From: Planctomycetota bacterium
GTDB lineage: Bacteria; Planctomycetota; UBA8108; UBA1146
Direction of reading: 5' to 3'
Assembly: GCA_036338595.1 (NCBI GenBank)
Contig: JAYZBV010000071.1
Location: 1-64,000, forward strand
DNA length: 64,000 bases
Under the pieces are notes generated by a model, which was not told where the DNA came from, searched no databases, and saw only the letters and a list, made by a program, of their open reading frames with translations. Each line of letters starts with the position of its first letter. Within the stretch, counting starts at the first letter, position 1. The translations under genes were made by a program, and so were the position numbers. Shown in pieces: positions 1 through 64,000 of the stretch.

Positions 1-92
1 GCGGTCGCGGGGGGGGGGGGCGCGCCCGCCCACCCCCCCCCCCGCCGGCGGGGGGGGGGGGGGGCCCCGCGCCGCCCCCCCCCCCCCCCGCC
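1..92. repeat. Low-complexity poly-G/poly-C tract at the window edge, probably a sequencing or assembly artefact
   Basis: Almost pure G/C homopolymer runs of up to about 15 nt, unlike the rest of the window; normal composition starts near 93. Confidence 0.7.
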
Positions 93-119
93 ACTGGAGC
101 CATGGATAGTGTCCAGAAA

Positions 120-2300
120 TTACTCGCGGAACACAGCGGGCTGAATGCCCATCAATCCCAGAGCCAGCGATGCGGCCTCGATGAGATCCACCTCGTTGCT
201 CGCCATCGCGCCCTCAACCGCCTTGAGGACCGCAGGCTCGACCGAGCCGCTACCCCGATGGATGTTACCGAGGGCGATCAGTGCATGGACCCTCAGGTCA
301 ACACTGGCGTCATCACCCTCCTCGACGACACGAACCAGTGCAGAACTTGCAGCGGCAGGTGCGAGCCAGGAAAGCGAGTGACATGTCGGAATCCGCACCG
401 TGTCAGAAGGAACATCGAGAGCGCTGATCAACGCATCCGTGGTCGAAGAAAGATCAAACTTGCTGCTGCTACGGGCAAGATAACGGATGGACATGGCAGC
501 TTGACTCGCCACCTCATCTCCGCGGGACGCTCTGGATCCTGCGAGCAATCCCACAAGCAGATCATTTCTCAATCTCAGGGCGTCGATGGCACGATTGACA
601 ACGAACACTGCCGATTCTTCGTCGCCGTAGGTAGCCTGCGCCTGGGTGAAGTTCTCATCATCTGCGAACACGATGATCGGCGTCCTTCTGGTCCTGTAAT
701 CGTCTCTCAAACGTCGGATCACGTCGGCAGCCGGAAGCGAGCCCGTGTTGCTGGAAATGGCGATCAGGTCCTTGGGAAACGAGATGGCTCTTTCAAGCCC
801 CCGCAGTGGATCCGCATCGTTGAAGGGCTCGACATTGGCTCTTCGAAGCAAGGAACCGACGCGCAGTGCATCGTCCTGGTCAGGGAAGATGGTCAATGCC
901 ACCCGGCGGCTCGCCTCGGAAAGACCCTCCGCAAGAGCCGGCACCACTGCACCGGATCCACTGAAGGATCCGCTCGGGTTTTGATAGGCCACGCAACGGG
1001 CGGCTGCAAATCTCACACCACGGTGATCGTTGGTCAGCGCAGCCTGTACTGAACTGGGCACCTGGGTGTCTGTCATTCCCAGGTAGAAGAGTCGAATCGC
1101 TGCCAGCAGATCGATGGCAGCCTGTGGGCGTCGATCTGCCAGTGCAAGATCGAGTGCGGAGTTGAGTACATCGACAGGCATCGAGTACGCAGAGCAGCGA
1201 ACCCGTTCCATCTCGAGCTTTCTGCCCCTCAGGGATGCCAGTTGCGATTCGTCAGCATCTCCGGCCTCGACCTGATTGGAGATGACGGAACTGACATCGC
1301 GGTACTCGCTCCAGCGCGCCATCAAGTTGCAGGCGTTGAGAGCCAGCGCCGATGCCCCGTCCGACTGGACACTGAGAGCGTCCCCGATCAGTTGTTCCGC
1401 ACGCAGCTCATTGAGTTCCCAACCCTCAACGCCTCTGTAGGAGAGACCGGAGTCGGTGATGGTCCACACGATGGGATCATGATAACTGCGAACCATCATG
1501 CTGGAGTCGATGCTGAACATATGGGCCTGGTCGATGAGTTTCTGGTAGGCGGAGGATGTTGCACTACCCGGCACGATGGCATTGGCAGCAGCAACAGCGG
1601 ATGCCTGGATCAATGGATCGGCGGTACTCTCGGCGAGCCAACGAAGACTCGGAATCGATACTGGATTGCCGAGCTTCTGCAACGATGCGATGGCACCGGT
1701 GACCACCCCTTGCTGGGATGAATGGAGGCAGCGACAAAGCGGCATCACGGCATCGTCCGCGAGGCGGATGATAGCCTGAATCGCCAGTACCCTGGCACCT
1801 TGCTCCGGCTGAGCCAGCCGCTCGATCAGACCTGGCATCAGATAGACTCCATGGTCGCTGATCGCCTGGTACAACACCTTGGTTCGCTCTAGCAGATCCT
1901 CATCAGAGAAATAGGTGCTCAGTGCAGCGGAGATCGCCGACGCATCCATCGAGCGCCGCTTCGTCTCCAGCGATGTGAGTCGTAGCAACGAACCCATCTG
2001 AGCTCCGAGCGTGTCGTCACCCGAACGGATCACCTTGATCAACTGGCTGTAGCCCACCTGATCCACCCACGCCAGCGCCTCCTCCGAGGTCACATCGAGC
2101 ATCAAGGCGCGCTCGAAACGCTGATGTGCATCGGAGAGTTTGCCCTGTTGAAACAGGCTGATGCCCTCGTCGAGTAGTTTTTGCACATCAGGACGTACCT
2201 GTGCTGACAGCGAAGCGGTTGCCGATACGGTCAAGATCACCGCTGTAACGATTGCCAAGATCATGTGGAGGAATCGACGCTTTTCCGTCCGGCACTCCAT
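120..2300 (-). CDS. Exported TPR/HEAT-repeat protein with an embedded receiver-like (REC) domain
   Basis: Signal peptide (KRRFLHMILAIVTAVILTVSATASLSA-Q), a TPR-like helix pair, HEAT-like repeats (VRFAAARCV, VRIPTCHSL, LRVHALIALG) and a REC-like segment (DLIAISSN..VIRRLRDDYRTRRTPIIVF). Start set at ATG 2300 (GAGGTG SD); 2321 is an alternative. Confidence 0.7.
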   Translation of the reverse strand: MECRTEKRRFLHMILAIVTAVILTVSATASLSAQVRPDVQKLLDEGISLFQQGKLSDAHQRFERALMLDVTSEEALAWVDQVGYSQLIKVIRSGDDTLGAQMGSLLRLTSLETKRRSMDASAISAALSTYFSDEDLLERTKVLYQAISDHGVYLMPGLIERLAQPEQGARVLAIQAIIRLADDAVMPLCRCLHSSQQGVVTGAIASLQKLGNPVSIPSLRWLAESTADPLIQASAVAAANAIVPGSATSSAYQKLIDQAHMFSIDSSMMVRSYHDPIVWTITDSGLSYRGVEGWELNELRAEQLIGDALSVQSDGASALALNACNLMARWSEYRDVSSVISNQVEAGDADESQLASLRGRKLEMERVRCSAYSMPVDVLNSALDLALADRRPQAAIDLLAAIRLFYLGMTDTQVPSSVQAALTNDHRGVRFAAARCVAYQNPSGSFSGSGAVVPALAEGLSEASRRVALTIFPDQDDALRVGSLLRRANVEPFNDADPLRGLERAISFPKDLIAISSNTGSLPAADVIRRLRDDYRTRRTPIIVFADDENFTQAQATYGDEESAVFVVNRAIDALRLRNDLLVGLLAGSRASRGDEVASQAAMSIRYLARSSSKFDLSSTTDALISALDVPSDTVRIPTCHSLSWLAPAAASSALVRVVEEGDDASVDLRVHALIALGNIHRGSGSVEPAVLKAVEGAMASNEVDLIEAASLALGLMGIQPAVFRE

Positions 2301-2816
2301 GACCACCTCTTTCATGCTCATCTATCCCCTTCTGGGCGTCTCCCACTGGTGAGGCGCAAGGATGCGATCACCGAATAGGAGCGCAGTTCTAAAGGTGTAT
2401 CGAAAAAGTCATCAGGAAGAACGGGAACACCTCCGAACAGAACTCCTGCCCCGGAAGCCCGAGACGGAGCCACCTCCGCGAGGTCCATTCCCTCCTGCAC
2501 ATCTCTTTCCATCCCCCGAAAATCAGGCCCTCGTCTCGGTCTTCCCGAGACAACCGACCTTCTCCCCGAAGTCCGCCACGCAAATCACCCACCACCAACG
2601 AGACCTCCCGGATGGCACGAGTCGACCGCATGACGAGCCCATGTTGTCGCACAGGACCCCTCCGCTGTCGAGCCTTCGCCAGTAACTCGTACCCTGAGAA
2701 GGCACCCTGGCGTCTTGTGGCGACTCTCTGGCATATTACGGTTGCATCGGAAGCGCTCCGCCTTTAGCACGGTAGGACAACTTTGGCCTCAGCATGAAAG
2801 TCATAAGTAAAGTCAA

Positions 2817-4025
2817 ATGAACAGTTTGAGGTTGCCGCGCCAAAATACGCTCTTCATCGATGCCTCGAACGGTGTCGCCGGTGACATGTTGATGGCGGCA
2901 CTGGTCGATCTCGGCGTACCCCCGCAGCAGTTGATCGAGCCGCTCTCCAGCGCTCTTCCAGAGCATCAACTGGAGTTTTTTCAGGAGACGAGAAGGGGCA
3001 TCGTCGGCCGTCGAGCCCGGGTCGAAACCCTCGAAACATCGCCTCCGCATCGACACCTCTCCGATCTGATCGCCGCCCTCGATCACCCACGGATACCTGA
3101 AGTGGTGCGCGATCAGGCGACCATCGTCTACCGCCACCTCGCCGAGGCAGAGGCAAAGGTGCACGGTTCAACACCGGAACAGGTTCACTTTCACGAGGTC
3201 GGCGCCATCGATGCCCAGGTCGACATCCTCGGTGTACTGCTGGCGATCCACTGGCTCCAACCGTCAGAGATCATCGTCTCGCCGCTGGCACTGGGCAGCG
3301 GAGTCGTCAAGGCTGCGCACGGAATCATCCCGATTCCTGCTCCTGCGGTGGTCGAACTGCTGCGCGGCTATCCCGTCTGTGCAGGGGCAGCGGGACGCGA
3401 ACTGACCACTCCGACCGGCGCAGCGTTACTGATCAGCCTCGCCGATCGATTCTGTCATGCGCCGGAAGGCTCTCCGATAGCGCAGGGCTGGGGTGCGGGC
3501 ACCCGCATTGCCCCGGAATGCGACCCCCCCAACATGGTTCGTGCGATGCTGCTGGAAAGCAGCGTTCTCACGAGAGAAACGATCGCAGTGCTGGAAACTC
3601 ACCTCGATCATCTATCCGGGGAAGAAGCCGGCGGCGTGGTCGAGGCCTTGATGGAATGTGGTGCACTCGATGCTGTGCTGGTTCCCGCATGGATGAAAAA
3701 ATCGAGGCCGGGACAGTTGTTGACCGTGATCGCCAGACCGGAGGACCGGGAACGACTGATCGGTGAGATCCATATTCTCACCGGCACCCTCGGTGTTCGA
3801 GAGCGATTACAGCAACGAAGTACCTTGCGTCGAGAAGAGGCAACCATCGATGTCGCCGGATCGCAGATCCGCATCAAGAAAGCGTGGTTGGGAGACCAGC
3901 TCATCTCGATACGTCCAGAGCAGGATGACCTCAGAGCGACCGCCCGATCGAGTGGCTACTCTCCTACGGAGATCCGCCGCCTGGCGGAGATCGAGATCGA
4001 GAAAGTCGGTCATTCCTGTGAATGA
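2817..4025 (+). CDS. larC: Nickel-pincer cofactor biosynthesis protein LarC
   Basis: GVAGDMLMAALVDLG, AEAKVHG..VHFHEVGAIDA, ELTTPTGAA and MKKSRPG motifs typical of LarC (DUF111). Confidence 0.93.
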   Translation: MNSLRLPRQNTLFIDASNGVAGDMLMAALVDLGVPPQQLIEPLSSALPEHQLEFFQETRRGIVGRRARVETLETSPPHRHLSDLIAALDHPRIPEVVRDQATIVYRHLAEAEAKVHGSTPEQVHFHEVGAIDAQVDILGVLLAIHWLQPSEIIVSPLALGSGVVKAAHGIIPIPAPAVVELLRGYPVCAGAAGRELTTPTGAALLISLADRFCHAPEGSPIAQGWGAGTRIAPECDPPNMVRAMLLESSVLTRETIAVLETHLDHLSGEEAGGVVEALMECGALDAVLVPAWMKKSRPGQLLTVIARPEDRERLIGEIHILTGTLGVRERLQQRSTLRREEATIDVAGSQIRIKKAWLGDQLISIRPEQDDLRATARSSGYSPTEIRRLAEIEIEKVGHSCE

Positions 4026-4710
4026 ACGCCCAACTCCTGCGTCATCCCCGGTAACGACCTCAAAGGCAGGCCGTTCCACGGGGGGAAATGTGGATGTGGA
4101 GCAAGATGATGAAGACCGCCGTCTCGTGCGCAGGCACCTCTCAGGAGATGTCGGTGGCTTCGAGGACCTCTATCGACGTCACAGGGAACGCATCTTTGCG
4201 GTCCTGGTCCGCATGCTCCGCAACAGGGAGGATGCGCTCGAGGCGACCCAGGAGGTGTTCATCCGGATCCACCGGGGGCTCGATTCCTTCGATCCATCGG
4301 GGCGATTCCTCACCTGGGCATTTCGCATTGCGACCAATCACGCCATCGACAGGATTCGGCGGCGAAAGGTCCGAAAAGAGACTCCCATCATCGAGGAGTC
4401 CGTGGCCGCCGGATCTGACCTTCGCACCGGTCGCAGCAGCCAGCCCGTGGGTGCGGATGCGATGGAGCGTGAGGAGATCGCCAATGCGATACACGATGCG
4501 GTCGGAGAGCTGGGTGATGCCCATCGCATCGTATTCACGCTTCACTGCTACGAAAATCTCTCCTATGGCGAGATCGCTGCCGTACTGGGAATTCCGGTGG
4601 GAACTGTGATGTCTCGCCTCTACCACGCTCGGCGCAAGATCAGGAATGCACTTCCTGGCGACTGGGATCCCGGTGGACCGAGCCGCTCACGAGAAAGGGA
4701 ACAGGAATGA
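4018..4710 (+). CDS. ECF-family RNA polymerase sigma factor
   Basis: Region 2 (DALEATQEVF..TWAFRIATNHAIDRIRRR) and region 4 (LSYGEIAAVLGIPVGTVMSRLYHARRKIR). Start is GTG 4018 (overlaps the larC stop) or GTG 4090. Confidence 0.92.
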   Translation: MNERPTPASSPVTTSKAGRSTGGNVDVEQDDEDRRLVRRHLSGDVGGFEDLYRRHRERIFAVLVRMLRNREDALEATQEVFIRIHRGLDSFDPSGRFLTWAFRIATNHAIDRIRRRKVRKETPIIEESVAAGSDLRTGRSSQPVGADAMEREEIANAIHDAVGELGDAHRIVFTLHCYENLSYGEIAAVLGIPVGTVMSRLYHARRKIRNALPGDWDPGGPSRSREREQE

Positions 4711-5192
4711 ACGAAGCCTCTGACCTGCAACGATTTCAGGAATTGATCGAAGCTTCGGCTGAGCGTGAGTTGACCGAGGTGGAGACCGCATTCATCGGTC
4801 GGATGGGGTTCCGTTCCGAGCAATGTCGGCAGTGGCTCGAGGCCGATGCCGAGCTGGTTGCTGCTGCGGTGGAGCAGGATCCGCTACGCACGGTGCCCGC
4901 CGCCACCACTCTGGACTGGGCGAGAGTCGATGCAGGACTTCGTCGCGCCGGAGCCTTACCCGACTCCAGAGCACAATCCAGGAACGCCTGGCCACTGCTC
5001 CCTGCCGCTGCTGCCCTTCTGCTCTGTATCGGAGTCATTAACGCCATCCTTCGCGATGGCCTCTCCACCATCCCGCAGGCGCCTGCCGAAGTGGTCGCCG
5101 AAGTTCTCGACTTGCCTGACGGCGATGGAAGTCTCATCCTACACGAGGGGGATGAGGATGGTGTCCTGATGATCATCCTCTCGAACGGATAG
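4707..5192 (+). CDS. Putative transmembrane anti-sigma factor
   Basis: ATGA overlap with the ECF sigma gene; N-terminal helical domain and one TM helix (WPLLPAAAALLLCIGVINAIL). Confidence 0.65.
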   Translation: MNEASDLQRFQELIEASAERELTEVETAFIGRMGFRSEQCRQWLEADAELVAAAVEQDPLRTVPAATTLDWARVDAGLRRAGALPDSRAQSRNAWPLLPAAAALLLCIGVINAILRDGLSTIPQAPAEVVAEVLDLPDGDGSLILHEGDEDGVLMIILSNG

Positions 5193-5200
5193 GGAAACGC

Positions 5201-5662
5201 ATGAATGCCTGGATCACTGCTCTCGGATTGCTGCTTTCGATCACGTCTGCCGGGCGTGTCGCTGCCGAATCACCCGTGCAGGTAGACCGTCTGACTGCCA
5301 TGGCGGTCTCTCTCGATGTCGTTCACACGGTCGGCACCGATGCCGGTGGCATCCCCGATTCGCTGAAGAAGTACGGCAAGTACCTGCGTCGAGCCGGCTC
5401 GGAGAACTGGAAGTTGACCTCGAGGAAAAGCCAGCAATTGAACCCCGGGGCCGAAAAACTGGTGACCCTGCCCGGAAAACTTGGGAAGGCGAGGATCTCC
5501 CTGGATGCCAAGGGTGTCGCAACCGTCAAGATCGTGGACATGAAGGGTAAAAGTCTCGGTACATACCGTTCTAGCCGTTTCCCGCTCGTCATCGCCAACA
5601 ACCGACTGCGCATCGGCGGCAAACCCTATGTCTTCATCCTCGACCGACCGACCAAGAAATAA
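5201..5662 (+). CDS. Secreted basic hypothetical protein in the ECF operon
   Basis: Starts 8 nt after the anti-sigma stop; signal peptide ending VAA-E; Lys/Arg-rich mature part. Confidence 0.7.
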   Translation: MNAWITALGLLLSITSAGRVAAESPVQVDRLTAMAVSLDVVHTVGTDAGGIPDSLKKYGKYLRRAGSENWKLTSRKSQQLNPGAEKLVTLPGKLGKARISLDAKGVATVKIVDMKGKSLGTYRSSRFPLVIANNRLRIGGKPYVFILDRPTKK

Positions 5663-5719
5663 CGCAAGAACCCGGAAATCCATTGCAGCGATACCCCTCC
5701 AGATCCGATCTTTTCAGAT

Positions 5720-7000
5720 ATGGAGAGTTACAGGATCGCACTACTGGGACTGGGGACCGTCGGACGGGCAGTGGCTGAATTGCTCAGCACGACTCGTGAC
5801 GAATGCGCAACTCGAGCGGGACGACCGATCGAGGTCTCCCGGATCGTCGTCAGAGATCCATCCCGCAATCGAGAAGTCCCCGCGGATCTTCCAGGAAGGG
5901 CGATCATCGGAGGCGACGCCAACGAGGCGATCACCGATCCAGAAATCGATGCGATCGTCGAACTCGTCGGCGGCACCGAAGCTCCTCTCGGCTGGATCCG
6001 CCTCGCTCTCGAGCAGGGAAAAGACGTGGTCACCGCAAACAAGGCTGTGCTCGCTATACACGGAGATGAGTTGTTCGGTGTGGCCGAGAATCACGACAGT
6101 TCACTCTACTACGAGGCTTCGGTGGCGGCTGCAGTGCCGATCCTCCAGGTCATCCAGCAGGGAATCCCGGCAGGTCCGGTCGATCGACTGACCGGCATCC
6201 TCAACGGAACCTGCAACTTCATCCTGGGGCGCCTCGAAGAACTCTCCTTCGACGAATCGGTCAAGGCTGCGCAGCTGGCGGGACTCGCCGAAGCGGATCC
6301 CACGCTCGATATCAGTGGCATGGACTCCGCACACAAATTAGCACTGCTCGCTCGCATCCTGCTCGGCTGCAGCGTTCCGATCGAGAAACTGAGAATCGAG
6401 GGGATCGAGGGGCTCTCACCACACGACATCGAATTCGGCTGGGAGCATGATCTGAGCCTCAAGTTGATCGGCATGTTGAGGAGGAATGGCAACGGAACAT
6501 CACTCGGAGTGATGCCGTGCTTCCTTCCCAACTCTCATCCACTCGCTTCGGTTCGCGACGAGGACAACGCAGTCTTGCTCGAGGCGGAACCATTCGGAGC
6601 ACTGATGTTGCAGGGCAAGGGTGCAGGAGGAATGCCAACAGCAGGGAGTGTCGTCGCCGACATCATCCGTGCTGCTCGTGGTGAATCCATCGCCACCCCC
6701 CGTTCCGGAGTTCTCGAACAGATCACCGATCCTGGCGACATCCCGGTGAGACACTACCTGCGCCTCGAGGTTCCCGACCGGCCCGGGGTCCTGGCGAGGG
6801 TCGCAGGCGCACTCGCCGCAGAAGAGGTCGGGATCGCAGCGCTCGATCAACCGGAAATCCTCGATTCGGTCGCAGAGCAGGTACCGATCCGGATCATGAC
6901 TCACCCAGTCGCAACGACCCGACTCGATGCCGCACTCTCCTTGCTCGACGAGGATCTTCGCAGTATCACCGGGCCGATACGAATCCGGATCGAGGAGTAA
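5720..7000 (+). CDS. hom: Homoserine dehydrogenase with C-terminal ACT domain
   Basis: GLGTVG Rossmann motif, VVTANK, GILNGTCNFIL, AEADPTLDISG, ACT segment DRPGVLARV. Confidence 0.96.
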   Translation: MESYRIALLGLGTVGRAVAELLSTTRDECATRAGRPIEVSRIVVRDPSRNREVPADLPGRAIIGGDANEAITDPEIDAIVELVGGTEAPLGWIRLALEQGKDVVTANKAVLAIHGDELFGVAENHDSSLYYEASVAAAVPILQVIQQGIPAGPVDRLTGILNGTCNFILGRLEELSFDESVKAAQLAGLAEADPTLDISGMDSAHKLALLARILLGCSVPIEKLRIEGIEGLSPHDIEFGWEHDLSLKLIGMLRRNGNGTSLGVMPCFLPNSHPLASVRDEDNAVLLEAEPFGALMLQGKGAGGMPTAGSVVADIIRAARGESIATPRSGVLEQITDPGDIPVRHYLRLEVPDRPGVLARVAGALAAEEVGIAALDQPEILDSVAEQVPIRIMTHPVATTRLDAALSLLDEDLRSITGPIRIRIEE

Positions 7001-7002
7001 AG

Positions 7003-8061
7003 ATGGCAGGACTCATCGAACGATACAGAAATCGCCTCCCGGTGACGGGAGATACGCCCGTGATCAGTCTCGAGGAGGGCTCGACACCTCTGATCCCTGC
7101 ACCGGCATTGAGCGCTCTGCTGGGGGAAGATCGCCAGGTCTTTCTCAAATTCGAGGGGCTCAATCCGACCGGCTCCTTCAAGGACCGTGGCATGACGCTG
7201 GCGGTGTCGAAGGCGATGGAGGAAGGATGCCGCGGAGTCATCTGCGCATCGACAGGAAACACATCGGCGTCGGCTGCAGCGTACGCCGCCAGAGCTGGAG
7301 TCCCCTGCTGGGTGGTGCTCCCTGCGGGTAAAGTCGCTGCGGGAAAACTGGCGCAGGCGATTGTTCATGGCGCCATCGTCATCCCCATCGATGGCAACTT
7401 CGATATTGCCCTGCAACGGGTCATCGAGATCGCCGATGCAGAGGGCATCACGCTGGTGAACTCGATCAATCCATACCGGATAGAGGGCCAGAAAACGGTC
7501 GCATTCGAGATCATCGATGAACTGGGCAGCGCACCGGCGACGCATTTTCTGCCGGTCGGAAACGCAGGTAACATCACGGCAGCGTGGCGTGGCTACAGCG
7601 AGGAAAGAGAGACGGGCCGAATCCAGGTTCCTCCCCGGATGATCGGTTGTCAGGCTGCGGGGTCGGCACCCATCGTCAACGGCGCAGTGGTCGAGAACCC
7701 GGAGACGATCGCCACCGCCATCCGCATCGGCAACCCGGCCTCATGGCAGGGAGCTCTTGGAGCCATCGAGGAGTCCCATGGAGCCATCCTTGCGGTCGAG
7801 GACGAGCAGATCCTGGCCGCCTACCGACACCTCTCCAGCAAGGAGGGAGTCTTCTGCGAGCCGGCGAGCGCCGCCAGCGTTGCGGGCTTGCTGAAGCAGC
7901 ATGAGGCGGGAATCGAAATCGCTCCCCCTGGAGGCACCATCGTCTGCACCCTCACAGGCCATGGCTTGAAAGATCCTGAGCGCGCTGTCGATGGGACCGT
8001 GCTTCCAGAGCCGATCGGCTCGGACCTCGATGACCTGCGCCAGGCGATGGGGCTGTCATGA
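7003..8061 (+). CDS. thrC: Threonine synthase
   Basis: NPTGSFKDRG (PLP lysine), CASTGNTSAS, PVGNAGNI, LTGHGLKDP. Confidence 0.97.
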   Translation: MAGLIERYRNRLPVTGDTPVISLEEGSTPLIPAPALSALLGEDRQVFLKFEGLNPTGSFKDRGMTLAVSKAMEEGCRGVICASTGNTSASAAAYAARAGVPCWVVLPAGKVAAGKLAQAIVHGAIVIPIDGNFDIALQRVIEIADAEGITLVNSINPYRIEGQKTVAFEIIDELGSAPATHFLPVGNAGNITAAWRGYSEERETGRIQVPPRMIGCQAAGSAPIVNGAVVENPETIATAIRIGNPASWQGALGAIEESHGAILAVEDEQILAAYRHLSSKEGVFCEPASAASVAGLLKQHEAGIEIAPPGGTIVCTLTGHGLKDPERAVDGTVLPEPIGSDLDDLRQAMGLS

Positions 8062-8972
8062 ATCGCTCGATCATTCACGCTCCTGCTTCGAGCGCTAACA
8101 TCGGACCCGGCTTTGATGTGCTGGGGCTGGCTGTAAATCTGGCCATCCGTGTCGAGTTGCAGACCGCTGGAAGCGATGGCTTCTCGCTCGAGATCTCCGG
8201 TGAAGGGAGTGATTCCCTGCCGACGGATCGATCCCACCTCATCGTCAGCACCGCTGCAGAAATCGCAGGAGATGCCATCGAGTCGGTGGCATGGAAGATC
8301 GAGAGCGACATCCCGATGGCGAGAGGACTCGGATCGAGTGCCGCCGCACACGCATGTGGCGTCGCGGCTGGGATTCTGCTTCGAGATGGCTGCGCGCCAC
8401 GGCCAGAGGAGGTGTTTCAACGCCTCTGCGACCTCGAAGGGCACCCCGACAACGCTGCGGCCTGTGTTGCAGGAGGGTTTCAGGCAGGTGGACGAGTTGC
8501 AGAGAAGTGGACCCGCTCGCATCTGGCCATCGAATCCGCACCTCGGCTGCTCACCCTGATCCCTGAAGTGCCACTGGAAACGGTCCGGGCGAGAGCGGCG
8601 TTACCGGATCAATACCCTCGAACTGACACCGTCGGAAATCTCCAGTCGCTGGCAACTCTCATCTCGGGTCTCGCCAGAGGCGATTGGGATGCGGTTCACC
8701 ACGGGTGCATCGATCGCCTTCACCAGCCATACCGTCTGCCACTGATCGCTGGCCTGGGCGCAGCACTGGAGTCTCTGCGGGCAACACCAGAATTACGAGG
8801 AGGCTGGCTCTCGGGAGCAGGTCCGACCCTCGCCGCGTTCATTCCCGATTCATCCTCCGGAGACGAACTCGCAGCAGAAGCGGTGAAGGTCCTAGAGGAT
8901 GCCGACGTTCCCTGTCGCGTACAAGTTCTCGAGATCGATCCGGATGGACTGCGGGTGGAGGAACAGCGATGA
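8058..8972 (+). CDS. thrB: Homoserine kinase
   Basis: PASSANIGPGFD, PMARGLGSSAA (GHMP motif), EGHPDN, LSGAGPT; ATGA overlap with thrC. Confidence 0.96.
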   Translation: MNRSIIHAPASSANIGPGFDVLGLAVNLAIRVELQTAGSDGFSLEISGEGSDSLPTDRSHLIVSTAAEIAGDAIESVAWKIESDIPMARGLGSSAAAHACGVAAGILLRDGCAPRPEEVFQRLCDLEGHPDNAAACVAGGFQAGGRVAEKWTRSHLAIESAPRLLTLIPEVPLETVRARAALPDQYPRTDTVGNLQSLATLISGLARGDWDAVHHGCIDRLHQPYRLPLIAGLGAALESLRATPELRGGWLSGAGPTLAAFIPDSSSGDELAAEAVKVLEDADVPCRVQVLEIDPDGLRVEEQR

Positions 8973-10207
8973 CTCCCTCCGAACTGAAGAAACCTGTCGT
9001 GGTTTTGAAATTTGGCGGCACCAGCGTTGCATCCCCGGCTCTGATCCGGAATGCCGCCCAGCGGATCGCTCGTTGTCGCTTGGAACAGAAGCATGTCGTT
9101 TGTGTCGTGTCCGCCATGGGCGACACCACCGATCGACTCGGTTCTCTGGCGCGCGAGGTCTCCAGCAATCCCTCCTGCAGGGAGATGGATGTACTGCTGT
9201 CTGCAGGAGAAGTTCAGTCGATGGCTCTGCTCTCGATGGCCCTGACAGAACTGGGTGTACCGGCGATCTCGTTGTCCGGTCAGCAGGGCGGCATCCTGAC
9301 CGATGACCGCCATGCGGAGGCGAGAATCCTGCGCATCGATCCTGCGCGAGTGGTCGAGGCGCTCCATGACGACCAGGTCGTGGTGCTGGCTGGATTCCAG
9401 GGCACCGACGAGCAGATGGAAATCACAACCCTGGGAAGAGGCGGATCCGATACCAGCGCGGTTGCCATGGCAGCGGCTCTGGAAGCGGAACGCTGCGAAA
9501 TCCTCACCGATGTGCCCGGCGTGTTCACCGCCGACCCGCGGCTGGTGTCCAGTGCGAAGCAAATATCTACACTCAGCTACGATGAGATGCTCGAGATGGC
9601 CAATCTGGGTGCCAAGGTACTGCACGGCCGGTGTGTGGAACTCGCACGCCGCTTTCAGGTGCCACTCGTGGTCGCCTCTGCGACGAAGGAACTCCCTGGA
9701 ACCAGGATTGTCGGAAAGGATGAGTCGATGGAAGAGGTCGTTGTCAGAGCGGTCACCGATGATCGAGACGTACAAAAGGTATCGATCCTATCGGTACCCG
9801 ATGAACCGGGGATCGCTGCCAAACTCTTCAGTGCGCTCGGAGATCATGGAATCAATGTGCGCCTGATCGTACAAGCCCAGAGTCATGAAGGTCACAACGA
9901 CATCACGTTCATCGTATCCGGTGATACCCTCATGGAGAAATCTGACCTGGAGACGGTGGTTGCGCAGGTCGGTGGCACCTCATGGATCGTCGATGACGAT
10001 GTGGCGTTACTCAACATCGTCGGGGAGGGCATCCAGAGAGAACCTGGAGTCGCAGGAAAGATCTTCTCCGTGCTCGCAGAGCAACAGATCAACCTCGATC
10101 TGATCTCCTCTTCAAACCTGGTCATCACCTGCGTCGTCAAGGAGAAGGACCTCGCCAGAGGTGCCACAGCTCTTCATGCCGCATTGATCGAGACTGACAA
10201 CAACTGA
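8969..10207 (+). CDS. lysC: Aspartate kinase (alpha chain, two ACT domains)
   Basis: KFGGTSV, VVSAMGDTTD, TTLGRGGSDTSA, TDVPGVFTADP; ATG 8969 overlaps the thrB stop. Confidence 0.96.
   Translation: MTPSELKKPVVVLKFGGTSVASPALIRNAAQRIARCRLEQKHVVCVVSAMGDTTDRLGSLAREVSSNPSCREMDVLLSAGEVQSMALLSMALTELGVPAISLSGQQGGILTDDRHAEARILRIDPARVVEALHDDQVVVLAGFQGTDEQMEITTLGRGGSDTSAVAMAAALEAERCEILTDVPGVFTADPRLVSSAKQISTLSYDEMLEMANLGAKVLHGRCVELARRFQVPLVVASATKELPGTRIVGKDESMEEVVVRAVTDDRDVQKVSILSVPDEPGIAAKLFSALGDHGINVRLIVQAQSHEGHNDITFIVSGDTLMEKSDLETVVAQVGGTSWIVDDDVALLNIVGEGIQREPGVAGKIFSVLAEQQINLDLISSSNLVITCVVKEKDLARGATALHAALIETDNN
9728..10207 (+). CDS. Putative nested in-frame aspartate kinase beta subunit (159 aa)
   Basis: In-frame ATG (MEEVVVRAV) at the catalytic/ACT boundary, with AAGGA at 9716-9720, 7 nt upstream. 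Confidence 0.55.
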   Translation: MEEVVVRAVTDDRDVQKVSILSVPDEPGIAAKLFSALGDHGINVRLIVQAQSHEGHNDITFIVSGDTLMEKSDLETVVAQVGGTSWIVDDDVALLNIVGEGIQREPGVAGKIFSVLAEQQINLDLISSSNLVITCVVKEKDLARGATALHAALIETDNN

Positions 10208-10211
10208 CCGC

Positions 10212-13109
10212 TCAAGACTCCAGGTATTCCTCAACCGGAGGACAAGAGCAAACCAGATTTCGATCCCCGAAGGCCTGGTCGACGCGTGCCACCGCTGGCC
10301 AGAACTTACTGGACTTCTGATTCGCTCCTGGATAGGCGGCCACCTCTCTCGAGTATGGATGGTCCCAATCGGCGCAGGTCACCACGGCAGCGGTGTGAGG
10401 CGCATTGCAAAGTGGATGATCACCCGCGGGGAAGCTCCCCTCTTCCACCGCCTTGGCCTCGGCATGGATTCCCAGCATCGCATCGATGAATCGGTCCAGT
10501 TCTACTTTCGACTCACTCTCTGTAGGTTCGATCATCAGGGTGCCAGCGATCGGCCAGGACATCGTCGGTGCGTGGAAGCCATAATCGATCAGCCTCTTTG
10601 CAACATCATCGACAGAGATCCCGGCACTGTCCTTGAGAACCCTCGTATCGATGATGCATTCGTGGGCAACATGGCCCTGGTGCCCGCGAAACAGCACCGG
10701 ATAGCAATCCTGAAGCCGGCTGGCGAGATAATTCGCCGACAAGATGGCCACCTCGGTCGCCTTACGCAGCCCCTCTGCGCCCATCATGCGGATGTAGGCA
10801 TACGAGATCGGCAAGATCATGGCACTACCGAAGGGGGCGGCGGAAATGGGGCCGATCGCCTGTTCGCCACCTGTCTTTCGTTCCGGATGAGCCGGCAGAA
10901 ATGGAGCGAGGTGTTCGGCCACCGCGATGGGTCCCATTCCAGGGCCACCACCACCGTGAGGTATGCAGAAGGTCTTGTGAAGATTGAGGTGACAAACATC
11001 GGCTCCGATATCTCCGGGGCGACAGAGTCCCACCATCGCATTCATGTTCGCTCCGTCGAGATAGACCTGAGCTCCCACTTCGTGAATCATCTCGCAAACC
11101 TTCGAGATACTGGTCTCGAAGACGCCGTGAGTGGAGGGATAAGTCACCATCAGTGCAGCGCAACGAGAACCATGCTCTTCGATCTTCGACTCCAGGTCAT
11201 CGATCGAGATGTTGCCATCGTCGTCACACTTGACGACGACCACTTCCATTCCAGCCATGGTAGCGCTTGCAGGATTGGTTCCGTGCGCTGACTGAGGAAT
11301 GAAGCAGACGTTTCGATTCGAGTCTCCGCGCGCAAGGTGGTATTCCCTGATCACCATCAGACCGGCAAACTCACCCTGTGAACCGGCATTCGGCATCAGG
11401 GAGACTGCACTGAATCCGGTGATCTCCTGCAGCCAGGACTCCAGGCGATCAAATAGTACCTGGTAACCAGCGGTTTGCTCCCTGGGCGCAAATGGATGCA
11501 ATCGATTGAAGCCCGGGTAGAGGATCGGAAACATCTCCGCTGCAGCATTCAGTTTCATGGTGCAAGAGCCGAGCGGAATCATGGCGGTGTTGAGGGCAAG
11601 ATCTCTGTTTTCAAGCAGATGCATGTATCGAACAAGTTCCATCTCCGAACGATAGCGATGGAACACGGGGTGAGTCAGAAACTCACTCTTTCTCGCCAGG
11701 GACTCGGGGAACTCTGCACTACAACCGGCTGCCACCGCATCGAGATCAACGGAGCCGGCAGCGGCACCAAACACCTGCAAGATGGAGAGGATGTCCTCTC
11801 GCTTCGTGGTCTCGTCGAAGGAAATTCCGACCGAACCGTCGCCGTAGTATCGAAAGTTGCGCTGCTCGGCGATGCTGCGGTTTCGCAACTCCTCCTCTGA
11901 AACACCGACCGGTGTCACCTTCACGGTATCAAATCGAACTGCCTCGACGACCTCATGGCCGAGGTCTGCTAGCCCCTTCGCCAGAATCTCACACTGAAGG
12001 CGTACTCGCTTCGCGATGGTCACGAGTCCTTCGGGCCCATGATGGACCGCATACATCCCGGCACAGACTGCCAGCAGTACCTGAGCTGTGCAGATGTTGC
12101 TGGTCGCTCTGTCGCGACGGATATGTTGCTCCCTGGTCTGAAGCGCCAGCCTGAGGGCACGATTGCCCTGCGCATCTCGAGACACACCCACCAGTCTGCC
12201 AGGCAACTGCCTCTTGAATTTCTCTCGGGTCGCCAGGAACGCAGCGTGGGGTCCACCGAACCCCATCGGAATCCCGAAGCGTTGAGTCGAGCCAACGGCC
12301 ATGTCGGCTCCCGCTTCACCTGGTGCTCGCAGAACTGTCAGCGAGAGAGGATCTGCCGCGACGACGACCAGTGCCTTCGCCTCGTGTGCTCGGGTACAGA
12401 TCCCCTCGAGGTCGAGTACCCTTCCCTCGGTATCGGGGTACTGCAAGAGCACACCGAAACATGTTGCAGGAAAGGTGAAATCCTCGTGATCTCCTACAAT
12501 GATCTCGATAGCGAGAGGCTCTGCCCTTTGCTTGACGATCTCGATCGTCTGGGGGTGGCAATTCTCAGACACGAAGAACAGGTCCAGAGGCTCATCTCGA
12601 CGAGCTCGGTCCTGAATGCGATGGCACATCGTCATCGCTTCCGCCGCCGCAGTTCCCTCATCGAGCATCGATGAGTTCGATACTTCCAGCCCTGTCAGAT
12701 CACAGATCATCGTCTGGTAGTTGAGCAGCGCCTCGAGCCGTCCCTGGCTGATCTCTGGTTGGTAGGGTGTATAGGCGGTGTACCAGCCGGGGGCCTCAAG
12801 GATCCCGCGTCGAATCACAGGTGGAGTGATGCAATCATGATAACCGTTGCCGATGTGAGAGCGGAATTGATCGTTACGGGATGCGAGTTCCTGCAATTCG
12901 GAGAGTGTCTCACCCTCGGTGGCAGCATCGTCCAACTTCAGGGTTCCTTTGTAGCGAATGGACTCGGGAATAGTCCGTTCCAGCAGTTCTTCCATGGATG
13001 TGACTCCGACTGCGGATAGCATCTTTTCGATGTCTTGAGGTCTCGGACCGATGTGGCGCTTGTGGAAAACATCTCCCGAATCGAGCAGGTCACTTGCTGA
13101 ACCAGACAT
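10212..13109 (-). CDS. gcvP: Glycine dehydrogenase (decarboxylating), single-chain P protein
   Basis: [56 protein letters not shown]. Confidence 0.98.
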
Positions 13110-13290
13110 TGCGAATCCTCCGGAACCGAGGGAAACGGAAGCAGCCCTTCGGGGGCCACTCTACCAGTCCCTACCCTAGCCATCTGTCGAGGATGCGGCA
13201 ACCAAACCGAAGCCTCGAAGAGTAGCATCCGAATCGCTGTCTGGTTCTAATGCTTCCACTCAAAACCATGCTTGCGCCATGAGGAGGCCG

Positions 13291-14922
13291 ATGGGAAACC
13301 AGATCTTCTGCCCTGCAGCACCTGACAACGAACCGATCCTCGATTACGCACCTGGATCTTCCGAGCGGGCCTCCATCGAGGGGCGGCTCGAATCGATGTG
13401 GAATGATGTTCCGGAGATCCCATGCATCGTGGGCGGCAAGGAAGTCTTCACCGGGATCATCCGTGAACAACGCTGCCCTCATGATCATTCCCGGGTGCTG
13501 GCGCGATGGCATGGTGCCACTCCCGAGGTGGTGAACTCGGCGGTCGACGCAGCCAACGCGGCCTGGGTCGACTGGTCGAGTGCTCCCCAGCAAGTTCGTT
13601 CAGCGGTGATGGAACGAGCCGCACAGTTACTCTGTGGTCCCTGGCGCGATGAACTCAACGCTTCGACGATGCTCGGACAATCCAAGACGGTGTATCAGGC
13701 CGAAATCGATGCCGCCTGCGAGTTGATCGACTTCTTCCGCTTCAACAATCACTTTGCACTCGACCAGATCCCAAGTGAGCAACCATTGAAGAACCCCCAG
13801 GGCACCTGGAATCATGTCGATTATCGACCCCTTGAGGGATTCGTGTACGCCATCGCTCCTTTCAATTTCACTTCCATCGCAGCGAATCTTTGCTGTGCAC
13901 CCGTCTTGATGGGGAATACCGCGCTCTGGAAGCCCTCGAAGACTTCGATCCTCTCGAACTGGTATGCCTACAGGATGCTCGAAGAAGCGGGACTCCCTCC
14001 GGGAGTCATCAACTTTGTTCCCGGAGATCCGGTAGAGGTCACCGCGGCTACACTTTCGAGTCCCAGTTTTGCAGGTCTGCATTACACGGGATCCACCGAG
14101 GTCTTCCGGCACCTCTGGAAGCAGATCGGAGATCAACTCGAAAATTATCGCAGTTACCCGAGAATCGTCGGCGAGACGGGAGGCAAGGACTTCATCTTCG
14201 CACATCCGAGTGCCGATGTTGCTCCGCTGGTGACTGCAGCGGTGCGAGGAGCTTTCGAGTACCAGGGACAGAAGTGCTCTGCCGCGAGTCGGATGTACAT
14301 TCCTGAAAGTATCTGGCCCCAGGTGAAAGAGCAGCTGGTGGAAGCCACTCGATCGCTGCCGATGGGAGATGTCAGAGATTTCAGAAACTTCGTCAGCGCC
14401 GTGATCGACGAAGGCGCCTACAAGCGGTTAAAGCAGGCGATCGAGGGTGCAAAAGATGATCCGCAATGCCACATCATTGCCGGTGGCGAGTGTGACGATT
14501 CTCAGGGCTGGTACATCTCACCGACTGTCATCGAATGTGAGGACCCTCGATCCTACTCGATGGAAACAGAACTCTTCGGTCCGATCCTTTCCGTGTTCGT
14601 ATACGATGATGCAGAGATGGAAAGGTGCCTCGATCTTGTCGACACCACCAGCCCTTATGCGCTCACCGGTGCGGTTTTCTGTAGTGATCGGATAGCCACG
14701 GATGCCCTCTCGGAACGCCTTCGCTACAGCGCGGGAAATTTCTACATCAACGACAAGCCGACCGGCGCCGTCGTGGGTCAGCAACCCTTCGGAGGCGCGC
14801 GCGCATCGGGCACCGATGACAAGGCGGGATCGGCACTCAATCTTCTGCGATGGGTCGCTCCGAGGACGGTGAAGGAGAACTTCATGCCCCCCACCTCCCA
14901 CGAGTATCCACACATGGGCTGA
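13291..14922 (+). CDS. pruA: L-glutamate gamma-semialdehyde (P5C) dehydrogenase
   Basis: NEPILDYAPGS, PFNFT, GETGGKDF, FEYQGQKCSA, YALTGAVF; GAGGAGG SD before ATG 13291. Confidence 0.95.
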   Translation: MGNQIFCPAAPDNEPILDYAPGSSERASIEGRLESMWNDVPEIPCIVGGKEVFTGIIREQRCPHDHSRVLARWHGATPEVVNSAVDAANAAWVDWSSAPQQVRSAVMERAAQLLCGPWRDELNASTMLGQSKTVYQAEIDAACELIDFFRFNNHFALDQIPSEQPLKNPQGTWNHVDYRPLEGFVYAIAPFNFTSIAANLCCAPVLMGNTALWKPSKTSILSNWYAYRMLEEAGLPPGVINFVPGDPVEVTAATLSSPSFAGLHYTGSTEVFRHLWKQIGDQLENYRSYPRIVGETGGKDFIFAHPSADVAPLVTAAVRGAFEYQGQKCSAASRMYIPESIWPQVKEQLVEATRSLPMGDVRDFRNFVSAVIDEGAYKRLKQAIEGAKDDPQCHIIAGGECDDSQGWYISPTVIECEDPRSYSMETELFGPILSVFVYDDAEMERCLDLVDTTSPYALTGAVFCSDRIATDALSERLRYSAGNFYINDKPTGAVVGQQPFGGARASGTDDKAGSALNLLRWVAPRTVKENFMPPTSHEYPHMG

Positions 14923-14974
14923 GGCTCGCTCGGGTTCTGATTCACTCGCCTGTAGATTCCAGGTCCAACTGCAG

Positions 14975-15985
14975 TCAGGGACCTCCGGCAGCCTCGACGA
15001 TCCCCTCGCGGACCAGATCTGCGAGCCTCACGACCCCCCTCGGTGATTGGTCCGACTTGAGAATCACCAGGCAAGTGATCTCCTGCGCCCGCATCTGCGC
15101 CAGTGCATCGACAGCGAGGCCATCGGCGGCCACGGTTCCATCAGGAACCGCCTCCTGAGACTCGCGTCGACTCATTTTCCATGCCTCGGAAATGGGCAAA
15201 TCGACCGGAGATGACGATCTCGTCAACAATCTGCGCAGGTCCCCGTCGGTGAAGACACCGATGTACTTGCCATCCGAATCGACAACGCACGCCATCCCCA
15301 GACCCTTGCCACTCATCTCGACCAGTAGATCTGCCACCGACTGTGTTTCATCGACCAGAGGCAGCGCATCCCCCTCATGGAGCAGGTCTTCGCAGCGAAC
15401 CAGCAACCTTCGACCCAGCGTGCCCTCTGGATGAAAACTGGCAAATTGCTCCTCGGTGAATCCTCGCGCATCGAGCAAGCTCATGGCGAGTGCATCGGCT
15501 ACCGCCAGTTGAAGAACGGAGCTGGTGGTCGGAGCCAGCGACAGCGGGCCCGCCTCTCCCAGCGCAGGAATCTCGACGACCACATCTGAAAGACGTGCCG
15601 CTGGAGAATTCGCATCTTCACAGATGGAGATGACGGCACCACCGACGCGGCGGAAGTGGCCCAGAAATCTCACCAGTTCCTCGGTCTGCCCACTCTTGGA
15701 GAGCGCCAACAGGATGTCACCATCTCCCACGATCCCCAGATCTCCGTGCAAGGCTTCGATGGGATGCAGGAACAGTGCCGGTGTCCCGGTGCTCGCCAGT
15801 GTGCCGGCAACCTTCTGCGCGATGCTGCCGCTCTTTCCGACTCCCGACACAAGGACTCGTCCGGGAGCCTCGACAAGAAGCCTGACCGCCTGCTGGAATG
15901 CGTCACCGAGTCCTGCAGCGAGCGACTGGAGTGCTCTCGCCTCCTGCTCGATCACTTCCCGACCTATCTGAAGGCTATCTGACAC
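14975..15985 (-). CDS. kdsD: KpsF/GutQ-family arabinose-5-phosphate isomerase (SIS + CBS domains)
   Basis: GVGKSG, LASTGTPA, EALHGDLG, LAPTTS, FHPEGTLG, TDGDLRR; GTG 15985 with GGAGGAG SD. Confidence 0.92.
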   Translation of the reverse strand: MSDSLQIGREVIEQEARALQSLAAGLGDAFQQAVRLLVEAPGRVLVSGVGKSGSIAQKVAGTLASTGTPALFLHPIEALHGDLGIVGDGDILLALSKSGQTEELVRFLGHFRRVGGAVISICEDANSPAARLSDVVVEIPALGEAGPLSLAPTTSSVLQLAVADALAMSLLDARGFTEEQFASFHPEGTLGRRLLVRCEDLLHEGDALPLVDETQSVADLLVEMSGKGLGMACVVDSDGKYIGVFTDGDLRRLLTRSSSPVDLPISEAWKMSRRESQEAVPDGTVAADGLAVDALAQMRAQEITCLVILKSDQSPRGVVRLADLVREGIVEAAGGP

Positions 15986-16122
15986 CGCGCAACTCCTCCC
16001 GGAGTGAATGGACCTGGTTCCCCATCGTGCTTCGGTCGGCGTGAACTCGCAAGGAAAGGCTAAAGGTTCGTACCAGATCTGCCGATGAAGGATGAAGTAG
16101 TGAAATTCCGTCGGAGGCGACC

Positions 16123-16470
16123 GTGCAACTGCCACCAGAAAAAGACACAAACCACTCCATTGAAGATACTTACGGCAATTCCACGGGCTCTCACACTGGT
16201 GAGTCCCAGTGGCTCGATGTGGTGAGCACCCCCGCTGCCCAGCTTCCCCCCAGGGTCCAGACCGAGGCGATCCCCGCTGCGACCACTCCTGACGCTGTTT
16301 CACCGCTACCCGAGGTGGTACCCGAACAGGCGCCAGAGATCTCGACAGGTACACTGCGGATCATATTCATCATCCTGCTGACCGCTGCATTTCTGCTCGG
16401 CATGCAAGGGACTGCGGGAGATCATCAGGCCGTCAAACTCGACTCGGCAACGAAGTTCCTCGGCGATTGA
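16123..16470 (+). CDS. Small membrane-anchored hypothetical protein
   Basis: GGAGG SD at 16113-16117 before GTG; Pro/Thr/Glu-rich N-terminus followed by one hydrophobic helix. Confidence 0.5.
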   Translation: MQLPPEKDTNHSIEDTYGNSTGSHTGESQWLDVVSTPAAQLPPRVQTEAIPAATTPDAVSPLPEVVPEQAPEISTGTLRIIFIILLTAAFLLGMQGTAGDHQAVKLDSATKFLGD

Positions 16471-16708
16471 ACTGCCACAGCAGGTGAGTTCTCTGCTGCC
16501 ACACGCATCCCCATCCGATTCCATGGCGACAGTTCTGCACTGACCACCCTCGATCCGCCGCCAGCACCGACAGCCGCAGACCCCGGACATCCAGCGCCAC
16601 CCGCCTCGCAAACCCTGCTGCTGCTCTCGAAGGCACCACCGTGAGGGTTGCCGGCACCGCCTGGATCCACCAGACTCCTTGCTGGATCACCACCGGGAGG
16701 AGTTCCTG

Positions 16709-17686
16709 ATGAGAAGGCGAGATTTCCTGCGACATGCGGCAGCGGCAGGGTTCGGTTGCCTCGCCACTTCGGGCGTCCGCGGCCACGGCGGATCCGGCGA
16801 CACGCCTCCGGGCTTCCCCGTCATCATCTCCACCTGGCCCTTCGGTCGAGAAGCCAACCTCGAAGCACTCGCTGTTCTGGATTCAGGGGGCAGCGCCCTG
16901 GATGCCGTAGAGCGCGGCGTCATGACCGCAGAGGCGAATGAGAGCATCTCGACGGTGGGATACGGTGGCTTTCCCAATCGAGATGGGACCGTGCAACTGG
17001 ATGCTGCCATCTTTGACGGCAGCACCCTCGACGGAGGAGCGGTGTGCGCACTCACCGGTCATCGTCACCCGGTGCAGGTCGCAAGGAAGGTGATGGAGAA
17101 CTCCCCGCACCTGATCCTGGTCGGCGAAGGCGCCTCCAGTTTCGCCATCTCCGAAGGGTATCCCCGCGAAGAAACCCTCTCGGAAGCAGCCAGAGCCGCC
17201 TATCAGAAGTGGCGCAAGAAGCACCCCGCTGGAGAGGGAAAGGCGGAGGGCCACGACACTCTTGGCCAGGTGGTGCTCGGATCGAACGGCAATATTACAG
17301 CCGCTTGCACCAGCAGCGGTATGGCATGGAAACTGCCCGGCCGTGTAGGAGACTCCCCCATCGTGGGACATGGCCTGTATGCGGATGACGCAGTGGGCGG
17401 CTGCGTCGCCACCGGAGTCGGCGAAGAGATCTCGAAGGTGTGCGGCTCTTTCCTCGTCATCGAGTTGATGCGTCAAGGAGCGAGCCCGGATCAGGCAATC
17501 AGTGAAACTCTCGATCGTATCCTGCAAAGACCCGGGCAAAGCCCCTCGATCAGCGCTGCGTTCGTCGCGGTGGCCAGAGATGGGCGACACGGCGCAGGAG
17601 CGATCGGCTCCGATTTCCACTATGCCATCACTCGAGGAGCAGAGACTCAGGTTGTGAAGGTGAAACCTCGAAACAGAAAGGGGTGA
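16709..17686 (+). CDS. Tat-exported N4-(beta-N-acetylglucosaminyl)-L-asparaginase / asparaginase-2 family Ntn hydrolase
   Basis: Twin-arginine signal MRRRDFL; STVGYGGFP, autoprocessing site GHD-TLG, GRVGDSPIVG. Confidence 0.9.
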   Translation: MRRRDFLRHAAAAGFGCLATSGVRGHGGSGDTPPGFPVIISTWPFGREANLEALAVLDSGGSALDAVERGVMTAEANESISTVGYGGFPNRDGTVQLDAAIFDGSTLDGGAVCALTGHRHPVQVARKVMENSPHLILVGEGASSFAISEGYPREETLSEAARAAYQKWRKKHPAGEGKAEGHDTLGQVVLGSNGNITAACTSSGMAWKLPGRVGDSPIVGHGLYADDAVGGCVATGVGEEISKVCGSFLVIELMRQGASPDQAISETLDRILQRPGQSPSISAAFVAVARDGRHGAGAIGSDFHYAITRGAETQVVKVKPRNRKG

Positions 17687-17689
17687 TCG

Positions 17690-19336
17690 ATGTCGAACAA
17701 GCCCAAGGGTCCAGGAGTGATCGCAGCCGCTGAACCCCTCGCTGCTGCTGTGGGTGCCGACATTCTCAAGCAAGGTGGAAATGCCATCGACGCCGCCGTT
17801 GCTGTCGGTTTCGCCCTCGCTGTCACCTACCCCGCTGCTGGCAATCTCGGCGGGGGCGGTTTCCTCGTCGGCTCGATCGGGCGAGATGGGACCAGTGGAA
17901 CTTCCCAGGTGGCTCTCGATTTCCGTGAAGAGGCGCCGGGTGCTGCCACCGCAGACATGTACACCCGTGCCGCCGAAGCGGGACAAAAACAGGCCTCCCT
18001 TCTGGGGCACCTCGCCTCCGGCGTACCCGGTTCCGTTGCCGGGCTGGTGACAGCACTGGAGCGCTGGGGAACGATGGATCGCCGACAGGTCATCGAACCT
18101 GCCCTGCTTCTGGCTCGCGATGGTTTCGAGATGACACGACGGACACACAGGATGCTGTCCGGATCCTCGACCAGTTCTCAGATGCGCCGCTTCGAGGCGA
18201 CGGCAGAGGCCTTTTACCCGGGAGGGAAAGCGGTTCCCGTGGGAAGCCTGTTCCGCCAGGGTGACCTGGCACGCACCCTCGAGACCATCATCGAGAAGGG
18301 TATACCCGGCTTCTACGATGGCGAGGTTGCCGACCACATCGTCGTCGAGATGAAGCGAGGCGGAGGGCTGATATCCAGCAAGGACCTGCTCGAGTACCGC
18401 CCGGTGGAGCGAACACCGATCCGATTCGGTCAAGGGCAGGGTACCGCCTACTCGATGCCCCCACCCTCCTCGGGGGGGATCTGCCTGGCACAGATGTCGA
18501 CGATGCTCGATCGGTTCCAGATCGTCGGTACCGATGCGGAATCCGCACAACTGTATCACTTGCTGGCAGAGGTGATGAGACGCTCCTTTGCAGACCGAAA
18601 CCAGTATCTGGGCGACCCTGATCATGTCGATTGCCAGCTGGAACTGTTGCAAGATCCGAAACGCCTGGCCTCACGCGCTGCCAGCATCCAACGATCCAAA
18701 GTTTCATCCTCCTCGGAGTTTCTCGCTGAGGAACCCGCGGTCAAGGAGAGTGAACAGACAACTCACTACAGCGTCATCGACAAGCATGGAAATGGTGTAT
18801 CCGTCACCACCACGCTCAATGGCTCATTCGGCAGCAAGGTCGTGGTCCCTGGCACCGGATTCCTTCTCAACAATGAAATGGATGACTTCACGGCCAGGCC
18901 CGGAGAACCCAACCTGTTCGGATTGATCCAGGGAGCAGCCAATGCCGTGGCTCCCGGTAAGCGCCCGCTCTCTTCGATGAGTCCAACAGTACTGCTCGAC
19001 TCTGCTGGCTCCGTCCGTGCGGTACTGGGAACACCGGGGGGACCGACCATCATCACAAATGTATTCCAGGTGCTGCTGGGGCTAACCAGGCTGGGGCTCT
19101 CTCCAGAAAGTTCTGTCACCGCCCCGAAGATCCATCACCAGTGCCTGCCCGATCGACTCAACCTCGAGTCCACCATTCCGTCATCCACGGCCAGAACTCT
19201 CGAGACATTTGGACACTCGATTTCTCGCAGATCTGCGATTGGCGACGTTCAACTGATCGCCACTGCCCCGGGGAGAGGCCTTGTCGGTGTCTGCGATCCG
19301 AGAGGCGGCGGCGGAGTCTCCTATACGGATCGGTGA
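17690..19336 (+). CDS. ggt: Gamma-glutamyltransferase
   Basis: GGNAIDAAVA, GNLGGGGF, DFREEAP, EQ-TTHYS nucleophile, LNNEMDDF, PGKRPLSSMSP; no signal peptide seen. Confidence 0.95.
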   Translation: MSNKPKGPGVIAAAEPLAAAVGADILKQGGNAIDAAVAVGFALAVTYPAAGNLGGGGFLVGSIGRDGTSGTSQVALDFREEAPGAATADMYTRAAEAGQKQASLLGHLASGVPGSVAGLVTALERWGTMDRRQVIEPALLLARDGFEMTRRTHRMLSGSSTSSQMRRFEATAEAFYPGGKAVPVGSLFRQGDLARTLETIIEKGIPGFYDGEVADHIVVEMKRGGGLISSKDLLEYRPVERTPIRFGQGQGTAYSMPPPSSGGICLAQMSTMLDRFQIVGTDAESAQLYHLLAEVMRRSFADRNQYLGDPDHVDCQLELLQDPKRLASRAASIQRSKVSSSSEFLAEEPAVKESEQTTHYSVIDKHGNGVSVTTTLNGSFGSKVVVPGTGFLLNNEMDDFTARPGEPNLFGLIQGAANAVAPGKRPLSSMSPTVLLDSAGSVRAVLGTPGGPTIITNVFQVLLGLTRLGLSPESSVTAPKIHHQCLPDRLNLESTIPSSTARTLETFGHSISRRSAIGDVQLIATAPGRGLVGVCDPRGGGGVSYTDR

Positions 19337-19339
19337 ATA

Positions 19340-19530
19340 ATACGGTTAGTTTGTCAGGAAAGTCGGGCGCAGAAGTCTTTGCTCCCCAATACTAACAACG
19401 CTAACATTCAAGGGTATTCACACTCCCGATGTATTGTTTGTGGAGTGGAATCGCATTGAGTTTCTTGTTGAACAGTATATTGCTCAATTGTTCATACTTA
19501 TTCTTATACGGCTCATCGACTCTGCTTTGA
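19340..19530 (+). promoter_or_regulatory. AT-rich upstream region of the cohesin-dockerin gene with a TGAACA-N14-TGTTCA inverted repeat
   Basis: Clearly AT-richer than the flanks; repeat arms at 19469-19474 and 19489-19494. Confidence 0.45.
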
Positions 19531-19586
19531 GTGTCGGCGGGCTGGACGCCTCTGAGCCTTGTGCTCACATTCGGAGGGATGGTGTT

Positions 19587-21455
19587 ATGCGTCCTCTAGT
19601 TCTAGTCCTAACCACAGTAATGCTGCTGTTAATCAGCGGTATCTCGACAGCACAACAGTCATTGACCATCGGAAGCACCGACATCCTCGGTCTATCGGAG
19701 ATCACTGTCAGTGTCACAATGGATGCCACGGATGATGTTCAGGGTTTCGTGCTCGCCATCGGCTATGACGACTCCCTGGTGACAGCCACCGGGCTCGCCC
19801 CCGCGGGCCAAGCGTCCGCTGCAGAGTTGCAGGTCCCCGAAATCCTCACAGGTGGTGCGACTCTCGGAGTCGTCATGGATGCGAATCCTCCCTACGGCGG
19901 ATCTACAATTTCCTCCGGCTCGGGAATAGAGATCGCCATCCTGTCGATCACTCCAAAGGTCGTCGTCACTGCAGACACCACCACGATGCTCACCTTTGCC
20001 GATGGGACTCTCAATAGTCCAGCATTGAGCAACATGATCGTTCAGGGTGGTCTCTCTGTCGGTGCAGGCGAAGGACTGAGCCTGATCAACGGTACGCTGA
20101 CACTGGTCGAGCCTCCCCCGGCATCGATGACGATGGAGGATGGTTCAGCTCCTGCTGATGGACTCGGAACCACGGGAGATTCTAGAGTGATGCTGGATAA
20201 CAGTATCGGTGGAGTGCAGGGTTTCGTCACCGCAGTGACGCATGATCCCGCCACCGTCACCCTGGAATCGATATCCACGGGCTCTGATACAGATGCGGCG
20301 AGTGCCGAGTTCGAGATGCCAAACATGTATCCCAACGGCGGAACCCTCGGAGTAGTCATCGATTTCAATTCGCCTTTTGATGGCCAGACGATTCCGATGG
20401 GAACTGGGCTTCACATCGCAACCTACACTTACTCCTGCAATAACTCGAACATCTACGTGCTAGGTGATCCTGGTGGAGAACCCGCCGCAGAGACGAGCGC
20501 CATCGACCTCGCAGATGACACCCTGGGCGAACCTCGCCTGGATAACGTGGTCGTCGTCGCTGGTCTGTCCGTCTCGCCTCTTCTCGCTGGTGGTACCTTC
20601 ACCTGTGAGCCAGTCGGTGTACCTGCAGAGGACACGACTCTCTGGATGGAGACCGAGTTCGACGAGGGCTCCGGCAACTACGCCTACCACGGCCAGACCG
20701 GAGACCTGTGCTTCTTCTATGCCGACGAGGACGATTACATCCAGGGCTTCACCTTCACCGTCTGCTACGACTGCAATCTGACGATTCATGAGGACTCCTG
20801 GGAGTTCAACGGCTCGATCCTGGATCAGGTCGGTGTTGAGTACACCGCAGTACAGGTCGATGACGACCCCGATGACGGGGACGGCTGCGAACTGATTGTT
20901 GCGTTACTGCTCGACGCACTGCCGCCTTTCGAGGGCCAGACTCTTCCGCAGACGATGTCGACCAGCGGCAACTCCGCAGATGGTCGACTGTTGGTCGGAA
21001 AGATGCGAGTCACCGTCGATATGGATGCTGAATGTAATGAGGATCAGTTGATTGAATGGTGCAATGACATCAACGGTAACGGAAACGTCACGCTCTACAA
21101 CAACGTGGTCATCGACTTCGAATCGATCCAGACATACGCACGTAATGACTCGCTCGTGCATGTCGTGCCGGAAGAAATCTTCCAGCGTGGCGATTGCAAT
21201 AGCGACGACACCGTCGATCTTGCGGATACCGCAACGATGCTCGGGAATCAGTTCAATGGTCACCCGATTCTCTGCCCCGATGCTTGCGACTCGAATGATG
21301 ATGGTCATCTGAACATGGCGGACGCTGTCCACCTGCTCAACTGGCTCTTCAAGTTCGGAGATATACCGCCGGCACCAGGCCCCCTCGAAGACGGGCCGGA
21401 TGCGACTCAAGATGACACGCTACCAGTGTGTGACAGCGACGACACGAACTGCTAG
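19587..21455 (+). CDS. Secreted acidic protein with three cohesin-like domains and a C-terminal dockerin
   Basis: Signal peptide ..STA-QQ; repeats VQGFVLAIGYD, VQGFVTAVTHD, IQGFTFTVCYD; duplicated Ca-loop dockerin (FQRGDCNSDDTVDLAD..DACDSNDDGHLNMAD); GGAGG SD before ATG 19587. Confidence 0.8.
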   Translation: MRPLVLVLTTVMLLLISGISTAQQSLTIGSTDILGLSEITVSVTMDATDDVQGFVLAIGYDDSLVTATGLAPAGQASAAELQVPEILTGGATLGVVMDANPPYGGSTISSGSGIEIAILSITPKVVVTADTTTMLTFADGTLNSPALSNMIVQGGLSVGAGEGLSLINGTLTLVEPPPASMTMEDGSAPADGLGTTGDSRVMLDNSIGGVQGFVTAVTHDPATVTLESISTGSDTDAASAEFEMPNMYPNGGTLGVVIDFNSPFDGQTIPMGTGLHIATYTYSCNNSNIYVLGDPGGEPAAETSAIDLADDTLGEPRLDNVVVVAGLSVSPLLAGGTFTCEPVGVPAEDTTLWMETEFDEGSGNYAYHGQTGDLCFFYADEDDYIQGFTFTVCYDCNLTIHEDSWEFNGSILDQVGVEYTAVQVDDDPDDGDGCELIVALLLDALPPFEGQTLPQTMSTSGNSADGRLLVGKMRVTVDMDAECNEDQLIEWCNDINGNGNVTLYNNVVIDFESIQTYARNDSLVHVVPEEIFQRGDCNSDDTVDLADTATMLGNQFNGHPILCPDACDSNDDGHLNMADAVHLLNWLFKFGDIPPAPGPLEDGPDATQDDTLPVCDSDDTNC

Positions 21456-21624
21456 GACAATGGCTTGGCGGAGTTGGGAGATCCGATCTCCCTTGTTGAG
21501 AAACCGCCAGCCTCGGCTTTCGTCACTGCCACTCCCCTCCGAGGGCAACGACAGGAGCGTACGCTGGAACTCGTGATCGAACAGAAGATCGTGAAATCGG
21601 TGACTGACAACTCCGAAAGAGACA

Positions 21625-21661
21625 GGGGCTCTGCGATACATGATCGCGGAGCCCCTTTTTT
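21625..21661 (+). terminator. Intrinsic terminator
   Basis: GGGGCTCTGCGAT-ACATG-ATCGCGGAGCCCC (13 bp, one G-U) followed by T6. Confidence 0.85.
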
Positions 21662-21744
21662 CTTGTATCGTTTGCCCTTCCCTGCTGATTCCTTGCTCAA
21701 ACGCACTGCTGCTATCATCCTCTGGGACAATCTCACGGAGGCTC

Positions 21745-22443
21745 ATGAAAGCGATCCTGTTCGATCTGTTCGGCACGCTGGTTCCCAATCTTCCGCTGGA
21801 AACTTGGGAGCAATGCAGTGACCACATCGCCGCGGCTCTGGAGGTCGAGTGCGACTTGTATCGAAGATTGTCGAGTGCCAGATTCAAGGACCGCATGATC
21901 GGGACGATTCCCGATGGGGATGGTCAATTTGATTGCTTGCTCGAGGAAGCGGGTATCGACACTCCCCTCGAGAAACGCAGGGATGCGGCCAGGATTCACC
22001 GCAAACTTCTGAAAGATGTGCTGATTCCAAAACCGGAAGCCTGCAGGACTCTCGAACAGCTTTCAGACCGGGGAGTCAAACTGGCACTGGTCACCGATTG
22101 CTCGACAGCGGCACCCGAATTGCTCGATGAGTCCCCACTGGGACGGTACTTCCAGATTCGATCGATCTCTGCCTTCCTCGGGGTTCGGAAACCGGACGCA
22201 CTGATGTACACCCACTGCCTCGATTCACTTGGAATTCCCGCAGCAGATTGCATCTATGTTGGCGATGGCAACTCAGAGGAACTGATCGGTGCCAGAGAAT
22301 GCGGACTCACCACCGTCTGGGTCGACAATGGCCTTCAGCAGCACTGGCACGAGCGATTCGCACCTGACGGAGATCACACCATCCATTCCCTGGAGGAGCT
22401 GCTCCCTCTCGTGGACACTCTCGATTCTCGGACAGCTGGATAA
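21745..22443 (+). CDS. HAD-superfamily hydrolase
   Basis: MKAILFDLFGTL, LVTD, RKPD, YVGDG motifs; GGAGG SD. Confidence 0.9.
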   Translation: MKAILFDLFGTLVPNLPLETWEQCSDHIAAALEVECDLYRRLSSARFKDRMIGTIPDGDGQFDCLLEEAGIDTPLEKRRDAARIHRKLLKDVLIPKPEACRTLEQLSDRGVKLALVTDCSTAAPELLDESPLGRYFQIRSISAFLGVRKPDALMYTHCLDSLGIPAADCIYVGDGNSEELIGARECGLTTVWVDNGLQQHWHERFAPDGDHTIHSLEELLPLVDTLDSRTAG

Positions 22444-22453
22444 GGAACCATAG

Positions 22454-23110
22454 ATGGAGAGAGTCTCGATTGAAACCGGCTCAGAACCCACGGCGGCAGT
22501 GATCTGGCTGCACGGTCTCGGTGCCGATGGGCACGACTTCGAACCGATCATCCCCGAGTTGAACCTCGGTGCAGTCTGCGACGTGAGATTCATCTTCCCC
22601 CATGCCCCGGTGAGACCGGTCACCATCAATAACAACATGGTGATGCGTGCCTGGTACGACATCCTGGAGATCTCCATCGATCGCAAAGTAGATGAAGCGG
22701 GAATTTTCGAAAGCGCAGAGTTGATCCAGCAACTGATCGATGAGCAGTTACAGCTGGGAATCGCACCGGAGAGGTTGATCCTGGCCGGTTTCTCCCAGGG
22801 TGGTGCCATCGCCTACCATGTTGGCCTGAGACAGCAGCCTGCACTGGGGGGACTGCTGATCCTCTCTGCATACTTACCCCTGCCGGATGCTCTCGAACTC
22901 CTCGATGATCGGATCCCGAGGACCACTCCGGTCCTCTGCTGTCACGGCGAGCTCGATCCGGTGGTGCCCATCGCTCTGGGCGAATCATCGGCAAGAATGG
23001 TGCAGCAAGCCGGATGGCCGCTCCAGTTCAGAAGCTATCCAGCTCCACACTCGCTTCATCCAGACGAGGTGGAAGAGATAGGAAAGTGGCTGGCAGAACG
23101 CCTGGCGTGA
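22454..23110 (+). CDS. Phospholipase/carboxylesterase (alpha/beta hydrolase 2)
   Basis: WLHGLGADG, MRAWYDI, GFSQGG nucleophile elbow, HGELDPVV, PHSL. Confidence 0.93.
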   Translation: MERVSIETGSEPTAAVIWLHGLGADGHDFEPIIPELNLGAVCDVRFIFPHAPVRPVTINNNMVMRAWYDILEISIDRKVDEAGIFESAELIQQLIDEQLQLGIAPERLILAGFSQGGAIAYHVGLRQQPALGGLLILSAYLPLPDALELLDDRIPRTTPVLCCHGELDPVVPIALGESSARMVQQAGWPLQFRSYPAPHSLHPDEVEEIGKWLAERLA

Positions 23111-23294
23111 TGCTGACCAGTTGATCCTGGCCGTGACCCATGAGACAGAAGAGAGGATCCGCGGGTAATTGAGTGGCGCATCGCTTTTCGGCCGGATCCT
23201 GTTCGTGGTCGCCGAGAAAAAGCCAGGGTAGGGTGCCTGCGTCGAGCGGCTCCCTTACAATCGCCCCCGGTTCGTTCACCCCCGAAGGAGAGTC

Positions 23295-25340
23295 ATGAGT
23301 TCTGAAACGCCGAATATCCACATCCTGGGTCGACCTGTCACACGCATCGGAGTCATCGGCTCGGGCCAGATCGGCCCCGACATCGCCCTTCACTTCTCAA
23401 AGGTATTCACTCCGATGGGAACCTCCATCGTGGTCGTGGATATCAGCGAAGAGGCTCTGGAGCAGGGAAAGAAGAAACTCGATCGAAAAATTGACAAGGG
23501 CATCGAGTCGAGAGCCTTTCGAGCCGAGCTGGGGCAGGCGATGAAAGAAAATGTCCTCTTCACCAGTAACTACGATCAGCTCAAGGGATGTGATCTTGTC
23601 GTCGAAGCGGCCACCGAGGACAAGGATCTGAAGCGCCGCATCTTCACCCAGGTGGCAGACCTGGTTGCAGCGGAAGCGGTACTCTGCTCCAACTCATCTC
23701 ATCTGGAGCCCGATGTCATCTTCGAAGGGGTATCTGATCCTGCTCGAACGATGGTCGTCCACTACTTCTTCCCTGCGGAGCGCAATCCGATAGTGGAGAT
23801 CGTCCCCGGAGCGGATACCTCCGAGGGGCTGGTTGCCGACATGATGGGATTCTACGAGGCGATCGGAAAGGTGCCGATTCAGGTCAAGAGCCGCTATGGC
23901 TATGCGCTCGATCCCGTCTTCGAGGGAATGTTTCTCGCCTCCGCATTGATGGTGGAAGAAGGAATCGCCAGTTGTAAGGAAGTGGACCACGTCGCCTGTG
24001 ATGTGCTCGGATACACGGTCGGACCCTTCACTGCCATGAATCTCACGGGAGGCAACCCGATCACCGCAGTGGGTCTCGACAACTACAACAAGAAGATCAA
24101 CGGTTGGTACCGTACACCGGAAATACTCCGCAGAGCGGTGGCTGACGAGAGCTCCTGGGAAGTCCCTGCCAGGGGGGAGTCCATCGACGTTCCCGCTGAA
24201 ACCTATGCGCAGGTCAGGGATTCCTTGCTCGGAGCGTACTTTGGCATCGTCGGCGAGATCGTGGATAGCGGCATCTCCTGCATCGACGACATGGATATGG
24301 CAGTGGAGACCGCGCTCGATGTGAAGGCTCCTTTTCGCCTGATGAACTCGATCGGCGTCGACAAGGCGCTCCACCTGGTCGAGAAGTATGCCGAGCATCA
24401 CTCCGGCTTCCCGGTTCCACAGTGCATCCAGGATCAGGCTCGAAAGGGAGCACCCTTCGATATCGCACTGGTCCTCCGACATGACAACGACGGCATCGCA
24501 CACATCACGATTCGGCGTCCAAAGCAACTCAACGCCCTCAACAATGACTCCTTCGACCAGATCGAGCGCCACTTCCAGGACATCGAATCCGACAGCAGCA
24601 TCGATGGCGTTGTGCTCTCCGGCTTCGGAATCAAGGCCTTTGTCTCCGGCGCTGATGTTCCCTTTCTCGCCAATATCGATTCGATCGCCATGGGTGAAGA
24701 GACCTCTCGCGGGTCACAGAAATCGATCCAGACCATCGAGGACTGCACAAAACCAGTGGTCTGCGCCCTCAATGGACTCGCATTTGGTGGTGGCAACGAG
24801 ATCGCCATGGCCTGTAACGCACGAATAGCACGCACAGGCCAGCGCGTGCTCGTCGGTCAACCGGAGGTCAATCTCGGAATCATTCCCGGAGCCGGTGGTA
24901 CCCAGCGGCTACCTCGCTGGATCGGCGTCGAAAAGGCTGCCGAATTGATGCGAACAGGGCGCCCCGTCTCTTCCTCCGAAGCGCTCGCCATCGGGCTGAT
25001 CGTGGAGGAGGTGGCTGGAGATCCTCGAGACCTCCGTGCCCGTGCGGTCGAGCTGATCAGGGCCTACCTGTCAGGCGACGAACCACTCCCGATGATTCCA
25101 ACGGGACCGATCGAAACCCCCGATTCGTTGCCCGAAGTCGACCTCGGACACCTGAGCAGAAGCGTCGATGAGATCCTGCAGAAGGCGATTGTCGAGGGAT
25201 GTCGGCTGCCTCTGGCGGAAGGAATCGCTCTGGAAGCGCGTTATTTTGGCGAAGTCTGCGGAACTCAGGACATGCGGATCGGAGTCGCCAACTTCCTCGA
25301 AAATGGACCGAGAACCCCTGCCAGATTCGTTCACGCCTAG
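23295..25340 (+). CDS. Bifunctional 3-hydroxyacyl-CoA dehydrogenase (N-terminal) / enoyl-CoA hydratase (C-terminal)
   Basis: GSGQIG, VVEAATED, SNSS in the N-terminal half; LNALN, AFVSGAD, AFGGGNE, GQPEVNLGIIPGAGGTQRL in the C-terminal half. Confidence 0.92.
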   Translation: MSSETPNIHILGRPVTRIGVIGSGQIGPDIALHFSKVFTPMGTSIVVVDISEEALEQGKKKLDRKIDKGIESRAFRAELGQAMKENVLFTSNYDQLKGCDLVVEAATEDKDLKRRIFTQVADLVAAEAVLCSNSSHLEPDVIFEGVSDPARTMVVHYFFPAERNPIVEIVPGADTSEGLVADMMGFYEAIGKVPIQVKSRYGYALDPVFEGMFLASALMVEEGIASCKEVDHVACDVLGYTVGPFTAMNLTGGNPITAVGLDNYNKKINGWYRTPEILRRAVADESSWEVPARGESIDVPAETYAQVRDSLLGAYFGIVGEIVDSGISCIDDMDMAVETALDVKAPFRLMNSIGVDKALHLVEKYAEHHSGFPVPQCIQDQARKGAPFDIALVLRHDNDGIAHITIRRPKQLNALNNDSFDQIERHFQDIESDSSIDGVVLSGFGIKAFVSGADVPFLANIDSIAMGEETSRGSQKSIQTIEDCTKPVVCALNGLAFGGGNEIAMACNARIARTGQRVLVGQPEVNLGIIPGAGGTQRLPRWIGVEKAAELMRTGRPVSSSEALAIGLIVEEVAGDPRDLRARAVELIRAYLSGDEPLPMIPTGPIETPDSLPEVDLGHLSRSVDEILQKAIVEGCRLPLAEGIALEARYFGEVCGTQDMRIGVANFLENGPRTPARFVHA

Positions 25341-25369
25341 TGTAAGTATCCAATATCAAGATACTTACA
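25341..25369. promoter_or_regulatory. Perfect AT-rich palindrome TGTAAGTATC-N9-GATACTTACA, candidate protein-binding site
   Basis: 10-bp perfect arms directly after the stop at 25340 and about 325 bp upstream of the histone gene; no U-tract. Confidence 0.55.
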
Positions 25370-25694
25370 ATCTGATACCCGGCTCCAGGGATCGAACCCG
25401 TGGCAATTTCCGCAACGACCGAGATGGGCCGGAAAAGGTGGATACCCCTAGAATTCGGGACTCGCTAGGGAATTTACTGCTTCCCCATCGGGTCAGAAGG
25501 TGGCTATCCTTCGGGCAGTGACATTTGAGCCCCTTGCCTGCACCGTGGCGGGCTTCATGCCGAGGGGACCAGATTCAGGGCGCTGGCTGGATAATGCGGG
25601 AATCCAGGAAGCCAGCATTTGTATTTGCAACGATCAGAAAACCCTCGGAGCGCGATCCTGGCAAGGGTCGTATCGGGGTCAGAAAGGGGATTTC

Positions 25695-25886
25695 ATGTCC
25701 AATCAACGCGAGATGCTGCTCGTCGGGAGCAAGGCAAAGGCAGCGCTCAAGCAGCACGATGTGAACGTCGGAGGCGATGCCCTCGACGGTCTCAACGAGA
25801 TCCTGCACCAGTGCATCGAGCAGGCCGCCAAGCGAGCCAGCCAGAACGGACGCAAGACCGTTCGTTCCCACGACTTCATCTGCTAG
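25695..25886 (+). CDS. Bacterial histone (single histone-fold protein, 63 aa)
   Basis: MSNQREMLLVGSKAKAALKQHDVNVGGDALDGLNEILHQCIEQAAKRASQNGRKTVRSHDFIC: LLVxSK helix 1, long helix 2, RAxxxGRKTV loop, R53-D60 clamp; AAAGGGGA SD before ATG 25695. Confidence 0.88.
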   Translation: MSNQREMLLVGSKAKAALKQHDVNVGGDALDGLNEILHQCIEQAAKRASQNGRKTVRSHDFIC

Positions 25887-26000
25887 TCGACAAGACACGC
25901 ATGGTGTCAGATTCGTAGGCCTCGTCGCTACCAGCGCCGAGGCCTACCTTCTTTTAGCACCATGGGTGCGGCGCAGCGGATACATGGGGCACATCTGCAT

Positions 26001-26038
26001 CGTGCCGTTCAGGGAGATCCGTGCCGTTCAGGGAGATC
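26001..26038. repeat. Perfect 19-bp tandem duplication (CGTGCCGTTCAGGGAGATC x2)
   Basis: Units at 26001-26019 and 26020-26038, between two convergent stop codons. Confidence 0.9.
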
Positions 26039-26045
26039 CTGGAAC

Positions 26046-29000
26046 CTAGTCTGATTTATCCCGGTCCGCTTCGAAGTCTTCCTTGCGGATTTCATGGCGT
26101 TTGAGAAGGTTTGATAGTTGAGGTCGATGGATCCCCAGAGCCTCCGCAGCTCGAGTGATGTTTCCACCACTTCTGAATAGTTCTGCAATGATGTAGCGCC
26201 GCTCCAGCGCTGCCTTCGCCTCCTTGAGGGTCAGCTCACCCGAGGTCAACCGTGCCACTTCCTGATCGAGGTCAGGCTTCTGGGAGGAACGAAAGAGATC
26301 GACTCGACCACTTGTGAGTTCCGTGATCTCGACCGAGCCGACAGAGTACCAGTGCGGCAATACACTGACGGGGACTTCTACCGGCAATCCGAATTCTTCA
26401 CGAAGGTCATGAAGGGCATGCTGAAGATCCCTGCTCTTCTTGCGAAGATCATCTTCCCCTGGCCCGATCATCACGCAAACCAGGTGATCGCCTCCAGTGT
26501 AATAGACGCCTGATATCGGCTGCAGGATTTGAAGTAACCGGTTCACAATGTTTTCGTCTTCACGTTCTCTGAGCAAGATATCAAAACCTGGCAGACTCAC
26601 TTCCAGAAAGCCCAGCGGCTCCTTTTCTCTGTGGTGGCGCGACAGGAAGTAATCGATGTCTGCATCAAAAGCAGCCAGCGACCCGATCTCGCTCTGCTGG
26701 TACTCGAGCATCTGCGCATTTTTGGACAGTGCTACCAGCTGACCCTGGGCCATCGAGAGTAATCTCTCGACCTCCTCAACATCCCGATCCTGGAACGGGT
26801 TCCCTGCTGTGGGACGTTCCAGCACCAGTGCTGCCGAGAGCATTCCCTGAGCCGAGAACGGGATCGCCAGCAGGCTCCTACCTCTCACCGAATCACCCTG
26901 CGTGTGAGTAGAGATCCATTCATCCCAGGTCTGGGACCCACTTCGCATCGGCATCGAGCGTTCGATGCACTCCTGGGCCAGAGCACCGAGCACCTGCGAA
27001 GGTGGCAGCCAGTCCTCGGCGAGTCCCATGTCTATGTCGGCGAGGCTTTGCCACCGTCGCCGCCGTCTTGCCGCGATGAAACCGCGAGGACTGGGGACCA
27101 ATCTCCGGCATTGCTCCAGCAAGCCTTCAAGGAACGAGCGAAGTTCATCTCGTTTTCCAAGTTCCGAGATGGCACCGGCAACGGCAGCAAGTCGATCCTG
27201 ATCGAGAGAGCCGCCGGAGCGTGTCCCTGTTTCAGGATCAGCGTCGGGGACAGAATACGGCCCCGACCCGGTCACAGCCGGCGGCGGGTAATCTGATTCG
27301 CGGCGAAATCGTTGAAGGTCTGCAAAGAAGTTCTTTCGCCTGCGATCATCCAGATACACGACTCGCATATCTTCTGGCAGTCGTGTAGAGATTCTCTCGA
27401 TGATGGCAGCAGCTCGATCGTAGTTGACCCTTGCGCCCTGAAAATCGTGGGATCCTTGCTCGACCCTGGCTATGGCATAATTGATCTGCCACTGGAGCGG
27501 CAGCAAGGAATCTGCGCTGATCATCTGGAGAGCTTTCTTGTAGTACTCGAGAGATTTTTGCTGACCGTCTTCATTACGCTGGCGGCTGATGGCCCCCTTG
27601 ACCAGCAACCCTCGGACGATCAGGGGTACCGACTGCAAGGACTCTGCGATGAGCAGTCCGCGGCTGACGAACTTCAGTGCCTCCTCGAAAGCTTCTCGTT
27701 CGGTGCCGAGCTGAGCGCGATCGAACAAGCTGGCGGCAGCGACCCGATCCAGCCCCTGCTTCTGTGCAAGATCGAAGGATTTCTTCAACTCTCGATCCGC
27801 GGACTTCCAGTCTCCCCGCAACAGCGCCAGATTGCCCTGAAGCCTGTGCCCCTCTGCCTGGTACCGTGGCAACTCAAATTCCTGGGTCAAGATGAGGATC
27901 TGGCGAGCCAGGTTCTCGACCTGCTTCCTCTCTCCGAGCGCGAACCAGGCCCAGCCCAGGTGCAGGAACGAGCGCACGATCCCCTCTGTATTTCCAAACT
28001 TCTCACTGTTGGAGATGCTGCGCTTGAAGAAACGGATCGCCCTCCCGTAGTCTCCGGAGTGGGCGTGCAGACTTCCGATGGAGTTCAGGGTAGGAGAAAT
28101 CTGATGGCTGTCTCCGATGCGCTCGCGAAGAGTCAAACAGCGGCGAAAATGCTCGAGGCTTCGCGAGAAATCGCCACTATTTCGATACACCTTGCCGAGC
28201 AATTCATAGGTGGCAGCCAGAGCCCTCACATCCTGCGAGCTGTCGACAACCTCCAGCGCCCTGAACAGGTAGCGCGCAGCTCTGAAGTGCTTGCCCCGAT
28301 CGTAATAGACCCTTCCGATGGTGCGCAGCACCGATCCCAGCGCCACCGGGTCCTGTGATCGTTCGACCCTTTCTAGCAGTGTCTGGTAACTGTTGAGTGC
28401 CGCTGCAGAGTCTCCACGTGCGAGATGCGTCTCTGCAAGCGTCTCCAGGATGCGGCTCGACAACTGGTCAGCTCCGGCTTGCTGTTCGAGCCCGGCCAGT
28501 TCCTTTTGCGCCCTCAGGCACAGGCTCATCGCCCTCTTGATGTCCCGGCGCTGAAGCCGGAGTTGCGCACGCAGTGAAGTCAACCGAGCGGGTGCCAACG
28601 GATCGACCTGTTCAAGATCGGTAGAACTGACCCTGTTCAGCGCTCTGATCCCCTTGAGCGGCTCCTGCATCAGCAGATAGATCTCACCGAGGAAAAGGCG
28701 TGCATCGATGCGATCGGCCGCATCGGTTGCCGGATCTTCGAGCAACATCTTGATGTGCAATTTTCCCGATTCTGGCTGGCCAGTCTCCACCTCGAGACGA
28801 GCCAGTTGCCCGAGGATCTCACTGCGCACCTCCGCATCTCCATCGGCTCCTACGAAGTCGAGCATTCTTCTCCCGATACGAATCGCAAGCGGCTCTGCGT
28901 AGGCTCCTGCGAAGTACCTCATCGCAATCAGCCCGTAAGGTATCGCCAGCATCGGCTCATCGCCGGCAGCGAGAAGTTCGTGCACCTCGAAGGCGCGCAC

Positions 29001-30383
29001 AGGGTCCTGGCTACGGGAATCCTCGGCCAGGGTCTGACCCAGTTCCTTCTGCAGATTCCTGGCAACCTCGGGACGGATCGATGATCGGATGCCTTGCATG
29101 TGGATTTCATGGCAGATGAGATACCGGATGGCACCGCGGACTTCATGGCGATCGACAAACCCGCGATCGATCAGCAACTCCAATGCCTCGGAGAGTCGCT
29201 CCTCGGATACCTGGCAGGATCGCACCAGCATCGCCGCCTGAATCGGCCTGCGTAACATTGCCAGGTGCTCCAGCACTCGACGCTCGAGCGGTGGCAACGA
29301 TGCAACCCTGCGGTCGACGAGGACCAGTGGAAGCTCTGCCCCTCTGGAACTGGCCAGCAATGCCTCGACACTCTCTGCCTCGAGCGGAGAGGCCACTCCA
29401 CCTTCCTGAAGTAACCGACACATCTCCAGCACCAGGAGTGGGTTTCCATCACAAGCCTCGGCCATCATCTCGGCGAGTCGAGCATCCGGTTCCCTGCCGA
29501 GTTGCTCGCAGACCAATCCACTGACTTCTTCCACCGAAAGGGCTGGCAGTTCCACGGTTCGGCAAAACGGCTGCCCGGACAGTGCCTCCAGCTCCTCCGG
29601 AGCCGCATCGCTGCAGTGGTCTCCGATCACCAGCAACCGACCTCGAGCGTGCGACGGGGGCGGCTGGATGCCCTCCTGATTCTCGACCAGGGAACTGGCA
29701 AATTCCCCCGATCGACCCTCTCGAGCACGGATCTGTTTCCAGTCTCGAGAGCCACTCTTCGAATCGTCGCTCTCCGGACCCTGGACCGTCTCTCTGGAGA
29801 GGGCTGAATTCCGTGCCAGGTATTCGATGAACTCGATCGTGCCCGGATCACTGCGGTGAAGATCATGGAGGACCAGCACCAATGTGCGCTCGCTGGCCAG
29901 TTCCCAGAGGATTCCCGTCAGCGCCTGATGAAACTGGATCCGTCCACTCCAACCCGACAGTGGCTCGCGCTGCTGGCCTCGCTCCACCTCCGACTGGAGT
30001 TCAGGGAAGACGCGAACCAGCACATGCGCATAGCGGCGCCACAGGCCACGTGTTTCGCCATGCTCGACGATGAGATCCTTGACCAGGCGAAGGATGGGCA
30101 GGAACGGGATTCCCTGACGCTCGTGGCAATGAACCCGACAACTGAGGATGGAGCCGACATCGTCCGGGGGGTCCGCCAGCACCTCTTCGATGAGGCGCGT
30201 CTTGCCGCCACCGCTGACGCCGCTGACGAGTGCCAGTGTGCACATCGCAGCACCATTTTGGTCGCCTGGATCTGGATCGCTGCCATGGTGAATCCAGGAG
30301 CGGAGGGCGTTCAAGGATCGCTGGCGCGGTGCCTGCTGAAGATCATCGTGACCCGTCTCGGCCACCGGAGTCTCTCCGTCCAT
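26046..30383 (-). CDS. STAND-type (AAA_16/MalT-like) ATPase - TPR - GAF - degenerate GGDEF-like - Fis-type HTH regulator
   Basis: Walker A GVSGGGKT (aa 55-62), Walker B LVLVLHDLH, GNPLLVLE motif, many TPRs, GAF (SLLAIPF..LVLER..PFQDRD), C-terminal ERRYIIAELFRSGGNITRAAEALGIHRPQLSNLLKRH; GAGGAG SD 7 nt upstream. Confidence 0.85.
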   Translation of the reverse strand: MDGETPVAETGHDDLQQAPRQRSLNALRSWIHHGSDPDPGDQNGAAMCTLALVSGVSGGGKTRLIEEVLADPPDDVGSILSCRVHCHERQGIPFLPILRLVKDLIVEHGETRGLWRRYAHVLVRVFPELQSEVERGQQREPLSGWSGRIQFHQALTGILWELASERTLVLVLHDLHRSDPGTIEFIEYLARNSALSRETVQGPESDDSKSGSRDWKQIRAREGRSGEFASSLVENQEGIQPPPSHARGRLLVIGDHCSDAAPEELEALSGQPFCRTVELPALSVEEVSGLVCEQLGREPDARLAEMMAEACDGNPLLVLEMCRLLQEGGVASPLEAESVEALLASSRGAELPLVLVDRRVASLPPLERRVLEHLAMLRRPIQAAMLVRSCQVSEERLSEALELLIDRGFVDRHEVRGAIRYLICHEIHMQGIRSSIRPEVARNLQKELGQTLAEDSRSQDPVRAFEVHELLAAGDEPMLAIPYGLIAMRYFAGAYAEPLAIRIGRRMLDFVGADGDAEVRSEILGQLARLEVETGQPESGKLHIKMLLEDPATDAADRIDARLFLGEIYLLMQEPLKGIRALNRVSSTDLEQVDPLAPARLTSLRAQLRLQRRDIKRAMSLCLRAQKELAGLEQQAGADQLSSRILETLAETHLARGDSAAALNSYQTLLERVERSQDPVALGSVLRTIGRVYYDRGKHFRAARYLFRALEVVDSSQDVRALAATYELLGKVYRNSGDFSRSLEHFRRCLTLRERIGDSHQISPTLNSIGSLHAHSGDYGRAIRFFKRSISNSEKFGNTEGIVRSFLHLGWAWFALGERKQVENLARQILILTQEFELPRYQAEGHRLQGNLALLRGDWKSADRELKKSFDLAQKQGLDRVAAASLFDRAQLGTEREAFEEALKFVSRGLLIAESLQSVPLIVRGLLVKGAISRQRNEDGQQKSLEYYKKALQMISADSLLPLQWQINYAIARVEQGSHDFQGARVNYDRAAAIIERISTRLPEDMRVVYLDDRRRKNFFADLQRFRRESDYPPPAVTGSGPYSVPDADPETGTRSGGSLDQDRLAAVAGAISELGKRDELRSFLEGLLEQCRRLVPSPRGFIAARRRRRWQSLADIDMGLAEDWLPPSQVLGALAQECIERSMPMRSGSQTWDEWISTHTQGDSVRGRSLLAIPFSAQGMLSAALVLERPTAGNPFQDRDVEEVERLLSMAQGQLVALSKNAQMLEYQQSEIGSLAAFDADIDYFLSRHHREKEPLGFLEVSLPGFDILLREREDENIVNRLLQILQPISGVYYTGGDHLVCVMIGPGEDDLRKKSRDLQHALHDLREEFGLPVEVPVSVLPHWYSVGSVEITELTSGRVDLFRSSQKPDLDQEVARLTSGELTLKEAKAALERRYIIAELFRSGGNITRAAEALGIHRPQLSNLLKRHEIRKEDFEADRDKSD

Positions 30384-30389
30384 CTCATC

Positions 30390-30610
30390 TCTCCTCGCCC
30401 CATGGCAGGGGTCGCCATCGCCCGAATGACCGTAATGATTCCAGACGGATAGGCTATCTCCGGCGGGCTCAGCCGTAAAGATTGTGGACGGTGAATTTCG
30501 TGACTTTGAGGCCTCTATATCTCCTCGCCGTCCCTACTCGGCGAGGAGAAGCTTGGGTCTGAATGTCACTAGGACTGGGTGAAACCTGCCCAGGAAGTGT
30601 GTAGGGACGG
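30390..30610 (-). promoter_or_regulatory. Candidate 5'-leader RNA switch (SD / anti-SD hairpin / competing strand)
   Basis: 11-bp hairpin 30520-30549; its arm 30540-30549 is also complementary to the SD region 30390-30399; 30601-30610 is complementary to 30528-30537. Confidence 0.45.
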
Positions 30611-31300
30611 ACAGGCCGATTTGTTCCAGTGGTTGTGTGCTGTGTCAGCGGCGTGCAGATCGATACGAGATGGGTGAGTCAAATAGGGGAGCGTGCCAGA
30701 TCCTGATCGGGAGAGGTGCCCACTGGCACGAGGGTACGACACCACGGCGAGCGCCACGGGCCGTTTGCCGACCCGGTAACTCGCTCTCTGCAGTGCTTCG
30801 CCAGGGCATCCTTGCGGACCGCCACACACCTGGCTCCCTCGCAACCTGCCCCTGTAAATACACGGACAGGCGCGAACACTTCCGGAGCAACGGCTCCCGA
30901 TCTGTGATCATTCTGCCTGGATCCCGAGCCGTCGATTTCCGATCCCATCCGGAAAATCGAGCGTCGGGCACCTGCTTCCCCACAACTGACCGGACTCCGC
31001 CGTTTCCCCCGTCCCGATCTGGCTGCACTGGCGGAGCCACCGGACTTCCCCCCGAATCTCGATCCAGACCGGATCGAGAAGTGACAGAAAACTCGACACG
31101 AATCGACAGATTTCGGTGGCATGATCTCGCCAGGCGAGTGAAGAGGTGAGCGGGCGAGCACACTCCCGGGAGTCGCAGCAATACCGGATCGACCTCGGCT
31201 CGTCGCTCTCCCTCGACCCAGGCGTGGCATCTCGTGCCCGGCACCCGGGTTTGGCAGGAATATGGGGGGACACCCGCATCAGGTCAAGTGGGCGATTGTC

Positions 31301-31339
31301 AAAAGAACCGGGGCCGACGGGTATGCCCATCGGCCCCGG
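31301..31339 (-). terminator. Intrinsic terminator of the Arg-rich protein gene
   Basis: Minus strand CCGGGGCCGATGGG-CATA-CCCGTCGGCCCCGG-TTCTTTT (14 bp, G-U only in this orientation), about 20 nt after the stop. Confidence 0.85.
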
Positions 31340-31358
31340 GGGGCAAGGGGGGGAAGGC

Positions 31359-31829
31359 TCAGTGGAAGGAAGCCGTTGTGAAGCTCCCGCATGCGGGCTT
31401 CTGCAAGATCCAGGCTCCTGCGACATGGACCCTGCGAGGTACTTTTCGCATGCGGCCAGGAACACGGATGCGCTCCCGAAACGCTCGTCTCACAGGTACT
31501 CCACATCTGAAGACAGTCCTGTAGCGGGTCACGGTCCGGAAACGGTCAGGACCACGCACCTTGCAGAACTGGATCCTCGTCGTTGCCGGTCTCCACACCT
31601 GGGTCATTCCACTAAAGAATTTCCTCACGCACCCACCGTTGCGGATGGAGTACTGGACTCCCGGAAGGACATCGTGCTGATGCGAGTGCAGTGTGCATGA
31701 AGATGATGCGACCTGCTGATTTCTGGGCAGGCATCGTTGCCTCAGCGACGAGCGAGGTTCGATCGTGGCGGCGGAGGCCACCATCGGAGAAGACACCAGA
31801 ACAAGAAGCACCAGGGCTCGGATCGACAT
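31359..31829 (-). CDS. Secreted Arg-rich protein with a predicted long beta-hairpin
   Basis: AAGGAG SD, signal peptide ..MVASA-A, own terminator; 24 Arg, 4 Lys, 4 acidic residues and 6 Cys in 156 aa. Confidence 0.72.
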   Translation of the reverse strand: MSIRALVLLVLVSSPMVASAATIEPRSSLRQRCLPRNQQVASSSCTLHSHQHDVLPGVQYSIRNGGCVRKFFSGMTQVWRPATTRIQFCKVRGPDRFRTVTRYRTVFRCGVPVRRAFRERIRVPGRMRKVPRRVHVAGAWILQKPACGSFTTASFH

Positions 31830-31911
31830 GACCGACTCCTTTCTCTTGAGTTTCAGGAAGCGTCGTTGCTTCCTATTGGCTCTCGAGAGGGATGACGATG
31901 GCGATCAGAGG

Positions 31912-33663
31912 TTATTCAATGGTTTTCATCGAATCGGGAGGAGCGGGCGGTCCCAGCAGCAGGTGGGATCGTCCTTCCTCAACAAATCGACCCGCCTCTC
32001 GCCACTCCCTGTGGGGCGAGGTCAAGCGTTGCGAGTCCGCTCTCCGGATCCACTCCTTGCCCCTGGACGGATCGCCCAGACGCGACCACAGCGATCCGAT
32101 GCGCAGTGCCAATGCTGCAGAGGAGAAGCGTGTCGTCGCTTCCTCGAGCACCCTGTGCGCCTCTCCATCGCGTCCCTCGCTGTGAGCGATCTCTGCGGAG
32201 AGCCAATCGATCCAGCCATCGAACGGGCGAATCCTACGCGACCGGGCGAGCGATGCGGATGCAGAGAGCACATCTCCACTGCGCAGAGAAGCGAGGGAGT
32301 GATGAAACCATGCATCTGCATCGGAGGGATCCTTCTGCGTGATCTTGTCGAAGGTCTCCGCCGCAGAAGTGAAACGAAACAGGTACATCTGGGCAGCTGC
32401 GATGCTCCACAGATCAAACCGATCGATCGGTTCCAGATCCAGACCCACATCGATCTCCAGCAGCCCCGCTGGATCCCCCTGTTCAATCGCTGCAATCCCC
32501 AGCACGATCCATGGGCCCGGGCGTGCTGAATCGACCTGAATGGCATAGCGAGCAGCGATGCGGGCTGATCGAGGATCCCCCGCCCGCAGCGCAACCCAGG
32601 CCAACTGCCTCTGGACTGCAGCATCCTGGCGCAGCGTCATCGCTCTTTCGCCATGGAGATCGAGAAGAGTCTGCCCGAGCGAGTGGACAGGGGCATCCTC
32701 GGCATGAACTGGCAATGGCCTCGCCAACATCGCGGATGAGAGATCCTGTATCAGATCCGCCGTAGCAGGCCCCGCTGCCGTGGATCTGCCGAGCCATCCA
32801 GCGATGATCAGCAGTCCGATCCCCCCCACAACAGGGACCCAACGACGGCGAGGAGCTCCAACCTCTCCGGTGCTGTTTCTACGCGCCCGAGGACGAGCTC
32901 CATCACGCACCGCATCGAGCATGCTTGCAAATCCACGCAAACTGGCAGGACGGGCCTCGCTGTCGAGAGAGAGAGAATCTTCGAGCAATCCGAGTAACCC
33001 GGGTAACTCTGAAATACTCTCGCCGACCGTTGAGCCATGAGATCTGGACAGCAATCGATCCGCGACCTCTGCAGCCGATCGTCCCGACCAGGGGGGACGG
33101 CCGATGGCACACTCATGAATCAACACCGCCAGCGCGTAAACGATCTGGCATTCACTGGCAGCGACAGGCTCCTTCGAGAGAAGGATCTCGGGAGCGATTC
33201 GACACGCCAACTCATCGAGTCGATCATCGACATCGAGCGCGAGCCGGTCGATCCTGAGCCGCAAGTGGCCATCTGATCCCAGCACTACTGATTCCGGAGG
33301 GAGTGCCTGAAGGGGAACACCCTCATCATTCAGAGTTGCCAGCATCCTTGCGAGATCCGCAAACTGACCGACGAGTGCTCTCAGGCCTCCCGACAGGATC
33401 ACCTTCCAGTTCCGTGATGGGGAGGATCTGGCTCTATCGATGCAATGATCAAGGGTGGTTCCGGAATAGCTCTCGCTCGTTCCGGACCGATGAGGATCGA
33501 TCAGCATTTGTCTCGGGAGTCGCATCTCTTCGGGGCTTCGCAGCAGCAGCGATTCGAGTATCAACTGCCGATGATCTCGATCGCATGCGCCAGCCTCTGC
33601 ATCCCCAGAGGTCGCTCGCCTCGAATCGAAGTCCTCCCGTGGCCGCTCGATCATGCCGCCCAT
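31912..33663 (-). CDS. Ser/Thr kinase-like pseudokinase - TM - TPR protein
   Basis: Kinase C-lobe landmarks (IAPEIL, VYALAVLIHECAIGRPPW, ARPAS) without HRD/DFG; TM WVPVVGGIGLLIIAGWL; C-terminal TPRs. Start uncertain. Confidence 0.7.
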   Translation of the reverse strand: MGGMIERPREDFDSRRATSGDAEAGACDRDHRQLILESLLLRSPEEMRLPRQMLIDPHRSGTSESYSGTTLDHCIDRARSSPSRNWKVILSGGLRALVGQFADLARMLATLNDEGVPLQALPPESVVLGSDGHLRLRIDRLALDVDDRLDELACRIAPEILLSKEPVAASECQIVYALAVLIHECAIGRPPWSGRSAAEVADRLLSRSHGSTVGESISELPGLLGLLEDSLSLDSEARPASLRGFASMLDAVRDGARPRARRNSTGEVGAPRRRWVPVVGGIGLLIIAGWLGRSTAAGPATADLIQDLSSAMLARPLPVHAEDAPVHSLGQTLLDLHGERAMTLRQDAAVQRQLAWVALRAGDPRSARIAARYAIQVDSARPGPWIVLGIAAIEQGDPAGLLEIDVGLDLEPIDRFDLWSIAAAQMYLFRFTSAAETFDKITQKDPSDADAWFHHSLASLRSGDVLSASASLARSRRIRPFDGWIDWLSAEIAHSEGRDGEAHRVLEEATTRFSSAALALRIGSLWSRLGDPSRGKEWIRRADSQRLTSPHREWREAGRFVEEGRSHLLLGPPAPPDSMKTIE

Positions 33664-33742
33664 CCCCCCGGGCGATGCTGCCCCCCCTCCAACGAAGGTG
33701 CAACCCGCCAGGGCTGAACATCACAGGCGGAAGGGAACTGCT

Positions 33743-35809
<2,067 letters not shown>

Positions 35810-35909
35810 TTGATCTCCTTGGCAAATGAGTGGTCAGAACACCTCCTGCTGGCGGGGCTCCAACTCCATCAACGGGCAACGAATCCGCCGGGTTCCCCCG
35901 GTATCGCCA

Positions 35910-38072
35910 CTAATACAATGCCAGATTACGGGCCGCATGTGCCACATTCTCTGGCTGTGGCAGTATCTTTTCCTCGAGTTGTGGGGCATAGGCAACAAAG
36001 CAGTCCATCGCCCCGATACGGCGCACAGGGGCGTCCAGGTGGTCAAATAGCTCATCCTGGACCCTGGCAGCGATTTCGGCGCCGTATCCCCAGGAAAGAG
36101 ATTCCTCATGAACGATCAGCAACCTGTGAGTCCTCATCACGGCCTCCCTGATCGCGTCCCAATCGTAAGGAGCCAGGGTCCTGAGATCGATGATCTCCGC
36201 CTCGATGCCCTCCTGCGCCAGCGTCTTTGCAGCGGTGACGCATCGATGCACCAGCGCACCATAAGTGAGAATCGTCAGGCGATCCCCCTCACGCACACGA
36301 GCGGCCTTCCCGAATGGAATCATGAAGTCCGGTCCAGGATTGACCCCCTTGTTGTGGGTCTGTCGATAGAGGTGCTTGTGCTCGAGGAAGATGACCGGGT
36401 CATCGCACCGAATCGCCGTGCGAAGCAATCCGTTGGCATCCGTGGCATTACTCGGCATCACGACACGCAATCCGGGTATGTGGGTGAACATCGTCTCAGC
36501 GGATTGGCTGTGATAGATCGCCCCTCCACGAAGATAGCCGCCACTGGCGACCCGGATGACGACGGGACACTTATCGATCCCTGCTGAACGCCATCGAAGC
36601 AGTGCAAGCTCCGACCTTATCTGGTGAAAAGCGGGCCATATGTAATCGAGGAACTGGATCTCCACCACCGGCTTCAGCCCTCTGACTGCCATTCCGATGG
36701 CGCGTCCGACGATATTCGCCTCTGCAAGGGGAGAATTGTAGACCCGATCACTTCCGAACTCCCTCTGCAATCCTGCGGTAGCCTTGAAGACTCCGCCTTT
36801 CCCCTTCACTTCGGCGAGAACTTCAGCGCGACTCGCATCCGCAACATCCTCGCCAAACAGATGGACTCTCGGATCGCGACGCATCTCATCTCGCAGTGCT
36901 GTGTTGATCAGGTCGATCATCGTGGTGGGTTGAGCCGCCTCTACCTCGGCAGGGAGAGTCTCGAAATCTGAGCAGGTAGGATCGATCTCCTCCGAATAGA
37001 GGTGATCGAGAATCGTATCGGGGTTCGGTTGAGACGTCGCCACGGCCTCATCGGAGGCGTTTCGAACCTGTGTGCGAACCTCGCTGCGAATCTGTTCGAG
37101 AACCTCCTCGGTCGCCACGCCTTGATCCTTGAGAAATTGTGGGAAGGTGGTGAGGGGATCCCTGAGAGCATCTGCTTCTCGCTCCTGAGCAGAGCGATAG
37201 GAACTCTCGTCATCGGAGAGGCTATGACTGTAGGGCCTCACAACATGGGCATGGACAAGGGCTGGGCCGTTTCCATTTCGCATGTCCGAGACGACATCCT
37301 TCAGCAGCGAATAACACTCAACAGGATCACAACCATCCACCTCGTGGACATCTAGACCCGGGAATCCCAGCACCAGTTTCGAGATGGATCCTCCCGGCGT
37401 GTTGACCTCGACCGGGACGCTGATGGCATATCCGTTGTCCTCGACCACGAACAACACGGGAAGATCTAGAGTGCAAGCAGTGCTCAGGGCTTCCCAGAAT
37501 TCGCCCTCACTCGTGGTTCCATCTCCAACTGAAACAAATGCAATTTCTCCGTCTGACCAGTTTCGAATCGATGACTGCAGCGGCTCACTGCGAGCACCTT
37601 TCATCCATGCTTCTGCACAACCGACTGCATGAAGACATTGACTGCCAGTGCAGGAGGACTGATTGACTACCTGCAACCGTTCACTGCCCCAGTGAGATGG
37701 CATCTGACGTCCTGCGCCTGCAGGTTCATCACTGGCAGCAGTCGCCGTCTTCAGCATCTCCACGGGACTCAGGCCGAGTTGCAACATCAAGGCTCTATCC
37801 CTGTAGTAGGGAAAGAACCAATCCTTGCCCCCTTCGAGAACCATCCCGAGCGCAGTATTCACCGCTTCATGTCCGCAACCGTTGATCTGGAAATAGATCT
37901 GCCCCTTGCCCTTGAGGCGGATCTCCTCGTCATCGATCTCTCGACTGAGAAACATGTTCCGATACAGCGCCAGCAACTCGCTGCGATCGAGTCCGCCGAT
38001 GCGGATCTGCTCGCTTCTATCCTTGCGAGGCCGTCCTCTTCGGTTGGCTGGCTGCTGGCTCTGGGTCGACAT
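35910..38072 (-). CDS. 2-oxoacid dehydrogenase E1, fused alpha/beta subunits
   Basis: TPP motif [13 protein letters not shown] and SHSLSDD in the alpha half; [24 protein letters not shown] in the beta half. Confidence 0.94.
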
Positions 38073-38348
38073 GCTGGTCCTGACCTGTGGAGGAACTCTT
38101 CCCGTAGGAGGAGTTCATGGGCTTCCGGGGCCGGGATAGGCCCCGATAGGAGGCATTCTAGGGGCGAGCGCTGTGCCATTCAACGCGACCCCTCGTTTCC
38201 CGCTTTGCTGGATGGCAAAGGGGTTCTCAGGGTATCGTCCCCTACATCTGCTTGCCGCTGTTGAACCGCTCAAGAAGCGCAAGCGGTGCTACGAGCGCCT
38301 CCTGTGGCCGCAGACGAAACATCACTTCTCGAGAAGGGAAATCGACAG

Positions 38349-39764
38349 ATGGTCGAGAAGATCGGCAATTTCGATGTGGCGATCATCGGGGGAGGCCCCG
38401 GAGGTTATGTCGCCGCCATCCGCGCAGGACAGCTCGGGCTCAATACCGTACTGGTCGAGAAGGATCCGATGCCGGGGGGAACCTGCTTGCACCGGGGCTG
38501 TATCCCGACCAAGGCTCTGCTTCAGAGCGCACATGTACTCGACACCGCCAGGGAGAGTTCCTACTTCGGAATTAATATTCCGGAAGCAGAGGTCGATGTC
38601 AGTGCGGTTCTTTCATTCCAGAAGCGCGTCGTGACCAAAAACGCCAAGGGAGTCCAGTACCTCCTGAAGAAAAATGGGATCACCACGGTGCACGGCACCG
38701 GACGACTCGATGGTCTCAACACCGTTCGAGTGGTCATCGATGAATCGACTGAGAAGGTGATCGAGGCCAAACACATCATCCTGGCGACCGGCTCTGTGCC
38801 GGCGAAGCCCGGTTTCCTGGACTTCTCAAGCCCATTCATCATCACCAGTGACGAAGCACTGCGACTCGATCATGTTCCGTCGAAGGTCGTTGTCCTCGGA
38901 GCAGGTGCAGTCGGTTCTGAATTTGCCTCGATTCTTTGTTCCTTCGGCAGCGAGGTAATTCTGGTCGAGATGCTCGACAGGCTGCTTCCCGTCGAGGACC
39001 ACGATTGCTCTGCAGAGTTACTGAAGGCGTTCAAGAAGCGAGGCATCGAGAGTCGTGTCTCGACAAGCCTGGAAACAGCCACTGCCACTGACTCCGGGGT
39101 CCGGATCGTCGTCAAGGCAGTTTCCGGTGAAGAAGAGACGATCGAGGCAGATCTGCTGCTCTGCGCAGTGGGCCGAAAGCCGGTGACCGACTCACTGAAA
39201 CTGGACCAGGTCGGGATCAAGGTCGATCGCGGCTTCATTCCCGTCCAACCAGATCAGCGCACATCACGCCCCAATATCTATGCCATCGGTGACATCGTAC
39301 TCGGCACACCTCAACTCGCTCATGTCGCCAGCGCGGAGGGAATCATCGCGGTGGAGAGCATTCATGGCCTCACACCCCAGCCGATCCGAAATGATCGTGT
39401 TCCCAACGCAACCTACTGCCACCCGGAAGTGGCGAGCGTTGGACTGACCGAGCATGCAGCTCGAGAAGCGGGCATCGAGATCAAGGTCTCCAGTTTTCCT
39501 CTCTCTGCACTCGGCAAGGCTGGGATCGTCGCCAGGGCTGTACCGGGTTTCTTCAAGATCGTCGCCGATGCTCGCTACGGAGAAATCCTCGGTGTACACA
39601 TCATCGGTCCCCACGCCACCGATCTGATCAGTGAGGGGTGTGCAATCCTTGGCCTCGAAGGCACCGCGGAAGATCTGGCTCATGTGATCCATCCCCATCC
39701 GACTCTCGGGGAAGGAATGATGGAAGCGGCTCACGGACTCGTTGGCGGCGCCATCCACATGTAG
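38349..39764 (+). CDS. lpdA: Dihydrolipoyl dehydrogenase (E3)
   Basis: GGGPGGY, GGTCLHRGCIPTK, GAGAVG, HPHPTLGE. Confidence 0.96.
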   Translation: MVEKIGNFDVAIIGGGPGGYVAAIRAGQLGLNTVLVEKDPMPGGTCLHRGCIPTKALLQSAHVLDTARESSYFGINIPEAEVDVSAVLSFQKRVVTKNAKGVQYLLKKNGITTVHGTGRLDGLNTVRVVIDESTEKVIEAKHIILATGSVPAKPGFLDFSSPFIITSDEALRLDHVPSKVVVLGAGAVGSEFASILCSFGSEVILVEMLDRLLPVEDHDCSAELLKAFKKRGIESRVSTSLETATATDSGVRIVVKAVSGEEETIEADLLLCAVGRKPVTDSLKLDQVGIKVDRGFIPVQPDQRTSRPNIYAIGDIVLGTPQLAHVASAEGIIAVESIHGLTPQPIRNDRVPNATYCHPEVASVGLTEHAAREAGIEIKVSSFPLSALGKAGIVARAVPGFFKIVADARYGEILGVHIIGPHATDLISEGCAILGLEGTAEDLAHVIHPHPTLGEGMMEAAHGLVGGAIHM

Positions 39765-39775
39765 GAAGGGCTCCA

Positions 39776-40753
39776 TTGTCAGAGCAGATCACCTACCTCG
39801 AAGCGCTCAGAAAGGCTCTCGAGCACTCCCTCGAGGACGACCCACGCGTGGTGCTTCTGGGGGAGGACATCGGCACATATGGCGGTGCCTTCAAGTTGAC
39901 CCAGGGTTTCTTGCAGCGCTTTGGTCCAGATCGGATCATCGACACCCCCATCGTCGAAACGGGCCTTGTAGGAGCAGCGATCGGCTCGGGAATGGCTGGG
40001 CTCAGACCCATCGTGGAGATGCAGTTCATCGATTTCATCTCTTGCGCGTACAACCAGTTGACCAATTTTGCAGCCACCTGCCATTTTCGTTGGGGGCAAC
40101 CGGTACCGATCGTCATTCGCGGACCATCCGGTGGAGGCGTCCATGCCGGCCCCTTCCATAGCCAGATGGTGGAATCCTTCTTCCTCAACACTCCTGGATT
40201 GAAGGTCGTGGTTCCCTCCACCGTTTCCGATGCCTATACGATGCTGCTGGGAGCTATTGAAGATCCAGATCCCGTGATCTTCCTCGAACAGAAAGCTCTC
40301 TATCGGACACTCAAGGACACCCTGGATGAAACCGCTGCACCGGTACCGCCCGGTGTTGCTGCACTGCGGCGAGAAGGTGACCACATTTCCATCTTCACCT
40401 GGGGAGCGATGCTGCATCGTTGTAACGCAGCCGCCGACCGCGCAGAAGAAGATGGAATCCAGTGCGAGATTCTTGACCTCAGATCGCTGTGCCCACTCGA
40501 CCTGGATGCGATCTATAAAAGCGCAAGGAAAACAGGCAAGGTTCTCATCGTCCACGAGGACAATCTCACAGGGGGAGCCGGAGCGGAGATCTCGGCTCGG
40601 ATCGCGGAACATTGCTTCGAGGACCTCGATGCTCCGGTTCGTAGACTCGCCGCTCTCGATATTCCCATCCCTTACGCTGCCTCGCTCGAGGATGCTTCGT
40701 TACCAGGAGAAGACGACATACTCGAGGCGGTGCGCTCCCTCGCCAGCTGGTAG
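39776..40753 (+). CDS. 2-oxoacid dehydrogenase E1 beta subunit (stand-alone)
   Basis: LGEDIG, DTPIVE, EMQFIDF, GPFHSQ, DLRSLCPLD; TTG 39776 follows the lpdA stop. Confidence 0.93.
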   Translation: MSEQITYLEALRKALEHSLEDDPRVVLLGEDIGTYGGAFKLTQGFLQRFGPDRIIDTPIVETGLVGAAIGSGMAGLRPIVEMQFIDFISCAYNQLTNFAATCHFRWGQPVPIVIRGPSGGGVHAGPFHSQMVESFFLNTPGLKVVVPSTVSDAYTMLLGAIEDPDPVIFLEQKALYRTLKDTLDETAAPVPPGVAALRREGDHISIFTWGAMLHRCNAAADRAEEDGIQCEILDLRSLCPLDLDAIYKSARKTGKVLIVHEDNLTGGAGAEISARIAEHCFEDLDAPVRRLAALDIPIPYAASLEDASLPGEDDILEAVRSLASW

Positions 40754-40967
40754 CGGCCATTCCAGAGGACCGGATGTGCCGTCACCTCGAAGCCCTGACC
40801 ATCGAGGCGATGCGGCTCGTTCCCGTCCGAGGTCAGGATCTGGATGATGACCGCCGTCGTGCTGTGGATCCTTCCCCCTCTGCGTCAGTGGAAATCCCCG
40901 AACAGGCGCCTTCTCGCCTTTCAGAGGCCCTCACGCCACGGGGTTCACTTCATCGAACCTCACTTCC

Positions 40968-41001
40968 CGTGTAGACTTCTCAATCGTGTAGACTTCTCAA
41001 T
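40968..41001. repeat. Perfect 17-bp tandem duplication (CGTGTAGACTTCTCAAT x2)
   Basis: Units at 40968-40984 and 40985-41001, 45 nt upstream of the E2 start. Confidence 0.9.
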
Positions 41002-41046
41002 TCCGTGGCGTGGGGCCACGCTCCCTCAGTAGGAGGAACTACGCCG

Positions 41047-42795
41047 ATGGCAATCGAAGTCACGATGCCTCAGATGGGGGAATCCATCGCCGAAGGCACT
41101 CTGACCCGCTGGTTCAAAAAACCTGGCGACAAGGTGGTCAGAGATGAGCCGCTGTTCGAAATCTCCACCGACAAGGTCGATGCAGAGGTTCCTGCACCTG
41201 CAGATGGTGTGCTGGAGAAGGTGCTGGTCGAGGAGGGTAGCACCGTCGAGGTCAATACCATCGTCGCTCTGCTCAGCGACGGATCCGATGTCGCCATCGA
41301 CGAGACGGCGGATGCCAGCGACATCGTGAATCCAGTCGAAGAGATCCCCCCGCAGCCCGCCTCGGATCTCACACAGGAAGCAGAGCCAGAAGTAGCGATG
41401 GAACAGGCACCCTCGGCAGAGCCTGCCGTGGCGGCGGTTGAAACTGCTGCGGTAGGTGGCGCCGAGTTGATCGATGTTCCGATGCCACAGATGGGTGAGT
41501 CGATTGCCGAGGGAACCTTGACTCGATGGTTCAAGAAGCCCGGCGACAGCATCTCTCGAGACGAACCGCTCTTCGAGATCTCCACCGACAAGGTGGATGC
41601 AGAGGTCCCCTCCCCTTCAGATGGCGTGCTTGCGGAGGTTCTGGTTGCAGAGGGATCCACCGTCGAGGTCAACACCATCGTGGCCCGGATCGGATCGGGT
41701 GCGACTGCGCCCACTTCGCCGACCACTCCGGTCCCACCCCCTGTAGCCTCGTCCGCCGATGCTGCCTCACAGAGCCCTCCGGATACACCCTCCTCAGCGA
41801 GTGAAGTCGTCGCCACACAGACCCCTGCTGTGGCGATTCCGTCACCAGCAACGGCCTCGGCCAATGGAGATGCACGTAGCGTGCGCTCTTCTCCGCTCGT
41901 GCGGAAGATCGCAAGGGAACACGGTATCTCGGATCTCTCGGTCATCACGGGAACTGGCGCCGGTGGCCGGGTGACGAAGGGTGATATCCTGGGCTTCATC
42001 AGTGATCCATCGGCACCCCAGGTCAAAAAGGTGCAACAGGATGATGCCGCTGGATTGCCGGCAGCGGGTCAACCGGCGACTCGCTCTACCACTCCTGGGG
42101 GAGTCACCGTCGAGAAGATGTCGGTGATGCGTCGAAAGATCGCCGAGCACATGATCGACTCGCGCCGCACCTCGGCTCATGTGCACTCGGTCTTCGAGGC
42201 TGACATGACAGAGATCGTCTCGATGCGAGCTCGCAAGAAAACCGAATTCCTGAACGCCAATGGTACCAAACTCACCGTCATGCCCTTCTTCATCAAGGCT
42301 TGTAGCGATGCGCTTCGGATCTTTCCTCATGTCAACGCATCCATCGATGGAGATGAGATTCTGGTCCACCACTCCGTCAACATCGGCATCGCCGTGGCAC
42401 TCGATAACGGCCTGATCGTCCCCGTCATCAAGGATGTTCAGGACCTTTCCATCTCGGGGATCCAGAAATCAGTCACCGACCTTGCAAGTCGCGCACGGGG
42501 CAAGCAACTGCTTCCCGATGAGGTCACCGGCGGCACCTTCACCATCACTAACCCCGGACAGTTCGGAGGCCTCTTCGGCATTCCGATCATCAATCAGCCC
42601 CAGGTGGCGATCCTCGGGATCGGTGGAATCGAGAAGCGTCCAGTTGTCGTCGATGAAGACAAGATCGCGATCCGAGACATGACATACATGTGCCTTTCCT
42701 ATGACCACAGGCTCGTCGATGGGGCCATTGCGGATCAGTTCATGGCCCAGGTGAAGAAGAACCTCGAGAACTTCGAGGAATACTCGCTGGTATAG
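41047..42795 (+). CDS. 2-oxoacid dehydrogenase E2 acyltransferase with two lipoyl domains
   Basis: Two near-identical lipoyl domains (EISTDKVDAEVP), E3-binding SPLVRKIA..GTGAGGRVTKGD, catalytic YDHRLVDG; AGGAGG SD. Confidence 0.95.
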   Translation: MAIEVTMPQMGESIAEGTLTRWFKKPGDKVVRDEPLFEISTDKVDAEVPAPADGVLEKVLVEEGSTVEVNTIVALLSDGSDVAIDETADASDIVNPVEEIPPQPASDLTQEAEPEVAMEQAPSAEPAVAAVETAAVGGAELIDVPMPQMGESIAEGTLTRWFKKPGDSISRDEPLFEISTDKVDAEVPSPSDGVLAEVLVAEGSTVEVNTIVARIGSGATAPTSPTTPVPPPVASSADAASQSPPDTPSSASEVVATQTPAVAIPSPATASANGDARSVRSSPLVRKIAREHGISDLSVITGTGAGGRVTKGDILGFISDPSAPQVKKVQQDDAAGLPAAGQPATRSTTPGGVTVEKMSVMRRKIAEHMIDSRRTSAHVHSVFEADMTEIVSMRARKKTEFLNANGTKLTVMPFFIKACSDALRIFPHVNASIDGDEILVHHSVNIGIAVALDNGLIVPVIKDVQDLSISGIQKSVTDLASRARGKQLLPDEVTGGTFTITNPGQFGGLFGIPIINQPQVAILGIGGIEKRPVVVDEDKIAIRDMTYMCLSYDHRLVDGAIADQFMAQVKKNLENFEEYSLV

Positions 42796-42797
42796 TC

Positions 42798-43481
42798 ATG
42801 GATGTCAGTGGTTCGCAATCAGTGGTGCTGCAGCCGGTCGCGGTCCAACATCTCGGGCCCAGAGCTTTCGAGGATGCCCATCAACAGATGCTGAAATTGC
42901 AGGGTCAGTTGGCCGATTCTCGATCAGATGCGGTGGAAACCCTGATGCTGTTCGAGCCCTCTCCCGTGATCACTCTCGGCAGCAAGAGTTCTGACATCGA
43001 CTTGCTCGCGGATGAGGAGACCTTGAGGGCGCGGGGAGTGGCGATCCAATCGGTCGACCGCGGTGGCCACACTACCTATCACGGACCTGGCCAGTTGATC
43101 GCCTATCCAGTGCTTCGCCTGATGCCACAGGAGCGCGATCTGCACCTTCTGCTTCGGGCACTGGAAATTGCCATCGTCAGAACTCTCGAGCAGTGGGGCA
43201 TCGAATCCAGAACGGATTCCGATCACACAGGGGTCTGGGTCCAGCACAGGAAGATTGCCTCCATCGGGATGAGCGTTCGTCGCTGGGTCACCGGTCACGG
43301 ATCGTCGCTTTGCATCTCTGGCGACCTGTCGCCGTTTCGCTGGATCGTTCCGTGCGGGATCCACGACTGCCCCTTCACTTCCATGGAGCAGGAACTGGGC
43401 ACAGCACCTCGTTTCGATGAGGTGGAAACCGCGCTCTCTTCAAACCTACTCGAGGTCTTCAACAGAAAGGCCTCCTCATGA
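42798..43481 (+). CDS. lipB: Octanoyltransferase LipB
   Basis: DRGGHTTYHGPGQL, GVWV..KIASIG, IVPCG. Confidence 0.93.
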   Translation: MDVSGSQSVVLQPVAVQHLGPRAFEDAHQQMLKLQGQLADSRSDAVETLMLFEPSPVITLGSKSSDIDLLADEETLRARGVAIQSVDRGGHTTYHGPGQLIAYPVLRLMPQERDLHLLLRALEIAIVRTLEQWGIESRTDSDHTGVWVQHRKIASIGMSVRRWVTGHGSSLCISGDLSPFRWIVPCGIHDCPFTSMEQELGTAPRFDEVETALSSNLLEVFNRKASS

Positions 43482-44359
43482 GTACCGATGAAGGTCTCCG
43501 GCAGAACAAGCCCACCGCCCCACTTCAAAGACCACCATGGATCAGGGTTTCCGTGCCCGAGAAGGATTCCCTGGAGCGAGTAGGGAGCCTGATGAAGAGC
43601 GGCGGGCTGCACACCGTCTGTCAGGAAGCTCACTGCCCCAACATCTACGAGTGCTGGCAGATGGGTACCGCCACATTCTTGATTCTGGGGGAAGTCTGCA
43701 CACGAAAGTGTGGATTCTGTGCCGTGAGTAAAGGTCGTCCATCTCCCGTCGATGAGGATGAGCCGCTTCAACTCGCTGAAGCGGCTGCTCAGCTTGAATT
43801 GAAACACGTCGTGATCACCAGCGTCGATCGCGACGATCTTCCGGATGGAGGAGCTGGTCAGTTCGCGTTGTGCCTCGAGGCACTACGCAAAAAAGCCCCT
43901 ACCGTCACCACGGAGATCCTGGTGCCCGACTTCCGACCTGACCCTCAACGCGGACTCGACATCGTACTCGAGGCAAACCCCACCATTTTTTCCCACAATG
44001 TCGAGACGGTCAGAAGGCTCTACCCGGCGGCACGACCTGGTTCCGATTACGACCATTCCATCTCATTACTGCGAGATGCCTCCCGGCGGATCGGCCCCGA
44101 TAGAGTCAAGTCGAGCCTCATCCTCGGGCTGGGAGAAAGAGAGGATGAGATCCGGGAGACGATCCAGGATCTCCACGAAGCGGGAATACGGCGGCTCAAC
44201 ATGGGGCAGTACCTGGCTCCGTCGAGACGCCATATCCCGGTGAAGCGCTACTGGACTCCTCAGGAGTTTCAGGATCTCGGTCAGTTTGCTCGCGAGATGG
44301 GTTTCATCCGGGTCGAATCGGCGCCGCTGGTCCGTTCCTCCTATCACGCCAGCGTTTGA
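43478..44359 (+). CDS. lipA: Lipoyl synthase
   Basis: CQEAHCPNIYEC, CTRKCGFC, VRSSY. Confidence 0.97.
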   Translation: MSTDEGLRQNKPTAPLQRPPWIRVSVPEKDSLERVGSLMKSGGLHTVCQEAHCPNIYECWQMGTATFLILGEVCTRKCGFCAVSKGRPSPVDEDEPLQLAEAAAQLELKHVVITSVDRDDLPDGGAGQFALCLEALRKKAPTVTTEILVPDFRPDPQRGLDIVLEANPTIFSHNVETVRRLYPAARPGSDYDHSISLLRDASRRIGPDRVKSSLILGLGEREDEIRETIQDLHEAGIRRLNMGQYLAPSRRHIPVKRYWTPQEFQDLGQFAREMGFIRVESAPLVRSSYHASV

Positions 44360-44440
44360 CCCCGACCATCGACGGTGGCACCATGCCCACCCGGTCAAGG
44401 GTGGAGGGCACAACAGCGGTCCACTTCCTCACTCACCAGG

Positions 44441-45520
44441 ATGGAGTTGAGTTTGCCGATCCAGATCATCTCCATCGATGGGGAACATGCTGCTGAAGAG
44501 GAGATCCAGCGAGCGTCCGATGCCCTCTCCAACGATGAACTGGTAATTTTCCCCACCGAAACGGTGTACGGAATCGGTGCCAACGCCACTTCGGAAGTGG
44601 CCAGGAGCAGGCTTCAGGAGGCCAAGGGGCGCGACCCCGACAAACCGATGACGCTTCACATCTCGGACCTCGATCAGCTCAGCGCCTGGATTCAAGAACC
44701 AGGCGCGCACGCCGAGCGAATGATGAACGCCTTCTGGCCTGGACCGCTCACGATCGTATTTCCGGTCGGCGATGAAGGCCTGGGTGTCCGGTTGCCCTCC
44801 CATCCCATCGCTCAGCAGTTGATTCGAAAGTGCGGTCCGATCGTGGCCACCAGTGCCAATCTCAGTGGTGACCCCGCCAGCACCGATGCGGCAGCTGCGA
44901 TCGCAGCGATCGGGGACCATGCAACCATCGCACTCGACTCGGGTCCTTCTCCGCTGGGAGAATCGTCAACGGTGATCCGGCTCTCGCAGGGCGGCGAATT
45001 CGAGGTGTTGAGAGAAGGCTTGATCTCTGCCTCGATGATTCGAAAGGCGGTCCGCGGCTTTCGATCGATATTATTCGTTTGCACCGGCAATACCTGTCGC
45101 AGTCCGATGGCTCAGACGATCTGCCAGGATCTGCTGGCAAAACATCTCGATTGCTCCATCGATGACCTCAAGGATCGAGGATTCCATGTTCACAGTTCGG
45201 GAATCGCTTCTGGAGGGGGACTCGCAACGGAGCAAGCGCGCCTGACGATGGGGAAGATGGGGCTGTCCGTGGATGATCATCACTCCCGACAGCTCGCCAG
45301 TGAAGACGTCGAGGATGCAGATCTCATCATCGCCCTCTCCAGGTCACACATGGATGTGATTCGTAGTCACTTCCCCGAGGCGGCTAACCGTGTTCACCTG
45401 ATCAACGATACAGGTATCAGTGATCCCATCGGAGGCGGCGAAGATGTATACAGACGATGCGCTGAAGAGATCAAACTCGCCCTGGAAAACCGATGGATGA
45501 AAGGAATCATCTCGAAATGA
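44441..45520 (+). CDS. tsaC: TsaC/YrdC threonylcarbamoyl-AMP synthase fused to a low-molecular-weight (YwlE-like) protein phosphatase
   Basis: PTETVYGI, KGR..KP, FWPGPLT, TSANLSG, then LFVCTGNTCRSPMA and ISDPIGG. Confidence 0.9.
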   Translation: MELSLPIQIISIDGEHAAEEEIQRASDALSNDELVIFPTETVYGIGANATSEVARSRLQEAKGRDPDKPMTLHISDLDQLSAWIQEPGAHAERMMNAFWPGPLTIVFPVGDEGLGVRLPSHPIAQQLIRKCGPIVATSANLSGDPASTDAAAAIAAIGDHATIALDSGPSPLGESSTVIRLSQGGEFEVLREGLISASMIRKAVRGFRSILFVCTGNTCRSPMAQTICQDLLAKHLDCSIDDLKDRGFHVHSSGIASGGGLATEQARLTMGKMGLSVDDHHSRQLASEDVEDADLIIALSRSHMDVIRSHFPEAANRVHLINDTGISDPIGGGEDVYRRCAEEIKLALENRWMKGIISK

Positions 45521-45963
45521 AAGCGATCATTGGCTCGGACCACGCCGGCATCTCGGGAAGAAAAGAAGCGGCACGAGTGTTCCTGGAACGAGGCTGGGAA
45601 GTACAGGAAAAGGGACCTGAAGGGGATTCCGAGAAGGCGGATTACCCCGATATCGCTCACCTCATCGCCCAGTCTGTCACCTCGGGTGAATCGATGTTTG
45701 GTGTGCTGGTCTGCGGCACCGGGCAAGGAATGGCGATGACCGCTAACCGCTACCAGGGTGCAAGAGCTGCAGTGATCACCGATACATTCACCGCCGAGAT
45801 GTCGAGAGCCCATAATGATGCCAACATCGCATGTTTTGGCGAACGCGTGGTTGGCGCCGCTGCCGTCGCCGATCTCCTGGGCACCTTTCTCGATACCCCA
45901 TTCGAGGAGGGTCGTCACCTGAAGAGGGTCGACAAGATCGACAAGGTCACTGGCGAGGCGTGA
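45517..45963 (+). CDS. rpiB: Ribose-5-phosphate isomerase B
   Basis: GSDHAG, DYPD, CGTGQG, RAHNDAN, FEEGRH; ATGA overlap. Confidence 0.95.
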   Translation: MKAIIGSDHAGISGRKEAARVFLERGWEVQEKGPEGDSEKADYPDIAHLIAQSVTSGESMFGVLVCGTGQGMAMTANRYQGARAAVITDTFTAEMSRAHNDANIACFGERVVGAAAVADLLGTFLDTPFEEGRHLKRVDKIDKVTGEA

Positions 45964-45989
45964 TCACAACTTGTACTTGGCATCAGAAG

Positions 45990-46043
45990 AAACATCCCGT
46001 GCCTGCTCACCGCGATGCGGCAGCGGACACGGGATGCTGTTTC
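45990..46043. terminator. Hairpin between convergent genes, possible bidirectional terminator
   Basis: CATCCCGTG (45993-46001) / CACGGGATG (46028-46036), flanked by GAAA and TGTTTC. Confidence 0.5.
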
Positions 46044-46062
46044 ATCGCTATTAATTTCCGGG

Positions 46063-47943
46063 TCAGGGAGATGTAGTACTCTCGGGATCCTGCTCGGCGT
46101 TCTGAATCAGATCATCACGAGGAACCGCTGGGCCCTCATCCTGAAAGACCTTGATGTCTGCGGCAGCCATCCGATCGATCTCGTAGGCATCGAGGAGAGC
46201 CTGCTGCTTGGCACGTATTAGCCTGTTCTCGGTTCCTATTCGAAGCACATCGAACAGTTCCATGTCTGGCGCCTCGATGCCTTTGAGGCGGATGACGTAC
46301 CCTGATACTGCCAGATCGCTCGTCACGGGGCCAACCACATCGCCTTGCTCTTCAATCATGAAGGCATCGGCGATCACCTCTACCCTGGCATCGATCACAC
46401 GATTATCGATCTTCAGGTTGAAGGACTGACTGCGAGAAACGGGCTCCATTTCATGAATCGTGAGGTTCAGATCCTGAGCCATTTCTTCTAGTGTCACCTC
46501 TTCATCTCGAACTCTTTGCAACCAAACCTCGACACCCTCCGCCATCAATTTCTTGGCCTGTGTCTCTTCCGAAACCTTCAGCGCATCTTCTATCGCCTCA
46601 TCAAAAGTCATCGTTCGCTCCGGTAGCATCTCGATGACGCGGATGATGAACTTGCCCTGGCTATTCTCTGCGATCGAATCGTAGAGATCACCCGGCTTTA
46701 CTGACCCTGGTAAAGCTCGCTCTTGCAGAAAGAAAGTCGCATAGGCAGCTGGATTCTTGACCTCGTCATCGAGCAAGCTCACTTCTCGCTGCACGAACGG
46801 AGCTAGTTGACGGATCTGGATGTACTCCAGCCCATCGGGGAAGGCCTGCTCCATCGGAACAGATTCACCCAGGTCCTTCATCGCATTGAGTTGGTCGAGA
46901 GCATCCTGGAGCAATCTTGCTTCTTCTACCGTCGCATGGTCCCGCGTCACTGCCCGCACCACAGCATCGAATACATCGATCAGTGGACGGTAGTCGTCCT
47001 CGGGAGTTGCGTCCTCCGGGGCAACATAGTTCTCGGGGCGGCGAACCCTCCAGAGAGTGTCCTTGTCCTTCTCGTAACGGGCCTCAACTTCTTCCGCCGT
47101 TGGCTCGTAGGAGGTCAACCGCTGGAGGGCTGCCCGGTCGATGCGCGCCACCTCGACCGACAATCGATTCTGGAGCACGAAACGTTCCGGATTTTCGTTG
47201 TAGGTCGCCTCGATATCATCCGGGGTGACCAGTTCCCTGGCCTCCTCCATGTACATCTCTATCGGCACCTGGATCAGATCGAGCACCCGACGTTCGTTCT
47301 GGGTCGAGTACTCGTCGAAGATCTCCTTCTCGGTCACCACTGCTGCAGACACGACCGACCTGACCAGTTCCTGAATCCTCAGGCTACCGATGACCGTCTC
47401 CTCGAACTCCTTTTTAGACATCTTGATGCCGAAGTTCGGACTCTTGAGGGCCTCGGTGTAGGTCGCCATATCGATGCGGGCAATTGGCCTCATGCTATTG
47501 AAGTCGGGAAGACGCTCCTGATATGTTCCGGTCCAGCCAGAGAGTTCCATGACTCGAAACCAGGTCGTGATATCGAGGACCGCTTCACGAACTGCGTCCG
47601 TCTTGGACTGATCGCTGGGTTCGATCCCTATTCGAGCGATCTCATCCTCGAACACCAGTTGCTTGAGCACATCCGGAGTCTTGGCCAGGCGGAAGCGATC
47701 AAATCGGGCAGCCTGCCAGCCAAAGCGGCAGACATTCGTGAGCCACAGAGACTTCGAAAGTTCTTGGCGTGTTTCCTCGAACTTGTCCCGGCTCACTGTT
47801 TCACCGTTGATCTCGTAGTAAGCCACGGCTGAGTTCCCGAACCACCAGCTGACGAGGCCAGTGGCGGCAAATGTGGGGGCAATCAGAATCAACAACAGGG
47901 TCATGACGACCCTCTCGTTACGCTTGAAAAAGCCAGTCGACAT
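46063..47943 (-). CDS. PpiD/SurA-like membrane-anchored periplasmic chaperone
   Basis: N-terminal TM, EINGETVS, VTEKEIFDEY..ERR, VTPDDIEATYNENPERF patterns typical of PpiD-like proteins. Confidence 0.7.
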   Translation of the reverse strand: MSTGFFKRNERVVMTLLLILIAPTFAATGLVSWWFGNSAVAYYEINGETVSRDKFEETRQELSKSLWLTNVCRFGWQAARFDRFRLAKTPDVLKQLVFEDEIARIGIEPSDQSKTDAVREAVLDITTWFRVMELSGWTGTYQERLPDFNSMRPIARIDMATYTEALKSPNFGIKMSKKEFEETVIGSLRIQELVRSVVSAAVVTEKEIFDEYSTQNERRVLDLIQVPIEMYMEEARELVTPDDIEATYNENPERFVLQNRLSVEVARIDRAALQRLTSYEPTAEEVEARYEKDKDTLWRVRRPENYVAPEDATPEDDYRPLIDVFDAVVRAVTRDHATVEEARLLQDALDQLNAMKDLGESVPMEQAFPDGLEYIQIRQLAPFVQREVSLLDDEVKNPAAYATFFLQERALPGSVKPGDLYDSIAENSQGKFIIRVIEMLPERTMTFDEAIEDALKVSEETQAKKLMAEGVEVWLQRVRDEEVTLEEMAQDLNLTIHEMEPVSRSQSFNLKIDNRVIDARVEVIADAFMIEEQGDVVGPVTSDLAVSGYVIRLKGIEAPDMELFDVLRIGTENRLIRAKQQALLDAYEIDRMAAADIKVFQDEGPAVPRDDLIQNAEQDPESTTSP

Positions 47944-48127
47944 CGATGGGACCTACCTCTCGGGTAGAACTGTCTGGACCATCTCGAGTAGTCACTATGA
48001 ACTGAACAGAATCAGGGATTCTAGGACTCGATGGCTTGGTCTGCAACGAGACGATGACACCGAAATCCCTCCTCTACCACAGGATACGATGGGACTCCGG
48101 GTCAGGCACCAGCCCTGCAGCACCCCA

Positions 48128-48820
48128 TCATTGGCTCTTGGGCACGATTTCCAGTAGCTCGACGTCAAAAATCAGCGTCGCCCCCCCCGGGATGGTAGGA
48201 GGACGCCCCTGGGGGCCATATCCAAGCGATGAAGGGATGATCAATTTCCTCGTCCCCCCCACCTTCATCGAGCCGACCCCCTCGGTCCAGCCGGAGATCA
48301 CTCGATTGAGCGGAAATGTGGCTGGCTGACCCCGATCGACACTGCTGTCGAACTTGGAGCCATCATTGAGGTAACCGGTGTAGTGAACCGTGACGCTGCT
48401 GGTCGCATCCGGTGGGCTCTCGCCGGTCCCCTCGACGATGTCGATGTAGTGAAGGCCAGTGGTGGTGATTTGCATCTCACCTGTTGCCTTCTGTCCGGGG
48501 AACCGAGGAATCACGACCCTTTCGACGACGGTACCATCACCCTGGAGCACGATTCGCTCGACCTTTTCGGGAGTGACCGTCTCCACTTCGATCACGATAC
48601 TGGCATTGCCGTGCTTGATCGTGGCATTTCGAGCGATTCCACCGGTGACTTCCACGGCTCTCGCCACCGCTTCCTGAAGAGTCACCTCGGACCTGGAGAG
48701 AACTTCATGGAGGTCCTTGGGTGCTGGCGGAATCGATTGGTAATCATTCATCATCGTTGCTGTGGCCACTCCTGCGAGGAGAACCACTACCATTACCATG
48801 ATAGCTTCTCTGTTTCTCAT
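48128..48820 (-). CDS. FKBP-type peptidyl-prolyl isomerase with N-terminal PepSY-like domain
   Basis: Signal peptide; VTLQEAVARA segment; VHYTGYL..FDSS, VISGWTEG, IPSSLGYG, TLIFDVELL. Confidence 0.92.
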   Translation of the reverse strand: MRNREAIMVMVVVLLAGVATATMMNDYQSIPPAPKDLHEVLSRSEVTLQEAVARAVEVTGGIARNATIKHGNASIVIEVETVTPEKVERIVLQGDGTVVERVVIPRFPGQKATGEMQITTTGLHYIDIVEGTGESPPDATSSVTVHYTGYLNDGSKFDSSVDRGQPATFPLNRVISGWTEGVGSMKVGGTRKLIIPSSLGYGPQGRPPTIPGGATLIFDVELLEIVPKSQ

Positions 48821-48841
48821 CCTGTTTTCCTCTCGGGATAC

Positions 48842-49288
48842 TCAACATGCCTCATCGATGGCTCGGTTGGCGAGCGCATCGCATCGTTCGTTTTGCTCCT
48901 GGCCCGCATGGCCCTCTACCCATTCCCAATGAATTTCTCGGGTCCCATCTACGGCTACCAGTTGTTTCCAGATGTCATCGTTCAATACTGGCTTTCCATC
49001 GGATTTTCGCCAGTTCCTGCGCTTCCAGCCAGAGATCCATTCGCTCATCCCCTTCACCACATACTGCGAGTCGCTGTAGAGTGTCGCCTGCGACCCTTCC
49101 GGTATCGATCTTAACGCCTCCAGCGCCGCGGTGAGTTCCATACGGTTATTGGTGGTGGATGCGTCATGATCGTAACAGACTTCCTCGATACCATCTTGGC
49201 CCAGGACGATGTAGGCCCAGCCTCCGGGGCCCGGATTGCCTCTGCAGGCCCCATCTGTCCAGATCTGATAGCCTCCCTCGGTCGTCAT
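48842..49288 (-). CDS. rnhA: Ribonuclease HI
   Basis: TDGACRGNPGPGG, TTNNRMEL, SDSQYV, WVEGHAG..NERCD. Confidence 0.97.
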   Translation of the reverse strand: MTTEGGYQIWTDGACRGNPGPGGWAYIVLGQDGIEEVCYDHDASTTNNRMELTAALEALRSIPEGSQATLYSDSQYVVKGMSEWISGWKRRNWRKSDGKPVLNDDIWKQLVAVDGTREIHWEWVEGHAGQEQNERCDALANRAIDEAC

Positions 49289-51675
49289 CTTGTCCTCCGG
49301 CTGCCTTTTCCTGGTCTCCCTTTTCGTTTTCCAGTCGCAGGTCGCACCCTCGACCCCTCGCCATTCGATCGTTTTCGAGACGGTCGCTGACGCGGCTCCT
49401 TTCGATCCTTCTCCGGTCGACGCTTCGAGACCCGTTTTCCCGGATGGGCGCCGGATCCTCGCCCCCGCCTGGCTCCAGGCCGGGTGTGAAGGTACCTCAA
49501 ATCGATGTCTCGGTGGAGCGGATCTACCGCCTCCAGTTCAACTTCAACAGGATCGCCAAGACGGATCATGTTTCCAGCATTGACACCGCGCAGCGCAAAC
49601 TGAGTCTCGTTGAAGATATAGGTGTCATCGATCAACTTCGAAACATGGACGAAGCCGTCGATCAGTACACCATCGAGACGAACATGAAATCCCTGGTTTC
49701 GGACCGATGTCACGACTCCCGTGAAGCGCTCCCCGACGCGGTGCCTCAACCAGGAAATCGCCCGAAGACGAGCCATGTCTCTTTCTGCGGCCTCGGCAGT
49801 CCTCTCGCGGGTACTACACGTCTCGGCCATCTCGAGCAAGGAAGCCGTGGCAGCATCGGTTCTTGGATCGACCCCATCGAAGATGTGCCGATCGATCGCA
49901 CGGTGCACCTGCAGATCAGGATACCTTCGAATCGGTGAGGTGAAGTGACAGTACTCATCCTTTCGCAAAGCAAAATGAGGCTCTCGAAGAGGACTGTATT
50001 CGGCGCGGCTGAGGGTTTTTAGCAGTGCGAATGAAACTACGGGCGCCGCTGCTGATCCTCGCACCGCATCGATCACTGCGGGCAGGTCATCGACTCCTCG
50101 CACGATCGCCTCCGGGGCCAGCACCCGGCACAGGCGCGCGAATCGGTCCAGGTCCTCCGGAATAGGGGGTGCATGGACGCGGCGAAGAACGGGGATTTCT
50201 TTCTCGGTGGCGATGCTGGCCACAGCTTCGTTCGCGATCAGCATGCACTCCTCGACAAGATTGTGAGCCACGAGTCGCTCCCTGGCTGCTACCTCGATCA
50301 CTTCCCCTTCGTCATCGAGGATCAACTTCATCTCGTCCAGGTCCAGATCCAGACAACCCGCTGCCAATCTCCGGTCACGCAGAAGTGAACGAACCTGCGC
50401 CAGCTCTTTCAGCATCGCCTCGATGGCATCCGTGGTGATCCTGTCCCTATCTTCTCCCGCATCGAGAAGCGTCTGGACCTGCTGGTAGGTGAAGCGCTGA
50501 GCACTTCGGATCACCGCCTTCTCGATGGTGGCGTCGAGGATCTCGCCCGATTCCCCGACATCGACCCAGACCACCTTGGCCAGTCGATCTTCACCGGGCC
50601 TCAGTGAGCAGAGCCCATTACTGAGCCGCTCGGGAAGCATCGGAATCGTCTTTCCCGGGATGTAAACACTGCAACTGCGTAGCAACGCTTCGCCGTCGAT
50701 GGGGTCACCTTGCTCGACATAGTGGCTCACGTCTGCAATGGCGATTCCCAATCTCTTGCCGCCCCCTGGAGCTTCGATGAGAACGATCGCATCGTCGAAA
50801 TCCTTGGCATCTTCCGGGTCGATGGTGACGAAGGGAGTTGCTCTGAGATCGGTGCGCCGGGAGATTTCGGTGGCAGGAATCTGATCTGGAAAATTATTGG
50901 CCTGCTGCAACGCTTCCTCGGGAAACTCATCTCTCAGTTGATGTTCAGCACAAACCAGCTGGAGATCTGCACGCCATGTCCCTTCGGCAGCCCACAGGCA
51001 CACGACTTCTCCCGGAGGCATGCCATTGACTGTATTTCCGTCGCGCAGACGAGCCAGCACGCGATCTCCATCGCTGACACCCTGTTGATAGGCGGGGTCG
51101 ATCCACAACTGTCGAAGGCTGTCGTGGCGCATCGGCTCCACCACACCGCCACCATCTCGCTGTTGCCAGAACAGGCCCGGGATGACGCGGGGGCTACGCT
51201 GCAAGACCTCCAGGACCTTGCCACTTCGCCCCTCACGGGAGGCACCAGGTCGACCACGATCGGTCCGAGAGAGTCCGGCGAGCACTCGATCACCGTGGTG
51301 AGCATCTTTGAGACGGCGAGCGGGGATGAACACATCCCCCTCGGGATCCTCTACCAGTGGTCGAACAAAACCGAATCCTCGACGAGTGACGGAAAGTGTA
51401 CCGACCAACCAGTGCTCGCGATGTGGAACAAACCAACCACGAGCCAGCAGGAAAACCGTCTCGCCCTGCTCCTCCAGTTGCTCCAGCAGTTCCTTCAGCC
51501 TCGGCTGATCCTCGGGCTTCAGTCCGATGGCCTCAGCGATGGCTTCGAGGGAGGAATGTCGGTAATCCGGTCCATGACTCCAGACGCGAAAGGCGTTGAG
51601 CCACTGCTGATCACGCTCCGATCGCAATGCTCCCCCTCCCGACGATGCACGAGGGCTGTGATGGGGCAATGTCAT
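49285..51675 (-). CDS. rnr: Ribonuclease R
   Basis: GFGFV cold-shock domain, TIDPEDAKDFDDA, HFTSPIRRYPDL, S1 domain, basic C-terminal tail. Confidence 0.95.
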   Translation of the reverse strand: MTLPHHSPRASSGGGALRSERDQQWLNAFRVWSHGPDYRHSSLEAIAEAIGLKPEDQPRLKELLEQLEEQGETVFLLARGWFVPHREHWLVGTLSVTRRGFGFVRPLVEDPEGDVFIPARRLKDAHHGDRVLAGLSRTDRGRPGASREGRSGKVLEVLQRSPRVIPGLFWQQRDGGGVVEPMRHDSLRQLWIDPAYQQGVSDGDRVLARLRDGNTVNGMPPGEVVCLWAAEGTWRADLQLVCAEHQLRDEFPEEALQQANNFPDQIPATEISRRTDLRATPFVTIDPEDAKDFDDAIVLIEAPGGGKRLGIAIADVSHYVEQGDPIDGEALLRSCSVYIPGKTIPMLPERLSNGLCSLRPGEDRLAKVVWVDVGESGEILDATIEKAVIRSAQRFTYQQVQTLLDAGEDRDRITTDAIEAMLKELAQVRSLLRDRRLAAGCLDLDLDEMKLILDDEGEVIEVAARERLVAHNLVEECMLIANEAVASIATEKEIPVLRRVHAPPIPEDLDRFARLCRVLAPEAIVRGVDDLPAVIDAVRGSAAAPVVSFALLKTLSRAEYSPLREPHFALRKDEYCHFTSPIRRYPDLQVHRAIDRHIFDGVDPRTDAATASLLEMAETCSTRERTAEAAERDMARLRAISWLRHRVGERFTGVVTSVRNQGFHVRLDGVLIDGFVHVSKLIDDTYIFNETQFALRGVNAGNMIRLGDPVEVELEAVDPLHRDIDLRYLHTRPGARRGRGSGAHPGKRVSKRRPEKDRKEPRQRPSRKRSNGEGSRVRPATGKRKGRPGKGSRRTR

Positions 51676-51731
51676 GCCCCATCACGGCCCGGTACAGCTT
51701 CTGGTCACGCATCTCGCCTTTTCGGATCGGT

Positions 51732-52970
51732 CTAGCCGACGGTCTGGATGATCGAGAGTAGCGGCATGAACAGTGCGACGACGATGAATCCAACCGCACC
51801 TCCCATGCCCACGATCAATAGTGGCTCGAGTAGGCTTGAGAGAGATTCCACGAGCACGTCCACATCGAGATCGTAGTTGTCGGAAATCTTGTTGAGCATC
51901 TTGTCGAGTTCGCCAGTTTCCTCACCGATGTCGATCATGTTGACGAGCAACGGGTCGAACACGCCGGAAGCTCCCAGTGGCTCGGCGATGGTTTCACCCT
52001 CGCGGATCGATCCACAGACCTGCTCGATCGCGTCCGAGATGACCCGGTTTCCCACCGCAGCCCTGACGATATCGAGCGCCTCAAGAATCGGAACGCCGGA
52101 CTGGATCAAGGTGCCCAGGGTACGGCAGAAGCGCGAGATCGTCGATTTCCTGACGATCTGGCCGAAGATCGGTGCTCTCAATTTCGACTTGTCGATCATC
52201 AATTCACCAGTGTTGGTTTTTGCGAGGCCCTTCATCGCCGCGTAGCCACCAAACACCACCAGCGGAGCCAGGAACCAGTAGGACTGCACTGCGTTGGCAA
52301 AGGCCAGCAGTGCCAGGGTGGGAGTGGGTAATGTAGTGTTCATGTCGGCGAACATCTTCTCGAACTGCGGAATCACCTTGGTCATGATGAAGCCAAGGAT
52401 CAGGGCGGCGACACAGATGACCGCGATCGGGTACACCATGGCGCCCTGGACCTTCTTACGCAGTTTCATCGACTTTTCCTGAAAGTCTGAAAGACGCTGC
52501 AAGATGGTGTCCAGAACTCCACCGATTTCTCCTGCCTTGACCATGGCGACGAACAGGTGGTTGAAAGTTTTGGGGAACTTCTCAAGAGCCTCCGAGAAGG
52601 TGGCTCCCCCCTCGACATCATCCGTCACCTTGTTCAGTTGATCCTGAAAGGTACCTGGTTTCATCTGGTCGGCGAGGATCTTCAGCGAGCGCACGATGGG
52701 GAGACCTGCATCCTGAAGGGTCGCGAGCTGCTGTGTGAATTGCACCATTTCAGTCTGAGAGACTCTGCCGCCGAAGAGTTTGAAGCCGCGTTTCTTCTTC
52801 TTTGCAACTCCGGCGCCGATAGAACCACCGCCCTTGCTCTCGCGAATCTTCGTGGGCTTCAGTCCGCGAGACCGCAGTTGCTTGATCGCCTCCTGCTGCG
52901 TCCCGGCCTCGATGGTACTGCGCTTTTTCTGGCCGCCTGGGCCGATCGCCTCGTACTCGAATACCGCCAT
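51732..52970 (-). CDS. pilC: Type IV pilus / T2SS inner-membrane platform protein (PilC/GspF)
   Basis: FTQQLATLQDAGLP, AGEIGGVLD, GEETGELD, LLEP; start MAVFEYEA at 52970. Confidence 0.93.
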   Translation of the reverse strand: MAVFEYEAIGPGGQKKRSTIEAGTQQEAIKQLRSRGLKPTKIRESKGGGSIGAGVAKKKKRGFKLFGGRVSQTEMVQFTQQLATLQDAGLPIVRSLKILADQMKPGTFQDQLNKVTDDVEGGATFSEALEKFPKTFNHLFVAMVKAGEIGGVLDTILQRLSDFQEKSMKLRKKVQGAMVYPIAVICVAALILGFIMTKVIPQFEKMFADMNTTLPTPTLALLAFANAVQSYWFLAPLVVFGGYAAMKGLAKTNTGELMIDKSKLRAPIFGQIVRKSTISRFCRTLGTLIQSGVPILEALDIVRAAVGNRVISDAIEQVCGSIREGETIAEPLGASGVFDPLLVNMIDIGEETGELDKMLNKISDNYDLDVDVLVESLSSLLEPLLIVGMGGAVGFIVVALFMPLLSIIQTVG

Positions 52971-53036
52971 CTTCTCTGCTCCTTCTGGGCGGCTTCCCTC
53001 CCGGGACTCCGCAATCACATCCTAGGCGATGAACAC

Positions 53037-54746
53037 CTAGGCGACGATGGTCTCCTTGACCACCTCCTCGATGGTGGTGATTCCGTCGTAAATGTGGATC
53101 AGGCCCGAATCTCTGAGGGTATTCATCCCCTCCTCGCGGGCCATCGCCTGAATTTCCTGGGTACTGGCTCCGGTCATGATCAGGTCTCGCAATCGGTCCG
53201 TCATCTGCATGATCTCGAACAGGGCGATCCGTCCCTTGTATCCCGAGTTGTTACATTCCTTGCAACCCTTGCCGTAGAAGAATGTGCGCCCCTGAACATC
53301 GGACGGGGTCAAGTCCAGTTCCATCAGCATCTCATCTGTGGGCTCATACTCGACCTTGCATTCAGAGCAAACCCTTCGCACCAGCCGCTGCGCTACCACC
53401 GCTTCAACAGTTGCAGTGAGCAGGAACGATTCGATTCCCAGATCGATCAATCGAATCATCGAGGAGGGTGCATCATTGGTGTGCAGAGTGGAGAAAACGA
53501 TGTGACCGGTCAAACTCGCTTCGACCGCAATCTGAGCAGTTTCGAGGTCCCGGATCTCACCGACGAGGATCTTGTCAGGGTCCTGACGCAGGATCGCCCG
53601 CAAACATAAGGCGTATGTGACATTGATCTCATCATTGATGGGGATCTGGACAATTCCGTCGATGTTGTATTCGACAGGATCCTCGGTCGTGATGATCTTC
53701 GTCATCGGATTGTTCGCCTCATTGAGGCATGAGTACAACGTCGTCGTTTTTCCAGATCCTGTCGGACCAGTGACAAGGATGATCCCGTTTGGCTTGAGGA
53801 TCAGCTTTCTCAACATATCGAGATCTCGCTGGCGCAAGCCGATCTGTTCCAGGTCGAGTGATACCTGACCACGGTCTAGTACCCTCATCACCACTGACTC
53901 GCCATGCATCGTCGGCAATGTCGAGACACGAAGGTCTACCGGACGTCCTGCAATGTTGAGTTCGATCCTGCCATCCTGAGGAAGACGCGTCTCTGCGATA
54001 TCGAGGTTCGACATCACCTTTACTCTCGAGATCACCGCACGCGCCAGTTGGATCGGGGGAGGCATCATCTCGTAGAGGACGCCGTCTACCCTGTAGCGGA
54101 TCTTGAATTCCTTCTCGAACGGTTCGAGGTGAATATCGGAGGCTCGATCCTTGATCGCGGACAGCAGCACCATGTTGAGCAATTTGACCACGGGAGCGGC
54201 GTTGACGTCCTTTTCCAGCTGGTCCATATCCATCATGTCGTGACGATTATCGTCGAGAACCTCGATGTCGTCCTGGTCCATCGAGCCGAGCAAGCTCTCC
54301 ATCGATTCCGAACGGTCGGCGTAATACTTGGTCATGGCGCGCTCGATCGCTTCCGGATCGCTGAGGGCACCCTTCACCTCGATGTTGAGCATGAATTTCA
54401 TGTCGTCGAGAGCGCTGATGTTCTGCGGATCCGCCAGCGCCAGGGTCAATACCTTGCCGTCAAACTCGACGGGGACGACCTGGTAGGTTTCTGCAACATG
54501 GGGAGGAACCATATCGAGGAGATCCGCAGTCACGACCGTTTCATCAAGATCGACCGGCTCCATGCCCGCCTGCTTTGCGATGGCGACACGGAGGTCTGCA
54601 TCGGTCACGAGCCCCTTTTCAGAAAGGATCCTCCCGAGTGCACCGCCCTTGGACTTCTGTTCCTGAAGAGCTTCCTGGATGTCGAGTTCCGTGATCAGAT
54701 CCATATCCTTGAGGATCTGACCGATCGGCTTCGCGGCCAGCGCCAT
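53037..54746 (-). CDS. pilB: Type IV pilus assembly ATPase (PilB/GspE), copy 2
   Basis: ASDIHLEP, GPTGSGKTTTL, EDPVEY, LRQDPD, TLHTND, CxxC..CxxC. Confidence 0.93.
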   Translation of the reverse strand: MALAAKPIGQILKDMDLITELDIQEALQEQKSKGGALGRILSEKGLVTDADLRVAIAKQAGMEPVDLDETVVTADLLDMVPPHVAETYQVVPVEFDGKVLTLALADPQNISALDDMKFMLNIEVKGALSDPEAIERAMTKYYADRSESMESLLGSMDQDDIEVLDDNRHDMMDMDQLEKDVNAAPVVKLLNMVLLSAIKDRASDIHLEPFEKEFKIRYRVDGVLYEMMPPPIQLARAVISRVKVMSNLDIAETRLPQDGRIELNIAGRPVDLRVSTLPTMHGESVVMRVLDRGQVSLDLEQIGLRQRDLDMLRKLILKPNGIILVTGPTGSGKTTTLYSCLNEANNPMTKIITTEDPVEYNIDGIVQIPINDEINVTYALCLRAILRQDPDKILVGEIRDLETAQIAVEASLTGHIVFSTLHTNDAPSSMIRLIDLGIESFLLTATVEAVVAQRLVRRVCSECKVEYEPTDEMLMELDLTPSDVQGRTFFYGKGCKECNNSGYKGRIALFEIMQMTDRLRDLIMTGASTQEIQAMAREEGMNTLRDSGLIHIYDGITTIEEVVKETIVA

Positions 54747-54798
54747 GTCTCACCTCACCGCCAGTTTCTCCGGGGCGGTACCGGATCAAGTGTTCAAA

Positions 54799-56493
<1,695 letters not shown>

Positions 56494-56877
56494 GCAACAC
56501 CTTTCCTGCTCGTCCGGGAGTCACCCCCTGAACCGGAGCGGAAATTAAAGCGCATCGGGCTGCTCGTTGATTTGAGCTGGCCGTCAACTTACCTGGAGAG
56601 GAAGTGGCTGTCGGGAGAGAAGTTCGAGCGACCGAAGCGCTCCTGTTGACTTCTTTCCGAGTGGCGCAGCACGTCTCTCCTGAGATCGCTCGCAATAACT
56701 GCAGCGTCGCCCATTTCGGGCACCCCTGCGCAACAGTCGTCACCTGATTACAAACCAGATTCCAGGCACCCATGACCCCATCGATGAAGATCGAGATCCG
56801 GCGTACCTGCAGGTCAGCCTCTTGAAGTGGGTATTCCTGGGACAGGATCACCCCCGGGAACGAACCCGGAAACCTGA

Positions 56878-56905
56878 ATCCTACGAGATGGCCGTTGGGA
56901 GTCAA
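56878..56905 (-). promoter_or_regulatory. Sigma70-type promoter candidate for the pil operon
   Basis: Minus strand TTGACT-N16-TAGGAT. Confidence 0.5.
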
Positions 56906-56987
56906 GGATAGCCCGGTTGTAGCGACTTCAGGGCGGGTCCCCGATCCCATGGATTCGGGCCATCCAGGTTCGCCTTTCGAGGGTCTC

Positions 56988-57016
56988 TTGCCGCTGCAAG
57001 TCCCCCGGTCTAGAAT
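56988..57016 (+). promoter_or_regulatory. Sigma70-type promoter candidate for the beta-barrel gene
   Basis: TTGCCG-N17-TAGAAT. Confidence 0.5.
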
Positions 57017-57180
57017 CCCGCCTTCCCCATCCCGGTCATGTCCCCGGTGGTGTCGGTCCCAGGATCACCGGATTGTCCATGAGCGACCAGGATGGAGCCC
57101 CGGAGTCGCCGGGAAGCGGAAAGGTGTGATTCCGATTGTGGAGTCCAATCAACCATAGCCCTTTGAATTGGAGACCAAAC

Positions 57181-57807
57181 GTGTGGAGTCTCAGAGCCCT
57201 GGTTCTACCCCTGTTGTCCCTGTTGCTTTTTTCCGGCTGCGCTGGAAATAGCGACTGGGTACGCTTTCGTCCCGATGCAACATCTCCATTCTCAGGAGTG
57301 GAGCAACCTCACGCCAAACCCTACTCCGGTCAGGTGAGTTTCACCCGAGGGATGTATGACCTCGGAGCTTCCTCCGCCGTGATCGCAGCGAATCAGCTCG
57401 ACGACATCGACGGATATGGACTGTGGATCAGCGCCCGCCCCAGTGAATGGTACATCGCTCCCGAGGTGGGTTTCATCGGTTCGAAGGAAACGAATGGCGC
57501 ACTGGGCAAGATTCGCTTTTCTGAGTTTTTTGCCGGAGGCCGTGTCATCGCGGAGTTGCCGTTCACGCCACTCTCCCTCATTGCAGGAGCGGGCATCAGT
57601 TCGGTGGATGGAGAAATCTACACCGTGGATGTCGCAGAAAGCGGAGTCTACTTCCACGGGGGAGCGATACTCCATATGGGAGACAACGCGCACCTGACAC
57701 TGGACTATCGAAATGTCGGTTTCTCGAACGACATCACGGTTGACACCCTCGGCAACACCGCTGATTCCATGGACGTGATCTCCGTGATGCTTGGATTCAA
57801 CTGGTAG
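57181..57807 (+). CDS. Small outer-membrane beta-barrel protein with lipoprotein signal
   Basis: Lipobox LFSG-C, amphipathic beta strands, C-terminal MLGFNW; GTG start after GGAGA. Confidence 0.72.
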   Translation: MWSLRALVLPLLSLLLFSGCAGNSDWVRFRPDATSPFSGVEQPHAKPYSGQVSFTRGMYDLGASSAVIAANQLDDIDGYGLWISARPSEWYIAPEVGFIGSKETNGALGKIRFSEFFAGGRVIAELPFTPLSLIAGAGISSVDGEIYTVDVAESGVYFHGGAILHMGDNAHLTLDYRNVGFSNDITVDTLGNTADSMDVISVMLGFNW

Positions 57808-57860
57808 AATCGGCCTCAAGACCCGTTCTTGAATTCTCATCGCCTGCCATCTGATCGATG

Positions 57861-59264
57861 TCAGGCGATGATTTTTTGGACCACCCGGCCAGCCACATCG
57901 GTGAGGCGGAAATCTCTCCCCGCGTGGCGGTAGGTCAGCCTCTCGTGGTCGATGCCCAGCAGGTGCAAGATCGTCGCGTGCAGATCGTTGACATGGACCT
58001 TGTCGACCACCGCGTGATAACCGTAGTCATCGGTTTCACCATAGGACAAGCCACCTCGGACACCGCCGCCCGCCATCCAGATCGTGAACCCATGGGGATT
58101 GTGGTCGCGCCCATTGCCATCCTGAGCAGTGGGAGTCCTGCCGAACTCTCCTCCCCAGATCACCAGTGTGTCTTCCAGTAGTCCCCTCGTCTTCAGATCC
58201 TTCAACAACCCGGCTATCGGTTTATCGACCTCGAGCGCATTCTTGGAATGCCCTCCCTTGAGATTGCTGTGCTGATCCCACTTGTAGGAATGGGTGCACT
58301 GGATGAATCGAACTCCTGCTTCTGCGAAGCGACGAGCCATCAGGCACTGACGGCCAAAGTTGTCGGTGTTTGGCTCATCTATTCCGTACATCTCCATCGT
58401 CGTCTTCGTCTCGCCGGCAAGGTCCATCACCTCGGGGGCTTCCGTTTGCATCTGAAAAGCCATCTCGAAGGAACGGATCCGAGCATCCAGTGAGTCGTCA
58501 GTAGCTCGATCCCCCAGGTGCTCCAGATTGATCTCATCGAGAAGCCCCAGTTGCATCCGCTGCAGACCTTCATTCCAGTGATCATTCTTCAGGTGATGAA
58601 TGGTCGCGTCTCTCGCCTTTACACCTGCGTGCCCGATGGGAGTTCCCTGGTAGCGAGCAGGCAAAAATGCACTGGACCAATTATTGACACCACCATGGCC
58701 CAGAGTCGGACAGATGGTGATGAACCCGGGCAGATTTGAATTCTCCTCGCCCAGTCCATAGAGAACCCAGGAGCCGATGCTGGGCCTGACAAAGGTGTCA
58801 CTGCCGGTGTGCAGCGCCAGCAATGCACCGCCATGTGCATCGTTGGTTCCATGCATACTCTTGACGAAACAGATGTCATCGACCATTCCTGCGACATGTG
58901 GGAACAGCTCGCTGACCCACTGCCCTGATTCTCCATACTGCTTGAACTTCCACGGCGACTGCATGACTCCACCATATTGCTTTGGGTCCGCAAAGGTCAC
59001 ACGGGGCAGCGGGTAGGGAAGTGGCTTGCCGTCATCCTGAATCAACCTCGGCTTGTAATCGAAGGTATCCACCTGAGAAGGTCCACCATGCATGAACAGG
59101 AAAATGGCCCGCTTCGCACGCGGCGCAAAGTGCGGACCGACGGGAAGCCCCGCAAAACCAGCGGTGCTACCCAACAATCCGTCGAGGGCCAGCGCACCGA
59201 AACCTGCGCAACAACCCTTGAGCATCTTCCGCCTCGAGATGGCACTCATCGGATCAATATTCAC
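57861..59264 (-). CDS. DUF1501 family protein (Tat-like signal)
   Basis: SRRKML; IFLFMHGGPSQVDTFDYKP, WDQH, WGGEFGRTP, GRDHN, RLTDV. Confidence 0.93.
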   Translation of the reverse strand: MNIDPMSAISRRKMLKGCCAGFGALALDGLLGSTAGFAGLPVGPHFAPRAKRAIFLFMHGGPSQVDTFDYKPRLIQDDGKPLPYPLPRVTFADPKQYGGVMQSPWKFKQYGESGQWVSELFPHVAGMVDDICFVKSMHGTNDAHGGALLALHTGSDTFVRPSIGSWVLYGLGEENSNLPGFITICPTLGHGGVNNWSSAFLPARYQGTPIGHAGVKARDATIHHLKNDHWNEGLQRMQLGLLDEINLEHLGDRATDDSLDARIRSFEMAFQMQTEAPEVMDLAGETKTTMEMYGIDEPNTDNFGRQCLMARRFAEAGVRFIQCTHSYKWDQHSNLKGGHSKNALEVDKPIAGLLKDLKTRGLLEDTLVIWGGEFGRTPTAQDGNGRDHNPHGFTIWMAGGGVRGGLSYGETDDYGYHAVVDKVHVNDLHATILHLLGIDHERLTYRHAGRDFRLTDVAGRVVQKIIA

Positions 59265-59308
59265 TGCAACTCCTGTATCTCATGCTGGTCGTGCTCCACT
59301 TTCAATCG

Positions 59309-62300
59309 TCAGTCCAGGTAAAGAAACTCACTCGATGCCAGTAATGCCTGACTGAAAGCCTGCCATGAGGACTCCACCGGATCCCCCGGGCGTTCCTCTT
59401 CCGGTGAGGCCAGGAAGTACTCCACGGCGCGATTCACGAATTCAATCGACCGCTCCACTTCTTCATCTGTGGCCTCACGACACAAAATTATCCTGTGAAT
59501 CTCCTGAACTCGACCTTGCTCCGAAAGGTCCATGGCGAGGACCTGTCGCGTGATCGCCAGAGCAGCATCCAGCACCATCGGCGAGTTGAGAAAGAAGAGT
59601 GCCTGATGAGGAACCACTGTCGAATACCGCTTCGAGATCGGCGCTGAAGGATCATTGTAATCGAAGGCACTGAAGAGTTCGTACATCGCATTGCGAATCA
59701 CCGGCAAGTAGATGGATCGGCGAGGCAGATCATAGCGGGCCTGGTTATTGGACTGGTCGTTGGTGACATACCCTCGATTCCCTGTCATCAGCAAGGTACC
59801 ACCCATCTCCCTGTCCAGTACCTGGCTCACTGACAGCACCGAGTCCCGAACCGCCTCTGCACGCAGTCGGTGTCGATTCTGTCGCCAGAGAAGTCTGTTC
59901 TCCGGGTCCAGTTCTGCAGCCGCGGGATCCTCGATGACCTGTTGCCGCCAGGTCGAGGTAGACAGGATTCGGCGGATCATCTGCTTCGTGGACCAGCCGT
60001 TTGCAACGAAGTCGTGGGCGAGGCGATCGAGCAGTTCTGGATGACTCGGTCGTTCACCGCTGTAACCAAAGTTGGACGGAGTGGCCACCAGTGCCTCCCC
60101 GAACAGTTCCTGCCAGATCCGGTTCACTGCCACACGTGAGGTCAACGGGTGATCCTCATCGGTCATCCAGCGGGCGAGCTCCAGTCGACCGCTGCTTCCT
60201 TCTTCCACCTGAATCGGTGGAACCAGGTTCTCGGTGACCTGCATCGCTCCTCTTGGCACGGCTTCGCTGGCCAGCCTCAGATGACTTCCACGGATATGGA
60301 TCGGTAGATCTGCGATCTTTCCATCCTGAACCCCCATCGCCAGCACGGCTGCCGGTGGTTTTTCTTCGTCCTTGGTCGCCAGCGAGGCGATGATCTGATC
60401 GACGGGTTCCCGCAGTGCCTCGGGGGCGGATTTCTCGGCCAGAAGCAGCGGCTCGAACCAGGGACCCGCCGTCGACCGCAATTGATCCGAGATCGGTTTC
60501 AATGCCGCAACGCTTCCCGCGCCCGATGCCTCTGCGGCTTCCACAAGCGTCTGGTAGATGGCGGCGACCGACGCCCGATCGCTCGGCTTCGACTGCGACA
60601 GAATCGCCCTCGCCTCTTCCGAGAGGGAGAGGGTCTTCTCGTCGGCCAGTGTCTCCTCCCACCAGGCAGACACCTGCTCGGGTGCATCGATCCGCAATGT
60701 CATGAACTCGATCCAGGGGCCCCAGAGCGGATCCTGCTGCAGAGTGGGCCGGGTCAGGAAATCGACCCAGCCGGAGACGATCATCGGATCTCGAGGTGTC
60801 GGCCATCCCCGGGCGGGAACCAACCGCACTCGATCGAGGTGAGGGACGGCGCCATCTCTTTCGAGACGGATCTCGACTTCTCCCGCATCGAGTTGTATCT
60901 CGGCCTGGGCTTCCCAGAAGAGGTGGGTGGTGGTCCAACCACCGGTGACGGTTGCCAGTGCTTCCCTGGAAACCTCTTCGCCGTTGACGATCAATCGCAT
61001 CGGGCGACGCTCCTTGGCCGAATAACGCACCTCGAGGGACCAGAGTCCGGGATCGGGAACCTGCAACTTCCATGTCGCTTGCTGGATCCCTCCCTTGACC
61101 GAATGCAGTACCGGAATCTGTTGCGTTCCGTAGTTGGTGCGATTTTCGCCGAGTGTCGTGGATGAGGTCTCGGTGACTCCGGAGATGGCGATCCGTTGCA
61201 GAGCATCCTGAGCGGCAAGCAAATGCTGACCGACGCCGACAGAGAGATCTTCTTCGAGGCTTTCCCTGAGTTTCTTCTTGGCGGATTCCAGTTCCTTGGC
61301 GATGGATGCGCGCTGCGACTGCCACTTCTCACGCAGTTGCTTTTCCGGAGCAGTTTCCAGCGAGATCTCACGCCATTTTGCAACGGTCTTCAGGTTCTCC
61401 ATCGTACTTGTAGATCGAAATATTCCAGCCATTGCGTAATAGTCTCGCGCAGGAATGGGATCGAATTTGTGGTCATGGCAACGAGCACAACCCACGGTCA
61501 TTCCCAGGAATGCCCGAGAGACAACATCGAGTTGTTCATCGACGACATCGATGGCCAATTTCGCTTCGTCCTGTTCAGCGAGCATCTTCGGACCGAGTAC
61601 AAGAAATCCGGTAGCGATGCGCTGGTCGCGCCAGGCCAGCTGGTCTTCCGTTGCTGGAAGTAAATCCCCGGCGATCTGCTCGATGAGGAACTGGTCGTAA
61701 GGCTTATCAGAATTGAAGGCACGAATCACATAATCGCGGTAACGCCAGGCGTTACCGAATGCCAGGTTTTCATCGAGACCGTTGGAATCGGCATAGCGCA
61801 CAATATCTAGCCAAGATCTCGCCCACCGCTCACCGAATTCAGGGGACTCCAGCAATTCATCTACGAACTGCTCGAAGGCCTCTGGATCATCGGAAGCCCC
61901 CAGCTGCTGGAGACGAGTCCACGGCAGGGGAAGCCCCGTGAGCATCTGATGAGCCCGCTTGGCGAGGATCTGTAGGCTGGCTTCGGGGGCAAGACCGAGG
62001 TCCTGCTCTTCCAGAGCAGCGAGGATGAAAGCATCGATGGGATCGCGTACCCGATCTCTGTCCTTGACCTCGGGTGGCTTCGGATCAGAGACGGGGAGAA
62101 ACGCCCAGTGCCCCCTCGATTCTTCCATCGAGCGCGACTTCAGACGCTCGTCCTCCGGTGCTGCCAATCCCGACGGTTCATCCCGGGGATCTGCGGCGCC
62201 GGTTCGAATCCACTGGGCCAGCGATTGGATCTCCAGCGTCGACAGCGTCTCCCCGGGAGGCATCGAGAGCCCCGGCTCGGTGCCGTTGACCGCTCTCATC

Positions 62301-62608
62301 AGCAAGGAACCCTCAGGATCTCCAGGTACCAGCGCCGGTCCACGATCTCCCCCGGTTCGAATACCCTCTCGAAAATCGACTCGCAAGCCACTCTTGAGTT
62401 CCTTCGCAGAGGCACTGTGGCAGGAGTAGCATCTCTGGACCAGCAAGGGACGGATCTCGTTTTCGAATGGCTCCAGCAATTCCAGCGGAATCTCTTCCTC
62501 CTCGCCGGCCGCTTGCAGTGGCGAAGCCAGAGAGAGGTGCACTCCGAGGAAGCCGAGGAGAGCAACCCAGATGAGGGTTTCCGAGCCGTTGTGATTCGCC
62601 AATGGCAC
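59309..62608 (-). CDS. Planctomycete cytochrome c / DUF1549 / CBM-like / DUF1553 protein
   Basis: CYSCH and CARCHDHKFDPI, GERWARSWLDIVRYADS, VNRIWQ, PSHPELLD; GTG 62608 after GGAGGAGG (the track start 62749 is less likely). Confidence 0.92.
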   Translation of the reverse strand: MPLANHNGSETLIWVALLGFLGVHLSLASPLQAAGEEEEIPLELLEPFENEIRPLLVQRCYSCHSASAKELKSGLRVDFREGIRTGGDRGPALVPGDPEGSLLMRAVNGTEPGLSMPPGETLSTLEIQSLAQWIRTGAADPRDEPSGLAAPEDERLKSRSMEESRGHWAFLPVSDPKPPEVKDRDRVRDPIDAFILAALEEQDLGLAPEASLQILAKRAHQMLTGLPLPWTRLQQLGASDDPEAFEQFVDELLESPEFGERWARSWLDIVRYADSNGLDENLAFGNAWRYRDYVIRAFNSDKPYDQFLIEQIAGDLLPATEDQLAWRDQRIATGFLVLGPKMLAEQDEAKLAIDVVDEQLDVVSRAFLGMTVGCARCHDHKFDPIPARDYYAMAGIFRSTSTMENLKTVAKWREISLETAPEKQLREKWQSQRASIAKELESAKKKLRESLEEDLSVGVGQHLLAAQDALQRIAISGVTETSSTTLGENRTNYGTQQIPVLHSVKGGIQQATWKLQVPDPGLWSLEVRYSAKERRPMRLIVNGEEVSREALATVTGGWTTTHLFWEAQAEIQLDAGEVEIRLERDGAVPHLDRVRLVPARGWPTPRDPMIVSGWVDFLTRPTLQQDPLWGPWIEFMTLRIDAPEQVSAWWEETLADEKTLSLSEEARAILSQSKPSDRASVAAIYQTLVEAAEASGAGSVAALKPISDQLRSTAGPWFEPLLLAEKSAPEALREPVDQIIASLATKDEEKPPAAVLAMGVQDGKIADLPIHIRGSHLRLASEAVPRGAMQVTENLVPPIQVEEGSSGRLELARWMTDEDHPLTSRVAVNRIWQELFGEALVATPSNFGYSGERPSHPELLDRLAHDFVANGWSTKQMIRRILSTSTWRQQVIEDPAAAELDPENRLLWRQNRHRLRAEAVRDSVLSVSQVLDREMGGTLLMTGNRGYVTNDQSNNQARYDLPRRSIYLPVIRNAMYELFSAFDYNDPSAPISKRYSTVVPHQALFFLNSPMVLDAALAITRQVLAMDLSEQGRVQEIHRIILCREATDEEVERSIEFVNRAVEYFLASPEEERPGDPVESSWQAFSQALLASSEFLYLD

Positions 62609-62795
62609 TGATATCACCTCCTCCGGTGCATGCCGACCTTGCAGATCCATCCTAGCCTGTCCAGGGGCACCGAACCACCTCGGGCGCAGGTGTTGCGGAG
62701 GACTCAGGAACGGGCACAATCGACAACAGACAGGAAAGTAACCGACCATGATTCCGAGCCCAGAACAGCATCACCGATCGTGTGTTGCGCCACCG

Positions 62796-63614
62796 ATGAG
62801 CCCATCATCCTGGACCACGGGTTGGATACTGTTCTCCTCGCTACTGCTGGCAATGGCTCCCTCCGGCTGCTCCATATCTTCGCAGTTTCAGCACAATCTG
62901 GAGGTCCACGCACAACTGTCTGCTGCCAGAACCGCTCCCGTAGGATCGATGACCACCGATTCCGGAGGCTCCGTCACACCGTTCGACTTCGACGACATCG
63001 GGCTCTCTGAATCCTCCCTTTCTGTCGGCACCCGGATCCAGCTGGATCATGGTCCCCTTCGATTCCTGATCGATAGTATCGAAACTTCTGGTTCTTCCGT
63101 GGGCTCCTTTTCAGGAGCATTCGGAGGAGCGGATTTGCCCGCAGACAACTACGGGGCCGAGGTCGACATCGTTGATTATCGCGTGCTGATGGCATTTCCC
63201 ATCAGTGCTGCAGCCAGGGGTGAGGGTGGCATTCTCGATACCCGGTTACTGGCCGGGCTGGATATGACTGCGATCCGGATCAACATGGTTTCGACATCGG
63301 ATCCTGCTGTTTTTGCGGAGTTCGATGAACTCGCTCCCGCTCCCGTTCTCGGATTGCAATCCAAGCTTGAAATCGCACCATCCTGGAATGTTGAGGGGAT
63401 TCTCACGGTGCTGCCGCTTTCCGAGATTACCGGGTACGACGCAAAGTGCATCGATGGTTCGATTCGAATTGAATGGGAGGCGGATCCGCAGTGGAACATC
63501 TTTGCAGGGGTGAGAGACCATTCCATTCAACTGTCCAGAACAGCAGATGGGCGCTTGATCGATCTGGATCTTGCGATTGAGTTGGTCGAGTTCGGTGTCA
63601 TTTTCCGGTTTTGA
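62796..63614 (+). CDS. Outer-membrane beta-barrel protein with lipoprotein-like signal
   Basis: LLLAMAPSG-C, alternating beta pattern, C-terminal GVIFRF; start could also be 62748. Confidence 0.68.
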   Translation: MSPSSWTTGWILFSSLLLAMAPSGCSISSQFQHNLEVHAQLSAARTAPVGSMTTDSGGSVTPFDFDDIGLSESSLSVGTRIQLDHGPLRFLIDSIETSGSSVGSFSGAFGGADLPADNYGAEVDIVDYRVLMAFPISAAARGEGGILDTRLLAGLDMTAIRINMVSTSDPAVFAEFDELAPAPVLGLQSKLEIAPSWNVEGILTVLPLSEITGYDAKCIDGSIRIEWEADPQWNIFAGVRDHSIQLSRTADGRLIDLDLAIELVEFGVIFRF

Positions 63615-63642
63615 AGCGAGCGTCCACCGAGTGAAGTTCGCT

Positions 63643-64000
63643 CTAGATCTTCAATCTCAGGGAGAGTTCGGAGTTCAACTTTCGCTGTGGATCGAACTGT
63701 TGCCGGATTTGTTGAAATTTTCCGAGATCAGGATACATCGCCCTGAATAATTCCGGCGTCAATGTAGAGTCCTTCGCCAGATAAACCCTTCCCTCTTCCT
63801 GAGCGACCCTCTCGTCGAGCTGGCGCAACAGTTCAACAGTCCCCGCCTCGGAGCGAAAATCCATCGACAGCGTCATCCCATCGTCGGGAAAGGAGAGCCA
63901 ACCAGAGCCTTGACGCATCATCTTGAGAACCACCAGCGTGGGCGGGCAAGCGCCGGAAACTGACATCTCCAGCAGTTGTCGGATCACCACATCACATCGA
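63643..64000 (-). CDS. FAD-linked oxidase, DprE1-like C-terminal part (truncated by window end)
   Basis: LVVLK, LSFP..GMTLSMDF, GRVYLAKDS, FRAMYP, DP..SELSLRL. Confidence 0.8.
   Translation of the reverse strand, partial: RCDVVIRQLLEMSVSGACPPTLVVLKMMRQGSGWLSFPDDGMTLSMDFRSEAGTVELLRQLDERVAQEEGRVYLAKDSTLTPELFRAMYPDLGKFQQIRQQFDPQRKLNSELSLRLKI

Follow-up and report, generated by a model that had tools for sequence, protein, structure and literature searches.

Planctomycetota are among the main holders of face-to-face (FtF) histones (PMC11390915, PMC12701072), and the persistence of histones in this phylum has been remarked upon (PMC10627809). FtF histones conserve profile positions 48, 52, 54, 56 and 61, two of which, R48 and N52, are missing from bacterial dimer histones (PMC11390915). 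The tetramer face of HLp, the FtF histone of Leptospira perolatii, includes R49, S52, N53, R55, T61 and F63 (PMC12701072). In the archaeal histone HTkC, a conserved Arg45 bridges to the C-terminal carboxylate, and the R45A exchange gives a dimer (bioRxiv 10.64898/2025.12.06.692711).

The window, a stretch of 64,000 nucleotides from an uncultured marine planctomycete, carries a histone gene preceded by a long leader (Table 1). We consider it likely that the product is a single-copy, vertically inherited α3 histone of the HLp (FtF) type, which would wrap DNA as a tetramer and would be made from a short mRNA of its own. Positions 25695-25883 translate to MSNQREMLLVGSKAKAALK...RKTVRSHDFIC (63 aa), with TAG as the next codon. 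These 63 codons form the 3'-terminal part of a GTG-initiated open reading frame at 25500..25886, and the earlier note had taken them for a real gene inside a mis-started frame, with its own Shine-Dalgarno (SD) sequence and ATG. This reading holds. Of 20 loci, counting the one in the window, 19 have a purine run at comparable spacing before the ATG, with locus L020 as the exception. Across these loci the in-frame open stretch 5' of Met7 comprises anything between 4 and 87 codons, and at locus L002, which encodes an identical protein, only 39, so the 65-codon extension is not conserved. A 128-aa product starting at GTG 25500, a codon that sits on a putative -10 box, was therefore rejected, and the 128-codon frame is by these comparisons a chance read-back. 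Every one of 318 candidates proved homologous at E <= 0.001, which puts the histone gene far beyond chance. Its core is under purifying selection: of 20 comparisons covering the last 57 codons, two were saturated and the 18 that could be computed all give dN/dS <= 0.11.

Table 1 Features of the histone locus, in window positions.
Feature	Position	Strand	Remarks
Upstream neighbour, 3-hydroxyacyl-CoA dehydrogenase/enoyl-CoA hydratase fusion (FadJ/FadB-like)	23295..25340	+	conserved position
Putative -10 region TGGCTATCCT	25501..25510	+	overlapped by the start codon GTG of the long ORF
5' leader of about 180 nt, folded into the stem-loop domains P1, P2 and P3	25516..25694	+	from covariation
Leader P1	25530..25567	+	stem 25530-25535/25562-25567 stacked on hairpin 25536-25541/25548-25553
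P1 loop ACCGTG	25542-25547	+	
P1 one-sided bulge	25554-25561	+	holds invariant CATGCC (25556-25561), CAUGCC in RNA
Leader P2	25582..25616	+	stems 25582-25587/25611-25616 and 25588-25592/25602-25606
Kissing-loop pseudoknot	25595-25599 with 25543-25547	+	P2 loop TGCGG can pair with P1 loop CCGTG; from covariation
Leader P3	25643..25678	+	hairpin closing just 5' of the SD run; helices 7 and 8
SD-like run AAAGGGG	25683..25689	+	5 nt upstream of ATG 25695
Histone gene, 63 aa	25695..25886	+	α3 histone, probable FtF subfamily; no N-terminal tail
Intrinsic-terminator-like hairpin, then CTTCTTTT	25915..25955	+	arms 25915-25929 and 25933-25947
Downstream convergent neighbour, 1445-aa AAA-TPR-(GAF)-Fis HTH putative regulator	26046..30383	-	conserved position

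The histone-fold searches suggested in the earlier note agree in part. The match to Pfam CBFD_NFYB_HMF stays below the cut-off (E 0.11) and DUF1931 gives none, whereas a PDB sequence search finds HLp at E 1.5e-10, HBb (Bd0055) of Bdellovibrio at 2-3e-4 and HTkC at 0.013. An AF2 model, for which 72 of the 120 listed proteins were aligned, has a pLDDT of 89.6, two helices (residues 11-19 and 29-50) and a third helix or turn of three residues at 58-60. Its top nine Foldseek matches are HLp, HBb and HTkC, which it fits together with an rmsd of 0.8-1.0 Å (HLp, 0.8-0.9 Å; TMq 0.84-0.86). HBb scores as high as HLp (TMq 0.85-0.88), and for this reason the modelled monomer fold fixes the α3 family and not the subfamily. 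The family features, namely a histone fold, a shortened α2 and an α3 of 3-4 residues (PMC11390915), are all present, as is the RD clamp RxTxxxxD (R53, T55, D60), which is invariant in 72 of 72 aligned homologs. PDB search and Foldseek thus both bear out the proposed stand-alone prokaryotic histone with truncated α3, RKTV loop and R-x6-D clamp; helix α2 is short, and HLp replaces Bd0055/HBb as the nearest relative.

Two other families were tried and rejected. Pseudodimeric DUF1931 histones are excluded by the length of 63 aa with a single fold and by the lack of a PF09123 match in the protein or the genome; the label 'DUF1931 domain-containing' carried by HLp and by homolog P0023 is a database name only. 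An archaeal nucleosomal histone (HMf/HTk type, with long α2 and full α3) is excluded by the truncated α3 and by the NCBIfam histone model NF043032, at 24.8 bits against a cut-off of 50. Among the homologs, the usual HWY of α2 is eroded in genera g1 and g5.

The oligomer class, which the earlier note held to be unreadable from sequence, can largely be read, as R48 and N52 split FtF from dimer histones and both are present. Residues R47, N51, R53, T55 and D60 keep the spacing of FtF profile positions 48, 52, 54, 56 and 61 and are invariant in 72 of 72 homologs. The DNA-binding lysines of α1 expected of FtF members are retained as well (K13 in 72/72, K15 in 71/72 and K19 in 67/72), and the protein is identical to HLp at four of six tetramer-face residues and seven of eleven DNA-contact residues. 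A four-copy model scores 0.86, compared to 0.00 for the best of three controls, with runs agreeing in at least 97% of contacts and a pLDDT of at least 87; this score is probably dominated by the dimer and may reflect memory of solved structures, and the tool's mark, attained by 20 of 30 solved pairs and 1 of 23 single chains, is calibrated on two copies only. Predicted contacts with the second dimer, printed for one chain, fall at residues 43, 46-47, 50-51, 53, 59 and 62 and match the HLp tetramer face. A tetramer model, as proposed in the earlier note, yields confident dimer-dimer contacts at FtF residues, for a complex whose like has already been solved; the subfamily itself is defined in print by a predicted closed toroidal tetramer.

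The C-terminus does not follow the FtF pattern. The chain ends at +16 from the Arg, whereas solved and modelled FtF members end at +14, a feature of these members that lies outside the published FtF definition. Here and in all 118 homologs, of 120, whose motif is readable, the chain passes the end of HLp (the Phe after the Asp) by two or more residues, so an Arg-carboxylate bridge of the HTkC type is impossible here in the same form. Because of this chain end, membership of the FtF subfamily, as read from residues and model, is probable rather than certain.

The extension could instead mean that, with the bridge removed, the protein is a DNA-bending dimer like HBb, or that its tetramer is weak or DNA-dependent. 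HBb likewise runs past the HLp end and shares the RKT loop, and the loss of a single Arg bridge is enough to make HTkC dimeric (bioRxiv 10.64898/2025.12.06.692711). We regard this as rather unlikely, since the invariance of R47 and N51, replaced by Ser and Asp in HBb, is hard to explain without a tetramer face, and the model places residues 47, 50, 51, 53, 59 and 62 at a confident dimer-dimer contact. The searched supplements of PMC11390915 (three files) and PMC12701072 (five files) hold no class assignment for the orthologs of this protein.

All 19 histones of the three leader-bearing genera (window 25881-25883, L001-L019) end in Cys, as FIC, FVC or FTC. A disulfide or metal role for this residue is conceivable, as the C-termini would lie near the dimer-dimer face in a ring.

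On the FtF reading that we prefer, two chains would form a head-to-tail handshake dimer, by analogy with HLp and HTkC, and two dimers would close into a ring through the end of α2, loop 2 and α3 (R47, Q50, N51, R53, H59 and F61). The ring would bind the DNA backbone without sequence preference via S12, K13, K15, K19, G27, K54, T55 and R57 and would wrap roughly 60 bp of DNA. The histone would act beside the two HU/IHF proteins of the host and not replace them.

A lesser role has also to be weighed, in which the protein has the histone fold and is a minor or specialised factor, packaging being left to HU/IHF and a Lys-rich, H1-like protein. The genome does carry two HU/IHF genes and a gene for a 139-aa Lys-rich protein. 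The histone itself has a low net charge of about +1.7 (pI 8.8), and that of the TMED53 ortholog is near zero; the Lys-rich tail that 57 of 117 homologous histones possess is missing from it. We consider this role very improbable: the DNA-contact lysines are retained, dN/dS is low, and in RNA run X1 the histone unit is the sole piece assembled in 13 kb, a weak point as the runs were chosen by this stretch. The 139-aa protein, encoded at L243:1560-1979 on the minus strand (G000:C37:59059-59478), consists almost entirely of Lys, Ala and Arg repeats and is presumably H1- or chlamydial Hc2-like. Its start resembles the Lys-rich tails of the homologous histones; in four of the homologs (P0075, P0095, P0109 and P0120) an acidic N-terminal tail (MAEWDSDGTTWDS...) replaces the Lys-rich one.

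The planctomycete origin proposed in the earlier note agrees with the names of the 21 nearest named loci, of which 17 read Planctomycet*, three bacterium and one Bacillota. The locus labelled Bacillota (L023) has an identical histone and the same neighbours as the planctomycete loci; its label is probably wrong. We take the relatives TMED53 and UBA1146, both among these 21 loci, to be members of the GTDB class UBA8108. Within the order, 32 of 34 genomes yielded the histone, among them 22 of 22 high-quality ones; in the phylum, 197 of 401 genomes match the histone profile, and families such as f10 (0/24) and f18 (2/23) are nearly empty. The gene is single-copy in its own genome (88% complete), where the queries used found no second histone or DUF1931 protein. 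Among the 21 nearest loci, the FadJ-like gene lies upstream in 19 and the convergent AAA-TPR-Fis gene downstream in 20; the latter also accompanies the histone in 11 of another 12 loci from the order, and both neighbours are absent from three of three histone loci of other orders. Neighbours conserved across the order argue for vertical inheritance and against contamination.

Several other features of the window and its relatives were observed. A spaced inverted motif, TAA[GC]-N17-[GC]TTA, lies just past the FadJ-like stop codon (25343-25367), with a similar motif in relatives. The genome has 14 copies at spacing 17, compared to 0-5 at spacings 13-23, and the window one (chance mean 0.16); the motif is possibly a protein-binding site. 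An exact 19-nt tandem duplication at 26001-26038, near the 3' end of the AAA-TPR gene, is either real or an assembly slip. At a locus from another order (L115), CRISPR-like repeats (GAGTGTTCCCCACAGGCGTGGGGATGATCC) and AT-rich DNA lie upstream of a close histone homolog, and that contig is possibly mis-binned or the product of transfer. The plus strand at 19434-21455 encodes a 673-aa acidic protein with a weakly dockerin-like C-terminus (Pfam E 0.024); RNA contigs cover this gene in three of four runs, and L243:252-1070 holds a paralog-like gene.

The earlier note linked the gene to the condensed nucleoids of planctomycetes. In the searched files of the 2023 survey, Planctopirus, Isosphaera and Pirellula are listed in the genome table and absent from the histone table, and Gemmata has no occurrence in the searched supplement files (PMC10627809). 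A Gemmata draft genome is described as free of histone homologs by 2012 methods (PMC3440768). As these sources give no histones for the genera in question, the link is weak and at present unsupported, and the window histone by itself leaves the condensed nucleoids of cultured Planctomycetia unexplained. The further statement that no histone from planctomycetes has been characterised stands as far as the bench is concerned, as we found no bench study of one in the literature; sequences are in print, and near orthologs were catalogued in 2023. By itself, the protein is one more member of a catalogued family and of modest value.

Signals flanking the gene suggest a transcription unit of its own. 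The sequence GG[CA]TATCCT stands 187-198 nt before the ATG in all 20 distinct leaders used and is a putative -10 box, from which we infer a transcript start near 25516-25518; a consensus sigma-70 promoter scan gave no site. Downstream, where a strong hairpin with a T-rich tail follows the gene, the fold of 25884-25965 has a z of -6.36, equalled by none of 200 shuffles, and a strict terminator scan gave no site. A small hairpin lies between the stop codon and the terminator-like hairpin (25894-25908), and one in a similar place, variable in sequence, is predicted in most of 18 folded loci. Twenty RNA runs contain part of the stretch, none of them half of its words. In the four runs examined, from four studies, RNA contigs span leader and gene (25563-25938, 25540-25894, 25545-25804 and 25572-25814). 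The contigs start within the leader at 25540-25572, the longest ends at 25938, and none crosses the inferred start or the terminator; they come from runs chosen by this stretch and indicate presence, not level, strand or ends. They point only weakly to an mRNA that is monocistronic and has a long leader.

The leader is conserved as a structure. We aligned 20 leaders with MAFFT and set a structure of 40 pairs by hand. Of 800 cells, 85.3% are paired, and 25 pairs are changed on both sides; none of 500 shuffles attains these values and slid controls give 36-53%. In P1, 9 of the 12 pairs of helices 2 and 3 show change on both sides, and in P2, helix 5 is paired in 98.3% of cells. The kiss between the P1 loop (CCGYR) and the P2 loop (YRCGG) is paired in 88.3% of 120 cells, with three invariant pairs and three with double changes among its six; 2 of 500 shuffles reach its count of cells with double change, and slid controls stay at or below 50.8%. 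These values are to be read in light of the procedure: the structure was read from the same sequences, which are non-independent kin, and the pairs of P1 and of the kiss were set by eye, which the slid controls favour. Held-out leaders are a fairer test, and two of them, L006 and L118, keep five of five core kiss pairs, L118 as CCGTA/TACGG. From the raw alignment, RNAalifold recovers P2 and the inner part of P3 and misses P1, whose 5' strand it pairs with the SD sequence.

In three genera, the leader model matches 22 of 23 genomes, the host's own included, each time in a single copy that lies at the histone gene; the sole leader-negative genome also lacks a histone match. Eleven other genomes of the order, 10 of them histone-bearing, give no match, nor do 55 non-leader histone loci and two HU loci (among 78 sources), and a 151-genome sample of the phylum gives only two marginal ones (24-25 bits). 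A scan of 80 of at least 119 pattern-matched metagenome stretches gave no full leader (best 23 bits) and no histone and is uninformative. Rfam gave no match on the whole window and six on 25340-26050, all weak and far below threshold, one of them on the leader and on the opposite strand. We found no description of this leader in the literature. The conserved folded leader, with loops that appear to pair, is the sole new part of this locus.

Possible variants of the leader occur in other genera. By eye, a hairpin loop of L020, from a fourth genus, contains CCCGTA, with TACGGG later on, and CATGCC is present as well; the leader model gave no match there. L103, L104 and L106, from other genera of the family, share a different leader, possibly of a second structured type, in which a CACAAT box is followed by blocks such as GCCGTCGGC and GGACGGGG-AAAYRCG. 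A conserved upstream ORF from the AUG in CAUGCC was tried and rejected, as it is in frame with the histone in only 3 of 21 loci and varies from 7 to 109 codons.

The folded leader would most likely set the stability and translation rate of the histone mRNA. A more specific proposal is a feedback switch, in which free histone or a ligand binds the domain of kissing loop and CAUGCC, the pyrimidine-rich 5' strand of P1 pairs with the ribosome-binding site, and histone synthesis tracks DNA content. Its strict association with the histone gene in the three genera, the invariant unpaired CAUGCC and the covarying kiss are consistent with such a switch. The 5' strand of P1 has an alternative partner in the SD sequence. 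For 12 of 22 leaders this pairing is better than in 95% of the control windows, at -17 kcal/mol in six; for the other 10 it is unremarkable, so that a switch is possible and no more. The histone-bearing genomes of the order in which the leader model finds nothing argue against the proposal, as do 5' hairpins that only stabilise mRNA, which also covary. In the searched text of the HLp paper, RNA binding by bacterial histones is absent, with no occurrence of the term (PMC12701072). On balance we think the feedback switch doubtful.

We place similarly little confidence in a bolder combined reading. In it, an undescribed class of cis-regulatory RNA with kissing loop and CAUGCC bulge lets the histone control its own synthesis post-transcriptionally, by RNA binding or a ligand switch, and the histone is part of a broad FtF subclade (Planctomycetota, Acidobacteriota, Bdellovibrionota, Myxococcota and others) whose rings close with no C-terminal carboxylate bridge. 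If true, this would be a bacterial counterpart of RNA-level control of histone dosage. On the preferred FtF reading, the protein offers a small, tail-less and easily expressed test case for whether FtF rings form with an extended C-terminus, subclade-wide, for the role of an FtF histone in a bacterium that keeps HU/IHF, and for the regulation of bacterial histone genes, with the covarying leader as a concrete candidate. Two points merit bench work, namely the leader with its covarying kiss and the extension of the C-terminus.

Cis-regulatory RNAs with loop-loop pairing include guanidine-II and ribosomal-protein leaders. The histone leader resembles them as the 5' leader of one gene with two loops able to pair, a resemblance of architecture only, and differs in that no Rfam family attains its gathering threshold on it.

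Among proteins, the closest catalogued relatives are the orthologs of Planctomycetia bacterium TMED53 (OUU22788.1; 79% identity) and Planctomycetes bacterium UBA1146 (87%), listed in Table S1 of PMC10627809. In the searched files of that work they appear as sequence entries, with no oligomer class, context or leader found; both share the synteny and the leader of the window (loci L037 and L035). HBb/Bd0055 of Bdellovibrio bacteriovorus (PDB 8CMP, 8FVX, 9EZZ) has the same α3 fold and RKTV loop, and its chain likewise passes the Asp-x motif. At 30% identity, however, it carries Ser and Asp in place of R47 and N51 and is a strict dimer (PMC11390915, PMC12701072). HTkC of Thermococcus kodakarensis (PDB 9F2C), an archaeal FtF histone with 32-34% identity, has the same fold (rmsd 1.0 Å) and shares the conserved Arg at the tetramer face and the RKT loop; the carboxylate that its Arg45 bridges sits two residues further out in the window histone.

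The most similar solved protein is HLp (PDB 9QT0/9QT1/9QT2; PMC12701072), an FtF α3 histone also of 63 aa, with 47-48% identity by structural alignment. The window histone differs from it in a C-terminus extended by two residues beyond the Phe, to a final Cys, in loop 2 (NGRKT instead of NKRTT) and in its structured leader. Its neighbours are FadJ-like and AAA-TPR regulator genes, in contrast to SMC and MAP at HLp, and its host keeps two HU/IHF genes, whereas two Leptospira species are reported without HU (PMC12701072). The two histones share the R/N/R tetramer residues, the RD clamp and the S-K-x-K of α1. HLp is likewise single-copy, and according to PMC12701072 its gene, too, has been mis-annotated with a longer start.

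Follow-up and report, generated by a model that had tools for sequence, protein, structure and literature searches.

The described RNAs that come closest to the element analysed here are found among small RNAs and riboswitches. RsaE and RoxS of the Firmicutes are terminator-ended small RNAs whose C/U-rich seeds pair with purine-rich ribosome-binding regions, and in the purine and lysine riboswitches the aptamer is organised by a kissing interaction between loops L2 and L3. Intrinsic (Rho-independent) terminators, which need no loop partner, provide a further point of comparison. To our knowledge, regulatory RNAs are hardly known from Planctomycetota, and we know the class of the present genome from metagenome-assembled genomes alone.

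The window (the whole 64,000-nt stretch of DNA that was analysed, positions 1 to 64,000 of contig JAYZBV010000071.1 in assembly GCA_036338595.1) contains, upstream of the gene for a STAND-type regulator, a predicted structured RNA of about 111 nt that, judged by sequence comparison, is a new RNA family. The features of the locus are:

30511..30621, minus strand: the whole conserved RNA, as the 111-nt match to covariance model R1
30583..30617, minus strand: hairpin P1, with arms 30617-30609 and 30591-30583 and a 17-nt loop, from the RNAalifold consensus
30601..30607, minus strand: UCCCUAC in the P1 loop, the predicted 5' strand of a loop-loop helix, pairing with 30537-30531
30550..30582, minus strand: linker, predicted unpaired, with the universal core UUCAGACCCAA at 30563-30553, from the class alignments
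30520..30549, minus strand: hairpin P2, with an 11-bp stem and the loop AGUAGGGA, from covariation; this is the hairpin of the initial annotation
30511..30519, minus strand: tail 3' of P2, UAUAGAGGC, in which the U content was counted
30431..30491, minus strand: two operator-like CCGT-N11-ACG motifs (30491-30474 and 30448-30431) that bracket the STAND promoter, from orthologs
30451..30479, minus strand: predicted sigma-70-type STAND promoter, TTTACG (30479-30474), a 17-nt spacer and TAGCCT (30456-30451), from conservation
30381..30399, minus strand: Shine-Dalgarno (SD) sequence of the STAND gene, GGCGAGGAGA (30399-30390), and its ATG start (30383-30381), from the sequence
26046..30383, minus strand: 1445-aa STAND-type regulator with AAA_16, TPR and HTH_8 domains, from Pfam

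The copy in the window matches model R1 with 124.6 bits (E 1.7e-33), and its predicted fold is one of two hairpins whose loops are paired through seven bases (UCCCUAC:GUAGGGA) and which are joined by a conserved linker. P2 consists here of the arm TCTCCTCGCCG, the loop AGTAGGGA and the arm CGGCGAGGAGA, forming a perfect 11-bp stem with an 8-nt loop; the GUAGGGA within that loop (30537-30531, minus strand) supplies the 3' strand of the loop-loop helix. The UCCCUAC at 30601..30607 is the core of a string, CCGTCCCTAC (30610-30601), which the initial annotation had named element A and combined with the hairpin (30549-30520) and the SD GGCGAGGAGA (30399-30390) into a translational switch. All three strings lie on the minus strand exactly where they had been placed, and element A is indeed a perfect 10-nt complement of the loop and the beginning of the 3' arm, being the exact reverse complement of 30537-30528. 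One of the roles proposed for element A, that it forms a pseudoknot, agrees with the pairing of its core with the hairpin loop. The predicted structured RNA includes both element A and this hairpin, in which it ends.

This structure is strongly reflected in the alignments. The 58 distinct sequences have 96.2% of their cells paired, and both sides have changed at 19 of the 25 pairs, as would be expected of the structured aptamer of a transcriptional riboswitch. None of 500 shuffles reaches any of the five structure measures, and controls slid out of register are only 37-48% paired, as against 96.2% at the true register. Two-sided changes occur at eight of the nine pairs of P1 (58 distinct sequences) and at eight of the nine modelled pairs of P2, where 99.4% of cells are paired. 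The seven pairs between the P1 and P2 loops are present in 100% of cells in 57 distinct sequences, and three of the seven positions show compensatory changes, with variants such as UGCCUAC:GUAGGCA, UGCUUAG:CUAGGCA, UCCCUGC:GCAGGGA and UCCCUAU:AUAGGGA; the match of element A to the loop, kept in all relatives, is thus non-random, as had been suspected. The model used to build the alignment left this helix out, and 45 of the 80 aligned rows were gathered via the linker alone, yet the helix is paired in all of them. Folding stability is ordinary, with z-scores of -1.66 for the 256-nt leader and -1.46 for the 111-nt RNA, for which 19 of 200 shuffles fold equally well.

The RNA is near-universal in one class of uncultured Planctomycetota and was not found elsewhere in the phylum among the genomes searched. 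One strong model match per genome was detected in 28 of 28 family, 34 of 34 order and 58 of 59 class genomes, and a single marginal match was obtained from 144 genomes of other Planctomycetota outside the class. Of the 49 loci that a pattern scan with one genome per species yielded, 42 carry the label Planctomycetota, Planctomycetes or Planctomycetia. The strong matches are single-copy in each genome. Second, weak matches in genus g7 (25-29 bits) were rejected as homologues, as they are generic GC-rich stems followed by a U-run, with P1 broken.

Conservation of the linker exceeds that of the neighbouring proteins, the STAND regulator itself having only 28-32% identity across the class. The linker core UUCAGACCCAA is invariant in the alignments across most of the class, and most members outside the window's family read UCCUCCUUUUUCCUCGUUUAUUUCAGACCCAAAC. 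In most members the linker contains CCUCCUUU, which we take to match the 3' end of 16S rRNA; the CCUCC part is not retained in the window's genus.

P2 resembles an intrinsic terminator in its GC-rich stem (9-11 bp across members), its 8-nt loop and the U-run that follows it in most members: five or more T occur in the first nine nucleotides after P2 in 45 of 58 distinct copies, and the family as a whole therefore has the makeup of such a terminator. It differs in that its loop is conserved and paired about 65 nt upstream. The window's own P2 also lacks the U-run, with only two T in the nine nucleotides counted after the model's stem, and together with its closest relative it belongs to the 13 distinct copies of this kind. 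The tail in the window would therefore act as a weak terminator, and read-through toward the STAND promoter region may be possible in this genome.

The STAND regulator has orthologs in 41 of the 41 relatives searched. Orthologs align from residue 1 and have a GGAGG-like SD; in the window, the SD lies seven bases 5' of the ATG at 30383. Between the hairpin and the SD, a promoter-like TTTACG-N17-TAnnnT is shared by 16 of 16 family orthologs at a distance of 58-67 nt upstream of the ATG, with a spacer that is fixed in length and variable in sequence, and the element also appears at loci L074 and L078. Its conservation places the predicted start of the STAND mRNA near 30445, downstream of the hairpin. 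The operator-like CCGT-N11-ACG occurs twice in 13 of the 16 orthologs, once in one and not at all in two, and a single copy is found just 5' of the STAND ORF in L070, L071 and L079.

In most genomes the RNA lies upstream of, and on the same strand as, BrkB/YihY and/or STAND. A whole BrkB/YihY gene separates the RNA from the STAND gene in 13 of 19 genus representatives. In the window's family STAND directly follows the RNA and BrkB/YihY is absent there, tblastn having found no such gene in the window's genome, whose completeness is 88%. Four loci (L061, L075, L076 and L077) have other neighbours of the RNA or none: at L061 the first downstream ORF that reaches 150 aa is encoded on the other strand, and at L076 the neighbours differ. 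Upstream of the RNA, a search for a sigma-70 promoter gave no offset at which at least four of 30 sequences have TAnnnT, and an ECF-type motif did not exceed chance (one of 11 loci; shuffle mean 0.56). A conserved block at 31248-31610 was considered as a second RNA and rejected, since it is a protein-coding gene.

The RNA has no counterpart among Rfam families. A scan of window 29800-32200 against Rfam 15 left it without a match up to an E of 10, in keeping with the earlier remark that no known riboswitch aptamer could be recognised, and so did a scan of six distant loci (42,670 bases) up to an E of 1. SRP RNA is accounted for elsewhere in five of five genomes by RF00169 (in G000, on contig C65). 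The 6S RNA model, RF00013, matches nothing in the five genomes, and 6S RNA is a long irregular hairpin of ~180 nt with a central bubble, an architecture that an RNA of ~110 nt with two hairpins does not fit. Hfq (PF17209) was detected in none of five genomes, of which one is a single contig, and the RNA was accordingly not classed as an Hfq-dependent sRNA. A CsrA/RsmA-sequestering RNA was likewise rejected, since PF02599 was found in none of five genomes and the only GGA-bearing loop is paired to the P1 loop. With neither Hfq nor CsrA detected, no known chaperone is at hand. In a full-text literature search, no such RNA was reported in the top-ranked titles and abstracts, which is a weak sign that it is unpublished.

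With RsaE and RoxS the RNA has in common a length of ~100 nt, a GC-rich hairpin with a U-run (45 of 58 copies), a single-copy chromosomal gene and a conserved unpaired pyrimidine- or C-rich stretch. However, it has no Rfam similarity, Hfq was not detected, its partners are candidates only, and the planctomycete terminator loop is locked to the loop of an upstream hairpin by seven conserved pairs. With the kissing-loop riboswitches it shares two hairpins joined by their loops, a joining region of high conservation, a terminator hairpin and a location 5' of a gene. Here, however, the second kissing hairpin is itself the terminator, there is no conserved competing antiterminator, the downstream gene does not appear to be constant, and the Rfam riboswitch models do not match.

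On this evidence the RNA is likely the product of a small RNA gene of its own, distinct from the leader of the regulator, a reading to which a probability of roughly 0.6 is assigned. It is suggested by the U-run in 45 of 58 copies, the promoter-like element in 16 of 16 orthologs, the retention of the RNA without BrkB/YihY and the opposite-strand ORF at L061. P2 would end transcription in most species but would be a weak stop in this genome, with the downstream STAND regulator transcribed from its own predicted promoter (30479-30451). The loop-loop lock may hold the linker out as a working surface, and the RNA probably acts in trans through this linker, by pairing with other RNAs.

A role in trans is suggested by second loci with at least 17 nt of complementarity to the linker, which were found in only three of 26 genera, and by the duplex energies that go with them. 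In nine of ten genomes of genus g16, the site is within the 5' UTR of a gene for an HTH_17 protein, and in G039 and G032 the sites are located directly before hairpin-plus-U-run terminators. Linker:site duplexes reach -57.3 and -59.7 kcal/mol, whereas shuffles average about -33 and go no lower than -45.9 and -48.6 kcal/mol. By our own estimate, chance would yield about one singly mismatched 18-mer match in the 59 genomes. The sites in G052 and G039 depart from perfect complementarity in the same way (GACUCA vs GACCCA in the sRNA), so that they may be related copies instead of evolved targets. The HTH_17 5' UTR was rejected as a class-wide target, being restricted to g16 and absent, by eye, upstream of 18 orthologs outside that genus. 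Twenty of the 21 two-mismatch sites in five genomes were inspected, and extended complementarity was present at only two. The window's genome has no linker-complementary sites beyond chance, with a longest non-self match of 14 nt and ~103 non-self 11-mer matches vs ~75 expected. Its sole 13-mer complement with one mismatch (C35:15535) was rejected, as it is antisense to two ORFs. Overall, no convincing class-wide RNA target was found.

The same-strand position upstream of BrkB/YihY and/or STAND would also fit a cis-acting, riboswitch-like attenuator, in which the locked hairpins and linker are the sensor and P2 is a conditional terminator for BrkB/YihY and STAND. Such a leader is unlikely, though it would account for several features: the RNA stands directly 5' of BrkB/YihY, with STAND next, in the 13 of 19 genus representatives and directly 5' of STAND in the window's family, it has no visible adjacent promoter of its own, and an invariant "unpaired" stretch of ~35 nt together with a pseudoknot is typical of aptamers. 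However, no conserved alternative pairing that would exclude the terminator was seen on inspection of the alignment, in which the loop-loop helix stays confined to the loops; in most members the 5' arm of P2 could give way to a segment of the linker, and a hairpin before the U-run would remain. Most of the terminators also appear strong, with 9-11 bp stems and at least five T, and the RNA is kept where BrkB/YihY was not found, where STAND has its own promoter-like element, and at L061 and L076 with their different surroundings. The switch of the initial annotation, in which the SD, an anti-SD in the hairpin and element A compete on the STAND mRNA, is very improbable. It would depend on the 10 bases that the 3' arm of P2 shares with the SD, by which the 5' arm could pair with either, and some read-through transcripts could carry both, since the window copy lacks a U-run. 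That identity is real in this genome, but the claim that it is non-random did not stand: the exact copy occurs in one of 16 orthologous leaders and is missing from the closest relative (protein 91% identical), so that anti-SD:SD complementarity is not conserved across orthologs. The other leaders have 4-7 nt common to arm and SD, mostly the SD core GAGGAG. Within the window GGCGAGGAGA occurs four times against 0.64 expected, three of the four being two hairpin arms and the SD. Invasion of the hairpin by element A, which was to free the anti-SD, is contradicted by a helix that is limited to seven loop bases class-wide; the window's 3-bp extension into the P2 stem is kept in few genomes, according to alignment inspection. 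In addition, the promoter-like element separates hairpin from SD in 16 of 16 orthologs, another gene intervenes in 13 of 19 genera, and the predicted start near 30445 lies downstream of about 30520, beyond which a start had been said to speak against the switch.

A protein-binding or housekeeping RNA, in which P1, the loop-loop helix and P2 form a rigid rod and the linker is a platform for a protein or the ribosome without mRNA pairing, is a little less probable than the attenuator. One strong copy in 58 of 59 class genomes, a linker conserved above the neighbouring proteins, the presumed CCUCCUUU match to the 16S rRNA 3' end in most members and the lack of a convincing class-wide RNA target would all be consistent with it; against it, no partner protein was identified (CsrA and Hfq went undetected in five of five genomes), the CCUCC is not kept in the window's genus, and SRP RNA is encoded elsewhere. 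That the element acts as DNA, as a palindromic operator or repeat, can be all but dismissed: the DNA of its hairpins does form inverted repeats, and there are operator-like repeats nearby, but many G-U pairs fit one strand only (e.g. one P1 pair is GU 22 times and one P2 pair is UG 15 times), stem sequences vary freely while pairing persists, the U-run is on one strand, and the element is single-copy. More speculatively, this could be an undescribed core RNA of the whole class, whose rigid kissing-loop fold offers the invariant ~35-nt linker as a binding pocket or platform, either as a new riboswitch class controlling the conserved neighbourhood of ECF-sigma, BrkB-YihY and STAND regulator or as the RNA subunit of an undescribed ribonucleoprotein, and this is also doubtful.

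For annotation, a separate small RNA gene would mean that a false "RNA switch" is removed from the regulator's leader, and that a covariance model, a predicted STAND promoter and operator, and candidate pairing partners in three genera are gained. A terminator locked by a loop-loop helix would be an unusual architecture, and one that can be tested in vitro without culture. With one copy per genome, a presence in 58 of 59 class genomes and a conservation above that of its neighbouring proteins, the RNA likely does something central in these bacteria.

The strings that the initial annotation had described upstream of the STAND regulator gene are present on the minus strand at the positions it gave, as a sequence check confirmed, and two of them fall within a structured RNA of about 111 nt (window 30621..30511), in which hairpins P1 and P2 are joined by a conserved linker. 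The features of this locus are listed below.

31359-31829, minus strand: 156-aa ORF with a signal-peptide-like N-terminus, without a Pfam match, conserved in relatives
31308-31339, minus strand: 14-bp hairpin and U-run after the 156-aa ORF
30610-30601, minus strand: element A, CCGTCCCTAC, exact string match
30549-30520, minus strand: P2 hairpin, perfect 11-bp stem with loop AGTAGGGA, exact string match
30479-30451, minus strand: predicted STAND promoter, conserved in 16/16 orthologs, predicting a start near 30445
30399-30390, minus strand: GGCGAGGAGA, the STAND ribosome-binding site (SD) before ATG 30383, exact string match

The product of the gene starting at 30383 is 1445 aa long and contains AAA_16, TPR and HTH_8 domains. 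Element A is, as had been noted, the exact complement of 30537-30528, and the window contains GGCGAGGAGA four times (0.64 expected), three of these being the SD and the hairpin's two arms; the original observation is real. Folding energy by itself is undistinctive, with z-scores of -1.66 for a 256-nt stretch and -1.46 for the 111-nt element, which 19 of 200 shuffles equal.

The source genome is a 2.9-Mb metagenome-assembled genome, with the window on contig C71, and STAND orthologs are present in all 41 related genomes searched. Upstream regions of 16 orthologs were compared, and an alignment of nine genus members contains two separate conserved blocks. The first, about 105 nt long, is near-invariant from just 5' of element A through the end of the hairpin and is conserved above the adjacent coding sequence. 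The second, 3' of the hairpin, consists of TTTACG, 17 nt of fixed length and variable sequence, and TAGCCT, TATCCT or TACCCT; this promoter-like TTTACG-N17-TAnnnT element lies 58-67 nt 5' of the ATG in 16/16 orthologs. It is flanked by a pair of CCGT-N11-ACG motifs (window 30431-30491, minus strand), one over the -35 and the other near +1; 13/16 orthologs have both. A single copy of the same motif occurs just 5' of the STAND ORF at the distant loci L070, L071 and L079, despite the BrkB/YihY-family gene that intervenes there, and the promoter and operator are therefore STAND's rather than the RNA's. These motifs look like operator sites, and they perhaps serve autoregulation via the HTH_8 domain. 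Some STAND 5' UTRs (loci L013, L019 and L020) carry GGTAGGGACC or GGTAGGGGAC 20-35 nt before the ATG, similar to the P2 loop and complementary to the P1 loop; these strings are absent from the window's genus, and could reflect chance or a lineage-specific pairing site.

In the translational switch proposed by the initial annotation, the 5' arm of P2 would alternate between its own 3' arm and the SD. Among the 16 orthologs, only that of the window itself has a 3' arm and SD identical over the full 10 nt; the remaining 15 have 4-7 nt in common, mostly GAGGAG, and the closest relative, with a STAND protein 91% identical, has just 4 nt. Since this pairing is unconserved and the predicted (unmapped) STAND start lies downstream of 30520, both of which the initial annotation had named as counting against its model, the switch interpretation is not supported.

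A consensus fold of 17 sequences contains the two hairpins, with element A in the loop of P1. Its pairing with the P2 loop is therefore a loop-loop (kissing) helix of UCCCUAC with GUAGGGA. So that this helix could be tested without bias, metagenome contigs were scanned with the linker alone, yielding 45 loci, and the resulting alignment comprised 80 sequences, 58 of them distinct. In this alignment 100% of cells in the loop-loop helix are paired, with compensatory changes at 3/7 positions and a wobble at one; the variant pairs are UGCCUAC:GUAGGCA, UGCUUAG:CUAGGCA, UCCCUGC:GCAGGGA and UCCCUAU:AUAGGGA. The pseudoknot that the initial annotation had offered as an option is thereby borne out. Taking all 25 pairs of the structure together, 19 have changes on both sides, none of 500 shuffles reaches any of five measures, slid controls are 37-48% paired, and many G-U pairs are compatible with the window's minus strand only. 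The loop-loop helix stays out of the P2 stem except in a few genomes and thus coexists with P2, contrary to the suggestion that element A displaces it. Of the 58 distinct copies, 45 have a U-run after P2; those of the window (AUAUAGAGG) and of its closest relative are in the group of 13 that do not. Among the unpaired parts of the RNA, conservation is highest in the linker, whose core, UUCAGACCCAA, is universal save in one genus; most members outside the window's family have UCCUCCUUUUUCCUCGUUUAUUUCAGACCCAAAC.

A first covariance model, built on P1 and P2 only, gave one strong match per genome in 28/28 family, 34/34 order and 58/59 class genomes, the sole exception being 85% complete. A second model, run on 151 sampled genomes of the phylum, matched all seven class members among them and gave one marginal match (28.4 bits) among the 144 others. 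Additional weak matches in one genus were rejected, as they fit a generic stem and U-run only. When bacterial and archaeal genomes, one for each species, were scanned with a pattern, 49 loci came up, all in metagenome-assembled genomes; 42 of them bear the label Planctomycetota, Planctomycetes or Planctomycetia, three are labelled 'uncultured bacterium' and four carry the labels of other phyla.

The genomic context bears on whether the element is a separate small RNA or a cis-acting leader of the gene that follows. Four genera in the window's family, g1, g4, g5 and g7, have the RNA directly 5' of the STAND gene. Among 19 representatives of genera other than the window's, a STAND gene lies 3' of the RNA within the fetched stretch in 13, a BrkB/YihY-family gene lies 3' on the same strand in 13, and a divergent ECF sigma gene lies upstream in 11. 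At locus L061 the first downstream ORF to reach 150 aa runs on the opposite strand, the neighbours differ at L076, and the context of L075 and L077 is cut by contig ends. The genome of the window, 88% complete, yielded no BrkB/YihY homologue. The closest homologue of the RNA-adjacent ECF sigma (40-44% identity) is at window 4105-4653 (plus strand), 26 kb from the RNA. Upstream, substitutions in the 156-aa ORF are three-base-periodic in relatives (AGG/AGA to CGC arginine swaps), indicating a real gene, and 31359-31829 was rejected as a second RNA because of this protein-coding pattern. Between that gene's terminator and the RNA, the approximately 690 nt at 30622-31307 contain no ORF conserved in relatives, and sequence conservation there reaches the closest relative only. 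A promoter for the RNA was expected in this interval but not found; a mildly AT-rich zone lies 9-16 nt 5' of the conserved block, and CA is frequent just before it. We infer both RNA ends, and independence from the downstream genes; a cis-acting leader is a live, if rather improbable, rival to the reading as a separate small RNA.

Five genomes were searched for the complement of the linker core, which returned the RNA gene itself and 21 two-mismatch sites, versus four in a reversed control; 20 of the 21 were inspected, and complementarity was long in two. Complementarity to the linker over 17-30 nt is present at the following second loci.

L198/L201 (genome G052, contig C30, ~7030-7090): 5' UTR of the gene for an HTH_17 acidic membrane protein, genus g16
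L199 (genome G039, contig C112, ~390-450): second locus
L243 (genome G032, contig C159, ~150610): second locus

The g16 site, which has 20 perfect pairs, lies 20-50 nt before the start of the gene for the HTH_17 protein, which is conserved and 271 aa long; the site is present in 9/10 genomes of the genus and absent 5' of HTH_17 orthologs in other genera. The complementary stretches of G039 (two copies) and G032 lie right in front of a same-strand hairpin and U-run, that of G032 after a stop codon. Predicted duplexes have energies of -57.3 and -59.7 kcal/mol; shuffles average near -33, and the most stable of them reach -45.9 and -48.6. This complementarity suggests that the linker may pair with other RNAs. 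Such loci cover 3 of 26 genera, and those of G052 and G039 may be related copies, since they depart identically from perfect complementarity; their role may be that of targets or sponges, or they may be relics. In the genome that carries the window, no site complementary to the linker goes beyond chance.

Rfam scans gave no match on the RNA, in line with the initial annotation, which recognised no known aptamer, and a full-text literature search, judged on listings and abstracts, returned no description of such an RNA. Five genomes (G000, G012, G014, G036 and G046, one of them a single contig) were scanned for known partners and families. The Rfam 6S model matches nothing in them and the 6S architecture does not fit, and Hfq and CsrA were not detected with Pfam models. 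SRP RNA lies elsewhere in 5/5 genomes examined for it. Tested as an SD-sequestering switch, an Hfq-dependent sRNA, a CsrA sponge, 6S RNA or SRP RNA, the element fails each time. PMC5558911 describes seven or more T in the terminators of Hfq-binding sRNAs, and many members of this RNA have such tails too, but Hfq was not detected. As judged from sequence, the RNA resembles terminator-ended bacterial small RNAs in its structured body and exposed seed; what is unusual is the conserved pairing that locks the terminator loop to the loop of an upstream hairpin. We conclude that the element is a new structured RNA spread across the class, likely a small RNA in its own right, that has no Rfam family.
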